From: Acidimicrobiales bacterium
GTDB lineage: Bacteria > Actinomycetota > Acidimicrobiia > Acidimicrobiales > DASWIA01
Assembly: GCA_036397895.1 (NCBI GenBank)
Contig: DASWIA010000056.1
Location: 2,468-66,467 of the forward strand
Direction of reading: 5' to 3'
DNA: 64,000 nt
Position 1 is the stretch's first letter. Every line of letters begins with the position of its first letter. The notes under the pieces are model-generated. The model was given only the letters and a program-made list of their open reading frames with translations, searched no databases and was not told where the DNA came from. Of the stretch, positions 1-64,000 are shown in pieces. A program made the position numbers and the translations under genes.

Positions 1-33
1 CGGATCGGGTGATGTACCGAGGACCATGGAGTC

Positions 34-942
34 GTGCCGGTACCGGCTCTTCGCACCTACCACCACTCGTCCTTCGGCGCCGCCGACCTCGCCGCGGCGA
101 AGGACGGGCGCGTCGTGTCGGTGTGCATCCCCGCCCGCAACGAAGGACCGACGGTAGGCGGCATCGTGGCGTCGATCCGCAAGCATCTCGTCGAGCTCGC
201 ACCGGTGGTCGACGAGATCCTGGTGATCGACGACGGATCCACCGACGACACCGCCGACCGCTCTGCTGAAGCCGGCGCCCGAGTCGTGCCAGCCGGCGAG
301 GTGCTGAGCGACCACACCTCCGGACCCGGCAAGGGACAGGCCATGTGGAAGTCGGTGTACGCGGCACGGGGCGACTTGATCGTCTGGTGCGATGCCGACA
401 TCGCGAACTTCGGGCCGCGGTTCATCGTCGGGCTGCTGGGACCGCTTCTTGCCCACGACGACGTCGACATGGTGAAGGCGTTCTACGACCGGCCCTCGCG
501 CGACGGCACCGTGGGCGAGGGGGGACGCGTCACCGAGCTCGTCGCCCGTCCGCTGATCTCCCGGTTCTTCCCCCGACTCTCCGCCGTGGTGCAACCGCTC
601 GCTGGTGAGTACGGCGGGCGGCGTCAGGTGCTGGAGCAGCTCCCGTTCTCACCTGGGTACGGGGTCGACCTCGCGCTGCTCATCGACCTCGTCGATCGCG
701 TCGGTCTCGACGGCCTCGTCCAAGTCGACCTCGGCGTACGGGAGCATCGCAACCGCCCGCTCTCCGATCTCGGCCCTCAGGCGATGGCGATCATCGAGAT
801 GGTCTTGGGGCGTGCCGGCATCGATCAACCCGGCGCGGCCACGCTCATCCGTCCCGACCAGCCGCCGGTGACGGTCGAGGTCGACGATCTTCCCCCGCTC
901 GCCGACCTCGATCTCGATCTCGCCGCCCGCGAGAGTGCCTGA
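34..942 (+). CDS. gpgS: glucosyl-3-phosphoglycerate synthase (GT81-type glycosyltransferase)
   Basis: 302-aa ORF with GT-A motifs VSVCIPARNE, VIDDGSTDDT and WCDADI. Overall similarity to actinobacterial GpgS is recalled from memory. GTG start. Confidence 0.75.
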   Translation: MPVPALRTYHHSSFGAADLAAAKDGRVVSVCIPARNEGPTVGGIVASIRKHLVELAPVVDEILVIDDGSTDDTADRSAEAGARVVPAGEVLSDHTSGPGKGQAMWKSVYAARGDLIVWCDADIANFGPRFIVGLLGPLLAHDDVDMVKAFYDRPSRDGTVGEGGRVTELVARPLISRFFPRLSAVVQPLAGEYGGRRQVLEQLPFSPGYGVDLALLIDLVDRVGLDGLVQVDLGVREHRNRPLSDLGPQAMAIIEMVLGRAGIDQPGAATLIRPDQPPVTVEVDDLPPLADLDLDLAARESA

Positions 943-957
943 CCCTGGGCCGAGCCG

Positions 958-2133
958 TCAGTCTCGGGAGGGCTCGGACGGGACAACGGGGGGGTTCTCG
1001 TCACCGATCTTTTCGACGATCCCGACCGCCGGCTTCGCGTCCTCACGCTGCCAGTCCTCGCGGACGTCGTCGAGGGACTGACCCAGCACGTACATCCGCC
1101 ACAGGTGCCCGATCAGGATCTTGAGCACGGCCGCGGTGGGAACGGCGATGAGGAGGCCGAAGAATCCGCCGAGTGTCCCTCCCGCCAGCAGCGCCATCAT
1201 CACCGCGGCGGGGTGCAGGTGCACGGCGCGCTGCATGACGAGCGGGCTGATGAAGTGGTTGTCGATCTGCTGAGCCCCGGCCATGATCACTGCCACCCAC
1301 ACCGCGGTGCCGACATCGGCGGTGGTGAGGGCCACCACGACGCCCGGTACGGCACCAACCCACGGCCCGATGAGCGGAATGATGTTGAACACGCCGGCGA
1401 TCATTCCGATCAGCAACCAGAACGGAAGCTGGAGCACGGCCAGACCAGCCGAGACCATCACCCCGACGATGAACGCTACGAGGAGCTGTCCCCGGAAGAA
1501 CCCGCCGATGGCCCGGCTGAGGCGGCCCGCCACCACCGCAACCTCGTCGTGGAACGCCACGGGGACCAGGGACTCGCCAACCTTCAGGAGATGCGGAAGG
1601 TCGACAAGTAGGTAGAAGGCGATGATCGGTCCGAGAATGAAGATGAGGGCCAGCTCGAACAGGCGGGTGCCGACCTCGCGCACGGTGTCGAGCTGGGATC
1701 CCAGGTCCTTCTCGTCGCCGTTGAACCCGAGCTGGTCCTCGATCTCCGCGACGGTGGGCAACGAGATGATCCAGTTCTCCGAGTCCGCTGCCCGATCGTC
1801 GATCCACTTCTCGATCGACGCCCGGACCTCGGGCCACTCATCGGCCAGCTCGTCGGCCTGAGCGCGGATGAGCGGCGAGACCAGCAGCACCACCAGGACG
1901 AGCCCGCCGATGACGGCAGCGTAGGAGAGGGCGACGCCTCCGACCCGGGGGATGCCCCGCCGCTCCAGCCGGCTCACCACCGGGTTGAGCACGTAGACGA
2001 TGGCGCCGGCCAGGATCAGGGGCGGGAAGATCACCCGCAGCCACCACGCCACGAAACCGAGGAGCGTCAGCACGGCGATGATGCCCACGACCGCCCAGGC
2101 AGTCTGACCGGCCCCCCGGATGCGTTCCATCAC
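958..2133 (-). CDS. AI-2E family transporter (PerM/UPF0118-like membrane protein)
   Basis: 391-aa ORF with multiple hydrophobic segments and a typical PerM-like N-terminus and C-terminal core. Confidence 0.7.
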   Translation of the reverse strand: MMERIRGAGQTAWAVVGIIAVLTLLGFVAWWLRVIFPPLILAGAIVYVLNPVVSRLERRGIPRVGGVALSYAAVIGGLVLVVLLVSPLIRAQADELADEWPEVRASIEKWIDDRAADSENWIISLPTVAEIEDQLGFNGDEKDLGSQLDTVREVGTRLFELALIFILGPIIAFYLLVDLPHLLKVGESLVPVAFHDEVAVVAGRLSRAIGGFFRGQLLVAFIVGVMVSAGLAVLQLPFWLLIGMIAGVFNIIPLIGPWVGAVPGVVVALTTADVGTAVWVAVIMAGAQQIDNHFISPLVMQRAVHLHPAAVMMALLAGGTLGGFFGLLIAVPTAAVLKILIGHLWRMYVLGQSLDDVREDWQREDAKPAVGIVEKIGDENPPVVPSEPSRD

Positions 2134-2149
2134 GACGACATCACGGACG

Positions 2150-3145
2150 TCAGGGTACGAGACTGCTCGTAACGACGGTGGCGATCAGCGAAAGCGGGTC
2201 GGTCATCGACTTCGACCGCCCGAACCGCTCGGTGAGCGACACGACCTCGACCCCCGCGGGTATGTCGACGCCGGCGGCGCTGGATCCCACGATGGCCAGC
2301 ACCGGGACCGCAAGCTCTGCCGCCATCTCGGCAACGCCGCCCACCACCTTGCCCTTGAAGGACTGCTCATCGAGATACCCCTCGCCGGTGATCACGAGAT
2401 CGGCTCCCACCAGGTGTTCGGCAAGGTCGACCTCCTCGGCCACCAGCTCGAACCCCGACCCCAGGTTGGCGCCCACGGCGGCGAGCCCACCGGCCAGCCC
2501 ACCCGCAGCACCCGATCCCGGGATGTCGGTGACGTCGATGCCGTGATCCTCCTCGTAGAGCTGGGCCAAGCGCTCGAGTCGTCGCCGAAGCAGCGCGACC
2601 TGTGCTCGTGTCGCGCCCTTCTGAGCCGCGAACAGGTCGGCGGCCTCGAGGAACGTGGCATCGACGTCGCAGGCGACCACCAGCGCGACGCCCCTGAGGC
2701 GGACCAGCGGTTCGATGGCTCGAAGCGCCCCCAGTCCCCCATCGGTGGTGGCCGATCCGCCGACAGCAACGAGGATGCGACGGCACCCCCCGTCCAGCGC
2801 AGCAGAGATCAGCTCGCCGGTGCCGTAGGTCGATGCGGCCACCGCATCGTTGCCCTTGGGACCACCCACCAGCTCGAGTCCCGAGGCCCGCGCCATCTCG
2901 ATGACCGCGTCGTTACGAGCTCGCCGCCAACCGGCCTCTACGACATCGCCGAGCGGGCCGGTAACCGGCGTCGTCCGGTTCGCTCCACCGAGGACGTCGA
3001 GCGTGCCTTCGCCCCCATCGGCTAGCGGGATGAGGGTGCACGAGCCGCCCACCTGCTCCACGGCGCGGCCGATCGCACCGGCGACGGTAGGCGCGTCGAC
3101 CGTGCCGCGGAACTTGTCGGGGGCCGCGATGACACGAGGGGGCAC
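2150..3145 (-). CDS. glycerate kinase
   Basis: 331 aa. N-terminal APDKFRGT...LADGGEGT motif is typical of the glycerate kinase family. GTG start lies 6 nt from the divergent otsA start. Confidence 0.8.
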   Translation of the reverse strand: MPPRVIAAPDKFRGTVDAPTVAGAIGRAVEQVGGSCTLIPLADGGEGTLDVLGGANRTTPVTGPLGDVVEAGWRRARNDAVIEMARASGLELVGGPKGNDAVAASTYGTGELISAALDGGCRRILVAVGGSATTDGGLGALRAIEPLVRLRGVALVVACDVDATFLEAADLFAAQKGATRAQVALLRRRLERLAQLYEEDHGIDVTDIPGSGAAGGLAGGLAAVGANLGSGFELVAEEVDLAEHLVGADLVITGEGYLDEQSFKGKVVGGVAEMAAELAVPVLAIVGSSAAGVDIPAGVEVVSLTERFGRSKSMTDPLSLIATVVTSSLVP

Positions 3146-3151
3146 GGCCCT

Positions 3152-4564
3152 ATGGTGGCCGATGTGGAAGCGACCGACCGGAAGGCCCAGCCGCCGCTCG
3201 TCATCGTGTCCAACCGGGGCCCCGTGAGCTTCGCCCGCGGATCTGACGGATCGGTGTCGGCCCGACGGGGCGGCGGCGGTTTCGCGGCGACGACGGCCAC
3301 GCTGGTGGCCGACCGCGAGGTCACGTGGGTAGCCGCGTCGATGACGGGAGCCGACCGTGAGATGGCGGCGGCCGGGGACTACATCGATGGGGCCATGCGA
3401 CTACGACTGATCGATCTTGATCCCGACCTACAGCAGCACTTCTACGGCACCGTCTCGAATGAGACGTTGTGGTTCATCCACCACGGGATGTTCGACCTGG
3501 TGCGCGAACCGGGGTTCGATCGCCAATGGCGGCGGGCGTGGGACGACTACATCGGCGCCAACGAGCAGTTCGCGGCGGCGGTGAGCGAGCTGGCTCCGTC
3601 GGGAGCCAGCGTGCTCGTGCAGGACTACCACCTGTCGCTGGTCGGAGGGCTCCTGCGTGACCGGCGGCCGGACCTCCGCACCGTTCACTTCCACCACACG
3701 CCGTTCTGCGGTCCGAACTCGATCCGGATCCTCCCCGCCGATGTCGCCACCACGCTGTTGTCGGGACTGGCCGCCAGCTCCGCCTGCGGGTTCCACAGCC
3801 AACGCTGGGCAAATGCCTTCGCCGCGTGCTGCGAGTGGGTGCTCGGACCCGACTCCGCTCCACCCACGTTCGTTGCACCGCTCGGGCCCGATCCCGACGA
3901 CATCTGCAGAGTTGCGGCGTCGGCAGCCTGCGCCGAGGCCGGTCGAGCTCTCGACGATGTCATCGGCGACTGTCTCGTCGTCGCACGCACCGACCGCATT
4001 GAACCATCGAAGAACGTCGTGCGGGGCTTCCAGGCCTTCGACGAGCTGCTGGAGTCCTATCCCCAGTGGCGGGAGCGGGCTGTCTTCGTAGCGTCGATGT
4101 ACCCCTCTCGATCGGGATTGAAGGCCTACGAGCGCTACCGCGCCGAGGTTGACGCCGCCATCGACGAGATCAACGGCCGGTGGGCCACCGCCGAGTGGTC
4201 GCCGATCGTCGCCTTGATCGGTGACGACTTCCCGCGCTCGGTGGCTCTGCTCCGCCGTTACGACGTGCTCTTGGTGAACCCGATCAAGGATGGGCTCAAC
4301 CTCGTGGCCAGCGAGGGCCCGCTCGTCAACGATCGCCACGGGGTGCTCGCCCTGTCGCGCGACGCCGGCGCCTTCGACCTGTTCGACGGGGCAGCGCTCG
4401 AGGTGCACCCCTACGACATCGCCGGCACCGCCGATCTTCTGCACGCGGCGCTGTCCATGCCCGATGGCCAGCGAAGGGATCACGCGGCCGAGGTCGCCCG
4501 ACGAGCCCGTCTCCGATCGCCGTCGGCGTGGTTGGCCGACCAGCTCTCGGCAGAGAACCGGTGA
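3152..4564 (+). CDS. otsA: alpha,alpha-trehalose-phosphate synthase (GT20)
   Basis: 470 aa with LVIVSNRGPVSF and VQDYHL motifs and GT20 length. Confidence 0.85.
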   Translation: MVADVEATDRKAQPPLVIVSNRGPVSFARGSDGSVSARRGGGGFAATTATLVADREVTWVAASMTGADREMAAAGDYIDGAMRLRLIDLDPDLQQHFYGTVSNETLWFIHHGMFDLVREPGFDRQWRRAWDDYIGANEQFAAAVSELAPSGASVLVQDYHLSLVGGLLRDRRPDLRTVHFHHTPFCGPNSIRILPADVATTLLSGLAASSACGFHSQRWANAFAACCEWVLGPDSAPPTFVAPLGPDPDDICRVAASAACAEAGRALDDVIGDCLVVARTDRIEPSKNVVRGFQAFDELLESYPQWRERAVFVASMYPSRSGLKAYERYRAEVDAAIDEINGRWATAEWSPIVALIGDDFPRSVALLRRYDVLLVNPIKDGLNLVASEGPLVNDRHGVLALSRDAGAFDLFDGAALEVHPYDIAGTADLLHAALSMPDGQRRDHAAEVARRARLRSPSAWLADQLSAENR

Positions 4565-4592
4565 CCCGCCGATCATCTCCTGCCACCGAGCC

Positions 4593-5387
4593 CTACCGGG
4601 CGACAGGTCCGGTCGCGGCGAGGGTGCCGAGGTAGGCGGCGACACCGGGGGGGCCGTCCAGCACCAGGTCCGCTCGATCGATCAGCTCGCCGGGTGCCTC
4701 GGCGCTGTTGACCGCGATCCGAACCACAGTGCGCCCACGGTCAGCGAGCACGTCGAGGGCGTCGAAGGCGTCGAGATCGCCTCGGTCGTCGCCGAGGAAC
4801 ACCACCGTTGCCGCATCGCCAGCCAGGTCGGTCACCGCGGTGCCCTTGGAGACACCGATCGGTGGGTGCAGCTCGACGGACTGCTTGGCGACGCGAGCCT
4901 CCAATCCGGTCTCCCGGGCCACGCCGGTCGCCCAGCGGTGCACCTGCTCGTCGTGGTGGGGACAGGAACGGAAGTGGATCGTGAGAGACGGGCCCTTGGG
5001 TTCGACGCCCACGTCCGCCGGCAGCTCGCTTCGGGCCCGCTCAGCGACGACATCGGCGACTTCGGTCCACGAATCTGCGCCGACGTGCGTCCCGTCGGTT
5101 CCGTCTCGACGCCACTCGATGCCGTAGAGCGCGACCACGTCGATCACCGGGGGAAGCAGCGCGGTGAGAAACGCTCGGGACCGCCCGGAGATGACACCCA
5201 CGCTGACCCCGCGTTCGGCCAGGGCGACGAGCGCCTCCACCGCACCCGCCACGGGGCGAGCTTCAGCCGGATCGGCCACGATCTCGGCCAGCGTGCCGTC
5301 GAAGTCGGTGAGCACCGCGACGTCTCCAGGCGAACGGTGAACGGCCGTCACCACGCGATCATCGGGATCGGTCGTGCCGGAGCGCAT
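4593..5387 (-). CDS. otsB: trehalose-phosphatase (HAD superfamily)
   Basis: HAD motif I is LTDFDGTL and motif IV is LGDDRGD. Start set at internal ATG (codon 89 of the 352-aa track ORF) because the upstream extension is low-complexity. Confidence 0.7.
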   Translation of the reverse strand: MRSGTTDPDDRVVTAVHRSPGDVAVLTDFDGTLAEIVADPAEARPVAGAVEALVALAERGVSVGVISGRSRAFLTALLPPVIDVVALYGIEWRRDGTDGTHVGADSWTEVADVVAERARSELPADVGVEPKGPSLTIHFRSCPHHDEQVHRWATGVARETGLEARVAKQSVELHPPIGVSKGTAVTDLAGDAATVVFLGDDRGDLDAFDALDVLADRGRTVVRIAVNSAEAPGELIDRADLVLDGPPGVAAYLGTLAATGPVAR

Positions 5388-5433
5388 CGATGAGAGCGTA
5401 GGAGCCCGTCGCTCCGGGCTACCGTCGGTCGTC

Positions 5434-6219
5434 GTGAGATCGACCCCTCGGGCCGTGATCGTCGCGCTGACCCTCACCTCCCTGCTCGTTACCGCCTGCG
5501 GGGAATCGGACCTCGTCACAGTGGGAGGAGTGCCACCTGTGGGGACCGAGCACGCGTTCGTGCTCGTGGTCGAGACGGTCACCGACACCGACATCGCCGG
5601 TGCCGAACCCCGCGCGGAACGAGAGCGGGTCGAGCTGCCCGTTCGACACACCTACATCGGCACCGACGATCGCGGCTCACTGGTCGAGGTCCGCTTCGGT
5701 GGAGCCAGTGCCGCACCGTTGGAGGTGGTGCTCGATCCGGTCGGTCGGCTGCTCGCCGTCTCCGACGCTCAGGCGGCCGGTCTCGGTGATGTCGCCGATC
5801 TGCTCGGGCCCGGTGAGCTCTTCACACCCGGGATAGGCCTCCCCGCGGCGCCGGTGCGTCCCGGTGAGCGATGGGAGTTCGAGGATGAGGCGCGGCTTCC
5901 CGGTGTGGCGGAACCGGTGAGGCTCCGCGGATGGGCCCGGCTCGATCGGCTCGAAGTCGTCGACGGACGAGACGCGGCGCGGGTGGTGACCCGCTTCTCA
6001 TACGACCTCGTCCGCCAGGTCGGCGAGATCACACTCGACGGGACCACATCGAGCGAGGTGGTCTCGACCGTCGATCTGGAGACCGGAGTGGTGTTGGCGG
6101 CCACGACCACGACGACGGGCCGCTTCGATGTGGTGGTGTCATCACCAGCGGGCCTTCGAACCGAAGGAACGGTGGGTGTGACAGCAATGGCGACGCTGCG
6201 CAGCACGCCATCGGAGTGA
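5434..6219 (+). CDS. putative lipoprotein, function unknown
   Basis: Lipobox LLVTAC follows a basic and hydrophobic leader. GTG at 5434 is preferred over 5374, which would overlap the divergent otsB start. Confidence 0.5.
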   Translation: MRSTPRAVIVALTLTSLLVTACGESDLVTVGGVPPVGTEHAFVLVVETVTDTDIAGAEPRAERERVELPVRHTYIGTDDRGSLVEVRFGGASAAPLEVVLDPVGRLLAVSDAQAAGLGDVADLLGPGELFTPGIGLPAAPVRPGERWEFEDEARLPGVAEPVRLRGWARLDRLEVVDGRDAARVVTRFSYDLVRQVGEITLDGTTSSEVVSTVDLETGVVLAATTTTTGRFDVVVSSPAGLRTEGTVGVTAMATLRSTPSE

Positions 6220-6226
6220 CCGGAGG

Positions 6227-6856
6227 TCAGCCTCCGGCGTCGTTCGCCTCGTCGCCAGCGGCAACGGTGGTGGTGCTCGCCGTGCCGCTGGCCAATGCGT
6301 TGTCGAGGACCACGAGGACGTTGGTACCACGGGCGTCGTCCACCGGCGACGGGGTCGGCAGGGGCAGGACCCGTTCCACGGCGACGCCCAGCTCGAGCGC
6401 GACGAGACGGGCTTCAGCCTGGAATCCAGCCCCGTAATAGACGGCAGCCGAGCTGGCCGGCGACGTGGTGTTGGTGGCCGAGAGCACGTTGTAGCCCTTG
6501 GTCTTGAGCTGATCGCTGACCTTGCCGGCGGCTCCCTTCACATCAGAGCCGTTGGCCACCAGGACCTTGACCTCGCCCGGTGGACGAGGTTCGGCGGCCG
6601 CCGGCTGCTCGGCGTCACCCTCACCCTCACCCTCCGCCTCGCCTTCGCCCTCATCCTCGGCTGGGGCCGCCTCCCCGTCGTCGGTGGGGGTGGTTGTTGC
6701 CGATGCGGCGACGCCGGTGCTGGGCGCGGGGTCATCGTTGGCGTTGAGGAGAAGGAATCCGACGAGGACGGCGGCGGCGATCAGCGCCGTGCCCCGCACG
6801 GCGGCGCCACCCGCGGATCGGCTGAATGAACCGTCGTCGGCGCGATGTTCGCTCAT
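6227..6856 (-). CDS. LytR C-terminal domain-containing membrane-anchored protein
   Basis: N-terminal TM segment, acidic Gly/Glu-rich linker, and a C-terminal VKVLVANGSDVKGAAGKV...GY motif typical of the LytR_C domain. Confidence 0.6.
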   Translation of the reverse strand: MSEHRADDGSFSRSAGGAAVRGTALIAAAVLVGFLLLNANDDPAPSTGVAASATTTPTDDGEAAPAEDEGEGEAEGEGEGDAEQPAAAEPRPPGEVKVLVANGSDVKGAAGKVSDQLKTKGYNVLSATNTTSPASSAAVYYGAGFQAEARLVALELGVAVERVLPLPTPSPVDDARGTNVLVVLDNALASGTASTTTVAAGDEANDAGG

Positions 6857-7113
6857 GTCGCTGTTCGTCCCTGGTCGTGGTTGGTGTCGACGCGGGCCCG
6901 ACGGCGCCGCATGCGCTCACGACGGAGGCGGCGCACGACAAGTGGGTCGTGAGCCTCGGCGTCGGGCCGGTCGGCCAGCTCGGCGAGGAGCTTGCCATAG
7001 TCGGCGGCCGACAGATCGAACTGCTCGCGGACGTTTGCGCCCTTGGGGCCCGGCTGGGTCCACCACGATCGCTCGAAGTCGAGAACTGCCCGTTCGAAGT
7101 CGGTGAGTGCCAC
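6853..7113 (-). CDS. DUF3263 domain protein
   Basis: LTDFERAVLDFERSWW...REQFDLS...Y signature. GTG start at 7113 chosen. The longer 178-aa track ORF would overlap the gene on the opposite strand. Confidence 0.55.
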   Translation of the reverse strand: MALTDFERAVLDFERSWWTQPGPKGANVREQFDLSAADYGKLLAELADRPDAEAHDPLVVRRLRRERMRRRRARVDTNHDQGRTAT

Positions 7114-7164
7114 GGCTCGAAGCCTGACCGCGGCCGGGACCCGAATCAAGCACCGCCCCGGTAG

Positions 7165-8421
7165 GTGGGTGTGGCCGGGATCCTGCGCCGGTTCGCTCGC
7201 CTGCCCGCGGTACCGGTCGTCGTCCGCGTAGGTGAGAATGGGACGAACACCCGCCACAGGAGTGAGCACCTGACCGACACTGCCACCGGCCGCGATCCGC
7301 GAGAGCTGTACCGGAAGGGCGCCGAGATCGCCTCCGACCCCGACGCCATCGTCGAGATCGGACGGTCGGTCACCGATGAGGTCGAGCACACCGTCATCGA
7401 CAACGCCGATGCCATCTTCACGTGGGACTACGGCCGTTCACGGGCTGCACTCGTCAAGCTCTATGAGAAGGCCAAGTCGTCACAGTGGAACGCTTCGACT
7501 GATCTGGATTGGTCGACGCCCGTGGACATCGAGAAGGTCGCCATGTCCATGGGTGGCTGGGGTGGGGCCAGGGAGCGATTCGGGGGATCCGGCGGTGTGC
7601 TCGGGTCATGGGGCGACGCGGAGTGGATGACCTACGGCATCGAGTCGCAGAAGAACACGCTCAGCCAGTTCCTTCACGGTGAGCAGGGGGCGCTCATCTG
7701 CACCGCGAAGATCGTCGAGTCCGTGCCGTGGATCGACGCCAAGTACTACGCCTCCACCCAGGTGATGGACGAGGCCCGCCACGTGGAGGTGTTCGGTCGC
7801 TACCTCGACGAGAAGCTCGAAGGGCACTACCCCATCAACCCCCACCTGCGGGTGCTGCTCGACGACATCATCGCCGACCACCGCTGGGACATCACCTACC
7901 TGGGCATGCAGATCATGGTGGAGGGCTTGGCCCTCGCCGCCTTCGGCGCCATGCACCACATGTGTGACGAGCCGCTGCTGCGCAAGCTGCTGCGCTACGT
8001 CATGTCCGACGAGGCGCGCCACGTCGCCTTCGGCGTGCTGTCGCTCAAGGAGATCTACGACGACATGTCGGCGAGTGAGATCCGCCAACGCCAGGAGTTC
8101 GCCTACGACGCCGCTGTTCGGCTGCGCAACCGCTGGTTCCACACCGACATCTGGGAGCGCATGGGCGCCGATCCCAACAGGATCGTCGCCGAGATGATCG
8201 ACAACCCGCATCGCCACGAGCTCCAGTTCCGGTCGTTGTTGTTCTCCAAGATCGTGCCCAACTGCAAGAAGCTGGGGCTGCTGGACGCCGGAGACGGCTG
8301 GCTACGCCAGAAGTTCACAGAGCTGGGCATCATCGAGTTCGAGGACTTCGTCGACACCGGCGAGGAGTACGAGATGTTGGACGAGGTGGCCAAGGACCGC
8401 CAGGCTGCTGCCTCGGCGTAA
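7165..8421 (+). CDS. ferritin-like diiron-carboxylate protein (AurF-like diiron oxygenase family)
   Basis: Two E..EARH motifs (MDEARHVE, SDEARHVAFG) with upstream Glu-containing helices. No in-frame ATG/GTG lies downstream of 7171, so the long N-terminus stands. Confidence 0.55.
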   Translation: MGVAGILRRFARLPAVPVVVRVGENGTNTRHRSEHLTDTATGRDPRELYRKGAEIASDPDAIVEIGRSVTDEVEHTVIDNADAIFTWDYGRSRAALVKLYEKAKSSQWNASTDLDWSTPVDIEKVAMSMGGWGGARERFGGSGGVLGSWGDAEWMTYGIESQKNTLSQFLHGEQGALICTAKIVESVPWIDAKYYASTQVMDEARHVEVFGRYLDEKLEGHYPINPHLRVLLDDIIADHRWDITYLGMQIMVEGLALAAFGAMHHMCDEPLLRKLLRYVMSDEARHVAFGVLSLKEIYDDMSASEIRQRQEFAYDAAVRLRNRWFHTDIWERMGADPNRIVAEMIDNPHRHELQFRSLLFSKIVPNCKKLGLLDAGDGWLRQKFTELGIIEFEDFVDTGEEYEMLDEVAKDRQAAASA

Positions 8422-8435
8422 CCTGCGCCGGTCCC

Positions 8436-8508
8436 GCCGGTGTAGCTCAGTTGGCAGAGCAGCCGCCTTGTAAGCGGCAGGTCGTCGGTTCGATTCCGAC
8501 CACCGGCT
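8436..8508 (+). tRNA. tRNA-Thr (anticodon UGU)
   Basis: Hand-folded cloverleaf. Acceptor GCCGGTG/CACCGGC, D stem GCTC/GAGC, anticodon stem GCCGC/GCGGC with loop CTTGTAA, T stem GTCGG/CCGAC, T loop TTCGATT. Confidence 0.9.
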
Positions 8509-8518
8509 CGTCGGTGAC
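8465..8518 (+). repeat. attL-like direct repeat (3' half of tRNA-Thr plus 10 nt)
   Basis: 53 of 54 nt identical to 13043..13096. Imperfect similarity (11/13) continues for 13 more nt. Confidence 0.85.
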
Positions 8519-8963
8519 CTGGGCTTTCGCGTTGTTGCCCGCGGGCCGGCGGGTGGCGCGAGGGCCGATCTGCAAACAATGCACCATCTCGACCGGGTCC
8601 GGTGACATTGTGGCCCGTCCCCAAAACACGCGAGCCTCAAGCGCCCGTCGCTGCCCTCCAAGGCCGGTTACACGGATGATCAATTGGGCATCGCCTTGTC
8701 TTCCGCACGAGGCCGGGGGCATGCCGGGATGAACCAGTTCCCGTGCCTGATCCGATCATCGACGGTCGGCGGGGAGGCCCGCTACGTGCTGGGCGATCCG
8801 CTCGTCGACTCTCATCGTGAGCCACCATCGCGAGGTATTCCCTCGTCACTCGACCCCGCTGCTCATCCGCTCTACCTGTTCGTCCCCCACCACCTGATCG
8901 ACGACGACGCGATCGAGGCGCGCGCCGCGTCGGGCGCCTCGACCTGGCGAAGGAGAAGGCTCG

Positions 8964-10418
8964 CTACGGTGCCGACACGACCGGCGGTGTGGGCGTGTCG
9001 CACTCGCCCGAGGCGAGGTAGGCCGTCCATCCGCCGTGGTGGGTGATGTCGGGCGCGCCGGCCACCGCGTAGGACTCGCACACGAAGCCCTGGACCGCCG
9101 TGCCGTCGGCCAGCTCGATGGTGCCGATGCCGAGCGGCGCCGGGATGCCGGCGACGAACGAGCCGAAGCCGTCGGTCGGGAGCCGCCACACCTCGGTGGC
9201 GACCTGTGCGCCGTCCTCGGCCACACGCACGAGGCCGGGCTTCGGGGGCACCGTCGGCAGCGCCGACAGCCGGTACGCGGGCGCGGTCAGGACGGCGGCG
9301 ACGAAGTGGCCACCCCGGTCTGTCAGCTGGTGGTTCAGCGGCTGGCCGCTGAGATGCGCCCCCACGACGACCACGTCGGTCCACCCGACCCACGCCGGGG
9401 GGAACGGGTCTGGCTCGCCGGCGAGCCGGGCGCCGGCGGTGACCACCACCGGATCGGCGAAGGCGGGCCCGAGGAAGGTGACGCCGAAGGGCACGCCGTC
9501 GTCGCGCCACCCGCAGGGCACCGCCGCCGCGCACAGGTCGAGCGGGTTGGCACCCGCCGTGAAGGTCCCCATGCGGAGGTTCACCTCGAGCGGGTCGGCG
9601 GCGACGGCGGCGATCGTCGGGGCCTCGCCGACCGTGGGGACGGCCACCACGTCGAGGTCGAGCCACCATGCCGCCACCGCCCGGCGCAGGGCGTGGAGCC
9701 GGCTGCGGGCGGTTCCCGAGGACGCCGCGTCGATCGAGCCGCCCCGGGCGATGATCGTCGCCACCGTCGGGTCGGCGCCCTCGCGATGGGCCGCCAGGAA
9801 CTCGCCGACCACCGCGTAGCGCTCGGGCAGGAACGCGGCGCCGTAAACGAGCTGACCGGCTTCGAGGTACGGCGACAGGTCGACCTCGCGCACGGGGCCG
9901 AGGCGCGACAGCTCCTTGCTGGCTCGCTCCCATGCGCCGGTGGCATGGGCGTCGAGGGCCGTGAGGTCGGCGGCGCGCGGCACGCCGATGCGCAATGGCC
10001 CCCGCGGCACGACCGGCGTGCCGATCGGGATCGGTCGGGTGCCGCCGGCCATGGTGGAGAGCGCGCCGGCTGCCTCGCCCACCGTGCGGGCGAAGACGGA
10101 GACGCAGTCGAGCGAATCGCACGCCGGCACGACGCCGTCGGTGCTGACGAGGTCGACGGTCGGCTTCAGCCCGACGATCCCGCACAGGGCGGCCGGCACG
10201 CGCCCGGAGCCCGCGGTGTCGGTGCCGATGCCGAGGTCGGCCTCGCCGATGGCCACGGCCACCGCCGATCCGGAGCTCGAGCCACCGGTGACACGGTCGG
10301 CAACATGGGGGTTGGCGGCCACGCCGTAGGGCGAGCGCGTCCCGACGAGGCCGGTGGCGAACTGGTCGAGATTGGTCTTCCCCACGACTACGCAGCCGTC
10401 GTCGACGAGCCGCTGCAC
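8964..10418 (-). pseudogene. allophanate hydrolase-type amidase, N-terminally truncated
   Basis: The ORF begins at GKTNLDQFATGL and retains GGSSSGSAVAVA and the C-terminal allophanate-hydrolase-like domain. It lacks about 110 N-terminal residues, including the catalytic Lys region of the amidase signature family. Confidence 0.55.
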
Positions 10419-10954
10419 CGCTCCTGGATCGTCGACGTGATCCGGTCGCCGGTGAGGAAGTCGACCATGCGCACGGTGCGGATCCGCTCGTTGAGCTGGC
10501 GCAGCATCTCGGCCAGCACCGGATTGCCGGCAGCCTCGGCCAAGCCGACGTGAAACGACTCGTCGACGAGCACGATCGACGGCGCCGGCTCAGGCTCGTC
10601 GTCGGCGAGCGCCTGCCATGCACCGATGAGCGCCTCGACGACCTCGAGGTCGTGGGTGCCGCGGCGGATGGCCTGGAGCTCGAGGCCAGCTCGCACCTCG
10701 TACAGCGACCGGATGTGGCCCACATCGGGCACCACCGGGACATAGCCCCCATCGGAATGGCGGCTGACGAGGCCCTCGCTGTACAGGCGCAGGAATGCCT
10801 CGCGGATGGGGGTGCGCGACACGCCGAGGGCGGTGGCCAGACGGGCCTCCTTCAAACGGGCGCCGAGGCGAAACTCGCCGGCGAGCAGGCGTCGCTTGAG
10901 CTCGCCGTAGGCGAGCTCGCTGCGCAGGAGGCCAGGATGCACGTCGGTATACAC
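10388..10954 (-). CDS. GntR/FadR-family transcriptional regulator, probably C-terminally truncated
   Basis: wHTH LGVSRTPIREAF plus an FCD-like domain that stops abruptly after TIQE and runs into the amidase fragment in another frame. Confidence 0.55.
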   Translation of the reverse strand: MYTDVHPGLLRSELAYGELKRRLLAGEFRLGARLKEARLATALGVSRTPIREAFLRLYSEGLVSRHSDGGYVPVVPDVGHIRSLYEVRAGLELQAIRRGTHDLEVVEALIGAWQALADDEPEPAPSIVLVDESFHVGLAEAAGNPVLAEMLRQLNERIRTVRMVDFLTGDRITSTIQERCSGSSTTAA

Positions 10955-11559
10955 AGCGGTGCACCGTAGAGACCGCTCATTGCCGGCCCGTGTGGTGCCT
11001 GTGAACGGTTGACGTTCAGGCGCCGACGCGATCCTTTACGCCAGCGGTGAGTTCTCCCCAGCTACGGAGCGGAGCGGGACCACCGGCAGCTCGACGCGGG
11101 TGTCAACGTCGAGAGGTCACCGGTACCCGGGCTTCCCGCGCCGACTCCCGCGCACGCTGGGTGGTGGACTCACCGCGGAACAGGTTTCCCGCAGGGGAGC
11201 CTGTAAGGGTGTGTCGTATAGGTGGGGTCGGCGCGGGAGAGGTGTGCGGGAGTCGGCAGCGGCGGTGGGTTGGGTGCTGGGGTGTGCTGGGTGAGGCGGG
11301 CGAGGAGTGCGCGGGAATCGGCGCGGGAAAGGTGATCGGGCCAGGGCGTGGCGCGTGGGGAGCAGGCTGACGAGGAATCCGAAGTGGGTGTCTCCGTCGG
11401 GCCTCGGAATCGGCATGGGGAAGCACGTCGTCGGTTGCCGCTGCGCGAGAGATCACGCGCTGACACGCCCCACCGGTATCGTCATGCCAGGAGCGCTCGA
11501 GCTGTCCGCTCCCCGGTTCACCTTGTCGACGGCTCCTTCTGCACTGCAAGGAGGAGCCG

Positions 11560-12478
11560 ATGCGCGGCCATGTCAGAAAGCGCGGCAACCGGTGGGCGTT
11601 CGTCGTCGACGTCGGCACGGACGACACCGGCCGGCGGCGGCAGAAGTGGCGCAGCGGGCTCGCCACCCGCAAGGAGGCCGAGGCCGAGCTGCGGCAATTC
11701 CTCTACCGAGTCGAGCACGGCGGCGACCCATTCCCGACCGACATCAGGCTTCGGGACTTCGTGGTTCGCTGGGTCGAGCATCAGGCGACCCGAGTCCGGC
11801 CTTCGACGGTTCGGCGCTACCGGAAGGTCTTCGACCTCCACGTGCTCCCCGTCGTCGGGAACCTGAAGCTCACGGCGCTCCGACCAGCTCATGTGCAGGC
11901 TGTGATCGACGCGACCGCCCGCAAGGGCCTGTCGAACCGCACCGTGACCGAGGCCCGCAACGTGCTCTCCTCCGCGCTCCGGCACGCGGTGGCGTGGGGG
12001 CTGATCCAGGTGAACCCGGCGACTGCGGTTCGCCCTCCCAAGGTCGAACGACGGCGACTCGACGTCCCTTCCGCGGCTGAGGTCGCCCGGCTGCTCGAGG
12101 CAGCACGTGGCTCGACGTGGGAGGTACCGCTGCTGCTGGCGGCGACCACTGCTCGGCGCTCGGAGGTGCTGGCGCTGGCGTGGAATGAGGTCGACCTCGA
12201 CCGAGGCCGCATCCGCATCGTCCGATCGCTCCATCGAGTGCCGAACGAGGACGGTCCCGGCCGTCGCCTCGACTTCTACGAGCCGAAGACGTCACGGTCC
12301 CGCGGGGCTCGCGGCGCCCGGCTTCGTCGCCGCTCGATTGCGTGAGCACCGAGCCGCACATGCGCGACGCCGGCTCGAGCTCGGGCCTGCGTGGGTCGAC
12401 CTCGTCCTCGTGTGCGACCGTGGCGACGGCGGCCCGCTCGACCCCGACGCCATCGGGCGCGCCCTCGGCGGAGGTTGA
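11560..12478 (+). pseudogene. tyrosine recombinase/phage integrase, frameshifted and C-terminally truncated
   Basis: AAGGAGG RBS. The N-terminal SAM-like and core-binding region is intact. The frame shifts near 12303 (KTSRSR then PGFVAARLREH in the +1 frame). The ORF ends at 12478 before the H-x-x-R and Tyr catalytic motifs. Confidence 0.7.
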
Positions 12479-12481
12479 CCG

Positions 12482-12692
12482 TTGACCGACGTGCCACGTG
12501 ACGATCACGACGATCCCGTTCCGCTCGGGCTGGTGTTGGATCTCGATGAGGCCTTCCGGGTGCTCGAAGCGCTCGAAGATGCGCTGCTCGAACTCGAGCG
12601 AGCCGGGCGCCGCCCCTGGACTGCGCGACGAGCTCGCCACGGTGATCCGGGTCGTCCACCATAGACTCGGTCTCGATGAGGGGGACGTCTGA
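12482..12692 (+). pseudogene. small acidic ORF split by a frameshift (island gene remnant)
   Basis: Frame A reads ...LDLDEAFRVLEALEDALLELERAG. Frame B continues ...LRDELATVIRVVHHRLGLDEGDV, and its TGA overlaps the Xis-like ATG (TGATG). Confidence 0.3.
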
Positions 12693-12865
12693 TGGCTGAG
12701 ACGAGGATTCTCCGGCCGGCCGAGTTCGCTGAGCGTCTCGGTGTTCGGACCCGCGTGGTGATCGAAGCGATGTACGAGCAGCGCGTGCCTCGCGTACGCC
12801 TCGACGACGGGACGCTCGGCATCCCCGAGGACGCGCTCGACTCCTTCGAGCTCCCTGCCAGCTGA
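12692..12865 (+). CDS. excisionase-like helix-turn-helix protein (57 aa, below ORF-track cutoff)
   Basis: Translation MAETRILRPAEFAERLGVRTRVVIEAMYEQRVPRVRLDDGTLGIPEDALDSFELPAS has the typical Xis/MerR-like HTH pattern and lies next to the integrase remnant. Confidence 0.55.
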   Translation: MAETRILRPAEFAERLGVRTRVVIEAMYEQRVPRVRLDDGTLGIPEDALDSFELPAS

Positions 12866-13042
12866 GGCTTCGGGCGACGGGGTCGGCGCGGGCGCGTGAG
12901 GCCTCCGCTGCAAACATTCTGCAAACGAACACGGCGAGAACCGGCGCTGATCGTCGGCGCCCGTCGGACCCCGGGATCGCGAAAGCCCTGTTCGGCGGCA
13001 TCGCGGCCCATCCAGCGACACGACCCGGCACGGCCCAACCAC

Positions 13043-13096
13043 GCCTTGTAAGCGGCCGGTCGTCGGTTCGATTCCGACCACCGGCTCGTCGGTGAC
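13043..13096 (+). repeat. attR-like direct repeat (orphan 3' half of tRNA-Thr)
   Basis: 53/54 identity with 8465..8518. No 5' half of a tRNA precedes it. Confidence 0.85.
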
Positions 13097-13142
13097 ATGG
13101 GGTTTCGCGCTCCTCGGCGTGGATGTCGGGGTGTCGTCGCCG

Positions 13143-13541
13143 CTAGTCGGCGAAGACGTCGCGGCTGTGTCGGACGAAGAACGTGTGGTCATGACCCTCG
13201 TTCGGGTCTTGAGCGTTGTACTTGGCGGTCGTGGCGGAGCCGTCGGGGACTTGTTCCTCGGAGTAGATGGCGCCCACCGGACAGACGTCAGGCTGATAGC
13301 AGGCAGTGCAGGACGTGCATTCCTCGAGGTTGACATAGAGGATGCTGTCGCCGAACACGGCGATCGCGTCCGAGTTCGGGGTGTGGGTGTTCTCGACGAT
13401 CCCGCTGCCCGCCTCGTCTTCCGAGAAGAGCTGGTTCTTGGTCGCGTCGAACTCGTAGATGCACTGCACTGGACAGACGTCGACGCAAGCTCGATCCTTC
13501 ACGTCGATGCAGGCTTCGGTGATGATGGCGAGGCCGGACAT
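13143..13541 (-). CDS. ferredoxin (FdxA-like, two Fe-S cluster motifs)
   Basis: CIDVKDRACVDVCP and CTSCTACYQPDVCP cysteine motifs. 132 aa. Confidence 0.75.
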   Translation of the reverse strand: MSGLAIITEACIDVKDRACVDVCPVQCIYEFDATKNQLFSEDEAGSGIVENTHTPNSDAIAVFGDSILYVNLEECTSCTACYQPDVCPVGAIYSEEQVPDGSATTAKYNAQDPNEGHDHTFFVRHSRDVFAD

Positions 13542-13715
13542 GTGTCGGTCCCCCTTTCGCCTGGTGGTCGCGAGTCTCGCACGCGGGCGCCCGCTACTGC
13601 CGACTCAGTGCCGCCGCAGATCGTACGCATCGCGCCCGGCGACATGGCCATCAAGGAACGACCACGCCTTCTCGATGCGCAGCGTCGAGCAAGGGGTGTC
13701 GTCGGTTAGGGTCGC

Positions 13716-14231
13716 ATGGTGCCGAGGGTCGAACGTCCGGCCATGTCCGACTACGGAGTCCCAACCGACCCAGCGGGCGCTCTGCCGTGGCCCTGGGCGC
13801 AGCAACGTCTCGTTGACAACAAGAACTACTGGGTTGTGACGGCGTCGGCGTCGGGACGACCCCACGCGATGCCCGTGTGGGGAGTCTGGCTTCCCGAGAC
13901 CGACCGCTTCTGGTTCTCGTGCTCGCCAAGGGCCCGTAAGGCCCGCAACATCGCCGAGAACCCGAGCTGCGTCGTCACCGTCGCCGACACCGTCGAGTGC
14001 GTCTCTGTCGAAGGGTGGGCCCGCGTCGCCGACCTGGCCAGCGACGCCGACGCGATCGATCATGCGGTCACGACCTACGTCAACAAGTACTGGGACGATC
14101 CAGCCGTTCATCCTGAGATGGAGTCGTTCCTTCGCAGCCACGCGATCGTCGAGCTCGCACCGGACCGCGCCTTCGGGATCATCGAACGCGACGACGAGTT
14201 CACCCAGCGAGCCACCCGCTGGCGTTGGTGA
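13716..14231 (+). CDS. pyridoxamine 5'-phosphate oxidase family protein (possibly F420/FMN-binding split barrel)
   Basis: 171 aa with the pattern NYWVVTASASGRPHAMPVWGVW...FSCSPRARKARNI typical of PPOX-class proteins. An alternative ATG start is at 13743. Confidence 0.6.
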   Translation: MVPRVERPAMSDYGVPTDPAGALPWPWAQQRLVDNKNYWVVTASASGRPHAMPVWGVWLPETDRFWFSCSPRARKARNIAENPSCVVTVADTVECVSVEGWARVADLASDADAIDHAVTTYVNKYWDDPAVHPEMESFLRSHAIVELAPDRAFGIIERDDEFTQRATRWRW

Positions 14232-14325
14232 TGATGCTCGACGAGATATCGCACCGGCGTGTCGCGTTTGCCCTGCCCGTTCGTTGATGTGGTGCCGGGC
14301 ACCGGCCGGTTCGGGGACGGCGCGC

Positions 14326-14622
14326 TCAAACGCGGATCAGAGGCTCGTAGTGCTCGACAGCCGGGAAGGGCTCGTAGAAGTGGTGGAGAAGCTCTCGCCA
14401 CCGCTCGTACTCCGGGGAGCCGCGGAAGCCTTCCGTGTGATCTTCGAGCCGCTCCCACTCGACCAAGAGGAGATAGCGGTTCGCGTGCTCCAGACAGTGG
14501 CTGAGGTGGAGCGACGAGAACCCCGGCATCGAAGCGATGATGGACTTCGCCTGGTTGAATGCGTCCTCGAACTGCTCCTCCTGACCGGGGGCGACATCGA
14601 GGATGGCGTGCTCAAGGATCAT
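14326..14622 (-). CDS. antibiotic-biosynthesis-monooxygenase (ABM) domain protein
   Basis: 98 aa from MILEHAILDV. Ferredoxin-like ABM pattern with LLLVEWERLEDH. Confidence 0.65.
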   Translation of the reverse strand: MILEHAILDVAPGQEEQFEDAFNQAKSIIASMPGFSSLHLSHCLEHANRYLLLVEWERLEDHTEGFRGSPEYERWRELLHHFYEPFPAVEHYEPLIRV

Positions 14623-14791
14623 GGTCTCATCCTCTCGCGTTCGGCTCACTCCCGGCATCGACCCCCCGATGGGACGCTCACCCCATCGCGCGCCGATCGG
14701 ATCACTGACTGCCTCTGGCGTTCACGATGCGGTGATGGCCTGCGGCCAAGAACCACCGACGGGCGCCGCCGCGCACCTAGGTTGAGGGCAC

Positions 14792-15937
14792 ATGAGCCTC
14801 CTGATCCGGGCTGCCACCGCGCTGCTCGTCGGCGTGGTGGTCGTGTCCCTTGCCCCCGACCCGCGCGAGTCCGTCGAGGCCGAGATGGTGGGCATGTCCG
14901 GCGCTCTCCGTGGCCAGGTGGTGGGGAGGGGGTTCACCCTCGAGCCGGGTGATGTGGTGGTGGCCGAGAATGCTCCCGGGCGTGTCCTGATCGTGGACCG
15001 CGACTTCGACGACGTCGACGTCATCGCCTCGGGGCTGGACCAGCCCCATGGCGTCGCCATCGACACCGCCGATGGCTCGGTTCTGATCGCCGAGTTCGGT
15101 GCCGGCCGCGTGATCCGGCTGCTCCCCACCGGCGACGTCGATGTGCTCGACGCCCCTCTCGATGCACCGGAGGATGTGGTCGTCGAGCCCGGGGGCGCGG
15201 TGGTGGTGAGCGACCGCGAAGGCGGTCGAGTGGTGCGCATCACCGGCGCTGGCTCCGAGATCGTGGCCGACGCACTCGCCGGCCCAGCGGGAGTCGACGC
15301 CGCGGCCGGGATGCTGGCCGTGGCCGTGCGCAACACGCCGCCCGACGGCCAGATCCTCGCCGGTCCTGTGGGCGGAACATCGCTGGAGCTGTTCAACGAG
15401 CCCTTCCAGGTGCCGGCCCACATCGACGTGTCACCCGATGGGCTCGACGTGTTCCTCGCCGACGAGGGCGGTCGCATCGTCAGCGCCCGGGCCGGCGGGG
15501 CCAAGCGAGTGATCCGCCCGGGGAACCTCGATCTTCCGGTGGGCCTTGCCATCGACAGCGGTGCCGCATCACCCGGCGACGAGACGTTGCTCACGTCGGT
15601 GCGCGATGGCTTGCTCCGCCTGCACATCGAGTCCGGTGAGACGCTCGACCAGCGCTCACTCGACGATCCGGTGGGCATCGACGTGGTCCCGGAAACCGTG
15701 GACGACCCTCCGCCGTCGACGACCTCCAGCTCGACGTCCACCTCGACCACCCAACCGGGAGTCGCCGTTCCTCAGACCACCGTGTCCACCGACTTGGGCG
15801 ACGCGGGCGGCGGGAACGGTGGCGGTGGCGGTAGCGGGATCCCGCTGGTCCCGATCGCCATCGGTGCATGCGGCCTCGCCGTGCTGTGGTTCATCCTCAG
15901 GCAGCTCGGCATCGGTCCCTTCGCTCGCCGCGGCTAG
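14792..15937 (+). CDS. secreted beta-propeller-like (NHL/SMP-30-like repeat) protein with C-terminal membrane anchor
   Basis: N-terminal signal or anchor, repeated ...P.GVAID..G.V.VA... units, a Ser/Thr-rich linker, a Gly run, a C-terminal TM segment and a basic tail. Confidence 0.5.
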   Translation: MSLLIRAATALLVGVVVVSLAPDPRESVEAEMVGMSGALRGQVVGRGFTLEPGDVVVAENAPGRVLIVDRDFDDVDVIASGLDQPHGVAIDTADGSVLIAEFGAGRVIRLLPTGDVDVLDAPLDAPEDVVVEPGGAVVVSDREGGRVVRITGAGSEIVADALAGPAGVDAAAGMLAVAVRNTPPDGQILAGPVGGTSLELFNEPFQVPAHIDVSPDGLDVFLADEGGRIVSARAGGAKRVIRPGNLDLPVGLAIDSGAASPGDETLLTSVRDGLLRLHIESGETLDQRSLDDPVGIDVVPETVDDPPPSTTSSSTSTSTTQPGVAVPQTTVSTDLGDAGGGNGGGGGSGIPLVPIAIGACGLAVLWFILRQLGIGPFARRG

Positions 15938-15958
15938 ACGGCGGCTGAACGATGCAAG

Positions 15959-16654
15959 TCACGCGGGCCGGTCGAGCAGCCCCATCTGCACGGCGCGCAC
16001 CACGACCTCGAGCTGGCTGTGGGCGCCGAGCTTGGCCAGAAGGTTCTTGATGTAGCCCCGACAGGTGTTCACCGTGATCCCCAGCTCCGCTGCGACCGCC
16101 CGAGTGTCCTTCCCCCGGGCGAGCAGCTGGAGCACGTCGTCTTCACGTGGAGTCAACCGCGGGACGAGGTCGCTCGACCTCGCACCATCGCCGGACTTGT
16201 CGCCGCTGTCTTTCAGATGGTCCACGATGGCCTGGATGCTGGCCTGCTCGATCAGCATCCCGCCGTCCCCGACGGCGCGGATGGCGCTCAGGACGTCGCT
16301 GACCGAGCTGTTCTTGAGGAGAAAGCCCGATGCGCCGGCCCCGGCGGCGGCGGCCATGAGATCGATCTCCGTGGAGGCGGTCAGGACGACGACCCTGGTT
16401 CGTGGCCAACGCCGCTTGATCTCGCGGGTGCAGCTGATCCCGTCACCATCGGGAAGCTGGACGTCCATGAGAACGACATCAGGCTGATGCTCATCGACGA
16501 GCTCGAGCGCCCCCGCGACCGTCGACGCTGTACCGATCAGCTCGAGGTCTCTCTGGGTGTCGAGTGCCATGCCCAACGCCTCCGAGAATGCACGGTGGTC
16601 GTCGACCACGAGCACTCGCGATGCCGTCCTTGCCGTCGATCGATCGTCGGCCAC
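15959..16654 (-). CDS. NarL/FixJ (LuxR)-family response regulator
   Basis: REC domain (VLVVDDH, VVLMDVQLPDGDG) plus a LuxR HTH (LTPREDDVLQLLARGKDTRAVAAELGITVNTCRGYIKNLLAKLG). GTG start at 16654 is preferred over the 252-aa track ORF. Confidence 0.8.
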   Translation of the reverse strand: MADDRSTARTASRVLVVDDHRAFSEALGMALDTQRDLELIGTASTVAGALELVDEHQPDVVLMDVQLPDGDGISCTREIKRRWPRTRVVVLTASTEIDLMAAAAGAGASGFLLKNSSVSDVLSAIRAVGDGGMLIEQASIQAIVDHLKDSGDKSGDGARSSDLVPRLTPREDDVLQLLARGKDTRAVAAELGITVNTCRGYIKNLLAKLGAHSQLEVVVRAVQMGLLDRPA

Positions 16655-16706
16655 TGACCCTCTTCCTCGCACCGCGTGTGATGGTCCCCGGAGGACCGAC
16701 CCTACC

Positions 16707-16825
16707 TGGATGCGCAACCGGTTGGATGCTCACGGCCCCCCAGATTGGGGGGGCGAGGGCGGGCAAGATCCCCCGCAGGAGGGTCTGGGCGGCCCAGCCC
16801 GTCGATCGTACGGTTGGAGCATCCA
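16707..16825. promoter_or_regulatory. candidate operator set in the divergent regulator/EAL intergenic region
   Basis: TGGATGC at 16707 and 16723, with its complement GCATCCA at 16819. Perfect 10-nt palindrome CAACCGGTTG at 16715..16724. CGGTTGGA repeated at 16719 and 16811. Hairpin CCCCCCA-GAT-TGGGGGG at 16736..16752. Confidence 0.35.
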
Positions 16826-16846
16826 GTCCGAACGAAGGGCGGAACG

Positions 16847-17827
16847 ATGACGATGATCGAAGAGCCAACGGCGGTAGCAGAGGTCTCGGGTGTTTCAGCA
16901 ATCGTCCGGGCGATGTTCAGCGAGGGGCTCCCGCAACGAGCTCCGATCCCGTCTCTCACGACTCGTCCGCCGCTGGTCGGTGGGCTGATGAGATCCTCCG
17001 CCCTCACCACGGCCCCCCGGACCCCCGCACCGCGGCTCGAGCTTCTCGAGCTGCTCGAGTACGGCGAGCCTGAGCTCCACTATCAGCCCGTCGTCGAGCT
17101 CTTGTCCGGGCGGGTGATCGGCGCCGAGGCACTCCTGCGGTGGCGCTACGGCGATGAGATCGTGCCGCCGTCCGTGATCGTGCCGCTGGCTGAACAGATG
17201 GGGGTGATCAACGAGATCGGAGCCTGGGTGGTGGAGGAGGCATGTCGGCAGCTCGCTTCGTGGCACCGATCGGCCAATGGAACAACGTTTCCCAGCGTCT
17301 CCGTGAACGTGTCGCCAACGCAGCTGCATGGCTCAGGCCTCGCCACGACCATCACCAGGGCGCTGGCCACCGCCGGCCTGCAGCCCCACCACCTGGCGAT
17401 CGAGCTCACCGAGGACATCCCCATCGTCGGGGTTCACGCCGCCGCAGTGGTGGCCGAGATCGCCGATCTCGGGGTGACCGTCGCTCTCGATGACCTCGGG
17501 GTCGGCCACTCCTCGCTCCGCCTGCTCAGCCAGATGCCGATCCACGTGGTCAAGCTGGATCGGCAGTTCGTCGCCGCGCTCACCAACGACCGAGAGTGCT
17601 ACGAAGTCGTGGCTGGGCTGATCCGTGTCGTGCACGAGCGTGGGAAGGTCGTCGTGGCGGAGGGAGTCGAGACCTCGGAGCAGGCCGACGTCCTGCGAGC
17701 TCTGGACGCCGACTTCGCCCAAGGCTTCTTCTTCGGCGCACCCGCACCGCCCACCAGACTCGAATCCCGCCTGGCCCAGAAGTTCGGCTCCTTCGAACCC
17801 GCCGATCTGCTGTGCTGTCGGCGGTGA
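16847..17827 (+). CDS. EAL-domain cyclic-di-GMP phosphodiesterase (stand-alone EAL)
   Basis: All canonical motifs are present: GAEALLRW, NEIGAW, ELTED, DDLGVGHSSL, KLDRQFV, AEGVETSEQ, QGFFFG. ATG at 16847 is preceded by GAAGGG. Confidence 0.8.
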   Translation: MTMIEEPTAVAEVSGVSAIVRAMFSEGLPQRAPIPSLTTRPPLVGGLMRSSALTTAPRTPAPRLELLELLEYGEPELHYQPVVELLSGRVIGAEALLRWRYGDEIVPPSVIVPLAEQMGVINEIGAWVVEEACRQLASWHRSANGTTFPSVSVNVSPTQLHGSGLATTITRALATAGLQPHHLAIELTEDIPIVGVHAAAVVAEIADLGVTVALDDLGVGHSSLRLLSQMPIHVVKLDRQFVAALTNDRECYEVVAGLIRVVHERGKVVVAEGVETSEQADVLRALDADFAQGFFFGAPAPPTRLESRLAQKFGSFEPADLLCCRR

Positions 17828-18480
17828 CCGAGGCCACGATGATCATGCGCCCGGATTCAGCGATCGGCGTCAGGGTCGCGGCGTGCGCTCGTGGGGAGCT
17901 CGCCTCCCGTCTCCTCGCCGTTCGCACCATGAGATGGCTCATCGATGGGCCCGGATCCGACGATTCAGATGCCGAGAACCGACTCCATCGCGAGCTCGAG
18001 AGGGTCTCGGTGCTCCTCGACCGGGTCGTGTACTGCCTCGCCCCTGACCTCATCCCGTTCTCACCCCGGGAGCTCGACGTTGCCGAGCTCGTGGCCTCTG
18101 TCGCCGAGCGCTTCGGAGGGCAAGCCTCAATCCAGATCGACACCGCGCATGCCCCGGCCATAGCGGACCGGGCCGCCCTTGCTCACGCTCTCTCGAGCAT
18201 CATCGACTTCGGGTTGTGGAGCAGCGACGGGGTCTGGGTCCGGGTGGAAGGAACCAGATCGGATGTCGTCGTCTCGGTTCGCTTCTCCTGTCCCGAGGAC
18301 GACCCTGACCTGGTCGGGGCACTGTTCGAGCCGGTGCTTCCCTCATCGTCGGCCCGACTCGGCCTCGACTCGGTTCGCACGGTGGCCCGGCGCCACCTCG
18401 GCAACGTGGCTGCGACGGCGTCCGGGGGCTCTCTCGAGGTGACGCTCAGCCTTCCCGTCGGGATCACATCGATGACGTGA
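17824..18480 (+). CDS. soluble histidine-kinase-like protein with degenerate ATPase motifs
   Basis: GTG overlaps the EAL stop (GTGA). H-box-like ENRLHRELERV and GHKL-like C-terminal fold pattern. I cannot find the N-box Asn or a DxGxG G1 box. Confidence 0.45.
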   Translation: MTEATMIMRPDSAIGVRVAACARGELASRLLAVRTMRWLIDGPGSDDSDAENRLHRELERVSVLLDRVVYCLAPDLIPFSPRELDVAELVASVAERFGGQASIQIDTAHAPAIADRAALAHALSSIIDFGLWSSDGVWVRVEGTRSDVVVSVRFSCPEDDPDLVGALFEPVLPSSSARLGLDSVRTVARRHLGNVAATASGGSLEVTLSLPVGITSMT

Positions 18481-18513
18481 GCGCGCCAACCGAACGGCCG
18501 ATTCGCCCGGTGT

Positions 18514-19833
18514 TCAGCCTGATCCCAACGAGCGGTCGACGTGGATCCTGACACCCCCGGCGCCGGTCACGATCTCGCCCGCGAATGCGGTCCCGAAGAG
18601 CGCGGCCCCGCCGCTCAACAAGAGTCGGGCTCCGGGGCTGTAGACGATCCCCAGGAGAACAGCCTGGCTGCGGAGCTCCACGCTGAGCCCCCCATGACGG
18701 GAGTCAGCGAGGAGCTGAAGGTCGCGGGTCCGCCCGGTGTCGACATCGGCGATGCCGCCGGACGACAAGCGGACGACGCTCCCGCCCGGGCAGTGCTCTG
18801 GCCCACCGATCCAGATCGCCACGGGACCCTCAGCTCGGAGCACTCCTCGCACATCGAGCCCGCACAGATGGTACGCCCCCGGCGAGAGCAGCAGCTGTCC
18901 GTCGACGCGGAGCGTTCGCGCCCCGGGATCCCACATCACTCCCTGGCAGGCCGTGGCGACACGACACACGAGGCGGTTGGCGTTGGTCGTCGCCACCGCC
19001 GACGCGTCCAGCTCCTTCAGCACGACCGGTGACGGCAGCGGCGCCGTCGAGCCATCGACCCGAGATGCCCCCGAGATGACAACCTGGCCTCCGTCGGGAC
19101 CGGGTCGGGCGTCGCCATGGACGATGTTGGTGCCGTCGAGCACGATGTCGCCGTTGCTGGCGAGGTGACCATCCCGATCTTCGGTGATCCGTGATCCACT
19201 CGCCGAATCGAAGCTGTCGACGATGGCGTTACCGGAGAAGGTGATACTTCCGAGCCCCACCATCCCGGCGGGAACGAACCCGACGACGAGCGTGTCGACT
19301 GGGGCCGTGGAGAGCTCGACAGACGTCGATGTCTGCACGTGGGCATGGTTCGCGAGGGTGCTGCCCTCAGGAGCTCCGTCATCCACCTCGACGGCGAACC
19401 GGACGGTGAAGCCGTCGCCCGCCTCGAGCGGCGAGTGGCTGCGGACGATCTGATGGGTGATGTCGCCGGCGCCGATGACGGGCACATCGGGCTGCACGCA
19501 GATGTCGCCATCCGGCTCGAACGTCCCCTCGGGACAGCTCTGCGTCGCGGCCGTGGTGTTCACGGGGTAATGGCTGGTGACCACGACCTCATCCATGGTT
19601 GTCTCGCCGATGTTGTCGACCCGCACCGCGTAGTGGATCGTCTCACCGGTCGTAGCGATCGGCCGGTCGACCAGCATCGTGGCGACGACGGCGGGTCCGT
19701 CGTCCTCGGTCTGGCCTGCGGCCGAGGTGGCGCCGCCGGGCAGCGGCACGGCCCACGGCCACAGCGCTGTCGCCGCGGCGACGACGACCGCCGACGACGA
19801 CAGGAGCCATCGCCGGCTCTCGACGTGCCTCAT
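18514..19833 (-). CDS. secreted protein with an N-terminal DUF11-like domain and an uncharacterised Gly-rich C-terminal domain
   Basis: Start set at the second Met (MRHVESRRWLL..., signal-peptide-like), whose ATG overlaps the stop of the upstream small ORF. DUF11-like TGETIHYAVRVDNIGETT. Confidence 0.6.
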   Translation of the reverse strand: MRHVESRRWLLSSSAVVVAAATALWPWAVPLPGGATSAAGQTEDDGPAVVATMLVDRPIATTGETIHYAVRVDNIGETTMDEVVVTSHYPVNTTAATQSCPEGTFEPDGDICVQPDVPVIGAGDITHQIVRSHSPLEAGDGFTVRFAVEVDDGAPEGSTLANHAHVQTSTSVELSTAPVDTLVVGFVPAGMVGLGSITFSGNAIVDSFDSASGSRITEDRDGHLASNGDIVLDGTNIVHGDARPGPDGGQVVISGASRVDGSTAPLPSPVVLKELDASAVATTNANRLVCRVATACQGVMWDPGARTLRVDGQLLLSPGAYHLCGLDVRGVLRAEGPVAIWIGGPEHCPGGSVVRLSSGGIADVDTGRTRDLQLLADSRHGGLSVELRSQAVLLGIVYSPGARLLLSGGAALFGTAFAGEIVTGAGGVRIHVDRSLGSG

Positions 19834-19991
19834 GGCAAGTTGCACTGTTTGTGCCCGATACCGTCGATGCCGACCGTGACGCAACGCGCCTCCGCCGAGG
19901 TCGACGGCGCCAGGATGGCAATGAGGCCGCCCAGCACCAGGGCGGCAATGAGCCGGAGCGGACCCCCATGGGTCCTGGTCATGATCGTCAC
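19830..19991 (-). CDS. small secreted pre-peptide (50 aa from ATG 19982, 53 aa from GTG 19991), not in the ORF track
   Basis: Translation MTRTHGGPLRLIAALVLGGLIAILAPSTSAEA/RCVTVGIDGIGHKQCNLP. Upstream AAAGGGGAG Shine-Dalgarno-like sequence. 41 of 49 codons end in G/C by my count. The TGA overlaps the ATG of the next gene (ATGA). Confidence 0.55.
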   Translation of the reverse strand: MTIMTRTHGGPLRLIAALVLGGLIAILAPSTSAEARCVTVGIDGIGHKQCNLP

Positions 19992-20018
19992 GGTTCTCCC
20001 CTTTGTGTCACACGGTAC

Positions 20019-21944
20019 TCACGGTGACGACATCTGGCGGTGGCGAGGCCGATCTGGTGCCCGTCTGCCCTTCCGCTTGGTGGCGATGGTGGGAAGGGTC
20101 ACGGTGAAGCGGGACCCCTCACCGACCCTGCTCTGGTACCGGATCGAGCCGCCGTGCTGCTCGACGAGCCGCTTGACGACTGCGAGCCCGATTCCCGTCC
20201 CGGCGGGCTGGTCGACTCCCTCCACCCTCTGCGTGCGGTAGAAGGGCTGGAAGATGTCGTCGCCCACCTCGGGGGCGATCCCCAACCCGGTGTCTTCCAC
20301 GTGGATCTGGACAAGCGATGTTGTGGCGGGAGCTCGGCTCGCCTCGACTCGGAGGCGCCCGCCCGGCGGCGTGTACTTCACGGCATTCGACACCAGGTTC
20401 AGCAAGATCTGGCCCAGTCGAACGCGGTCCGCTCGGATCGCTGGGAGCCCAGGCGCGACATCGACCTCGGCCTCGAGATCTCCTCGCCGGGCGAGGGCCG
20501 AAATCGTGGGTTCCATGTCCCGCAGCACGTCGCCAAGGCCCACCGCCTCGAGCTGGAGCTGTGTCTCGCTGGCCCGGCGCTTGGCCAGCTCCAAGATGTG
20601 ATCGACCTGGCGGTTGAGCGCGCTGGCCGCATCGCTGATCGCCAGCCCGTAGGTCTTTGCCCAACCCGTTGACCGCGGCGCGAGGTCGGGGTTCGTCATG
20701 AAGTCGGCGTAGGTCGAGACGACGAGGACATGGTTGCGCAGCTCGTGGACGATCTCGGCGAACTCGCGAGAACGCGTGTGATCGACGAGCTGGAGATCTT
20801 CGGCGAGTCGGGCGAGCTCCTCGGTCCGGGTCTGGACCTGGAGGTCGATCTCCTTCTGGCTGGCCGCGAGCTGCTCCACCATCTGGTTGAACCCACGAGC
20901 CAGCTCCGCGAGCTCGTCATCGCCGTACACCGGAACCCGGGCATCGAGGTCGCCCCGACCGAGCGCCTGGTTGGTGGCGACGAAGGGGCGGACCTGGCGC
21001 AGGATGCCCCTCGCGATCAACGCTCCCAGCGCGACGATCCCCGTCGTCGCAGCCAACAGCAGAAGGATCAGCCTGGTCCGTGCACCCCGGACTCCGGCGA
21101 AGGCCGGATCGGTCGGGAGGCTGACCGCGAGGCTCGCAATCCTCTCTCCGTCCAGGTCGACGGAGGCGTACAGCGTTGACTTCGACGTCCCGTCGTCGGC
21201 AGACCGCAGACGGACCGGAGTGTCGAAGCTCGCCACCGGAACATCGGCAGCACCTGCGGCCGCGGTGTTGAGGACACTGCCGTCGGCGGCGAAGAAGGCC
21301 ACGGCCGCGCCGGCTCGCTCGGTCGCGCCAGCGGCGAGCGTGTCCACGCTGATCCCGACGAGTGAAGCTCCGACGACGCCGCCCTGCAGGGTGACCGGGA
21401 CGGCGACAGCCAGTACCGATCGAGCGGCGTCTTCGATGAAGGCGCTCGACACGCCGGCCGGCGCATCGACCACTCGGGTTCCGTCATCGTCGTCGAGGGC
21501 TCGGGACCAGTCGCCGCCACTGTCCACGGCGAGACCCTCGTCGTCACGTCGCACCTCGACCAGCCCTTCCCCGCCAACATCAGTCACCACGAGGAGCTCG
21601 ATGTCGCTCCGAGCGGCGGCCGCCGACGCGAGCAGGCGGCGCGCGGCTCCGTCATCTCCCTCGACGATCGCCTCCGACATCCCGCTCAGGTTGGCGACGA
21701 GCCTGGCGCCATCGACGAGCGACAAACGGATGTCGCGAACATGCGCCTCGGCGATCACCGCCCGCCGGAGAAGATCCTGGTCGAGCTCGGCCTCGGCCTC
21801 ATCCGCCAACTGCCGAACCACGAGGAACGTGGCAGCCACCGCCAGCGCGACAGTCATGGCGACGAGCGGGATCAGCAGCTTCCAGAGGAGCCCGAGACGT
21901 CCGAACCCTCGTCGGACGACATGGAGAACAGCCGCCGGTCTCAC
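20019..21944 (-). CDS. membrane sensor histidine kinase (large extracytoplasmic domain, HAMP, HisKA, HATPase_c)
   Basis: Two TM segments flank about 290 residues. HAMP region is present. H-box FAEIVHELRNH, N-box LLNLVSNAVKYT, G1 VEDTGLGI, G2 GTGIGLAVV. GTG start at 21944 overlaps the upstream stop (GTGA). Confidence 0.8.
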   Translation of the reverse strand: MRPAAVLHVVRRGFGRLGLLWKLLIPLVAMTVALAVAATFLVVRQLADEAEAELDQDLLRRAVIAEAHVRDIRLSLVDGARLVANLSGMSEAIVEGDDGAARRLLASAAAARSDIELLVVTDVGGEGLVEVRRDDEGLAVDSGGDWSRALDDDDGTRVVDAPAGVSSAFIEDAARSVLAVAVPVTLQGGVVGASLVGISVDTLAAGATERAGAAVAFFAADGSVLNTAAAGAADVPVASFDTPVRLRSADDGTSKSTLYASVDLDGERIASLAVSLPTDPAFAGVRGARTRLILLLLAATTGIVALGALIARGILRQVRPFVATNQALGRGDLDARVPVYGDDELAELARGFNQMVEQLAASQKEIDLQVQTRTEELARLAEDLQLVDHTRSREFAEIVHELRNHVLVVSTYADFMTNPDLAPRSTGWAKTYGLAISDAASALNRQVDHILELAKRRASETQLQLEAVGLGDVLRDMEPTISALARRGDLEAEVDVAPGLPAIRADRVRLGQILLNLVSNAVKYTPPGGRLRVEASRAPATTSLVQIHVEDTGLGIAPEVGDDIFQPFYRTQRVEGVDQPAGTGIGLAVVKRLVEQHGGSIRYQSRVGEGSRFTVTLPTIATKRKGRRAPDRPRHRQMSSP

Positions 21945-22792
21945 TGGACCACGACCACCGTGATCGCCGGCGTGGTCTTCGACCCATCGCGATCGCCCAC
22001 GACGTCCATGTGCGCGTGGTTGGAGATGACGGTGCCGTTCGGCGTGGCTGGATTCACTCGCACCATGAACTCGAAGGCCATCGACGCCCCCTCGACGATG
22101 AGGCCACCGAAGGAGAACCGGACGGTGTGTACCGACTCGCTCGGAGTTCCCGGGACCGGCGCCGCCGGCGCGACGCAGGGATCCTGGGGGTCGGGGTCCA
22201 CTCCTTGGGGTCCGCATTGGCTGGTGGCATCAACGGTCCAGAACGGGTGGTGAGACTCGATCGAGAGCTCGCCTTGGAACGGGTTCGTTCCCACGTTCGT
22301 CACCGTGATCGTGTAGGTGATGAGCCCGCCCGGTTCGACCTCGCCACGATCGGCCCCCATGACCACGTCCAGCTTCGAGAAACGTGGGATCGGCACGCGG
22401 AACCCCCCGTTACCATCGGGGGGAGGCGCAGGTTCGTTCGTCGGTCCCTCACCGTTGGTGTCGGTACCGTTGGTCCCGGTCCCGTCTCCGTTGACGCCGC
22501 CATTGGGAACGGTGACGCTCCCGTTGGGCGCCGCTCCCGCTTGGCGGTCGCCGAACAGCTCAAGGTCTGAGCCGAGTACGTCGCGCAGGAACTCATCGCT
22601 CAGCGGGGGAACAGAGATCACGCCGGCGAGCGGAACCGCCGTGACCAGATCGCGAAATCCAGGAAGCCCGCCGAGCGTTCGCAATGACGGGGTATGCGAC
22701 GCAACGATCGCAGTAGCCGCCAGTGCAGAGCCGAGCAGCACCACGCTGGCACCGATCGCCACCATGCTCTTCCCAGATCGACGTAGTAACAC
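21941..22792 (-). CDS. secreted DUF11-like domain protein
   Basis: Signal or anchor MVAIGASVVLLGSALAATAIVA, a Gly/Asn/Thr-rich linker, and DUF11-like EPGGLITYTITVTNVGTNPF...NHAHMD. An alternative ATG start is at 22765. Confidence 0.6.
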   Translation of the reverse strand: MLLRRSGKSMVAIGASVVLLGSALAATAIVASHTPSLRTLGGLPGFRDLVTAVPLAGVISVPPLSDEFLRDVLGSDLELFGDRQAGAAPNGSVTVPNGGVNGDGTGTNGTDTNGEGPTNEPAPPPDGNGGFRVPIPRFSKLDVVMGADRGEVEPGGLITYTITVTNVGTNPFQGELSIESHHPFWTVDATSQCGPQGVDPDPQDPCVAPAAPVPGTPSESVHTVRFSFGGLIVEGASMAFEFMVRVNPATPNGTVISNHAHMDVVGDRDGSKTTPAITVVVVQ

Positions 22793-22879
22793 TCGTTCTG
22801 GCCTCGATTCACCGCATAGGTCGCGCCCTGTCTGAATCGTCCGCTTCCCACCATCGGCTCGTCTTCGATGGGACTTGAG

Positions 22880-22957
22880 GACGAATTCGTCGTGTCGGAA
22901 CGGGCGCGTGAGACCGGTGGAGATGCTTCATCGAATGCCGGCTGCGAATGCCGGTTG
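22880..22957. promoter_or_regulatory. candidate operator elements upstream of the DUF11/kinase operon
   Basis: Perfect 12-nt palindrome GACGAATTCGTC at 22880..22891. Tandem 13-mers CGAATGCCGGCTG and CGAATGCCGGTTG at 22932..22957. Confidence 0.3.
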
Positions 22958-23076
22958 AGGCGGTCGTCGCCGGCCCGATGCCGACTCCCGGTCAGCTCGT
23001 GGCGGCGTCGCACCCGCGTACGCCTCGACGGGAGGCTCGGCCGTTCGGGGCCGCCGGCATGTACCGGAGCGGGGTG

Positions 23077-23742
23077 CTACAGGGTGGCGGTGATGAGGTC
23101 GCCGCTGAGGTCGATCTGGCGGTCGAGCTTGCGCTTGATGCGCTGGAGCGCGTTGTCGATCGACTTCACGTGCCGGCCGAGCTGGTCACCGATCTCCTGG
23201 TAGCTCTTGCCCTCGACGTAGAGCCGGAGGACGTCGACCTCAAGTCCCGACAGGCACTGGCGCACCGAGTTGCGCAGCGACGTGAGGCGCTCGGTGGAGA
23301 CGAGGTCGTCGCACGGGTCGCCCTCGTTGGGATCGACCAGGATGTCCTCGAGACCGCGGTCGGGCTGATCGATCTGCGAGGTGCCGTGCTTGGAGTGATA
23401 CGAGAGGTACTGGTTGAGCGGCTGGTGCTTCTGGCGCGTGGCCGTCTTGATCGCGGTGATGATCTGGCGGGTGATGCACAGCTCGGCGAACGCTCGAAAC
23501 GAGGCCTCCCGGTCGGGGCGGTAATCACGGACGGCCTTGAACAGCCCGATCAGCGCTTCCTGCTCGACATCGTCATGGTCGGCGCCAACGAGAAAGTACC
23601 CACGGCCCTTGGCCCGAGCGAAGCGCCGATAGCGGCTGATCAGCACCTCGAGGGCTCGCTCATCTCCCTCGTTCTGGTAGGTGGCGGCGAGTGTCTGGTC
23701 GTCGATTGAAACGAGGGAGAGAGCGCTGGCGGAGAGCGGCAT
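23077..23742 (-). CDS. Bacillus SigH (Spo0H)-family sigma-70 factor
   Basis: Contains FAELCITRQIITAIKTATRQKH and SYQEI...GRHVKSIDNALQRIKRKL. From memory these match the B. subtilis SigH signature almost residue for residue. Start set at ATG 23742 (221 aa). Confidence 0.8.
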   Translation of the reverse strand: MPLSASALSLVSIDDQTLAATYQNEGDERALEVLISRYRRFARAKGRGYFLVGADHDDVEQEALIGLFKAVRDYRPDREASFRAFAELCITRQIITAIKTATRQKHQPLNQYLSYHSKHGTSQIDQPDRGLEDILVDPNEGDPCDDLVSTERLTSLRNSVRQCLSGLEVDVLRLYVEGKSYQEIGDQLGRHVKSIDNALQRIKRKLDRQIDLSGDLITATL

Positions 23743-24039
23743 CTGTGGGAGTGCTCCTGGTGCGGTGAGGTGGCGGTGGCGTGATGCGTAGTCCGAGAAC
23801 AGCGGAAGGCCGCCTTCACTCACTCTAAGCGGTTGGCCCCCACGTCCCCTAGTAGGCGCTAGGTAACTAGTCCATGACCCATGTGTCAATGGTCACGGGC
23901 AGGAAATCTCGGGTTCGGTGTCGAACCTCCACGTCCCCCTCCAAAAACCATCTCTGACCTGCAGATATGATCCCTCCGCTTCGTGACCCGAACCACCCGG
24001 AGCGTGGTGGGGCGGGAGGGAGGACGCCAGATTCCCATC

Positions 24040-25074
24040 TCATCGACGGCGGGCCACCTCGAAGCAGGCAAGGGCACCAGCCACACTGACGTTGAGCGAC
24101 GGGAGCACCCCCCGCATCGGGATCGAGACCACGTCATCGCACCGTTCACGTACCAGGCGACCCAGCCCCGTGCCCTCCGACCCGAGGACCATTGCGACGG
24201 GACCGTTCGGCAGCTCGCAGTCCCACAGGGTGGTCGTCCCTCGCTCGTCGACACCGATGACGTGGAGACCGGCTCGACTCATCTCACCGATGGCGGCGGG
24301 CAGGCCGCCGACCACGGCGATGGGGAGGTGCTCGGCGGCACCGGCGGCCGCCTTCATGGCCGCCGCGGTGAACCGCACGGCGCGATGGCGTGGCAGCACC
24401 AGGCCCGTCACGCCCGCTCCGTCCGCGGTGCGGGTGAGGGCTCCCAGGTTGTGGGGGTCGGTGATTCCATCGAGAGCAAGGAGGAAGGGCGGCCGACCCT
24501 GAGGATCGGGCGCGCTGACCAGGTCGGCGAGATCGGTGAGCTCGAGGGGCGTCGCCTTGGCCATGACGCCTTGGGGAACGTCGGTGTGGGCCTCGACGTC
24601 GAACCGGTGCCGGGGGATCCGATGAACAGGGACACCGGCGTCGCGAGCCAGATCGAGGATCTCGGCCAGCAGCACGTTGTGACCGGCGTCGTCGGCTACG
24701 AGCAGATCCTTCACCCGGCGTCCCGAGATCAGCAGCTCTCGAACCGCGTGGAGGCCCTCTACCCGTTCACCGCCGGGGCCACGCTGCTTGCGGGTCGAGC
24801 CACCGTCTCGAGGCGTCGATCCGCGCATTCCCTGGCCACGCGATCGGCTCGATCCACGCGGCCTGGCCGCCGACCCCCGACCGCGCCCACCTGATCCCTT
24901 GGCGCCACCCGACCCGCCGCCACGGCGCGCCTTCGGTGATCGCCCGCCGCCTCCGGACCCCCCGCCGGACGCGCCAGAGCCCCCGGGCCGGTCGGCTGGA
25001 CGCTTGCCCGAACCCTTGCCCGGGCGCTTACCTGAACCCCCGCCTGGGCGGCGGCGACCCGGCGAGCTGGTCAC
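24040..25074 (-). CDS. rlmB: 23S rRNA (guanosine-2'-O)-methyltransferase RlmB (SpoU/TrmH family) with an Arg/Gly/Ser-rich N-terminal extension
   Basis: SpoU motifs LVLGSEGTGL and IPMRGVLPSLNVSVA. About 95 low-complexity residues at the N-terminus. Confidence 0.8.
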   Translation of the reverse strand: MTSSPGRRRPGGGSGKRPGKGSGKRPADRPGGSGASGGGSGGGGRSPKARRGGGSGGAKGSGGRGRGSAARPRGSSRSRGQGMRGSTPRDGGSTRKQRGPGGERVEGLHAVRELLISGRRVKDLLVADDAGHNVLLAEILDLARDAGVPVHRIPRHRFDVEAHTDVPQGVMAKATPLELTDLADLVSAPDPQGRPPFLLALDGITDPHNLGALTRTADGAGVTGLVLPRHRAVRFTAAAMKAAAGAAEHLPIAVVGGLPAAIGEMSRAGLHVIGVDERGTTTLWDCELPNGPVAMVLGSEGTGLGRLVRERCDDVVSIPMRGVLPSLNVSVAGALACFEVARRR

Positions 25075-26282
25075 GGCGCCAACCGGGGGTGGAGCGTGAC
25101 CACGGCCCAGCAGGCGACCGTGCCGCTGGCATCGACACCGGCGAGTCCTTCCGGGGTCTTGCCGGTGATGCTGATCTCACACCCGAGCACCTTGGCGAGA
25201 CGGGATGACATCTCCCTACGGCGAGGGGCCAAACGAGGTTGACGGCACACCACGGTGGCCACGGCGTGGGTGGGGACCCATCCCGCCGACGCGGCCGCGG
25301 CGACACAGTCCACCAGCAGCTCGACGCTGTCGGCGCCCTCCCAGCGAGGATCGGAGTCAGAGTAGCGAGAACCCAAGTCGTCGAGGCCCGCCCCCGACAA
25401 GATGGCATCGGCCAAGGCATGGCAGACGGCGTCGGCGTCGCTGTGCCCGGCCAGCCCACGCTCACCCTCGAAGCGAACTCCTCCCAGCAGGAGCGGCCGC
25501 GTCGGATCGGCGCTCAGCGCGTGGCTGTCGAATCCGTGGCCAACACGGATTGAGCTGGGCCGAGAGCCGATCATCGCCGCGAGCACGGCGAGATCCTCCC
25601 GCGTCGTGACCTTGCGGTTCACCTCGTCACCGGCGACGACGACCACGCGCCCGCCCGCGGCCTCGACCAGCCGGGCGTCATCGGTGGCGTCGCCGCCGAT
25701 CCCATGGGCTCGGCGGAGCAGCTCGGCGCGGAAGACCTGCGGTGTCTGCACGGCCACCAGCGCGCCCCGGTCGACGGTTGCGGTGATGGCGCCGTCGTCG
25801 GCGATCCGCTTCAGGGTGTCGGTGACCGCAAGTGCGGGAACGGCGCCGTCAACTCCCGGATCGTCAAGTGCGTGGCGGCAACGACCCCACAGCTCGGGCG
25901 AGGCCATGGGTCGAGCACCGTCGTGAACGGCGATCAGCCCGGCCGTCGGAGGAACGGCGGCGAGACCGGAGCGAACGCTCCCGGCGCGGGTCGAGCCCCC
26001 GGCCACGACGACATCAGCACCGAGCGGCGGTTCGGCCGTCAGCGGGGCGACGCGGTCGGGCGACACCACCACCACGACGCCAGCCGAGGCGTGGGCCGCG
26101 GCCGCGATGGAGTGGTCGAGCACCGTCGTCCCCCCCAGCAACGCCGCCTGCTTGTCATCACCGAAGCGTTCGCTGCGGCCGGCGGCCACCACGATGGTCC
26201 ACATCTCCTCGAGGCGACGCGGCGACATCAGCCGCTCGAGAGCCGAGCCGTCGGAGCCGACCGGCCCCGACGTCGACGTCAC
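25071..26282 (-). CDS. ispDF: bifunctional 2-C-methyl-D-erythritol 4-phosphate cytidylyltransferase / MEcPP synthase
   Basis: 403 aa. IspD-like N-terminal half (VVAAGRSERFG) and IspF-like C-terminal half (GHGFDSH..., GHSDADV). Confidence 0.85.
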   Translation of the reverse strand: MTSTSGPVGSDGSALERLMSPRRLEEMWTIVVAAGRSERFGDDKQAALLGGTTVLDHSIAAAAHASAGVVVVVSPDRVAPLTAEPPLGADVVVAGGSTRAGSVRSGLAAVPPTAGLIAVHDGARPMASPELWGRCRHALDDPGVDGAVPALAVTDTLKRIADDGAITATVDRGALVAVQTPQVFRAELLRRAHGIGGDATDDARLVEAAGGRVVVVAGDEVNRKVTTREDLAVLAAMIGSRPSSIRVGHGFDSHALSADPTRPLLLGGVRFEGERGLAGHSDADAVCHALADAILSGAGLDDLGSRYSDSDPRWEGADSVELLVDCVAAAASAGWVPTHAVATVVCRQPRLAPRRREMSSRLAKVLGCEISITGKTPEGLAGVDASGTVACWAVVTLHPRLAP

Positions 26283-27304
26283 GTGCCGGAACGGGAGGCG
26301 AAGAACATGCGGCCGACCGACGTCTCGACCTCAGAGGTGAGGGTGACGTCGATCTCGTGGCCGATCTGGGCCGCGGCGTCAACGACCACGACCATGGAAC
26401 CGTCGTCGAGGTATCCCACGCCCTGCCCTGCTTCCTTCCCCTCCCGGCTGATCGGCAACCGGATGGTCGTGCCGGGAAGGTAGTCGCCCTTCAGAGAATC
26501 GGACAGGCGGGAGGGGTCGAGGCAGGACACACCGGCCACCGCCGCCCGCGACGCCAGCCCTCGATCGCAGGTGATCAACGGGAGGCCGTGACGGCGGGCC
26601 ACCTCGATCAACTTGGCGTCGACGGCGGCGACGCGCACCGGATCGTCGTCGATCACCTGCACGGATACTCGACCGCCGGAGCGGAGCGCCTCGAGCAGCT
26701 CGAGACCTCGATGACCGCGACGACGCAGGGTGCTGTCCTGGGCGTCGGCGAGCCCTTGGAGCTCGTCGAGAACGAACCGGGTGACGGCGATGGTCCCGAC
26801 CAGAAAGCCCTGGTCGACGAGCACCCCGACCCGGCCGTCGATGGCGGCGCTGGTGTCGATCAGGTGGCTGCCGCCGGGCAACGTGCCGTCGGGGACGAGC
26901 GGCCGGACCTGCAGCCCGGCGAGCTCGATCAGCTCAGTGCTCTTGCGGGCGAACACCCGGAACCCGGCATCGGCGCCGAGCACGGCGAGCAGGCCCACCA
27001 GCGGCCATCCGACCTGGGGGGGAACGGCGAGGACGACGGGGAGGCCGGCAAGTCCTCCGAGCAGCGCACCGAGACCGCCTCCCAAGCCGCCGATGAGAAC
27101 CTCGGTCGCGGGGGCGTCGACGACGTGCGCCTCGAGGCTTCCCATGGCCCGACCGAGCTGACGGCCCAGCACTCCGCCGGCGACGTAGCCGACGGCGGCG
27201 CCGAGAAGGGCGCCGAGGACCGGATGGTCCTGTCGGGTGCCGATCTCGTAGCCACCGCTGGTGAGGAGCAGGACCACGAGGAGTCGTATGGATTCAACGA
27301 ACAC
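26279..27304 (-). CDS. PIN/TRAM domain membrane protein (YacL-like)
   Basis: N-terminal TM helices, a PIN-like core and a C-terminal TRAM-like segment. 4-nt overlap with ispDF. Confidence 0.7.
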   Translation of the reverse strand: MFVESIRLLVVLLLTSGGYEIGTRQDHPVLGALLGAAVGYVAGGVLGRQLGRAMGSLEAHVVDAPATEVLIGGLGGGLGALLGGLAGLPVVLAVPPQVGWPLVGLLAVLGADAGFRVFARKSTELIELAGLQVRPLVPDGTLPGGSHLIDTSAAIDGRVGVLVDQGFLVGTIAVTRFVLDELQGLADAQDSTLRRRGHRGLELLEALRSGGRVSVQVIDDDPVRVAAVDAKLIEVARRHGLPLITCDRGLASRAAVAGVSCLDPSRLSDSLKGDYLPGTTIRLPISREGKEAGQGVGYLDDGSMVVVVDAAAQIGHEIDVTLTSEVETSVGRMFFASRSGT

Positions 27305-27388
27305 GGCTGACTACCTGGTTGACATCGTTTCCACACCCAACATCGGCAGGTCTTCTCCGGAGGTGGAGCGGAACTTACCCAAACGGGA

Positions 27389-27868
27389 TCAGGCCAGCGC
27401 TTCGTCTAGCCGAGCCTCGGCCTTCTCCTCGTTGACGTTGAGGGCGAAGGTGAGCTCAGACACCAGGATCTGGCGGGCCCGGGCGAGCATTCGCTTCTCG
27501 CCGGCGGAGAGGCCTTTGTCCTTGTCGCGCAGCGACAGGTTCCGGACGACCTCAGCCACCTGGTAGATGTCGCCCGACTTCAGCTTCTCCACGTGGTTCT
27601 TGAAGCGCCGCGACCAATTCGTGGGCATGCGCGCCTCCTTCTTGCGGAGAACGGCGAAGACCTCTTCGACCTCCTCGTCGTTGATGACGTCGCGGAGACC
27701 AACCTCCTCGGTGTTGTCGGACGGCACCATGAGGGTGAGGTCACCGTACGCAAGGCGAAGAACGAGGTACTCGCGCTTCTCTCCGAAGGCTTCCTTCTGC
27801 TCCCGCCGCTCGATCACGGCGGCGCCGTGATGGGGGTAGACGACCTTGTCTCCGACGTCGAAGGGCAC
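27389..27868 (-). CDS. carD: CarD-family RNA-polymerase-binding transcription regulator
   Basis: 159 aa from GTG: [20 protein letters not shown]...[20 protein letters not shown]. Confidence 0.85.
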
Positions 27869-28016
27869 CTGGGCTCCAAGAAGAGTTCGATGGGCTGCTG
27901 GACATCCAGGGTACGAGGGAACCATCCGGTTGCCCAATCCGCCGGGGACCGGCGACGACGATCCCACAGTGCGGGTTGGGGGCCCCCGACGGAGCGACCA
28001 GTAGGCTCCGCCCCCG

Positions 28017-28670
28017 ATGGAGCACCTGCTCGCCGAGGCCGACCTGTTTCGATTCCTGCCGCCGGAGTCCATTGCGCTCCTTCAGCGCGCCGCCGTGCTG
28101 CGAGACCTCACCCGCAATGAGATCCTCTTCGGCCAAGGCGACGCTCCCTCGGAGATGTACGTGGTGTCGAGCGGCCGAATCGCCATCGCCAACAAGTCCG
28201 AAGACGGGCGAGAGTCGATGGTGGCCCTGATGGAACGCGGCGACCTGTTCGGCGAGATGGGGATGTTCGACGAGATGGGCCGCTCAGCCGAGGCCCGAGC
28301 TCTGGAGCGGTCGGAGGTGCTGGCCGTGCCATACGCCGCGGTGCGGGCCGAGCTCGAGGCCGACCCGTCCCAGCTGTGGGGTGTGATCCGGCTGTTGAGC
28401 CAGCGGCTCCGCACCACCGACTCGGCGCTGGCCGATGCCGTGTTCCTCGACGTGACCGGGCGTACGGCCAAGCGGCTGCTCGAGATCGCCGGTGAGAACG
28501 AGTCATTCACCCTCCCGGTCACCCAAGAGGAGCTGGCCGGAATGGTCGGGGCCAGCCGCGAACGGGTGAACAAGGCGATCAGCCAGTTCGTCAAGCTGGG
28601 CTGGCTCGAGCAGAGCGATCGAAACTACCGCATCATCGATCGCCGCCAGCTCGAGATCCGTAGCGGCTGA
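28017..28670 (+). CDS. crp: Crp/Fnr-family cAMP-receptor-type transcription factor
   Basis: cNMP-binding domain ([10 protein letters not shown]...RSAEARA) and C-terminal HTH ([22 protein letters not shown]). Confidence 0.8.
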
Positions 28671-28675
28671 GGGCC

Positions 28676-28700
28676 ACCGGCGGGCGCAGCGCCCGGCGGT
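28676..28700. terminator. GC-rich hairpin between convergent crp and hydrolase genes
   Basis: ACCGGCGGGCG-CAG-CGCCCGGCGGT forms an 11-bp stem with one mismatch. No clear U tract. Confidence 0.4.
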
Positions 28701-29365
28701 CACCCCGCACTCAGGAAGGCGATGCAGCGATCCCACGCGTCGACGGCGTCGTCGGGCCGGTGGGCGGGGCGATCGGGGTCGTGGACGAACCCGTGGTCGG
28801 CGCCGTCGTAGCGAACCACTGTGACCGTCTCCCGTTCGACGAGGGCGTCGACGTCGGCGGGTGGCGTCCACGGGTCGGCCGTGCCGATGATGGCCAGCGT
28901 GGGGCAGGCATCGGGGCCATCAAGGTAGCCGAGCGGCTCCCGCTGGCCGGGCGCCGACCACCGCTCGGGGATCCGGACCATCCCGTAGAACGCGACGGCT
29001 CGGTGGAACCGGCCGGTGCCGGAAGCCTTCAGCGTGAACATGCCGCCCATGCAGAATCCGAGCACACCTACCCGCGCCGTTCCCACCAGATCGGCGGCAA
29101 GCACGGCATCCCTCAGCAGGTCATCGTCAGCGATGGTGCTGACTGACTCCAAACGCTCTTCGAGCGTGAGCGTCTCACGACCGGGCCACGGCTCGATGGC
29201 CGCCACTGGGGCGCCGAGCCGTTCCGCCACCGTCGCTGCGTGGTCATCGAACAACGGTCGAAGACCGCCGATGTCCGGGATCAACACCGCGCCGGAAGCC
29301 GACGGGTTCACCGAGTCGGGTCGGGCGATCTCGACGGGGGTTCCGGAGAGCAACGTGTCTCGCAC
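28700..29365 (-). CDS. dienelactone hydrolase family protein
   Basis: 221 aa alpha/beta hydrolase with a nucleophile elbow GFCMGG and a C-terminal DHGF motif. Confidence 0.65.
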   Translation of the reverse strand: MRDTLLSGTPVEIARPDSVNPSASGAVLIPDIGGLRPLFDDHAATVAERLGAPVAAIEPWPGRETLTLEERLESVSTIADDDLLRDAVLAADLVGTARVGVLGFCMGGMFTLKASGTGRFHRAVAFYGMVRIPERWSAPGQREPLGYLDGPDACPTLAIIGTADPWTPPADVDALVERETVTVVRYDGADHGFVHDPDRPAHRPDDAVDAWDRCIAFLSAG

Positions 29366-29422
29366 GGACCTCTGGTGTAGTCGCTCGGCCGCCGGCTCGC
29401 TGACGCCACGGCGCTGGCGCCC

Positions 29423-30508
29423 TCAGGTGTAGCGGTCGAGGATGGAGGTCTCGGCCAGCTTCGACAGGCCGTCCTTGATGGCGCGGGCGCGGGTCTCGCC
29501 CACCCCCTCGACGTCGTCGAGGTCGTCGATCGTCGCTCGCATGATCTTGTTGAGGCTGCCGAACTGATCGATGATCCCCTCGACGACCTGGTCGGGCAGA
29601 CGCGGGATGCGCGACAGCAGGCGGTACCCGCGGGGCTCCACGCCCCCGTCGAGGGTGACGGTGGCATCGGGGAGGTGCAGGGTGGCGGCCACCGCCTGGA
29701 GGTCGAGCAGGTCCTCGGTGTCGAGGGCGGTGAGCGCGTCCATGGACTCGTCGAGGTGCCAGCCAAGCTCCTCGTGGAAGTAGTCGCGGATGACGAGGCG
29801 GCGGTCATCCTCCACCCCACCCATCAGCTCTTCGAGCTGGAGACGGATGAGCCGCCCGTCGGTGCCGAGCTCGACCAGGTAACCGCCGATCTCGTTGGCG
29901 ATTCGGCGCACCATCTCGGTCCGCTGGAGGACGGTGACGACATCGCGCAGGGTGACCAGGTCTTCGACCTCGAGCGCGGCCAGGCTGCCCGACACCCCAT
30001 CGAGGCGGGTCTTGTACCGCTCGAGCGTGGCCAGGGCTTGGTTGGTGCGATCGAGGAGACGGGGGACCGCCTCGAGTGTTCGCTTCTCGGTGCCACGGTA
30101 GACAGCGACGACACGCTGGTCCTCGGACACGGCGACGACGGGAACGGCGATGGAGCGGGCCACTCGCTCGGCCGTGCGGTGTCGGGTACCGGTCTCCGAC
30201 GTGTGCACGCTGGGATCGGGCACAAGATGGACGTTGGCCCGGGCGATGCGTTGGGCGTCGGCCGACAAGATGATGGCACCGTCCATCTTCGCCAGCTCGG
30301 ACAGGCGCTGAGGACTGAACGCGGCGTCGAACAGGAAGCCACCCGAGCAGATGCCGAGCACCTCCGCTGTGTCCCCCACGATGACTAGGGCACCCATGGC
30401 GGCCTGGAGGATGCGGTCGAGGCCCTCGCGCAGTGAGTTGCCGGGAGCAACCACCGAAAGCGCAGCGAGCATCTCCTCGCTGCTCGGTCGCTGGCTCATG
30501 GCGATCAA
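29423..30508 (-). CDS. disA: DNA integrity scanning protein DisA (diadenylate cyclase)
   Basis: 361 aa with a DAC domain (DGAIILS, RHRTAERV) and a C-terminal HhH region. Adjacent to radA. Confidence 0.85.
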   Translation of the reverse strand: MIAMSQRPSSEEMLAALSVVAPGNSLREGLDRILQAAMGALVIVGDTAEVLGICSGGFLFDAAFSPQRLSELAKMDGAIILSADAQRIARANVHLVPDPSVHTSETGTRHRTAERVARSIAVPVVAVSEDQRVVAVYRGTEKRTLEAVPRLLDRTNQALATLERYKTRLDGVSGSLAALEVEDLVTLRDVVTVLQRTEMVRRIANEIGGYLVELGTDGRLIRLQLEELMGGVEDDRRLVIRDYFHEELGWHLDESMDALTALDTEDLLDLQAVAATLHLPDATVTLDGGVEPRGYRLLSRIPRLPDQVVEGIIDQFGSLNKIMRATIDDLDDVEGVGETRARAIKDGLSKLAETSILDRYT

Positions 30509-30565
30509 GGTTACTTGGCTCGTCGATCGACCCCGTCCGACGCCGACAGGGACAGGCGGTGAATG

Positions 30566-31951
30566 TCATGCCGACCGCGGCACATCTCGGTCGTCGCTCG
30601 CCCGGCAGCCGACGGCGGTCAGAGCCTCGCTGAGCGACGCTGCGCGCACGGCCGTGAGCCCCGGTGGCGGATCGGGTGCCGAGAGCGGGACCAGCGCCTC
30701 GATGAACCCACATCGTTGGGCCTCGACGAGCCGTCGCCTGGTGTGAGCGACCTGACGCAGCTCGCCGGCCAACCCGACCTCGGCACAGGTGACGAGCGTG
30801 GGAGACACCGCCGTGCCCGACAGCGACGACGCCAAGGCGATGGCGATGGCCAGGTCGGCGCCGGGCTCGATCACCTTCACGCCGCCGGCAACCGAGACCC
30901 AGACATCGAGGTGGCCGAACGGGACCCCGGTCCATCGCTGGGCGGCGGCCAGCACCAGGGCTACCCGGGCCGGGTCGACCCCCTGGGTGGTGCGCCGCGG
31001 CTGGGCCAGCCCCGACGGCACCGCGAGGCCCTGAACCTCGGCCAGGAAGGGCCGGTTGCCGTCGATCGAGCCCACGACGACCGAGCCGGCGACGTCGGGC
31101 CGACGGTCGGCCAGGAACATGGAGGAGGGATCGTCGACGACTCGGAGCCCGGAGTCGGTCATCTCGAACACCGCGACCTCGCCCGTGGCCCCGAACCGGT
31201 GCTTGGTGGCGCGCAGCAGACGAAGGGCGTGGTGACGATCGCCCTCGAAGGCCAACACCGTGTCGACGACATGCTCGAGGACACGGGGTCCGGCAAGGGA
31301 CCCGTCTTTGGTGACGTGGCCCGCCACCAGCACCGACGTGCCGGTGCGCTTGGCCACCTCCACGAGGCGGTGGGCGCACTCTCGCACCTGGGCGACCGAG
31401 CCGGGTGCCCCGCTCTGGTCGGCTGCGGCGAGCGTCTGGATGGAGTCGACCACGACGACTGCCGGCTCCTGGGATTCGATGGCGGAAAGACAGTCGGCAA
31501 GGTCGGTGGTGATGCACAGCGACAGCCGCGGGCGGAGGGCCCCGAGCCGGTCGGCGCGGCTCCGTACCTGATCGGCGGATTCCTCCGCCGACACCAGCAA
31601 CGACGGCCGGCCACCGGCGGCCACTCCGGCCAGGACCTGGAGCAGCAGGGTGGACTTGCCGATGCCTGGCTCACCTCCGACCAGCGTGACCGAGCCATCG
31701 ACGAGCCCGCCGTCGAGGAGCCGGTCGAGCTCGCGCACGCCGGTGGAGCGCGGCGGCTCGACGGCCAGGTCGCTGGCGGCGATGGGCCCTACGACCGGCC
31801 GAGCAGCGGGAAGGGACGCCCCCGTGGTGTTCGACGGCACCATCTCCTCGATGATCGTGCCCCACTCACCACAGGTGTGGCATCGCCCTGACCACGTGGC
31901 GGCGGGGGAACCACACGACGAGCAATGATGAGCCGAACGAGCGCGCGCCAT
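30566..31951 (-). CDS. radA: DNA repair protein RadA
   Basis: N-terminal zinc finger CSSCG...CHTCGEW, Walker A GEPGIGKST, KNRFG-like TKHRFG and a Lon-like C-terminus. Start at ATG 31951. Confidence 0.85.
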   Translation of the reverse strand: MARARSAHHCSSCGSPAATWSGRCHTCGEWGTIIEEMVPSNTTGASLPAARPVVGPIAASDLAVEPPRSTGVRELDRLLDGGLVDGSVTLVGGEPGIGKSTLLLQVLAGVAAGGRPSLLVSAEESADQVRSRADRLGALRPRLSLCITTDLADCLSAIESQEPAVVVVDSIQTLAAADQSGAPGSVAQVRECAHRLVEVAKRTGTSVLVAGHVTKDGSLAGPRVLEHVVDTVLAFEGDRHHALRLLRATKHRFGATGEVAVFEMTDSGLRVVDDPSSMFLADRRPDVAGSVVVGSIDGNRPFLAEVQGLAVPSGLAQPRRTTQGVDPARVALVLAAAQRWTGVPFGHLDVWVSVAGGVKVIEPGADLAIAIALASSLSGTAVSPTLVTCAEVGLAGELRQVAHTRRRLVEAQRCGFIEALVPLSAPDPPPGLTAVRAASLSEALTAVGCRASDDRDVPRSA

Positions 31952-32005
31952 GCCCGCAACGTAGAGACGGGGTGGTACCGCCCAGTCTCTCAACCGCCCA
32001 GTCCT

Positions 32006-32755
32006 TCAACCGCTCGGGCGCGCCGCCCGCCGCGCCGCCACCACCACCGCCGTCGCCAGACCGGCGAGACCGAGCCCTCCGAGGCCGAGGGCCACGACGC
32101 GGGCACCGTTGAGCTGGCCGGTGCTGGCAGTGAGCGTTGCGCGCTGGCCGAGGCGGGGCGACCAGACCGCGGCTCCGTCGACGACGGTGGGGGCGTTGGC
32201 CGTGACCGATCCCGGAAGCCGGGCGATGAACCGCACGGTGAACACCGAGTCGATGGTCGAGCCCAGACGCCGGCGCAACGACTCGAGCGCCTCGGCCGTG
32301 GCCGGGTCCAGCGACGCGTCGCCCGACAACCCCCCGACGTCGCCGCTGAGGTCGACGGTGGCGTCGAGCCGGATCGACCGGCGGAGCAGCGATGACGACG
32401 GGGTGAGCGCCAGCTCGCGGACCGGTCCGTCGGCACCGGATATCTCGTTCATGACCGCCGATGCCTCCGCCGGATCGGAGAACGGCTTGGTGGCTCGAAC
32501 CCAGGTCAGGTCGTCATCGGTCCGGCGAGGGCCTTCGACGGACCACCCGGCATCAACGAGATCGGCGACGTCGAGCAGGTCGGCCAGATCACCCACCGCG
32601 ACGACGCTCTCGTCGTCGAGTCCCACGGCCAGCGACACCTCGCCCGATCCGTCGACGTCGGCGGAGACGGCCACGTCGACGCGGACCTCGCAGGCGGCAG
32701 TCAGCGCCGCCAGCAGCGTGACGAACGCGACGGCGCCGCGCCGCCGAACCGTCAC
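32006..32755 (-). CDS. putative lipoprotein with C-terminal TM anchor (LppM-like architecture)
   Basis: Lipobox LAALTAAC and a C-terminal hydrophobic segment followed by RRAARP. The GTG start overlaps the USP stop (GTGA). Confidence 0.45.
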   Translation of the reverse strand: MTVRRRGAVAFVTLLAALTAACEVRVDVAVSADVDGSGEVSLAVGLDDESVVAVGDLADLLDVADLVDAGWSVEGPRRTDDDLTWVRATKPFSDPAEASAVMNEISGADGPVRELALTPSSSLLRRSIRLDATVDLSGDVGGLSGDASLDPATAEALESLRRRLGSTIDSVFTVRFIARLPGSVTANAPTVVDGAAVWSPRLGQRATLTASTGQLNGARVVALGLGGLGLAGLATAVVVAARRAARPSG

Positions 32756-33123
32756 GTGGTGGCGACGATGAGGAAGTTGGCGGGCATGGCGTGACCCACC
32801 TTGTTGGGAACCGAGCTCTGGAGAAAGTGGCGCACGCCCGTCATCCCCTTGTTGCCGGTGACAACGAGGTCGTAGCCGCCCCGGGTGGCCTCGCCCACCA
32901 AGGCAGACTCGGGGTCGTCGTCGATCACCGCGGTGTCGATGGCCACTCCGCTGCCGGCATGTGCGGACGCCGCTGCGTGAACGGCGTTCTCGGCCCGTGG
33001 CCCCTTGCCGGCCATCAGAACGGTGAGCGTGCCTCCGGTGAGCTGGGCGACCTGGACGGCGCGGGCCACTGCCTTCTGCGCGGTCGCCGAGCCATCGGTA
33101 CCCACCAGGATCTTGCGGTACAT
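32752..33123 (-). CDS. universal stress protein (UspA family)
   Basis: [12 protein letters not shown]...[24 protein letters not shown] typical USP motifs. Confidence 0.75.
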
Positions 33124-33319
33124 CGGGGCGCAGGTTATCGCCAATGCCGCGATGAGTCCGGCCCGAGACCCTCAGACCGCCGGCCTCGCCGCCGACAGGA
33201 ACAGCAAGGAGACCATGACCGGCGGGCCAGCCGGCCGACGCGAGGCCCGAGGTCCGCCGGTACACTCACCCATCCAAGCAGACGACCACCGGGGAAGGGT
33301 TCCCGAGGGGAGAGGCACT

Positions 33320-35818
<2,499 letters not shown>

Positions 35819-35861
35819 CGCTGAATGGTTCGCCTGAATACGTCGGTCCTAGAGTTCTCCG

Positions 35862-36863
35862 GTGGCCGCCCTGCCTGCACCTCTGCTTGCACTGCCGGGG
35901 ATCGAGGGCTCCCTCGAACGGGTGGAGAAGGCGCTGGCGGCCAGCGTCATCTCCGATGATCCCTTTCTCACCGAGGTCGCCGGCCATCTGATCGGCGCTG
36001 GGGGCAAGCGGGTACGTCCGGCGCTCGCGGTCGTGGCCGCGTCGGTGGCCACCGGCGGCGACACCCGGGATCTGCCCGATGAGGTCATCCAGGGCGCCAT
36101 CTCCGTGGAGCTGGTCCACCTCGGCTCCCTGTACCACGACGACGTGATGGATGAGGCCACCACGCGCCGCAGCGTCGAGAGCGTGAACGCCCGGTGGGGC
36201 AACCTCGTGGCCATACTGGCCGGCGACTTCCTCCTGGCCCGCAGCTCGGAGATCGCCTCTGCCCTGGGGTCCGAGGTTGCCGGTCTGCTGGCCGCAACGA
36301 TCTCCCGGCTCTGCGAAGGCCAGGTGGCCGAGCTCCAGCACGCCTACGGCCTCGATCGGAGCCTCGAGGCCTACAACCGTTCGATCTCGGGCAAGACGGC
36401 GGCCCTGTTGGCCACCTCGTGTCGCATCGGGGCGCTGGTCGCCGATCTTCCCCGCCCCCAGGTCGAGGCTCTCACGTTGTTCGGCGACCGGTTCGGCATG
36501 GCGTTCCAGGTCGTCGACGACGTGTTGGACATCGTCGCCTCCGACGATGAGCTCGGGAAGCCCTCGGGCAACGACATGGCCGAAGGCGTGTACACGCTGC
36601 CCGTCATCTCCACGCTGGCCGGGGGTGGCCCCGCCGCCGATGAGCTTCGCTCGATACTGGGCAGCCCTCTCGACCGGCCCGCGGCGGAGCAGGCCCGAGA
36701 CATCATCCGCCTCCAGCCGGCCGTGACCGAGGCGTGCGATGTCGCTCGTCGCTACGTTGACGACGCCATCGCCGCGCTCGAGCCTCTGCCGCCGGGTCCC
36801 AACGTGGAGGCGCTCACCGCCCTCGCCCACCACACCGTGGATCGGGTGACGTCACGGGCCTGA
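35862..36863 (+). CDS. polyprenyl diphosphate synthase (trans-IPPS, HepT/GrcC1-like)
   Basis: First Asp-rich motif LYHDDVMDEATTRR and second VVDDVLD. Confidence 0.75.
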   Translation: MAALPAPLLALPGIEGSLERVEKALAASVISDDPFLTEVAGHLIGAGGKRVRPALAVVAASVATGGDTRDLPDEVIQGAISVELVHLGSLYHDDVMDEATTRRSVESVNARWGNLVAILAGDFLLARSSEIASALGSEVAGLLAATISRLCEGQVAELQHAYGLDRSLEAYNRSISGKTAALLATSCRIGALVADLPRPQVEALTLFGDRFGMAFQVVDDVLDIVASDDELGKPSGNDMAEGVYTLPVISTLAGGGPAADELRSILGSPLDRPAAEQARDIIRLQPAVTEACDVARRYVDDAIAALEPLPPGPNVEALTALAHHTVDRVTSRA

Positions 36864-36962
36864 CGGCTACGCCGGCGCTCGACCGGTGGCCGTCGGGGGC
36901 ACAGCCGGCGGTGGGCCTCGTCGACCTCGAGGTGGCCGGGGCGTGGCTCCGGCGACGAAGCG

Positions 36963-37835
36963 TCAGGCCGCCGATGCGGGGCGGAGGTGGCGGGGCCGGG
37001 CATCGGCGTGGGCCTCGAGGTGGTCGGCGATGAGGCGGTTGAGCTCACGGGCATGCTGGACCATGAACCCGTGGGCGGCGCCGTTGATGAGCACCAGGTC
37101 GCTGTTGGTGTAGATCTCGGCCAGCTCCTCGCTATCGCCTGCCGGCGTGAGGATGTCCTGGCTGCCGACCACGATGAGGACAGGGATCGTGACGCCACGG
37201 GCTTCGTCGGCTACCGCGTCGTCCATCGCCAAGATGGCTTCGATCTGGCCCACGAACGATTCGGCGGGGCAGGACAGGATGAGGTGGCCGAGGAGCCCGA
37301 TCGGGGCGGCGAACCGGCGGTGCGATCGGGGACCGATGAGCCACCGCATGGCCCGGCCGAGCAGCGCCCTCATACCCTGCTGTGACGCGACCTCAGCCCA
37401 GTCCTCGAGCAGCTCGCGCCGCCACTCGTGATGACGCGCAGCCGTGCAGCACAGCACCATGCTGCGGACCCGCCGGGGGTGTCGAGCAGCCATGATCTGG
37501 GCGATCACGCCGCCCATCGAGGCGCCGATGACATGGGCGGCGTCAACCCCCGCGTGGTCGAGAACGGCCAACACGTCGGCCGCCATCACCTCGAGATCGA
37601 AGGTGCGGACGCGGTCGCTGCGGCCGACTCCCCGGTTGTCGACGGTGATCACGCGATGTGATCGGCCGATCGCTCGGCGCTGGAACGCCCAGCCCCGGCT
37701 GTCGGCCCCCAGCCCCTGGATCATGACCACGGCGTCACCGCTGCGCTTTCCCGACAGGTCGTACCAGATCCGGGTTCCATCGTCAGCGGCGGCGTAGGGC
37801 ACGGGATCGAGAGTACCGACCCGTCCCGTCACCAC
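36963..37835 (-). CDS. alpha/beta-fold hydrolase
   Basis: HG-like MIQGLG, nucleophile elbow GASMGG, C-terminal NGAAHGF. GTG start near 37835. The 489-aa track ORF is a composite. Confidence 0.65.
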   Translation of the reverse strand: MVTGRVGTLDPVPYAAADDGTRIWYDLSGKRSGDAVVMIQGLGADSRGWAFQRRAIGRSHRVITVDNRGVGRSDRVRTFDLEVMAADVLAVLDHAGVDAAHVIGASMGGVIAQIMAARHPRRVRSMVLCCTAARHHEWRRELLEDWAEVASQQGMRALLGRAMRWLIGPRSHRRFAAPIGLLGHLILSCPAESFVGQIEAILAMDDAVADEARGVTIPVLIVVGSQDILTPAGDSEELAEIYTNSDLVLINGAAHGFMVQHARELNRLIADHLEAHADARPRHLRPASAA

Positions 37836-37863
37836 CCGAATCTCCCGGCGCCGCGCCGGTGGG

Positions 37864-38742
37864 CTACTTGAGGAGGCGGGAGAGGCGCCGGTCGGCCAGC
37901 ACCTTGCCGCCGGTCTGGCACGACGGGCAGTAGACGATCTCGTGGGACTCGAAGCTGACGCGGCGCAAGGTGTCGTCACACCCCGCCGCGGGGCACTGCT
38001 GGCCATGGCGCCGGTGGACGATGAACCGGTCTCCCAGCTTGGTGGGCAACCCGCCGGTGCGGTGCCGCTCGTGTTCGAGCGCCTCGGCGAGCACCCCGCG
38101 GACACTGGCCACGAGATGGTGCCGCTGGGTGTCGTCGAGCTTGGCCAGGCTGGCAAAGGGGCTGATGCCGGCGCGGTGCAAGGCATCGTCGGCGTGGCCC
38201 CGACCGATGCCGGCGACGGTTCGCTGATCGCGCAGAACGGTATGGATTCGACGGTTGTCGTCGACAGTGAGGAGGAGGTCGGCGAACTCGTCGCTGTCGG
38301 GCTCGGGACCGAGCCCAACGAGGGGACCGGGGTCTGTGGCTTCGAGCAGCCACACGCCCGCCCTGCGCTCGGTGCCGAACTCTTTGATGAGCATCGACGG
38401 CCGTTCACCGCCACTATCGAGGTGGTCGTCATCGTGGCCGCGGTCGCTGAAGTGGAGGCGGGCTACGCCGGGCTTGGGGCGTGTCGTCTTGGGCGGGTCC
38501 TCGATGTCGACACGTCCTCCCTGGGAGAGGTGGAACACCAGACGCGGGCCGTCGAGGTCGACGATGGCGTACTTGGCCCGCCGCTCCGCACCGATGACGG
38601 TTCGCCCGACGAGGTCGTCGGGGCTGGGTGCCACCGTCTTCAGCGCGTTGAACTGGAGGAGCTGCAAGCCCTCGAAGGTGGCCCCCCGGTAGAGGGCGTC
38701 AAGCCGCTCCACCAAACCCTGCATCTCGGGCAGCTCCGGCAT
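37864..38742 (-). CDS. Fpg/Nei-family DNA glycosylase / AP lyase
   Basis: N-terminal MPELPEM catalytic motif, H2TH region and a C-terminal zinc finger CPAAGC...CPSC. Confidence 0.8.
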   Translation of the reverse strand: MPELPEMQGLVERLDALYRGATFEGLQLLQFNALKTVAPSPDDLVGRTVIGAERRAKYAIVDLDGPRLVFHLSQGGRVDIEDPPKTTRPKPGVARLHFSDRGHDDDHLDSGGERPSMLIKEFGTERRAGVWLLEATDPGPLVGLGPEPDSDEFADLLLTVDDNRRIHTVLRDQRTVAGIGRGHADDALHRAGISPFASLAKLDDTQRHHLVASVRGVLAEALEHERHRTGGLPTKLGDRFIVHRRHGQQCPAAGCDDTLRRVSFESHEIVYCPSCQTGGKVLADRRLSRLLK

Positions 38743-38796
38743 GAGCTCAGGCTAGGGCCCGCACTCCCCTCGTCCCGTCGTGCCCCTGATGTGGTG

Positions 38797-39483
38797 TCAG
38801 CCCATCAACCAGTGCGGGGGCGTGGCCTCATCGAGGAGGGCCTGCACCCGCATGCGGGCCTCGTCGGCCAGCTCGGCCATGGCCAGCGGACCACTGCCCG
38901 ACAGTCGAGGGATGGGATCGCCCAGCACCACATGCCAACGGCGCCCGACCTCGCGGCCGATGACGGCGGCGGGGATGACCGGAACACCGAGCGCCAACGC
39001 CGGTTCGAGGGAGAAGGCGGGGACAGTGCCCGCCTTACCCCGTTGCCGGATGCTTCGCTTCAGCGAGAGGGTCACGACGTGGCCGAGCCGCAGCAGGCTG
39101 TGGAGCTCTTCAGGGCGGTCCACCGCGCCGCCCACCCGGCGCAGGATCGGACCGACCGGCGCGATGTCGGGCACGCCAAGGAATCGAGCCCGACGCCCGG
39201 TGGCGAGTCGCACGCCGCGACCCAACACGATCGGTTCGGACACCCCGAAGCGGCGGTTGGCCACGATGACGGCCGGGCCGATGGCGGGCACGACGCCGGC
39301 GTTCTTCACCTCGATGTTCCACCGCAACGACACCAGCGGATCGAAGATCTGCATCAGCTCGACGTCGAGCCCGAACTCGTCGGTCTCGAAGGCACCGGTG
39401 ATCCGGCGACGCAGCAGATCGACGATCGACGCGTTCTGCGCCTCGGACTCCACGTCGGGTAGAGAGGCCACGGGTTGGCTCAT
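38797..39483 (-). CDS. PlsC-like acyltransferase-fold protein lacking a clear HxxxxD motif
   Basis: IVANRRFGVSEPIV sits where ANH...D is expected. ATGA overlap with the upstream epimerase gene. From memory this pairing resembles mycobacterial galE2/Rv0502. Confidence 0.45.
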   Translation of the reverse strand: MSQPVASLPDVESEAQNASIVDLLRRRITGAFETDEFGLDVELMQIFDPLVSLRWNIEVKNAGVVPAIGPAVIVANRRFGVSEPIVLGRGVRLATGRRARFLGVPDIAPVGPILRRVGGAVDRPEELHSLLRLGHVVTLSLKRSIRQRGKAGTVPAFSLEPALALGVPVIPAAVIGREVGRRWHVVLGDPIPRLSGSGPLAMAELADEARMRVQALLDEATPPHWLMG

Positions 39484-40445
39484 GCGGCCTGCCCCTCGAC
39501 GACGTTCAGATGGGTGACCGGCGCCCATTCGTAGAGCTCCTTCACGACATCGCGCGTGGTGTGGGTGTGGTCGAGCGCGAGCTGGCTGCGACCCTCAGCC
39601 CCGTTCGCCGTGCGGCCGCGATGCATGAGCTCGAGCACGTGGTCGGGCACGGGCGAGCCGGCGAGCTCGGAGAGACGACGGGCCAAGCGCCACTCGGGTC
39701 CGATCAGGGGGACAGGCAACCGCCGGCCCATGCGGGCAGCTTGCGACGCGGTGACCGCTCCGGGGCCGACGATGTTGAGCGGACCGTCGTATCGAGCATG
39801 CAGCGCGGCGACGATGGCATCGGCCGCGTCCTCTTGGTGAACGAGCGAGAACGGTGGGTCGGCCAGCGCACTTACGGGGACGAGCGGCAGCCGCAGGTAG
39901 CGACCGAGCGGGCTGGGGAAGTGCGGACCTACCAGCGGCGCGAAGCGCAGCGCGGTGACCGGCACGTCGGCGGACTCCCCCGCCGACGCGGCGACCGCCT
40001 CGGTGCGCAGCAACGTGTGGCCGAACTGGGCGGTGGGGTCGGGGGCGGTGGCCTCGTCGGGCACCAGCGGGGCGTTGCGACGACGGCCGTACACCTCGAT
40101 GCCGGACCGGGTCACGATGCGATCGAGCTCGGTGCTCTCGACGGCGGCGCCCAGGGCCGCCAGCGATCCGCTGATGCTGCGCTCGCGGGCGGTGGCAGGC
40201 GTGGACCGGCCGTGGGGCTCGTAGATGCCCAGATGGATGACGGCGGTGGGCGCCCACTGGCGAACGGCGTCGACGGTGCCGCGCCGGTCGCGGGGGTCGA
40301 TGCGCTTGAACTCGCTGCGCCGTAGACGGCGGCGGGGTGGATCGACGTCGAGACCGTAGATCTCAGCGATGCGCGAATCGGACTCGAGCATGAGCGCGAC
40401 GCGAGTGCCGAGCTCGCCGCCCATTCCCGTGACCAGCACCCGCAT
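39480..40445 (-). CDS. NAD-dependent epimerase/dehydratase family protein
   Basis: Rossmann motif VLVTGMGGELG. 321 aa. Confidence 0.7.
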   Translation of the reverse strand: MRVLVTGMGGELGTRVALMLESDSRIAEIYGLDVDPPRRRLRRSEFKRIDPRDRRGTVDAVRQWAPTAVIHLGIYEPHGRSTPATARERSISGSLAALGAAVESTELDRIVTRSGIEVYGRRRNAPLVPDEATAPDPTAQFGHTLLRTEAVAASAGESADVPVTALRFAPLVGPHFPSPLGRYLRLPLVPVSALADPPFSLVHQEDAADAIVAALHARYDGPLNIVGPGAVTASQAARMGRRLPVPLIGPEWRLARRLSELAGSPVPDHVLELMHRGRTANGAEGRSQLALDHTHTTRDVVKELYEWAPVTHLNVVEGQAA

Positions 40446-40451
40446 CAGACG

Positions 40452-42062
40452 TCATCCCTCATCATCGTCAGTGTCGGCAGATCCACCACCGTCAGTGATG
40501 GATTCCACGTCGGAGTTGACGGTACCCGCATCGACGGCAGGTGTGTCGTCGAGGGCACCAGATCGGCCATCCGGCGGGTTGGGCGGGTCGGAACGGCCCA
40601 CTTCGGGACGAAGGGTCGGGAAGGCGACGACATCGCGGATGGTGGCCACGTCGGTCAACAGCATGACCAGGCGATCCATGCCGATGCCCAGCCCGGCCGT
40701 GGGCGGCAGCCCGTGATCGAGGGCCCGGAGGTAGTCCTCGTCGACGGCCATGGCCTCGTGGTCGCCGGCCTCCCTGGCCGCGGCCTGCGCTTCGAACCGC
40801 TGGCGCTGGACGTCGGGGTCGGTGAGCTCGCTGAAGGCATTGCACAGCTCGCGGCCGGCGACGATCGCCTCGAACCGCTCTGTGACCAACGCGTCCTGGC
40901 GACTCTGGCGAGCCAGCGGCGAGACCTCGACGGGATAGTCGGTGACGAACACCGGACCCCAGAGCTCGGGCTCAGTCGTCTTCTCGTAGATCTCGAGCAC
41001 CAGCTTGCCCGGACCCCATGACGCCTTGTGCTCCACCCCCACCTTGTCGCAGATGGCGGCCAGCTCAGCCCGGGGCATGTCGACGCTGATGTCGAGGTCG
41101 GCGTGCTCGCCAACCAGCTCGGTGAGCGAAACCCGCCGCCACGGCGGCGACAGGTCGAGTGGGCGACCGTCGTAGATGATGGAGGTGGTGCCCACCAGCT
41201 CGGTCGCGAGATGGCCGACCAGCTCTTCGGTGAGCGCCATCACGTCGGTGTAGTCGCCGTACGCCTGGTACAGCTCGAGCATCGTGAACTCGGGGTTGTG
41301 GCGGGGCGACAGCCCTTCGTTGCGGAACACCCGGCCGATCTCGAACACGCGGTCCATCCCGCCGACGACGAGGCGCTTCAGGTACAGCTCGGGCGCGACG
41401 CGGAGATAGAGATCGGTGTCGAGCGCGTTGTGGTGAGTGGTGAACGGCCTGGCCAACGCCCCACCAGGGATGGGTTGCAGGATCGGCGTCTCGACCTCGA
41501 TGAAGCGCCGGTCTTCGAGCCAGCGGCGGGTGAGGCTCATCACCCGGCTGCGCATGGTGAGTGCTCGGCGAGCCTCCTCGGTGACCCACAGGTCGACGTA
41601 GCGCTGGCGGTAGCGCAGATCGGGGTCGGTGAGGCCGTGCCACTTGTCAGGAAAGGTGCGACGGGTCTCGGCCAGCAACGTCCAATCCTCGACCTTGACC
41701 GACAGCTCGCCCTTGCGGGTGGTCATGATCTCGCCGGTGACGCCGATCCAGTCGCCAAGCGACAGCTCTCCGAACTGGTCGTAGCGAGGGGTGACCTTGG
41801 CCGGGGCGAACAGCTGGATCCGGCCGGTGGCGTCGGCCAGCGTTCCGAACGACAGCTTGCCCTGCACCCGCCGCAGCATGAGACGGCCGGCAACGGTGAC
41901 CGCAACGCCGGTCTCGGTGCCCGGCTCGAGGCCATCGTGGACGTCGCGGACGTCGGCGACCGGCGTGACGCCGTCGAAGCGGTAAGGCTGGTCCACGACG
42001 GCCAAGGATGGTCGCTGAGCGTCCAGAGGGACGAATCCCTTTCGCGGCGGGAGCTGGCTCAC
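40452..42062 (-). CDS. lysS: lysine--tRNA ligase (class II) with an acidic C-terminal tail
   Basis: OB-fold N-domain and class II motifs ([14 protein letters not shown]). About 45 extra C-terminal residues. Confidence 0.85.
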
Positions 42063-42123
42063 CGGCGATCGCCCATAGGCGACACCGTGCCTTCTGGTCG
42101 CCTGCGCCCTTCGGCTCGGCTCC

Positions 42124-42900
42124 TCACACCTCGTCGGTGCGGTTCTTGCTGAACACCAGACGCAGGCCCTGGAGGGTGAGCCACGGCTCGACGTGCTCGA
42201 TCTTCCTGGAGAACGGTGCGATGAGCTGGGCGAGCCCTCCGGTGCTCACGATCGTGCAGGCCCCCAGCTCCGCCTCGATGCGGTCGCACAAGCCGTCGAC
42301 CTGCGCCGCGAATCCGTACACGGTCCCGGCTTGGATGGACTCGACCGTGCTCTTGCCCAGGACGCTCCGGGGCTCCACCAGGGCGACTCGACGCAGCGCG
42401 GCGGCCCGGGCGAAGAGGGCGTCGAGGCTGATCTCGACACCGGGGGCGATGGCGCCGCCCAGGTAGTCCCCGTCGGACGACACCGCGTCACACGTGGTGG
42501 CGGTGCCGAAGTCGACGATGATGGTGGGGCCCCCGAACTGGTCGTAGGCGGCAACCGCGTTGGCGATGCGGTCGGCGCCGACCTCCTTGGGGTTGTCGTA
42601 GAGGATCGACACACCGGTCTTGACACCCGGGCCCAAGACAACCGGCTCGAACCCGAAGTAGCGCTCGCACATCTCTCGTAGCGCCTCGGTCACATCGGGA
42701 ACGCCCGAGGAGATGACCATCCCGGCCACATCGTCGCTGAAGCTGAACCCGTGGAAGCGAAGGAAGTTGCCGATGAGCAGGGCCAGCTCGTCCGATGTGC
42801 GGTCGGAGTGGGTGCCGATGCGCCAGTGGTCGACAAGATCGGCGTCGTCGAACATGCCGACCACGGTGGTGGTGTTGCCGGCGTCGATGGCGAGCAGCAA
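42124..42900 (-). CDS. coaX: type III pantothenate kinase
   Basis: [12 protein letters not shown] motif. TTG start at 42900 is preceded by AAGGAGG. The track ORF start at 43008 overlaps nadC. Confidence 0.8.
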
Positions 42901-42913
42901 AGGGCCTCCTTGG

Positions 42914-43777
42914 TCAGTCGACCCGGTGGTCGTCGACGTCGACGTCGAGGCCGATGTCGAGCACGGGGGCCGAGTGGGTGAGCGCACCCACCGACACGAA
43001 GTCGACACCGGTGGCCGCGTAGTCGCTGAGGTTCTGAAGGTTCACGCCGCCGGTGACCTCGATCTCGCACCGCCCGTCGACCAGCTCGACGGTGTCTTCG
43101 ATGGTCGGCAGATCCATGTTGTCGAGCATGACGCGATCAGCACCCGCGGCGAGCGCCTCGCGCACCTGCCCAAGGGTCTCGCACTCCACCTGCACCGTGC
43201 GCCCCGGCCAACGGAACTTCGACCGGCGCACCGCCTCGGACAGCTCGACATGGGCAAGGTGGTTGTCCTTCAGCAGCACACCGTCGCTCAGCGAGCCACG
43301 GTGGTTGAAGCCGCCACCGGCTCGAACGGCCGCCTTCTCGAGGGCACGCAGTCCGGGCGTGGTCTTGCGGGTGTCGAGAACGCGGCACCGCCCACCGGCG
43401 GCGCGCACGTGGCGGCGGGTGAAGCTTGCGATGCCCGACAGATGGCCCAGGAAGTTGAGGGCGGTTCGCTCGCCGGCGAGAACCGACGCGAGGGGACCCG
43501 ACACGGTGGCGATGCGCTCACCGCTGTCAACCTCGCTGGCGTCGTCGACGTCGAAGTGCAGTGCCACGCTTGGGTCGACCTGAGCGAACGTCTCGACGAC
43601 GCAGAGCCGTCCCGCCACCACCCCCTCGGCTCGGCTGACGATCTCGGCCGTCGCGAACACGTCGATGATGCCGACCAGCGCGCCGGTGATGTCGCCGAGC
43701 GGTTCGAGGTCCTCGCGGAGCGCTCGGGAGACGGCGTCACGCACGGCGGAGAGCGGGGGAAGGACATCAGAGTTCAC
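42914..43777 (-). CDS. nadC: nicotinate-nucleotide diphosphorylase (carboxylating)
   Basis: 287 aa from GTG 43777. QPRT pattern ALREDL...GDIT...LDTRKTTPGLR...LDNM. Confidence 0.8.
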   Translation of the reverse strand: MNSDVLPPLSAVRDAVSRALREDLEPLGDITGALVGIIDVFATAEIVSRAEGVVAGRLCVVETFAQVDPSVALHFDVDDASEVDSGERIATVSGPLASVLAGERTALNFLGHLSGIASFTRRHVRAAGGRCRVLDTRKTTPGLRALEKAAVRAGGGFNHRGSLSDGVLLKDNHLAHVELSEAVRRSKFRWPGRTVQVECETLGQVREALAAGADRVMLDNMDLPTIEDTVELVDGRCEIEVTGGVNLQNLSDYAATGVDFVSVGALTHSAPVLDIGLDVDVDDHRVD

Positions 43778-43784
43778 GTCTGCA

Positions 43785-45395
43785 TCATGACCCGTCCTGT
43801 GACGGCTGTCGGTCGATGGCCGGTCGGCGAACCAGGTGATGGCACCGGCCGGTGGCATCGTCTCGCTCGTTGAAGTCGAGCCGGGTGTGACCGCCCCTCG
43901 TCTCCCTCCGTGCCGTAGCCGACGCCACGATGGCGGCGGCGACATCGGCCAGGTTGGCCAGCTCCACCTCGGCGCGCCCACAGAGCTCGGGAGGGGCACC
44001 CAGGGTGGCGAGTGACGTGGCTGCCCGCTCCAGCGACCGGGCCGATCGGACGACACCGGCGTGATCGGTCATCGTCTGTTGCAGGGCGGCCCGCGCCTGG
44101 CGGGCAGCGTCGATGGCCGGCAGGGATCGGGGCGGTGACCATGGCTCCCGGGATGGCAGAGCGACGTCGGTGACTGGAACGGCGGCGGGGCCGGGTTCCA
44201 TCACCGAACCCATGACGCCGGTGGGCCGTGGACCGCGCCGGCCGTCGGCTACGGCCTCGACAACTCGAGCGGCGAAGACCATGCCCTCGAGCAGCGAGTT
44301 GGACGCAAGTCGGTTGGCTCCGTGCACGCCGGTACAGGCCGTCTCGCCCGCCGCCCACAGCCCGGGCACGGTCGTGGCCCCGTCGAGGTCGGTCAAGACA
44401 CCACCACACAGGTAGTGGGCAGCCGGAGCCACCGGCAGCCATTCGCGCTGGGGGTCGAACCCGGCCGCAGACATCGACGCGGCAATGGTGGGGAAGCGCT
44501 CGCCGAACCGGTCGACTCCGGTGCAGTCGAGCCAGACGTGGTCGACGTCCCCGTCGGCGATCTCCTCAGCGATGGCACGGGCGACCACGTCACGGGGTTG
44601 CAGCTCGTCGACGAACCGCTCCCCGTCGAGATCACGAAGCACGGCACCGTGACCGCGCAAGGCCTCGGAGAGCAGCGGGCGGGGCATCACCGGATGGTGG
44701 AGCGCGGTGGGGTGGAACTGGACGAACTCCATGTCGGCCAGCACCGCGCCCGAACGCATGGCCATGGCCATGCCGTCGGCGGTGGCCTCCGCCGGGTTGG
44801 TGGTGACGGCGTACACCTGGCCTGCTCCCCCGGTGGCCAGCAGCACATTGGCGGCCTCCACCGTTACCGGCGAACCGTTGGCGTCGAGGGCGGTGAGCGC
44901 GGCACACGAACCACCAGCGTCGAGGACGACCCCGAGCGCGAAGTGGTGCTCTCGGATGTCGCGGGCCGACGCCAGCGTGGCCGCCACCAGCGCCCGCTCC
45001 ACCTCGGCACCTGTGGCGGCCCCACCGGCGTGCACGATCCGAGGGACCGAGTGCCCGCCCTCGCGAGCCAGCAGAAGCTCGCCGCGGTGGTCACGGTCGA
45101 AGACGGCTCCGAGTGCGATCAGCTCGTGAACCCGAGCGGGGCCTTCATCGACGAGAACCCGAACCGCTTCGACGTCGCAGAGGCCGGCGCCCGCGGCCAG
45201 GGTGTCGGCGAGGTGGAGGTCGGCGGAGTCTGGGTCGCCGCCCAGCACCGCGGCCACGCCGCCTTGGGCCCAGCGGGTGGTGGCCTGTTCGAGCACCCCC
45301 TTGGTGACGATGCCGACGCTCAGACCGCGCTCGGCGGCGCGCACCGCGGCGGAGAGCCCGGCGACGCCGGACCCCACGACCAACAGGTCAAGCAC
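43785..45395 (-). CDS. nadB: L-aspartate oxidase
   Basis: FAD motif DLLVVGSGVAGLSAA and succinate-dehydrogenase-like flavoprotein length and motifs. Confidence 0.85.
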   Translation of the reverse strand: MLDLLVVGSGVAGLSAAVRAAERGLSVGIVTKGVLEQATTRWAQGGVAAVLGGDPDSADLHLADTLAAGAGLCDVEAVRVLVDEGPARVHELIALGAVFDRDHRGELLLAREGGHSVPRIVHAGGAATGAEVERALVAATLASARDIREHHFALGVVLDAGGSCAALTALDANGSPVTVEAANVLLATGGAGQVYAVTTNPAEATADGMAMAMRSGAVLADMEFVQFHPTALHHPVMPRPLLSEALRGHGAVLRDLDGERFVDELQPRDVVARAIAEEIADGDVDHVWLDCTGVDRFGERFPTIAASMSAAGFDPQREWLPVAPAAHYLCGGVLTDLDGATTVPGLWAAGETACTGVHGANRLASNSLLEGMVFAARVVEAVADGRRGPRPTGVMGSVMEPGPAAVPVTDVALPSREPWSPPRSLPAIDAARQARAALQQTMTDHAGVVRSARSLERAATSLATLGAPPELCGRAEVELANLADVAAAIVASATARRETRGGHTRLDFNERDDATGRCHHLVRRPAIDRQPSQDGS

Positions 45396-45446
45396 AGATC
45401 ACCCCGCGATGGGTGGGCGGATGGTTCGCTGAAGCACCCAGCAGCG

Positions 45447-45842
45447 TCAGTCGGTGAGCTGGTGAAGCTCGGCCTGGAGCGACGCCATCTCGCCGTCGAT
45501 CGGCCGGTTGCGGCTGTCGACGTGCACGATGCGGGGCTCGTAGGTCTCGAGCTCGGCCTCGGAGTACTCGCCGTAGCTGATGACGATGACCCGATCGCCC
45601 CGGTGAACGAGGCGGGCAGCAGCGCCGTTGAGGCAGACCTCGCCCTCGCCGTCGGTGCCCTCGATCACGTACGTCTCGAACCGCGCTCCGTTGTCGATGT
45701 CGACCACCTGGACCTGCTCGTAGTGGTGCAGATCCGCCAGCGCCATCAGCCGAGCGTCGATGGTGATGCTGCCCACATAGTGCAGGTCGGCATCGGTCAC
45801 CGTGGCCCGATGGATCTTGGACTTCATCATGCGCCGCTGCAT
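45447..45842 (-). CDS. panD: aspartate 1-decarboxylase
   Basis: [29 protein letters not shown], including the self-processing G-S site. Confidence 0.9.
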
Positions 45843-46018
45843 GGGTCACCTCCTCGGTGGGTAGGTGCCGGTCCCACGCCCAGTGCGTAGGGCGGACTGG
45901 AGCCAGCGTAGGAGATCCCGACTCCTCTGCGGTAGTTCGCTCTCCACAAGCCCGGCCCCTGCAATCCTTCGTGGAGCTCTCCGCTCCGAATCGATCGATG
46001 GCCGGGCGCTCCCGGTGG

Positions 46019-46873
46019 TCACCTCACACCCGGTGCCGCCCCGAGGTTGTCGATGAGACGGGCGTGGGGGAGCTGGGCGGCCACCAGGAGTCGCACCGGT
46101 CCGTCGATGCGCTCCAGGGGTCTGATGGTGCGAGGGTGGCGCACCACTGCGTAGTCGAGCGTCACCAAGGGCTCAGCGTCGATGACCTCGCCCATGAGCG
46201 TCTCCACGGTCGCCGGATCGGTCTCACCCGAAGCGATTGCGGCCTGGCCAGATCGCAGGGCGCGGTGGAGCACCGGAGCCGCTTCGCGCTCGCCGGGCGT
46301 GAGGTACGCGTTGCGACTCGACATGGCCAAGCCGTCCCTCTCGCGCACGGTGGGGCACCCCACCACGGTGACTCCGAGGCTCAGGTCGCGGGCCAGGGCC
46401 GCGGTGAGCTGGAGCTGCTGGTAGTCCTTCTCGCCGAAGTAAGCACGGCACGGACCCACCATGGCGAAGAGCTTGGTGACCACCGTGGCCACCCCGGAGA
46501 AGTGGCTGGGGCGGGCACCGCTCTCGAGGCCTTCGGTCACCGAGGTCACGTTCACCGTGGTGAGCACCTCATCGGGATACATCTCGTCGACGCTCGGGGT
46601 GAACAGCAGGCCGGCGCCGGCGCCGGCGGCCTTCGCCGCGTCACCGTCGGGATCGCGGGGATAGGCGTCGAGGTCTTCTTCGGGAGCGAACTGGAGGGGG
46701 TTCACGAAGATGGTGACCACCGTGAGGTCCTGTTCGGCGACCGAACGCTCGATCAAGCTGAGATGCCCGTCATGGAGGTAGCCCATGGTGGGAACGAGAC
46801 CCACCGTCCGGCCATCGCACCGGGCGCGACTGGCGCGGGCTCTCAGCTCGGCCGTGGCGGAGACCGTGTCCAT
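46019..46873 (-). CDS. panC: pantoate--beta-alanine ligase
   Basis: VPTMGYLHDGHLSL HIGH-like motif. Start set at ATG 46873, just after the upstream stop. Confidence 0.85.
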   Translation of the reverse strand: MDTVSATAELRARASRARCDGRTVGLVPTMGYLHDGHLSLIERSVAEQDLTVVTIFVNPLQFAPEEDLDAYPRDPDGDAAKAAGAGAGLLFTPSVDEMYPDEVLTTVNVTSVTEGLESGARPSHFSGVATVVTKLFAMVGPCRAYFGEKDYQQLQLTAALARDLSLGVTVVGCPTVRERDGLAMSSRNAYLTPGEREAAPVLHRALRSGQAAIASGETDPATVETLMGEVIDAEPLVTLDYAVVRHPRTIRPLERIDGPVRLLVAAQLPHARLIDNLGAAPGVR

Positions 46874-46875
46874 CG

Positions 46876-47613
46876 TCAGGATCGTGCCAGGCGCCGGCAC
46901 AGCTCGACGAGGGCGTCGTAGGCCGCCCGCTCGGCGTCGGCATCGGCGAGAGTGCCCAGCACCTCTCGGTGACGGCTCAGCGTTGCCTCATCGCCGCGGG
47001 CGGCCGGGCCGGTCAGCGCTGCTGCGGGCCCGAGCTCGGCCACGTTGTCGACGGTGGAGGCGACCAGGTCCAGGTAGGCCTCGAGCGGAACGTTGGCCTT
47101 CTCAGCGAGACGTTCGACCTGGCCGAGGAGGGCCACCAGGTGATTGGAGGCCACACACGCGGCGGCGTGGTACGCGGCGCGGCCCTCGTCGGCGAGATCG
47201 ATGGCCCGCCCCCCGAGCGCCTCGACGATCTCGCGGGCCATCGGGTCTCCGGCTACCGCGAACCACGCCCCGTCGCGCAGGCGCCGAGCACCGACGTCGG
47301 GAGCCGGCAAGGCGACGAGGGGGTGCACGGCCGCCCGGCGGGGGTGAGGCTCGAGGACGGCGAGTCCGAGCGATCCCGCCAGGTGGGCAATGACCGTCGT
47401 AGCGGTAGATCCAGCCGGTTCGATGGCAGCCGAGACCTCGGCGATGGCCGCATCGGGTACCGCGACGACGACGAGGTCCACGCCGGCGGCCGCCGACGCC
47501 ACGTTGTCGCCGCGGCCGAGCGCGGGCAGCTCGGACCACCCGACATCGGTCAGTGCGGCCGCGAGTGATCCTCCGGCACGCCCGCGACCGACGATGCGGA
47601 ATCGCCTCCTCAC
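46876..47613 (-). CDS. Rossmann-like / DUF2520 domain protein (putative ketopantoate-reductase-like)
   Basis: N-terminal IVGRGRAGGS dinucleotide-binding motif. Sits between folK and panC, as in mycobacteria (Rv3603c-like, from memory). Confidence 0.55.
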   Translation of the reverse strand: MRRRFRIVGRGRAGGSLAAALTDVGWSELPALGRGDNVASAAAGVDLVVVAVPDAAIAEVSAAIEPAGSTATTVIAHLAGSLGLAVLEPHPRRAAVHPLVALPAPDVGARRLRDGAWFAVAGDPMAREIVEALGGRAIDLADEGRAAYHAAACVASNHLVALLGQVERLAEKANVPLEAYLDLVASTVDNVAELGPAAALTGPAARGDEATLSRHREVLGTLADADAERAAYDALVELCRRLARS

Positions 47614-48125
47614 GTGCCGGTGCCTGAGATGTCGTCGCCCGCTCGCTCCGCCGCAGCCACCCCGTCGAGCAGCCCCACGCAGCGGACGTCACCCTCGGAG
47701 GCGTCGAGGGCTCCCGGGGGCACGAGGTCGGAGGCCACATCGGCCAGTGGGGCGACGACGAACCGCCGCTGCCACATCCGCGGGTGGGGGACGGTGAGCT
47801 CGGGGGTGTCGATCGATTCGTCGTCGTAGAGGAGGACATCGATGTCGAGGGTTCGTGGCCCCCACCGCTCGAGGCGGACGCGCCGAGCCACCGCCTCCAG
47901 CTGGCGGCACACCCCCAACACCGCATGGGGGTCGAGCGTGGTGCGGGCATCGACGACGAGGTTGAGGAACGGACCTTGGTCGGGTCCCCCAACCGGCTCG
48001 GTCTCGTACACCGGCGAGACAACGCTCACTTCGACACCCCGGCGGCCCAGCCCCTCGACGGCCATCGCCAGGTGCCCAGCGCGGGTACCGAGGTTCGAGC
48101 CAAGGCCGAGCAGCACGCGGGGCAT
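47610..48125 (-). CDS. folK: 2-amino-4-hydroxy-6-hydroxymethyldihydropteridine diphosphokinase
   Basis: LGLGSNLG...YETEP...RTLDIDVL...PHPRM motifs. Confidence 0.85.
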   Translation of the reverse strand: MPRVLLGLGSNLGTRAGHLAMAVEGLGRRGVEVSVVSPVYETEPVGGPDQGPFLNLVVDARTTLDPHAVLGVCRQLEAVARRVRLERWGPRTLDIDVLLYDDESIDTPELTVPHPRMWQRRFVVAPLADVASDLVPPGALDASEGDVRCVGLLDGVAAAERAGDDISGTGT

Positions 48126-48138
48126 CAGCAGTGCCCCG

Positions 48139-48504
48139 TCAGCTCCGGCTGCGACGGACGGTCACACCCACCCGATCGACATCGACAGGCACCGGGGGGC
48201 GAACCTTGCGGACGGTCACCTCGGCCGCCGCGACCCGGTCGTCGCTGAGAGCCACGTCAGCGATCCGCCCGGCGAGCGCCTCGAGGAGCCGGTACTGCTC
48301 GGTGCTCACGATGCGGGCCACCGACTCGCACAACGCGCCATAGTCGAGGGTGTCGTCGAGGTCGTCGCTCGCTGAGGCTGTCCCCAGGTCGACGTGCACG
48401 CAGACGTCGACCTCGAACGGCTGGCTGCGCTGCTGCTCCTCGGGCAGAACACCGTGGATTCCGACAGCGCGCAGCCCGGTGATCTCGATGCGATCGGTCC
48501 CCAT
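48139..48504 (-). CDS. folB: dihydroneopterin aldolase
   Basis: 121 aa with IEITGLRAVGIHGVLPEEQ and LDYGAL motifs. Confidence 0.85.
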   Translation of the reverse strand: MGTDRIEITGLRAVGIHGVLPEEQQRSQPFEVDVCVHVDLGTASASDDLDDTLDYGALCESVARIVSTEQYRLLEALAGRIADVALSDDRVAAAEVTVRKVRPPVPVDVDRVGVTVRRSRS

Positions 48505-48511
48505 GGGTACC

Positions 48512-49021
48512 TCAGCTCCGCTTCGACTGGCGCGCGGCGATCGCCACCAGCCGCCGGGCGTTGTGGGTGAGGTGCCTCTCGAGCAGGCGCTCCACGATGG
48601 CGACGGCGCGGTGCTCTTCGGGGACCAGACCGGTGTGGATCAGATACCCGGTGACCGCTCCGCTGACCCGGTCACCCAGCTCCTCGTGATGGAGGATCAC
48701 CTTCTCTCCCGCCGCCGCCAGTGCGTCGAGCTGGCGGTAGAGCTCGGGGAGCACCTCGTCGGCGTCGGACAGCTCGGGGAACGGAAGGTGGACGTAGGAC
48801 ACGTCGAGCTCGTCGTAGTGGTGGAGGTTGTGGGGGGACGCCAGGAGCGAGATGACCTTGCCGAACCCCTGCTCGCGGATCCAGATGATCTCCTCCTGGC
48901 GGCGAACCCGGCGGTGGTTCTCGCCGTAGCCGCCAGGCCGTTCGCACACGGCCAGCCGGTCCTTGATGATCCATGCGAAGTGGCGAGGAACGATCCCTTG
49001 TGCCCACTTGCCTTTGGCCAT
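48512..49021 (-). CDS. dual-specificity-phosphatase-fold protein with His in place of the catalytic Cys
   Basis: 169 aa from ATG 49021, with GAGGAG 9 nt upstream. DSP-like layout: LAVCERPGG, HLPFPELSD, then P-loop-like VILHHEELGDRVSG (H-x5-R instead of C-x5-R). Confidence 0.5.
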   Translation of the reverse strand: MAKGKWAQGIVPRHFAWIIKDRLAVCERPGGYGENHRRVRRQEEIIWIREQGFGKVISLLASPHNLHHYDELDVSYVHLPFPELSDADEVLPELYRQLDALAAAGEKVILHHEELGDRVSGAVTGYLIHTGLVPEEHRAVAIVERLLERHLTHNARRLVAIAARQSKRS

Positions 49022-49101
49022 CTCGTTGCTCCTCGTCAGGCCCGGCCCAGCGGCCGAGCGGGGGACGGTCGGCGGCGCCTGGGCCACCGGGTCGGACTGG
49101 T

Positions 49102-49914
49102 CTATGCGGCGTGGCCGGCGACGGTGATCGCGTCGGCGAGAGGTTCGACGTCGTGGACCCGCACCCAGGAAGCGCCCAGGGCGGCCGCCCACACGTTGGT
49201 GGCGATGGTGGCTTCGATCCGGTCGTCGGAGCCGACCGGATCGAAGGCGTCAAGCTCTGGAGTGGCGACGTCGAGCGGGCCGCGGTGGCCCGAGTCGGAG
49301 CGAGCGTGGAGCCGACCGAGGAAGCCCTTGCGCGAGGTCCCGATCACCACCGGATGGCCGAGGGCGACAACGAGGTCCAGATGGGCCAGCAGCTCGAGGT
49401 TGTGGGCACTGGTCTTCCCGAACCCGATGCCCGGGTCGATCCACACCTCGGGCACACCGGCATCGAGGGCGCGCCCGGCTCGCTCGGCCAGGAAGTCGAC
49501 GACCTCGGCGACGACATCGTCGTATGCGGGTGCTACCTGCATGGTGGTGGGATCACCCTGCATGTGCATGCACACCCACGGTACGTCGGCGGCCGCGGCC
49601 ACCTCCCACAGGGACGCCGAGACGTCGTTGATGATGGTGGCGCCAGCCTCGACGGCAGCGTCGGCCACCTCGGCGTTGCGGGTGTCTACCGAGACCGGCC
49701 CCTCGGCTGCGAGCGCCTCGATGACGGGGAGCACCCGCTCCATCTCGGTGACGGGATCGACGGCGTCAGCACCGGGGCGAGTGGACTCGCCACCAACATC
49801 GATCAGGTGGGCGCCGGCGACCCGCATGGCCCGTCCATGGGCGATGGCTGCTTGGCGATCGAGGTGGCGGCCGCCGTCGCTGAAGGAGTCTGGGGTCACG
49901 TTCAACACACCCAT
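49102..49914 (-). CDS. folP: dihydropteroate synthase
   Basis: MGVLNVTPDSFSDGG start motif and the pterin-binding barrel pattern. Confidence 0.85.
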   Translation of the reverse strand: MGVLNVTPDSFSDGGRHLDRQAAIAHGRAMRVAGAHLIDVGGESTRPGADAVDPVTEMERVLPVIEALAAEGPVSVDTRNAEVADAAVEAGATIINDVSASLWEVAAAADVPWVCMHMQGDPTTMQVAPAYDDVVAEVVDFLAERAGRALDAGVPEVWIDPGIGFGKTSAHNLELLAHLDLVVALGHPVVIGTSRKGFLGRLHARSDSGHRGPLDVATPELDAFDPVGSDDRIEATIATNVWAAALGASWVRVHDVEPLADAITVAGHAA

Positions 49915-50065
49915 CACTCGGCACGACACGGCCGACGACCCTACAGCGTCAGGAGGTTTGAAAGATCATGAAGAGGACCGACAATGTCCACAACCACCGA
50001 AGATTTCGATGCCGGCCGGGGTGGAGCTGACCGGCGTGGGGCCGGAGATTCGGGTTCTCGAGACA

Positions 50066-50692
50066 TCACCGACGCTGGTCGATGAAGCGCATCGCCTCCA
50101 GGCGGGTGGCCTGGTTCTCTCGGAACAGGCCGCGCACCGCCGAGGTCACGGTGGTGGCACCGGGCTTGCGGATGCCGCGCATGGACATGCAGAGGTGCTC
50201 GGCCTCGATGACGACCATGACGCCCCGCGGCTCGAGGGAGGTCTCGATGGCGTCCGCGATCTGCGTGGTCAGCACCTCCTGCACCTGGGGCCGATGGGCA
50301 AAGCCGTCGACAAGGCGGGCCAGCTTCGACAGTCCGGTGATGCGGCCGTCCGAGTTGGGGATGTAGGCCACGTGGGCCTTACCGAAGAAGGGCACGAGGT
50401 GGTGTTCGCACACCGAGTAGAGGTCGATGTCGCGCACCATCACGATCTCGTCGTGACCAGCTTCGAACGACACCTTGAGGTGCGCGGTGGGGTCATTGTG
50501 CAGCCCGGTGAAGATCTCCGCGTACATTTCGGCCACCCGCTCAGGCGTGCGGAGCAGACCGTCGCGGTCGGGATCCTCGCCGATGGCGAACAGGATCTCG
50601 CGCACGGCGGCGCCGATGCGGGCGGTGTCGATGGGACCGGTTCGGTGGCCGTCTCCGTCGGTCAGGTCGACTCCCGTGTCCGTGGTGGTCAT
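50066..50692 (-). CDS. folE: GTP cyclohydrolase I
   Basis: [11 protein letters not shown] and MSMRGIRK motifs. Confidence 0.9.
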
Positions 50693-50707
50693 GAGCCTCA
50701 GCCTTCG

Positions 50708-52645
<1,938 letters not shown>

Positions 52646-52787
52646 CGGGAAAGTCCAAAGGAAGGGTGGCGCGGCACCAAGGCCGAGATGACGGGTGCGC
52701 GTGAGTCGATCACGGTCTCACCAGGCTACCGGCGACACGCGGTGGGTTGCCCCTCGACGCCGCGACCGGACCCCGATCAGGACGTGG

Positions 52788-53351
52788 TCAACCCTCGTTC
52801 CAGATCCGGACGTCGGTGAGGTTTCGGTGCCGTTCGGCCACGTCGAGGCCGTATCCCACCACGAAGTCGGGTGGGATGGTGAAGCCGGTGTAGCGCAGAT
52901 CCGGATCATCGTCCTGGAGCCCTTCCCGCACCAGCAACGCGCACACCTCGAGGCTCTTGGGGTGACGAGCGGCCAGGTTCCGGCGCAGGTATGACAGCGT
53001 GAGGCCGCTGTCGACTATGTCCTCGACGATGATCACGTCGCGGTCGGCCAGATCGATGTCGAGATCCTTCACGATGCGCACGACGCCGCTCGTCCGAGTC
53101 GACGATCCATAGGACGACACCGCCATGAAGTCGACCTCGACGGCGAGGTCGATGGTGCGCAGAAGGTCGGCCATGAAGATGAACGCCCCTTTGAGGACCC
53201 CGACCAGCAGCGGCGTGCGACCCTGGTAGTCGGCGGTGATGCGCTCACCGAGCTCGACGACCCGGGCCTGGATCTGCTCGGTGGACACGACCACGCGGCC
53301 CGGCCCTCTCGACAGAGCAGCCTCTGGCCCTCTCGACAGCGCATCGGTCAC
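52788..53351 (-). CDS. hpt: hypoxanthine phosphoribosyltransferase
   Basis: PRPP motif [16 protein letters not shown] start at 53351. The N-terminus carries a tandem [16 protein letters not shown] duplication. Confidence 0.8.
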
Positions 53352-53362
53352 GGGGCGTGAAC

Positions 53363-54334
53363 CTACGAGTCCGGCCCGCAGCGCCGCAACGAGTCCGCCG
53401 TGGTCGGCCGGTTCGCATCGTCGTTTCCGTCGCAGCGTGGCCGCGTTGAGATCTCCTCGATCCGGAGTCGGCCACGCCGACGGGCCACCCGATGACCGCA
53501 CACCTCGGTGCCCCGTGCCGCTCCGTCGACGACGGCCAGCACCCGCTCGATGGCCGAAGCATCGGGCGGGTAGCCGTCGCCGGCCTCGATGCTCAGCCAC
53601 TTCCGCAGGGACCGCACGGCGAGCGGGCGGGGAGCCTGGCGCAGCGCGTCGACGTCGGTCGGATCGATGGCACCGGCCAGGGAGTCCAACAGGGCGGCGT
53701 CGCCCTCGAGATGGGCCGCGGTTCGGGCCAGCAGGGTGGCGACGTCGCGCTCGGCGATGTCGGAGAGCAGCGGCAGCAGCTCATTGCGAACCCGATTGCG
53801 ACGGTGTCGGGGGTCGCCATTGGTCGGGTCCACCACGATGGGCAGGTCGAGGTCACCGCACAGCTCCGCCGTCTCGGTACGACGAAGCTCGATCAGCGGT
53901 CGATGTCTCACCGACATGGCGGTGAGACCGGCAAGGCCCGTGCCCCGCATCAGGTTGAGCAGCAGTGTCTCGGCCCGGTCGTCAGCGGTGTGACCCAGCG
54001 CGGCGTCAGGACCGAGTGCATGGTGGCGGGCGGCGCGGAGTCGGGCCTCGAGGTCGGGACCGTCGTGGACATCGACGGCCACGACGTCGAGGGGGATCCC
54101 CAACCGCTCGCAGGTGACGGCGGCGGCTGATCGGTCGGCGGTGGTATCACGCAGGCCATGGTCGACGAGACGGGCCTCGACCTTCAGTCCCTCCGCCACC
54201 GAGAGCACAGCCAGCGCGGTGGAGTCGGGTCCACCGCTGAGCCCGATTCGTGTCCGCCGCTCGACGTCGTAACCGGCATCGGCAAACCGGGTGCGGCTCA
54301 CCAGCGCGGCGACGATGGGGTGGTCGAGGAGCAC
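53363..54334 (-). CDS. tilS: tRNA lysidine(34) synthetase
   Basis: PP-loop [11 protein letters not shown] start at 54334 gives about 323 aa. The 463-aa track ORF overlaps the upstream gene. Confidence 0.75.
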
Positions 54335-54377
54335 GGCGCGGTCGAGCCCGGCCGACGCGCTCGGGGCGACGGCGATC

Positions 54378-55139
54378 TCAGCTCTCGTCGAGGAGGTCAC
54401 CGGTGCGGACGATGGCCAGCAGCTCGGGGACTGAGGACGTGCCGAGCTTGCGACCGATGCGGCGAAGGCTGGCGTAGATGTTCGACCGGCTGACATCGAG
54501 CAGAGCGGCAGCATCGGTGACCGAGGGCGTGTCGCGGAGCATCTCGAGCAGGGCTCGCTGCTTGTCGGTGAGGTCGTCGAGGTGAGCACGGGCGTTGCGT
54601 ATGAGGGCGGGCTCCTGGGCCGACGGCGACCCCTCGAGGTTGCCGAGCGTGGGTCCGGTGCTCGAGGTGGCTTCGAAGGCGCCCTTCTCCTGCCGGGCGA
54701 TGGCGGTGAGCGCATCGGTACGAGCGGCCCGACGCCGCACGGGCTCGGGATCACCGTCGAGCGCCGCCTTCACCTCGCTGCGAAGCAGTCCAGGCGAGAA
54801 CGGCTTGCCGAGGTAGCGGATGGCGCCCTCGATGCCCCCGCGGATGCGGTTGTCCTCGGAGTCGTGGGCGGTGAGCATGATCACGGGGATCTCCTCGATG
54901 CCGGACTCACCGGCGGACTTCATCGCCTCCAGCACGCCCCACCCATCGATGTCGGGCAGCATCAGATCGAGGATCATGAGGTCGGGCCGCTCCCGTCGAG
55001 CCACCTCGAGGGCTTCACGGCCGTCCTGGGCCAACAGGACATCGTGCCCGTCGAGCTCGAGGTTCACCCTCACCAGGTACCGGATGTCTTCTTCGTCATC
55101 GACGACGAGGACTCGTGCCACTCTCAAGCCCTCCCTCAT
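54378..55139 (-). CDS. orphan response regulator with a C-terminal HTH domain
   Basis: REC domain (VLVVDDEEDIR, LMILDLMLPDIDG, K in GKPF), a long linker, and an HTH (VTDAAALLDVSRSNIYASLRRIGRKLG). Confidence 0.7.
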   Translation of the reverse strand: MREGLRVARVLVVDDEEDIRYLVRVNLELDGHDVLLAQDGREALEVARRERPDLMILDLMLPDIDGWGVLEAMKSAGESGIEEIPVIMLTAHDSEDNRIRGGIEGAIRYLGKPFSPGLLRSEVKAALDGDPEPVRRRAARTDALTAIARQEKGAFEATSSTGPTLGNLEGSPSAQEPALIRNARAHLDDLTDKQRALLEMLRDTPSVTDAAALLDVSRSNIYASLRRIGRKLGTSSVPELLAIVRTGDLLDES

Positions 55140-55212
55140 TCCGACGTGACGGACCCCGACGTGGGTGGCGCCTCGAACCAATCCTGGGCTGGACTCGAAC
55201 TTACTACCGGCC

Positions 55213-56394
55213 TCAGGTGCGGCCCAGACCGAGCCGCTCGATCCACGACATCGGATCGCGGATCTCGCCCAACGACGGCAGGCGGTCGGGCGCCACCCAC
55301 GCGGCGTCGACAGCACCGGCACCGGCCGCGGCCTCGACCGCTTCGATGAACCGCTCGCCTGCCTCGTACTGGGCCAGCTTGGCCTCGATCCCGACTACCT
55401 GCTGCACGATCCTCGCCACGCCGGTGGCCTGGCGCCGGCGCTGGCGGAGCGTTCGGGCGAAGCGGTCGGCCGAGGGCACCTGCCCGGCGCCGGCCCGATC
55501 CATGGTGATGTCGCCGTGGCCCTCGAGCAGGCTCATGAGCCCACCGATGCGGTCGAGGGCCAGGCGTTGCTCCGGTCCCGCGAACAGGGCCACGAGCCCG
55601 CCGTCGTCGAGGGGGTTGCGGCCCGCGCCGACCGCCTCGACAGCACGTCGCAGCGCGTCGAGCAGCCGGCGGGGATCAGGCTCGACGGCACCCAACGTGG
55701 ACTCGACCAGCCCCAAGTAGTGCTCGCGCATCCAGGGCACGCCGGTGAACTGGGCCCGGTGGGTGGTTTCGTGGAGAGCCAGCCACAACCGGAACTCCTG
55801 AGGGGGGAACTGGAAGCGCTTCTCCAGCGCCAGCACGTTGGGACCAACGTAGGAAACGACGTCTTGGTGGTCGAGGTCGTCGTCGTCGACCACCAGCAGG
55901 TCGTACTGGCCCAGGACCCTCCCCGACATCCAGCCGAGCAAGAACCCGACTTCGAGCGCGGCGACGTTTCGGGTGACATCAGCCATCGGCCCGGCGCTGG
56001 CCATTCGGGCCGCCAACGAGTCGGTGAGAGGCCGGAGCAGGCGCCGAAAGGAACCGATGTTGGCCCGGATCCAGCCGGGTCGATCAACCACTCGGGCCCG
56101 CGCCGCGCTCGGCGGAGTGAGGCCGGTCTCGGCCGCGACGAGCGTCTCGGCCCGGGCGGTGAGCTCGTCGAAGTCGGGAACGAGCGATTGGGCGTGATAG
56201 CTCGCGGCCAACGGCTCAGTCCCCGACAGACGGATGGCGACCCGCTCCGCCAACGCCCAGTTGACCGGCTCAGGGTGATCCGTCGACGGCGAGCTGGTGG
56301 TGCCGCGGGCGGTCGAAACGCCGGGGGCGGGACTGGAGCGGTCGAGCCCTATCAGTCGTAGGATCGAGGCCGGTCCGATGGGCACGCCGGGCAA
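55213..56394 (-). CDS. zinc-dependent metalloprotease (DUF2342-type, HExxH)
   Basis: ALHETTHRAQF motif. TTG start is called by the track and is uncertain. Confidence 0.6.
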   Translation of the reverse strand: MPGVPIGPASILRLIGLDRSSPAPGVSTARGTTSSPSTDHPEPVNWALAERVAIRLSGTEPLAASYHAQSLVPDFDELTARAETLVAAETGLTPPSAARARVVDRPGWIRANIGSFRRLLRPLTDSLAARMASAGPMADVTRNVAALEVGFLLGWMSGRVLGQYDLLVVDDDDLDHQDVVSYVGPNVLALEKRFQFPPQEFRLWLALHETTHRAQFTGVPWMREHYLGLVESTLGAVEPDPRRLLDALRRAVEAVGAGRNPLDDGGLVALFAGPEQRLALDRIGGLMSLLEGHGDITMDRAGAGQVPSADRFARTLRQRRRQATGVARIVQQVVGIEAKLAQYEAGERFIEAVEAAAGAGAVDAAWVAPDRLPSLGEIRDPMSWIERLGLGRT

Positions 56395-56538
56395 TCAGTC
56401 GCGGGGGTACTTGGTGGCGGAGACCTTGATCAGGTAGCCGACGAGCGTGGCGATGGTGGCCAGCACGGCACCGGCGGTCAGTGCCACTGCGATCCAGAAG
56501 TGCCATGGGCGAGCGGCAGCCACGAGCAGATCCAACAT
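56395..56538 (-). CDS. 47-aa single-pass membrane protein (below ORF-track cutoff)
   Basis: Translation MLDLLVAAARPWHFWIAVALTAGAVLATIATLVGYLIKVSATKYPRD. Its stop abuts the next gene's start. Confidence 0.4.
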   Translation of the reverse strand: MLDLLVAAARPWHFWIAVALTAGAVLATIATLVGYLIKVSATKYPRD

Positions 56539-56583
56539 GTCGGCATCGTAGAGTGCGCGGCGCTGCGGCTCACATCACCCGGC

Positions 56584-56859
56584 TCAGATGCTCGATGGAG
56601 CCTCGCCGGCGACGGCTTCGATGGCCGACCGCACTCGTTGCACCATCTCGGGAGGAACCTCGGCCCGACACGATCGTTCGACGAGGTGGCGCACCGCCTC
56701 GTGCACCCCGTAAGCCGAACCACATGGCGGGCAGGCGCTGAGGTGAGCACCGATCTGCTGGCGCACCTCTGCGGTGAGCTCTCCGTCGAGGTAGAGGTGG
56801 ATCTGGCGCAGGGCCTCGAGGCACTCGGGATGCTGGTCGGTGCAGTCGTCTTCAGCCAT
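56584..56859 (-). CDS. rshA: zinc-binding anti-sigma factor (ZAS; RsrA/RshA-like)
   Basis: 91 aa, soluble, with an H-x3-C-x2-C motif (HLSACPPC) plus an N-terminal Cys. 8-nt overlap with the sigma gene. Confidence 0.7.
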
Positions 56860-57460
56860 TGGTCGTGATCTCCGTAGACGCCACCGTGTCAGCCGAGTCG
56901 GCATCGACCAGCCCGTGGCTCGTTCCGTAGGCGTACAACCGCTTGTGGAGCGCCCTTCTTCCCCGATGGAGGCGACTCATCACGGTACCGATGGGGATGT
57001 CGAGGATCTCGGCGATCTCCTTGTAGGCGAAACCCTCGACGTCGGCGAGTAGAACGGCCACCCGGAAGATCTCGGGAAGCTCCTCGACGGCCTGCTGGAC
57101 CTCAGCTTCGGTGACCAGGTCGATCACCTCGTCCTCCGGTGAGCGGCCACGATTGGCTCGCTCCTCCCCACCGAGCTTGTTGAACAAGTAGAGGTCTTCG
57201 CCCTCGTCCAACTCGGTCTCGTCAGGCCGGCGCTGCTTGGCTCGGTACTGGTTGATGTAGGTGTTGGTGAGGATCCGGTAGAGCCAAGCCCTCAGATTGG
57301 TGCCTTCGGTGAAGCCGTCGAAGGCACGGTAGGCCTTGAGATACGTCTCCTGCACCAGGTCCTCGGCGTCGGCGGCGTTGCGCGTCATGCGGAGCCCAGC
57401 GCCGTAGAGCCCCGCCATGTGCTCCATCGCCATGTCGGCGAAGTTCGCCTGGTCAGCCAT
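56852..57460 (-). CDS. sigH: ECF sigma factor of the SigR/SigH (thiol-stress) type
   Basis: [40 protein letters not shown] closely resembles SigR/SigH region 2 from memory. Followed by the ZAS partner. Confidence 0.7.
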
Positions 57461-57497
57461 AGCAGCGAGGCTAACTAATGGCCCCTGCCGGCCGGCA

Positions 57498-57701
57498 TCA
57501 GAGGTCGAAGTCCTCTTGGAGACCCTCGATGTAGCGGTGAAAGGCGATGTGGTCGCTCTCGAGCGTTCGCTGCTCGCCGTCCTTCTCGACGATGACGGTG
57601 TCCTTCTCCGGGGTCTCGATGACCCTCACCGGCGTCCACCCATCTTCTTGGATCAGCGTGCGCAGGTTCTCGAGTGTCGGGTCGTCGCCCCATCCAGCCA
57701 T
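57498..57701 (-). CDS. small conserved-looking hypothetical protein (67 aa)
   Basis: ATG at 57701. High-GC3 frame lying 37 nt upstream of the ECF sigma gene. May be the 3' part of a frameshifted longer gene (see findings). Confidence 0.4.
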
Positions 57702-57853
57702 GGGCGGCGAGGGTAGTTGGTCGCCAGGGAGACAGGTCCACACCGCCACCGAGCCGCTGAGCGTCTTCGACGGTGTTCAGGATCACGCTGTCTTTGTCGT
57801 CCTCCCACCAGATGATGAGGCCGCGGCGCTCTTGCTCGCCGGCAGGCATCGAC

Positions 57854-58126
57854 TCATGCGACGTCGAGGAACTTCCGCAGGGCCGCTCGGATCACGTTGC
57901 TGGTGGTCGTGTGGTCGGCTTCAGCTCGAGCCTCGATCGCCATCTTGAGTTCCGGGTCGATGCGGACGGGCACGACGTCGGCTGGACCCGAGCCCATGGG
58001 GGGACGGCCCCGACGGCGACCCTTGAGCTCCTCGACGTCGTAGTCGGCGGTCTCGACCTCCTCGGCAAGCGCGTCGAGATCGTCGTCGGTCAGCACGCGT
58101 CCGGACTTGGTGCGATGAGTGGTCAC
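57854..58126 (-). CDS. ribbon-helix-helix (CopG/BrnA-like) antitoxin
   Basis: C-terminal RHH VPVRIDPELKMAIEARAEADHTTTSNVIRAALRKFL. 4-nt overlap with the upstream gene. Confidence 0.6.
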   Translation of the reverse strand: MTTHRTKSGRVLTDDDLDALAEEVETADYDVEELKGRRRGRPPMGSGPADVVPVRIDPELKMAIEARAEADHTTTSNVIRAALRKFLDVA

Positions 58127-58383
58127 GGTTCGTCTCCTTCGGCCGGGGGAAGCAGATCGTGGAACGCGGAGCGGAGTGGCATGGCGTGGATCACCATGTC
58201 GACGTCGGCGAACTCGAGCCAGATGACTTCAAGAAGGTTGCCTGAGGTGTCGGGGCCGATGGCGAGCACCTTGGGCGGATCGGCATCCGGTTCAAGATCG
58301 ACGACCGTGAGTGCGTGCTCCACGGCGTGGAGGATCGCGTCGGCGTCGAACCCGTGCTTGTGGGCTGAGCGGTGGAACTCCAC
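58123..58383 (-). CDS. putative toxin, BrnT/DUF497-like
   Basis: AHKHGFDADAI...LAIGPDTSGNLLEVI...VIHAMPLR resembles the BrnT core from memory. Toxin-first gene order, as in brnTA. Confidence 0.45.
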   Translation of the reverse strand: MEFHRSAHKHGFDADAILHAVEHALTVVDLEPDADPPKVLAIGPDTSGNLLEVIWLEFADVDMVIHAMPLRSAFHDLLPPAEGDEP

Positions 58384-58394
58384 ACCCGATTATC

Positions 58395-58408
58395 GTATTA
58401 CGGAATAC
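58395..58408. promoter_or_regulatory. inverted repeat in an AT-richer patch just upstream of the toxin gene (candidate operator)
   Basis: GTATT-ACGG-AATAC, 12 nt upstream of the start codon. Confidence 0.3.
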
Positions 58409-58446
58409 TGTTGGGGTCAACGCATTACGCCGAGACCCTGGACACG

Positions 58447-58494
58447 CTCGGGATCGCTCCGTCCGACCTCCTCGGGATCGCTCCGTCCGACCTC
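58447..58494. repeat. perfect 24-nt tandem duplication
   Basis: CTCGGGATCGCTCCGTCCGACCTC occurs twice, head to tail. Confidence 0.9.
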
Positions 58495-58621
58495 GTGGGG
58501 GAGGACCGCCGGCTCACCCAAGGCATCGGCGAGCCTAGGTCCGACTACCGGGTACTGCTCTGCAACTGGGCACACGCTCGATTGAGGAACTGGCCGGTGG
58601 CTGGGTCGTAGTCGCCCTGGA

Positions 58622-58849
58622 TCACGCCTTGCAGAGCTTCGACACAGTCTGGGGGGCCACCCCCGCAACGGCCGCGATGTCGCGAAGTGACGCACCGTTG
58701 GCCTGTGCGAGTCGGATCGCGGTAGCCCACTGGTCTTCGATGTCGCGCTTCTGACGGCTGAGCCGCCTGATGACGCTGAGCGCCGCATCCTCCGCGCTCC
58801 TCGACACGTCGATCTCGCTCAGATCCCACCGCGACTGGATCGTGCTCAT
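58622..58849 (-). CDS. small HTH protein (75 aa)
   Basis: C-terminal HTH ASLRDIAAVAGVAPQTVSKL. The ATG overlaps the upstream stop (ATGA). Confidence 0.45.
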   Translation of the reverse strand: MSTIQSRWDLSEIDVSRSAEDAALSVIRRLSRQKRDIEDQWATAIRLAQANGASLRDIAAVAGVAPQTVSKLCKA

Positions 58850-59010
58850 CGGGCCTCCTCGATCGCTCGTAACAGCTTGGCGATCACGTCGCGCAGGATG
58901 ACGGCAGCGACGAGCTCGTCGCTTCGGCGCTCAAGGATGTCCACGACCCCTCCTAGCGCATCGAGCGTATGAGCAAGCTCTGCTTCATCCAGATCCAACG
59001 TGAGTCGCAT
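58846..59010 (-). CDS. 54-aa acidic helical protein (below ORF-track cutoff)
   Basis: Translation MRLTLDLDEAELAHTLDALGGVVDILERRSDELVAAVILRDVIAKLLRAIEEAR. Translationally coupled to the HTH gene. Confidence 0.4.
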   Translation of the reverse strand: MRLTLDLDEAELAHTLDALGGVVDILERRSDELVAAVILRDVIAKLLRAIEEAR

Positions 59011-59240
59011 CACCGAGAGTCTACACTCTAGACATCATGTGCAGTATCCAGACAGGCGACCACGGCGAGGAGGACACGGCCCCCCGATCAGCGGTCCCAC
59101 ACGAAGCGCCGGTCTCCCCGCCCACCGTGGCCTGGGCCCGCAGGCCGTCGCCCCAGTAGCGGTAGGCGGCGGTGGTCTCGCCTCCCTCCGCGCCGTCGCC
59201 GGCGGCATCAGCTGACGATCGAACAGTTCAACCAGTAGCG

Positions 59241-59450
59241 TCAGTTGTGCTCGCGCCGGAAGCGCTCGAGCTCTGTGACCGAACCGATGCCACCGCCGGC
59301 AGAGAGCCACGTGCGATGGACCGACACGTCGAATCCAGCACTCCGGGCTGCCGCCACGACAGCGCGTCGCTGCCATGCAGTCAGGAGGACGAGACCAACG
59401 GTGTGTGACGCTGGCGCCGCGTTGACGAGCACCAACCCGCTGTTCATCCA
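59241..59450 (-). pseudogene. candidate 3' fragment of the IS21-split gene
   Basis: WMNSGLVLVNAAP...GFDVSVHRTWLSAGGGIGSVTELERFRREHN. GC3 is about 74 percent, similar to the 5' fragment (about 73 percent) by my counts. Confidence 0.3.
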
Positions 59451-59509
59451 TGGCGGCTGTCGCTCGCCAGCGTGATGGGACCACTGTTTCGCCAGTGGCA
59501 TGGGACCAC
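59451..59509. repeat. IS21 left terminal region with two copies of the 20-nt binding-site-like repeat
   Basis: CGCCAGCGTGATGGGACCAC (59465..59484) and CGCCAGTGGCATGGGACCAC (59490..59509). Confidence 0.8.
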
Positions 59510-59561
59510 GTCGGGGCCTTCAGCGTCGGCGGGGTGATGATGGTGGCGGGCGCTGCTGGGG

Positions 59562-60362
59562 TCAAGGACGGCGTCGACGGGGGCGGGGTTCTGGGTCGTC
59601 GTCTTGGTTGATGGTGGGCTTCTGGCGGCGCCGGTAGGAGTCGCCTTCGAGGACGAGTTCGTGGGCGGCGGACTGGAGGCGGTCGATGGCGGATTGGGCG
59701 AGGAGTGGGTCGGCCATGAGAGCCAGCCACTCGATCGGGTCGCGGTTGCTCGTGACGATCGTGGCCGCCGAGCGGTGCCGTTCGACGATGAGCTCGTAGA
59801 CCTCGGCGGTGTCGATCGCGTCGAGCGCGCTGAGCGCGAAGTCATCCAAGATGAGCAGGTCGACGCGCAGGAGCTTGCGGACTTCGGCGTCGTGGCTGTT
59901 GTCGAGCCGGGAGGCCTTGAGCCGACGCAGCAGGGTGTCGGTACGTTCGAAGTGGACGCGGTAGCGGCGCCGCACGGCGGCGTGGCCGAGCGCGGTTGCG
60001 AGGAAGGTCTTGCCGACGCCGACGGGTCCCATGATCACGACGTTGTGGGCGTTGTCGATGAAGCGCAGCGAGCCGAGCTCGGCCCAGGTGGCCTGGTCGT
60101 AGGTGACCGCGGTGCTGGGGTCCCAGCGGTCCATGGTCATGGTCGGGTCGAGGCCGGCGGTCCGGGCCCGCAGCGTGGCCGAGCTGGTGTCGCGTCGGGT
60201 GACCTCATCGGCGAGGAGTAGCTCGAGGAACTCGCCATGCGCGAGCCGGTTGGTCTTCGCGAGGGCGAGGCGTTCGGGGAGCGTGTCGAGGAGCTTGCCG
60301 AGCTTCACCCGGCGCAACAGGGCACGCAGCTCCGGGCTGACCGTGGGGGCGGGAGCGGTCAT
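59562..60362 (-). CDS. istB: IS21-family helper ATPase IstB
   Basis: Walker A GPVGVGKT, Walker B LLILDDF. 266 aa. Confidence 0.9.
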   Translation of the reverse strand: MTAPAPTVSPELRALLRRVKLGKLLDTLPERLALAKTNRLAHGEFLELLLADEVTRRDTSSATLRARTAGLDPTMTMDRWDPSTAVTYDQATWAELGSLRFIDNAHNVVIMGPVGVGKTFLATALGHAAVRRRYRVHFERTDTLLRRLKASRLDNSHDAEVRKLLRVDLLILDDFALSALDAIDTAEVYELIVERHRSAATIVTSNRDPIEWLALMADPLLAQSAIDRLQSAAHELVLEGDSYRRRQKPTINQDDDPEPRPRRRRP

Positions 60363-61954
60363 CGCTGGTCGCCTTCGGTGCCGGTCGCCGGGCGTTCGAC
60401 GGCGAAGTGGTCGGGGTCTCGGGCGAAGCGTGGCGTGATCACCTCACCGGCGGGCGCCGACGGGGTGCTGATGTCGGTGTTCTCGGTGGCCCGTTCCAGC
60501 ATCCGGCCGATGAGACCGACGTTGATGGCCTCGTGGTCGAGGGCGCTCGCGCACGCCGTGTTGACCCGGTCGGGACCCCACTTCTTGACCAGGCCGAGCA
60601 GCGCGTAGACCTGTCGCATCTTGGTCCAGGGCAGGGGGTGCTCGAGCAGCGCCGCGGTGAACGCGCCGACCGCGGGGCCGTGCCCGGCGGCGAGGCGTTG
60701 CAGCGCGTCGAGGTCACGCATGGCGTAGGCGGTCCGCTCGGTCGGGAGGTCGTCAGGGTCGGTGACCCGGCCGCCGGGGGCCTGGCGCGGGTGGACCTTC
60801 ACGAGCTGGCCTCGGGCGTAGATCCGCACCAGCGCCCGATCGGCGCGCACGTCGACCTGGGAGCCGATGAGGTTCCCGGGCACCGAGTAGAGGGCCTTGG
60901 CCACCTCGATGTGGTGGTCCCGATGCACCTTCGCGTTGACGTAGACCGGCAGGTCGTAGCGCTCGGTCGGCGCGGGGGCCAACACCGGGGCCTCCTCGAT
61001 GCGGAACACCTCCGCAGGCCGGGCCTGGATCGTGCCATGGACCCGCATCCCAGCCCGACCCCGGCACCACTGTTCGGCCCGGCGCTGCGCGTCAGGGAGG
61101 TCGATGAAGGTCTCACCCGCGAAGAACGACTGGCGCACGAATGGCACGGTCCGCTCGACGCGAGGCTTGTCCTGAGGCGACCGCACCCGCGCCGGATCCA
61201 CGACGAAGCCCCGCGCCTGCGCGTACTCGACGAACGCCTGGTTCAACCGCGGCTCAAGCGGGTTCGCCTTGTCGACGATCGTCTTCATGTTGTCGGGGAT
61301 GACCGTCTTGAAGACACCGCCGTAGAACACCCAGGCCGCTTCGAACCCGGCGATCACGTCGTCGATCGTTTGGCGGTGGGCGAGCCACACGAAGCTGTAA
61401 CGGCTCACGACCGGCGTGAAGATCAACGCCTGGCAGTCCCGCCCTCGGCCCGTGTCCGGATCGACCAGGCGGCCCATCTTCCCGAAGTCGACCTGCAGCT
61501 CGTCGCCGGGCTCGCCGTCGTCGACGCGCACCGTTGTGCCCCGCCGGCCCCGGCCCACATCGCACACCTCATCCGCGTAGCGGTGCAGGGTCCGCTCCGG
61601 GACCAGCACGCCCTCACGCGTGAGCAGGTCATGGACCTTCACAACGGTCAGCCCGTCCTTCTTCAGCCACGTCTCGATCCGGTCGTGGCGGGCCACCAGC
61701 AGCCGCCACGCCTCGCCATGACCGTCGGACCGGTGCGGCCGCACGGCCTCCACCACCGACCCGAGGAACACGTCGCCCAGCTGATCCTCGCCGCCGTCGC
61801 GGACCAGGCCCAGCCCCTCGGCGGCGGTCACGTAGCGGCGGACCGTCTTGCGGTCCACGCCCGCCAACCGCTCCACCGACCGGAACCCCTCGCCTCGCAG
61901 CCACAGCCGCAGCACCTCTCGAACCTCGAACACTCGAACCTCCCGGAACGCCAT
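60359..61954 (-). CDS. istA: IS21-family transposase IstA
   Basis: 531 aa with an N-terminal HTH, a DDE catalytic core length and pattern, and IstA-typical organisation upstream of istB. Confidence 0.9.
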   Translation of the reverse strand: MAFREVRVFEVREVLRLWLRGEGFRSVERLAGVDRKTVRRYVTAAEGLGLVRDGGEDQLGDVFLGSVVEAVRPHRSDGHGEAWRLLVARHDRIETWLKKDGLTVVKVHDLLTREGVLVPERTLHRYADEVCDVGRGRRGTTVRVDDGEPGDELQVDFGKMGRLVDPDTGRGRDCQALIFTPVVSRYSFVWLAHRQTIDDVIAGFEAAWVFYGGVFKTVIPDNMKTIVDKANPLEPRLNQAFVEYAQARGFVVDPARVRSPQDKPRVERTVPFVRQSFFAGETFIDLPDAQRRAEQWCRGRAGMRVHGTIQARPAEVFRIEEAPVLAPAPTERYDLPVYVNAKVHRDHHIEVAKALYSVPGNLIGSQVDVRADRALVRIYARGQLVKVHPRQAPGGRVTDPDDLPTERTAYAMRDLDALQRLAAGHGPAVGAFTAALLEHPLPWTKMRQVYALLGLVKKWGPDRVNTACASALDHEAINVGLIGRMLERATENTDISTPSAPAGEVITPRFARDPDHFAVERPATGTEGDQR

Positions 61955-62028
61955 CGCCGTCCTTCCTGGACCGCTGGTCAGAAGGCGACGAGTCCACTGG
62001 CAGCGGTGCCGCTACCGGTGGACCCCGG

Positions 62029-62118
62029 GTGGTCCCATCACTGGCGAAAGGGTGGTCCCATGCCACTGGCGGAACTCACCTCAAGGTGGTCCCATGCCAC
62101 TGGCGGGCGACAGCGGCA
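62029..62118. repeat. IS21 right terminal region with three copies of the repeat (inverted relative to the left end)
   Basis: GTGGTCCCATCACTGGCG (62029..62046), and GTGGTCCCATGCCACTGGCG at 62052..62071 and 62086..62105. Confidence 0.8.
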
Positions 62119-62263
62119 ACAGGCGGCCGGCAATCACCGTCAACGGGTGATCGCGGTGCACGATCCGGCTGGCTGGTTCAAGGTTGAGTGCATTCGCTCG
62201 CCCTTCAGGCTCGAACGCCACCTCGCCCGTCGACATGGAAAGCCGTTCGAAGAACCTCGACAT
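62119..62263 (-). pseudogene. 5' fragment of a gene apparently split by the IS21 element
   Basis: MSRFFERLSMSTGEVAFEPEGRANALNLEPASRIVHRDHPLTVIAGR runs into the IS end. The candidate 3' fragment is at 59241..59450. Confidence 0.3.
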
Positions 62264-62351
62264 CGACACAGCACATGACACGCGTCGAAGCTCCAACAAC
62301 ACCCGGGCGTCCTCCAGACGCGACGCGTCCGGTATCGACGGGAACGATTGG

Positions 62352-62861
62352 TCACCAGCCAAGGGTCCATGTCCTGCTCACGCCACCGCCGAAGGCGAAC
62401 GGTGCGGGGACGCGGTAACCGGGAGCCCAGCCGACCGTGGTCGGCCAGGTGCCGCTGCTGGAGTACGACGCTGAGGCACCGGCGCCGTAGAGGCCCTCAC
62501 CGGCAGATCCCCAAAGGTAACCGGAGGCGCCATCGAAATCGCAGCCCCGCTGCGTTTTGCTCACGCTCACGCCGAGAAGCCCGCTCACACCCCACGGCGC
62601 GCCGCCGCCACCACCTACCGAAGCAGTGAAGCCGGCCTCGCCGCTCGGCGTGGACATGTAGCAGAGGCTGCCCATGAGGTCGTAGCCGCCGAACAGGTTC
62701 CCGCCAGCGCAGAGACCGATCGAGTGTCCTGTCAGCCGGCTGGCTGCGTCGAGCACATGGCCCGCTGGCGATGGCCAGCGGTCGAGATCGATCACCGCGC
62801 CGTTGAACTCGAGGCGGACCCACTCGCCCGCCGTGTCGTCGATCTCAGAGATGAGCTTCAT
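62352..62861 (-). CDS. glycine/aromatic-rich hypothetical protein (169 aa)
   Basis: ATG at 62861 (MKLISEIDD...). The C-terminal half is Gly/Ser/Trp/Tyr-rich and ends RTWTLGW. No family recognised. Confidence 0.45.
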   Translation of the reverse strand: MKLISEIDDTAGEWVRLEFNGAVIDLDRWPSPAGHVLDAASRLTGHSIGLCAGGNLFGGYDLMGSLCYMSTPSGEAGFTASVGGGGGAPWGVSGLLGVSVSKTQRGCDFDGASGYLWGSAGEGLYGAGASASYSSSGTWPTTVGWAPGYRVPAPFAFGGGVSRTWTLGW

Positions 62862-62903
62862 GTCCACTGGATCGGGATCCCGGTGCCGGCAACTGAGCTG
62901 GCC

Positions 62904-62942
62904 CCCGAGCGGGACCGCCGGATCGAGGCGGTCCCGCTCGGG
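62904..62942 (-). promoter_or_regulatory. strong intergenic stem-loop (16-bp stem, 7-nt loop)
   Basis: On the plus strand this reads CCCGAGCGGGACCGCC-GGATCGA-GGCGGTCCCGCTCGGG. It lies between the 59-aa gene and the Gly-rich gene. No U tract. Confidence 0.5.
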
Positions 62943-62950
62943 TCTCGCTT

Positions 62951-63130
62951 TCACCACACGACGCCTGGGCCGGAAAGTGACTTCCGAATCTTTCGTTCCA
63001 CGCGGCGCATCTCCCGCCGGAGCCTCCGGCGTTCTTTGTCATCTGAAGCCATCTCCAGCTGTTGCCGGAGCGGCTCGAGTTCCTCTTGGATGCGCTCTTC
63101 GATGAACTCTGATGGGTCGTGAATACTCAC
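62951..63130 (-). CDS. 59-aa charged coiled-coil-like protein
   Basis: GTG start is preceded by GGAGG at 7 nt. Translation VSIHDPSEFIEERIQEELEPLRQQLEMASDDKERRRLRREMRRVERKIRKSLSGPGVVW. Confidence 0.4.
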   Translation of the reverse strand: MSIHDPSEFIEERIQEELEPLRQQLEMASDDKERRRLRREMRRVERKIRKSLSGPGVVW

Positions 63131-63285
63131 AGGTCGACCTCCACCCGCATCAACACCAGCCCGGAATTCGACGGAGCCACCCGTCGACCCAGTCGGACAC
63201 CTTGTACCCAGCCCAGATCCCGCCGGCCCGACGACACCCCACCCACCAGCCGCGCCGTCACCGACGTCAGTCGGTGGATCGAGGG

Positions 63286-63510
63286 TTAGGACGTGCTCGT
63301 CCCGCCAGGCCCCGACGCCTTGACTGGGTTGCGGTGGCGTTTCACGAGCCACAGCACGAGCCCGATGGGAGTAAATACGAATGTCAGGACTAGCACTGGC
63401 ACTGGGTCAACGCCGCGTCGTTGCATGTCCCGGTGGATGAGCAGACCTACCAAGAGGAGGATGACCAGGCTCAGGAGAATGGTGAGCGCGGTTACGAGCG
63501 ATGCAGACAC
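63286..63510 (-). CDS. small two-TM membrane protein (PLDc_N-like)
   Basis: 74 aa with two hydrophobic helices separated by HRDMQRRGVDP. Resembles the small cardiolipin-synthase-N-terminal-domain proteins common in actinobacteria. Confidence 0.5.
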   Translation of the reverse strand: MSASLVTALTILLSLVILLLVGLLIHRDMQRRGVDPVPVLVLTFVFTPIGLVLWLVKRHRNPVKASGPGGTSTS

Positions 63511-63523
63511 CTACGGCTCCTGA

Positions 63524-64000
63524 CTAGCAAAGGGCCGCGATCAGCCCAAAGAGGGGATCCGGCAATGGTTCATCGAACCAATCGCGGATGGGCTGCGTCG
63601 TCCATGTCCAGTTATAGGTCCAGCCCACGCCCCACCGGCCGAACCCGGGGCCGCCTCTTGATCCGGAGATGTCACCGCCGGTTCCTCGACAGAAGAAGAT
63701 GAAGCATGCCTGGCCACCCTTGGAGTACCCGGGGGACTCGGTCGTCGTCGGCCCGACCGTCATCCCGCCGCCAAGGCCGACCGCGACGGCCGCCGCTTTG
63801 GCGGTGAGCGTCTGGTCGAATCCAATGGTGACGGTCCGTTCGCCGCCCGTAGCGGTGCGCCGGTAGAGCCGCAGCTTGGACGACGGCCCGCTCCACGTTC
63901 CGACGATCGTGTAGCCAGCGGGAGTGGCGGGCGTCGTGTTGTTGGGATAGGTCGCACTGACGAGGATCTGGTCGCCGGCGCCCAAACCACACCACCGGGC
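63524..64000 (-). CDS. hypothetical protein, 5' end outside the window
   Basis: The reading frame stays open to the window edge. C-terminus is Gly/Trp-rich (GFGRWGVGWTYNWTW). No family recognised. Confidence 0.4.
   Translation of the reverse strand, partial: ARWCGLGAGDQILVSATYPNNTTPATPAGYTIVGTWSGPSSKLRLYRRTATGGERTVTIGFDQTLTAKAAAVAVGLGGGMTVGPTTTESPGYSKGGQACFIFFCRGTGGDISGSRGGPGFGRWGVGWTYNWTWTTQPIRDWFDEPLPDPLFGLIAALC

Follow-up and report, generated by a model that had tools for sequence, protein, structure and literature searches.

Extracytoplasmic proteins encoded in kinase operons are known to modulate the partner kinase through its external domain, as LpqB does for MtrB, CseA for CseC, YycH/YycI for WalK, and LuxP for LuxQ. 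In the last case the tandem-PAS/dCache-like domain of LuxQ reads the partner protein and not the ligand itself. These are full-size proteins or lipoproteins, and we know of no 18-residue partner described among accessory proteins of this type. A much smaller product, MgrB, acts on the histidine kinase PhoQ from outside the cytoplasm in E. coli and Salmonella (PMC8404706, PMC2789325); it is 47 aa long with one transmembrane (TM) segment and a 22-residue periplasmic tail, and control of PhoQ requires both of its periplasmic Cys (PMC8404706). DbfQ of Vibrio cholerae is exported by Sec and signal peptidase I (SPase I), is co-transcribed with DbfRS and binds the sensor domain of DbfS. It biases DbfS to the phosphatase mode, with the biofilm lifestyle as output, and an Ala-to-Trp change at position -1 abolishes its function (PMC12714742).

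Here we analyzed a short ORF in a 64,000-nt stretch of DNA (the window) from an uncultured member of the Acidimicrobiales. Table 1 lists the ORF and its surroundings. A sequence-only reading had placed a gene for a secreted two-cysteine peptide here, with a GTG alternative to the ATG start. The ORF was found at the same position with an identical translation, and the accompanying observations could all be re-read from the sequence: the kinase stop (TGA, 20019-20021), AAAGGGGAG upstream, G/C at the third position in 41 of 49 codons after the ATG (42 of 50 counting the ATG), and the ATGA overlap (19830-19833) between the peptide TGA and the protein B ATG. The spacing of AAAGGGGAG is 13 nt to the ATG and 4 nt to the GTG, and purine-rich boxes of the GGAGG/AAGGA type lie a few to ~13 nt 5' of the peptide start in 11 of the 12 orthologous loci. 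The GC content per codon position is 0.63/0.55/0.82, and the flanking genes are alike. The gene had also been called unlisted. This holds for the ORF track behind that reading and apparently for the NCBI record of the MAG, but not for the ENA/JGI copies, where the public gene caller reports a 50-aa hypothetical protein; the database sources of the peptide are JGI and ENA only, and a neighbouring gene also has an NCBI entry. Several other ORFs overlap the site of the peptide gene. Since these overlap it and the window (69% G+C, six frames) contains 731 stretches of 50 aa or longer without a stop, the peptide ORF taken alone is within chance expectation.

Table 1. Coordinates of the peptide gene, its parts and the neighbouring genes in the window.
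Feature	Position	Strand	Description
EAL (c-di-GMP phosphodiesterase) gene	16847..17827	+	Convergent with the operon; in place of the HD-GYP/Hpt genes found elsewhere
Protein B, 439 aa	18514..19833	-	Signal peptide, CLIPPER/DUF11 Ig-like domain, DUF7305 right-handed beta-helix (Pfam)
Peptide gene	19830..19982	-	ATG start; 50-aa pre-peptide, MTRTHGGPLRLIAALVLGGLIAILAPSTSAEA followed by RCVTVGIDGIGHKQCNLP; translation, orthologues in 12 loci, dN/dS 0.21
Peptide gene, alternative start	19830..19991	-	GTG at 19991, giving 53 aa
Predicted mature 18-mer	19833..19886	-	RCVTVGIDGIGHKQCNLP; Cys2 and Cys15 invariant; x-D-G/S-x as predicted beta-hairpin turn
Leader, 32 codons	19887..19982	-	Basic n-region (2 Arg), 15-residue core LIAALVLGGLIAILA, polar c-region PSTSAEA, A-x-A at -3/-1
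Shine-Dalgarno-like box	19996..20004	-	AAAGGGGAG, read from the sequence; upstream of the peptide start
Sensor histidine kinase	20019..21857	-	TM, dCache_3-like ectodomain of ~250 aa, TM, HAMP, HisKA, HATPase
Protein A, 274 aa	21941..22765	-	N-terminal membrane anchor, low-complexity Pro/Gly/Thr linker, one CLIPPER-like domain

The picture is different when related loci are compared. The locus set comprised every recovered locus with a homologue of protein B, and a single peptide copy was found directly 5' of the B gene in 12 out of 12 distinct loci encoding a B homologue, giving 17 distinct peptides. The peptide frame is open in all 12 loci, as is the -2 antisense frame. In the peptide frame, third-position variation overlies invariant residues, and the dN/dS ratio is 0.21 compared with 0.47-2.2 in the other five frames. 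The conserved position, the open frame and the synonymous variation over invariant residues take the peptide gene beyond chance. Conservation in syntenic loci and the balance of dN and dS had been proposed as the check on the gene, and both outcomes favor it: judged from these alignments, the short ORF is a genuine gene, translated separately, whose product is an exported two-cysteine peptide. A search for a second, paralogous copy in the window and the related loci found none, with one copy per locus. A degenerate DNA pattern of the peptide matched once in the window (0 expected) and in 13 out of 13 related loci tested. By mean pairwise identity the mature peptide (74%) is the most conserved element of the operon in the aligned sequences, against 42-59% for its neighbours (kinase ectodomain 42%, kinase cytoplasmic part 55%, B CLIPPER domain 59%, B beta-helix 47%, A CLIPPER domain 55%). 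The correlations of pairwise distances between the peptide and its possible partners are 0.66-0.80 and non-discriminating; the values for the kinase ectodomain and for B, 0.66 and 0.67, do not tell the two apart.

The family is small: 5.8 billion proteins include about 17 of its sequences. Many copies, as in L005 and L006, had not been called as genes and so escape protein databases. With the 50-aa peptide alone as query, a word-index protein search returned nothing but the query itself, and an exhaustive phmmer search of 1.84 billion representatives with a single-sequence query added only P0019 and an unrelated eukaryote-like repeat protein (P0027). No match to the mature peptide was found in Pfam, NCBIfam or PDB. 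When 14 peptide members were compared with Pfam, no family was matched by more than one of them (best E 0.022), and sequence profiles of the peptide, protein B and the kinase ectodomain gave no significant match in PDB. The scanned contigs of GTDB representative genomes contained neither a relative of B nor a match to the degenerate peptide DNA pattern. The scanned JGI metagenome contigs likewise gave no match for B or for the pattern, which is weak evidence of absence since two family-bearing JGI records (3300051204 and 3300051099) were not returned by that scan and are evidently missing from the collection. The source samples are these two JGI records and ERZ27256989. Judging by the loci found so far, the operon is limited to a narrow group of uncultured Acidimicrobiales-like bacteria. 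All loci come from closely related organisms, so the conserved gene order partly reflects shared ancestry. Rfam and promoter/terminator scans of the region found nothing, leaving no RNA-element alternative.

A Sec (SPase I) signal consists of a basic n-region, an h-region of about 7-15 residues, a polar c-region and small residues at -3/-1, and this anatomy is found throughout the peptide family. The sequence-only reading had assigned a Sec leader ending in A-x-A, and the assignment holds well beyond the window copy: [A/S]-x-A occupies -3/-1, directly before an invariant Arg-Cys, in all 17 family members. One to seven Lys/Arg residues precede the core in 16 of them; P0026 is the exception, probably through a truncated start call. 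The maximal 10-residue Kyte-Doolittle mean in the leaders is 1.8-3.6. An uncharged stretch of 15-25 residues, with a hydrophobic core of about 13-17, is followed by a polar c-region with Pro/Gly/Ser, and AlphaFold2 places a helix at pre-peptide residues 7-24. Apart from this pattern the leader varies, with an identity of only 34% and a length of 23 to 43 aa. Signal peptidase I would most likely cleave after the conserved A-x-A and release an 18-residue peptide. Other export routes fit less well. A lipobox has the form [LVI][ASTVI][GAS]C with Cys at +1, and the invariant Arg before the invariant Cys (A-x-A-R-C) is incompatible with a lipoprotein (SPase II) signal. Tat export was rejected; many leaders have RR, but the window copy and P0024-P0026 lack it. 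Flp/Tad prepilins have a leader ending in Gly, a hydrophobic mature N-terminus with G/xxxxEY, and tad genes nearby; here the G/xxxxEY motif is absent, the mature part is polar and no Tad genes were found among the neighbours. The ORF is also not a frameshifted N-terminus of protein B, which has its own conserved signal peptide.

The mature peptides share the consensus R-C-x-T-V-G-x-D-G/S-x-S-H-T-Q-C-x-L-P-stop, in which R1, C2, T4, G6, C15 and P18 are invariant in 17 out of 17. Hydrophobic and polar residues alternate, the D-G/S turn is conserved, and the net charge is -1 to +1. An AlphaFold2 model of low confidence (pLDDT only about 53) pairs short strands at residues 33-36 and 45-48. We infer that the product folds as a beta-hairpin around the D-G/S turn, stapled by a Cys2-Cys15 disulfide, and that such a disulfide-closed hairpin of 18 residues is most likely what is released. 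The calculated monoisotopic mass of RCVTVGIDGIGHKQCNLP is 1906.951 Da in the oxidised and 1908.966 Da in the reduced form. Metal binding via His12 was rejected (6 out of 17 members have N, Q or R at this position), and so was a RiPP precursor (no modifying enzymes nearby).

The conserved operon consists of protein A, a dCache_3-HAMP kinase, the peptide, protein B, a receiver-only regulator and an HD-GYP or Hpt protein, with an EAL gene in place of the last in this window. Wherever a contig is long enough, A, kinase, peptide and B are found together. The peptide gene directly follows the kinase gene in eight loci (the window, L005, L006, L008, L010, L011, L014 and L016). In the lineage of L002/L003, L017/L018 and L019 the kinase and regulator are divergent, and it is A and B that flank the peptide gene, with stop and start codons that overlap; L012/L013 have the same peptide-B-epimerase order on contigs too short to show the kinase. 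In 6 distinct loci the peptide stop and the B start share an ATGA or GTGA; elsewhere no more than 30 nt separate the two genes. Start and stop codons also overlap at A/kinase (4 nt), B/HD-GYP (1-4 nt) and B/Hpt, so that a single translationally coupled unit interleaves genes for cytoplasmic signalling with genes for exported products. The gene after B is of the HD_5/HD type in L010, L011, L014 and L016, a receiver-HD_5 gene in opposite orientation in L005, and Hpt in L017-L020. None of the output genes (receiver-only, HD_5, Hpt, EAL) has a DNA-binding domain. In L008/L009 the kinase frame runs stop-free into the peptide, and the resulting fusion (cytoplasmic tail, basic linker, hydrophobic segment, external peptide) is topologically possible.

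A kinase with a large extracytoplasmic domain had been proposed next to the peptide, and this was confirmed and given an identity: dCache_3 (PF14827) matched 8 out of 8 orthologous ectodomains between two TM segments (best E 2e-7), the kinase of the window scoring 24.9 bits, just under the cut-off of 25.7. The alignment of orthologues suggests that the true kinase start lies ~25 codons further upstream, close to the gene A stop. Protein B scores 28.7 bits against PF01345 (cut-off 24.6), which places it in the CLIPPER/DUF11 class; its homologues are 43-49% identical. Its AlphaFold2 model (pLDDT 82, pTM 0.82) is folded without the peptide, and Foldseek matched the ComZ pilin 6qvi, CLIPPER 9ifr (TMt 0.76) and the ice-binding-protein beta-helix 3uyv. 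The beta-helix resembles pilus-tip and adhesin-type solenoids, and B itself lacks a membrane or wall anchor. TadE/G-like domains were observed only in the distant B homologues P0011 and P0013. The CLIPPER-like domain of A gives a sub-threshold PF01345 score (16.8 bits) and is paralogous to that of B (32% identity, E 3e-12). An intramolecular Lys-Asn/Asp isopeptide bond is a feature described for CLIPPER/DUF11 domains (PMC12617251). The presumed first-strand position of B reads V-D-R in most orthologues and V-D-K in one. The conserved Cys number six in B, two in A and two in the peptide.

How does the locus compare with the described systems? Like MgrB, the peptide precursor is very small, has a single hydrophobic segment at its N-terminus and ends in a short tail outside the cytoplasm with two conserved Cys (C2 and C15, 17/17), a likeness of layout only. 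MgrB is retained in the membrane and its TM residues matter, whereas the A-x-A here predicts release of the tail; mgrB is not adjacent to phoQ; there is no sequence similarity (no Pfam match), and the kinase is of the dCache_3 type and not a PhoQ-type sensor. With DbfQ the peptide shares the arrangement of a small exported product encoded with a two-component system. DbfQ, however, has 135 aa with a folded PepSY domain; in the peptide family PepSY was matched by one member only (PepSY_2, E 0.55) and the mature part of 18 residues is too short for the domain. The operon here also adds two exported CLIPPER-domain proteins, and its outputs are receiver-only, HD-GYP, Hpt or EAL proteins and not a DNA-binding regulator. 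LpqB, CseA, YycH/YycI and LuxP are also extracytoplasmic products of kinase operons, but A, B and the peptide have no homologue among them.

On this basis we favor, at a probability of about 0.5, the reading that the peptide is an exported accessory partner of the sensory module, acting as the released 18-residue stapled hairpin. Outside the membrane the hairpin would be a roughly stoichiometric partner that extends a beta-sheet (beta-sheet augmentation) in B and/or A, or else in the kinase ectodomain, and docking would help to set the kinase/phosphatase state. The kinase output would be phosphotransfer to the receiver and c-di-GMP turnover, not direct control of transcription. Such accessory logic would resemble that of MgrB, DbfQ and LuxP more than that of a fast-diverging pheromone. 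Since the known ligands of dCache domains are mainly small molecules, a peptide bound directly by the ectodomain would be without close precedent.

The sequence-only reading had favored an autoinducing-peptide or ligand module. It was right about a real exported peptide and a kinase in the module; a ligand role is no more than possible. In its diffusible form, the released 18-mer would accumulate, the kinase ectodomain would sense density or confinement, and c-di-GMP turnover would be switched, a scenario that we consider unlikely. That the disulfide-cyclised hairpin is a self-made cognate signal of the kinase, read directly or via A/B as co-receptors, with c-di-GMP turnover as the output, is likewise offered only tentatively. 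The peptide follows the kinase directly in eight loci, the kinase is in the module wherever the contig suffices, and its frame reads into the peptide in L008/L009; a disulfide and a C-terminal Pro would give a protease-resistant extracellular peptide, and a Sec-type leader makes a dedicated exporter or maturation enzyme unnecessary. Against this, the peptide is far more conserved than its supposed reader (74% versus 42% for the ectodomain), pherotype-like diversification is absent at a dN/dS of 0.21, and the kinase sits in a divergent operon in the lineage of L002/L003, L017/L018 and L019. Translation is tightly coupled to that of B, and to that of A in one lineage, which suggests a fixed stoichiometry with those proteins, and we know of no precedent for a peptide ligand of a dCache_3 domain. 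The known Gram-positive systems offer a general likeness, a short ribosomal precursor encoded beside its signalling partner: the AIP is cyclic and read by the histidine kinase AgrC, and the Phr, PapR and NprX pro-peptides are Sec-exported. Pheromone peptides typically diverge rapidly, whereas the peptide here is strongly conserved. The hallmarks of AgrD/AIP are an adjacent AgrB, a thiolactone Cys five residues from the mature C-terminus and an amphipathic, not Sec, leader. AgrB and AgrD gave no Pfam match in the peptide or its neighbours, the leader is of the Sec type, cyclisation would be a disulfide across 14 residues and not a thiolactone, and the kinase has a large dCache ectodomain in contrast to the polytopic AgrC. 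The Phr/PapR/NprX (RNPP) type has an adjacent cytoplasmic TPR receptor and an active linear C-terminal 5-8-mer; no TPR/RNPP gene and no Opp genes were found in any locus, and the conserved unit is the whole two-Cys 18-mer.

As a fallback it had been suggested that the peptide is a small structural or chaperone partner of the DUF11 proteins. This idea is at least as well supported as the autoinducer, because the peptide stays beside A/B, always directly upstream of B, and because its conservation opposes a pheromone-type divergence. In the strict form the hairpin would cap or complete the edge of a beta-sheet in B or A, for example blocking end-to-end aggregation of the B beta-helix or stabilising it, while the kinase system only regulates the operon or is co-inherited. 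Such a purely structural role is conceivable because the single rearrangement kept the peptide with A and B and not with the kinase; the peptide being the best conserved element of the operon, and B an anchorless beta-helix like pilus-tip and adhesin solenoids, also fit it. We nevertheless find it doubtful as the whole explanation: the interleaving of kinase, HD-GYP and Hpt genes with overlapping codons would be unusual for mere regulated cargo, and with six Cys in B, two in A and two in the peptide there is no unpaired Cys for a covalent link. The confident B model without the peptide (pLDDT 82) is weak evidence in the same direction.

If the precursor were not cleaved, it would be an N-in/C-out membrane microprotein displaying the two-Cys tail, either as a redox-sensitive kinase regulator or as a membrane tether for B. 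Its size and layout are like those of MgrB and an anchorless B could use a tether, but we consider this very unlikely given a core of about 13-17 residues followed by a polar Pro/Gly/Ser c-region, [A/S]-x-A kept in 17 out of 17, and a leader poorly conserved in sequence and length where functional TM partners are usually conserved; no Pfam family, the MgrB model included, matched at E below 0.02. A Sec-dependent antimicrobial peptide or bacteriocin, with the kinase for its induction, is hardly credible: many antimicrobial peptides are built on a disulfide-stapled beta-hairpin of ~18-21 residues, and some bacteriocins are Sec-dependent, but the mature peptides are not cationic, no immunity, ABC-transporter or modification genes were found in any locus, and the family shows strong conservation and not diversification. 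A chance ORF in a high-G+C spacer, or a translational-coupling leader whose amino acid sequence is irrelevant, could draw on the many open stretches of the window and on the open antisense frame, but is effectively refuted by the comparison of the loci, in which amino acids are kept despite synonymous variation, the lowest dN/dS falls in the peptide frame, six residues including both Cys are invariant across 17 sequences and the signal-peptide anatomy is conserved.

Exported small proteins that tune sensor kinases, such as MgrB and DbfQ, have only begun to be recognised, with next to nothing described for uncultured Actinomycetota; the phylum is known for small-molecule autoinducers and not for kinase-sensed peptides. 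The general biological reach of the finding is limited since the family is rare (none in the GTDB representatives scanned). It illustrates that MAG annotation can miss conserved genes of about 50 codons. It also provides a clean and testable case, in which a synthesisable 18-residue peptide, a defined ectodomain, two exported partners and c-di-GMP enzymes as readout are encoded in one operon. Should the peptide bind the kinase or its co-receptors, no smaller proteinaceous partner of a two-component sensor would be known, and dCache_3 kinases would have their first. If it is a self-made signal, the operon would represent peptide-based cell-cell or autocrine signalling in Actinomycetota that works without a dedicated exporter or maturation enzyme.

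The small ORF that the sequence-only reading had placed between the histidine kinase gene and the gene for the secreted protein B translates as (VTI)MTRTHGGPLRLIAALVLGGLIAILAPSTSAEARCVTVGIDGIGHKQCNLP. Its open frame alone is no evidence, since the window is 69% G+C and holds 731 stretches of 50 aa or more that are free of stops, and this place is shared with four other overlapping ORFs. The ORF's TGA shares bases with the ATG (19833) of the 439-aa gene downstream, GC at codon positions 1/2/3 is 0.63/0.55/0.82, the same as in the adjacent genes, and the reported 41 of 49 codons ending in G or C after the ATG is exact on recount. A protein search with the peptide sequence alone found no match except itself, so relatives were sought via protein B. 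Eight B homologues (43-49% identity) were found, and every contig with one carries a like-built small ORF ending directly 5' of the B gene. A profile from eight peptides yielded 13 called family members, and the four contigs of profile-found members that were examined each show this neighbourhood as well, which makes 17 different peptides from 12 distinct loci, each locus holding a single copy. All 12 loci keep the frame open, a purine-rich SD-like box lies 5' of the start in 11 of them, the stop codon differs between loci (TGA, TAA, TAG), and codons vary at invariant residues (CGT/CGC/CGG, TGC/TGT, GGC/GGT/GGG, CCA/CCC/CCG). Over Ala(-1) and the 18 mature codons, pS is 0.54 and pN 0.18, with a dN/dS (Jukes-Cantor) of 0.21 against 0.47-2.2 in the other five frames of the same DNA. 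The ORF is thus as originally described, and it passed the conservation test proposed with it.

Features of the peptide operon and of the small genes convergent with it
Feature	Location	Strand	Description
Kinase stop TGA	20019-20021	minus	read from sequence
SD-like box AAAGGGGAG	19996-20004	minus	read from sequence
Peptide ORF	ATG 19982 or in-frame GTG 19991 to TGA 19830-19832	minus	read from sequence
Histidine kinase	20019-21857 as called	minus	two TM around ~250-residue ectodomain, then HAMP, HisKA, HATPase
Protein B	18514-19833	minus	signal peptide, CLIPPER/DUF11 Ig-like domain, DUF7305 domain
Protein A	21941-22765	minus	membrane anchor, low-complexity linker, one CLIPPER-like domain
Small cytoplasmic HATPase-like gene	window 17839-18480	plus	convergent, right after B; 213 aa, weak HATPase_c match
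Small cytoplasmic HisKA gene	L008 2684-2992	minus	convergent, right after B; 102 aa, HisKA

The window's DNA is also carried by an 89.6-kb metagenome contig in ENA (ERZ27256989, k141_1942752; locus L001), which has 8 substitutions relative to the window over 21.3 kb, all outside the small gene. Four of the eight crowd into 28 nt of the kinase ectodomain (window 21637-21664), where two residues are altered (V/A, R/N), and may come from microdiversity among strains or from consensus sequences that differ between the two assemblies; further differences are at 9717, 10125, 12894 and 15328. The 50-aa gene was already called by a public gene caller in the ENA/JGI copies (L001 9852-10004). The NCBI annotation seems to be without it, since the sources listed for the peptide cluster are JGI and ENA only, and those for the neighbouring protein ('MAG TPA: hypothetical protein VGA13_12225 [Acidimicrobiales bacterium]') also include NCBI. 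Two orthologues (L005 5832-5984 and L006 3551-3727) were missed by the public caller and lie in apparent intergenic gaps of 190-200 nt, so protein databases under-count the family. It is rare: we found 14 clusters among 5.8 billion proteins, only three matches at E 0.001 or better (one spurious) among 1.84 billion representatives, and no relative of the peptide or of B in GTDB representative genomes or in the JGI contig collection, which clearly lacks the two JGI records known to carry the family.

The leaders are variable (23-43 residues, 34% identity) and share a common build of basic residues, an uncharged hydrophobic stretch, a polar c-region containing Pro, Gly or Ser, and small residues at -3/-1. 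The family motif is leader [A/S]-x-A, then R-C-[VAI]-T-[VL]-G-x-[DG]-[GS]-x-[SGT]-[HRNQ]-[TKS]-x-C-x-[LMV]-P-stop, with R1, C2, T4, G6, C15 and P18 invariant in the predicted mature 18-mer. A variable leader in front of a cleavage motif and a tail that are both conserved looks like the pattern of a cleaved Sec signal peptide; it does not fit a functional membrane anchor, and a lipobox is excluded because the Cys is preceded by an invariant Arg. We consider it very probable that this is a real gene for an exported peptide. In the 18-mer, hydrophobic and polar residues alternate on either side of a conserved x-D-G/S-x turn, Cys2 would pair in register with Cys15, and the simplest fold would be a disulfide-stapled beta-hairpin. 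AlphaFold2 (14-sequence alignment) gave a helix at 7-24 and short strands at 33-36 and 45-48, the latter with low confidence (pLDDT about 53). Net charge of the mature peptide is -1 to +1 across the family, a His-based metal site is unlikely since His12 is not invariant, and the predicted mass of the window's mature peptide is 1906.951 Da when oxidised.

The operon occurs in two orders. In the first (window, L005, L006, L008, L010, L011, L014 and L016), A, kinase, peptide, B and HD-GYP genes follow one another, with a receiver-only regulator nearby. In the second (L002/L003, L017/L018 and L019), regulator and kinase form a divergent operon, and A, peptide, B and an Hpt or epimerase-like gene follow; L012/L013 show the peptide-B-epimerase order of this type on contigs too short to reach A or the kinase. 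Coding regions overlap between A and kinase (4 nt), peptide and B (ATGA or GTGA), B and HD-GYP (1-4 nt) and, in L017 and L019, A and peptide (4 nt), and promoter/terminator and Rfam scans found no interrupting terminator-like, promoter-like or Rfam element in the operon region of the window. The HD-GYP position is empty in the window, where a convergent EAL gene and the small HATPase-like gene are found; this gene and its HisKA counterpart in L008 could supply the module with a second kinase component that lacks a sensor. Housekeeping genes around the L005 module (glmU-prs, ispE-ksgA, metG-tatD) and even base composition across the window indicate that the module is chromosomal and not obviously mobile. 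A tRNA-Thr (TGT) gene (8436-8509, plus) and a 261-aa tyrosine-integrase gene (11560-12345, plus) lie ~3 kb apart and flank GntR and amidase genes, and this stretch may mark one end of an integrated element; in L003 an integrase lies ~5.5 kb from the module. Immediately upstream of the module, a 403-aa bifunctional protein (25071-26282, minus) combines IspD and IspF in a single chain. Its gene lies in the usual actinobacterial setting carD - PIN/TRAM - ispDF - SpoU methylase, which is separated from gene A, at this locus only, by an ECF-type sigma-factor gene (23077-23742).

The kinase probably starts about 25 codons upstream of the called start, and all 8 orthologous ectodomains match dCache_3 (best E 2e-7). 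In L008 (1260-1550) and L009 (Logan SRR27109257 / SRR27109261) the kinase frame enters the peptide ORF without a stop (...RRKGNRRALRAVAATGMAAALVAGTAGESEA, then RCVTLGADGVSHTQCGMP), and ahead of the hydrophobic core there is no ATG, GTG or TTG, only a CTG, 12 nt beyond an AAGGGGA box. Either kinase and peptide are naturally fused here, which would be topologically coherent, or the peptide has an unusual internal start. The AlphaFold2 model of B (pLDDT 82, pTM 0.82) resembles in Foldseek a solved structure of the CLIPPER domain (9ifr, TMt 0.76), ComZ (6qvi), which is a competence pilin with a beta-solenoid, and the beta-helices of ice-binding proteins; the copper protein YcnI is also listed (TMt 0.61), perhaps only on account of the generic Ig fold. 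Surface adhesins use CLIPPER as a CnaA-like stalk domain (PMC12617251), and in distant B homologues DUF7305 is joined to TadE/G-like pilus domains. The CLIPPER-like domain of A is paralogous to that of B (32% identity, E 3e-12). Both conserve an unusual group of motifs (S-H-x-P, a Cys...Cys loop that is C-x11-C in B, a loop His and N-H-A-H), in which the clustered His residues might form a metal site, and the supposed isopeptide-Lys position (first strand; assigned without alignment to 9ifr) is mostly Arg.

The cytoplasmic signalling proteins of the unit have outputs without DNA-binding domains and are intermixed with exported proteins, so the conserved unit looks more like a single machine for signalling than like a regulator with its cargo. 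The peptide adjoins B in all loci and stayed with A and B when the kinase relocated, modest evidence because it is a single evolutionary event. The mature peptide also has the highest mean pairwise identity in the operon (74%, against 42% for the kinase ectodomain, 55% for its cytoplasmic part, 59% and 47% for the CLIPPER and beta-helix parts of B, and 55% for the CLIPPER of A). A peptide obliged to fit several conserved partners would show this pattern. Together with the read-through in L008/L009, the mixed operon, the constant position beside B and the high conservation favour an accessory co-sensor role (probability about 0.5): once released, the hairpin would attach to B, to A or to both, or else directly to the kinase ectodomain, and would thereby help set the kinase state, a binding mechanism in which we have much less confidence than in the exported gene. 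A purely structural subunit is an unlikely reading of the same unit. A diffusible autoinducer, as suggested together with the ORF, is likewise improbable, since pheromone peptides normally outpace their receptors in divergence and this peptide is more conserved than the kinase ectodomain. Hence the exported two-Cys peptide stands, with a conserved gene and leader build, and the autoinducer proposal is unproven and somewhat disfavoured.

The peptide has no sequence match in Pfam, NCBIfam or PDB and lacks the defining features of AgrD, Phr-type pro-peptides, Flp pilins, lipoproteins and PepSY modulators. It is similar to the accessory partners in the LuxP-LuxQ and LpqB-MtrB systems. Its layout is like that of MgrB, a protein that acts on PhoQ and whose two periplasmic Cys are essential (PMC8404706). 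In genetic logic the peptide is like DbfQ, a Sec-exported protein that shares a transcript with DbfRS and binds the sensor domain (Kd 30 nM; PMC12714742). It would thus be one more of the small exported proteins that partner two-component sensors, and it belongs to no described family. The family occurs in a narrow uncultured lineage, its proposed function being read from sequence comparison, and it represents a clean and chemically tractable case, a kind of small peptide not described before that is embedded in a conserved sensory operon.
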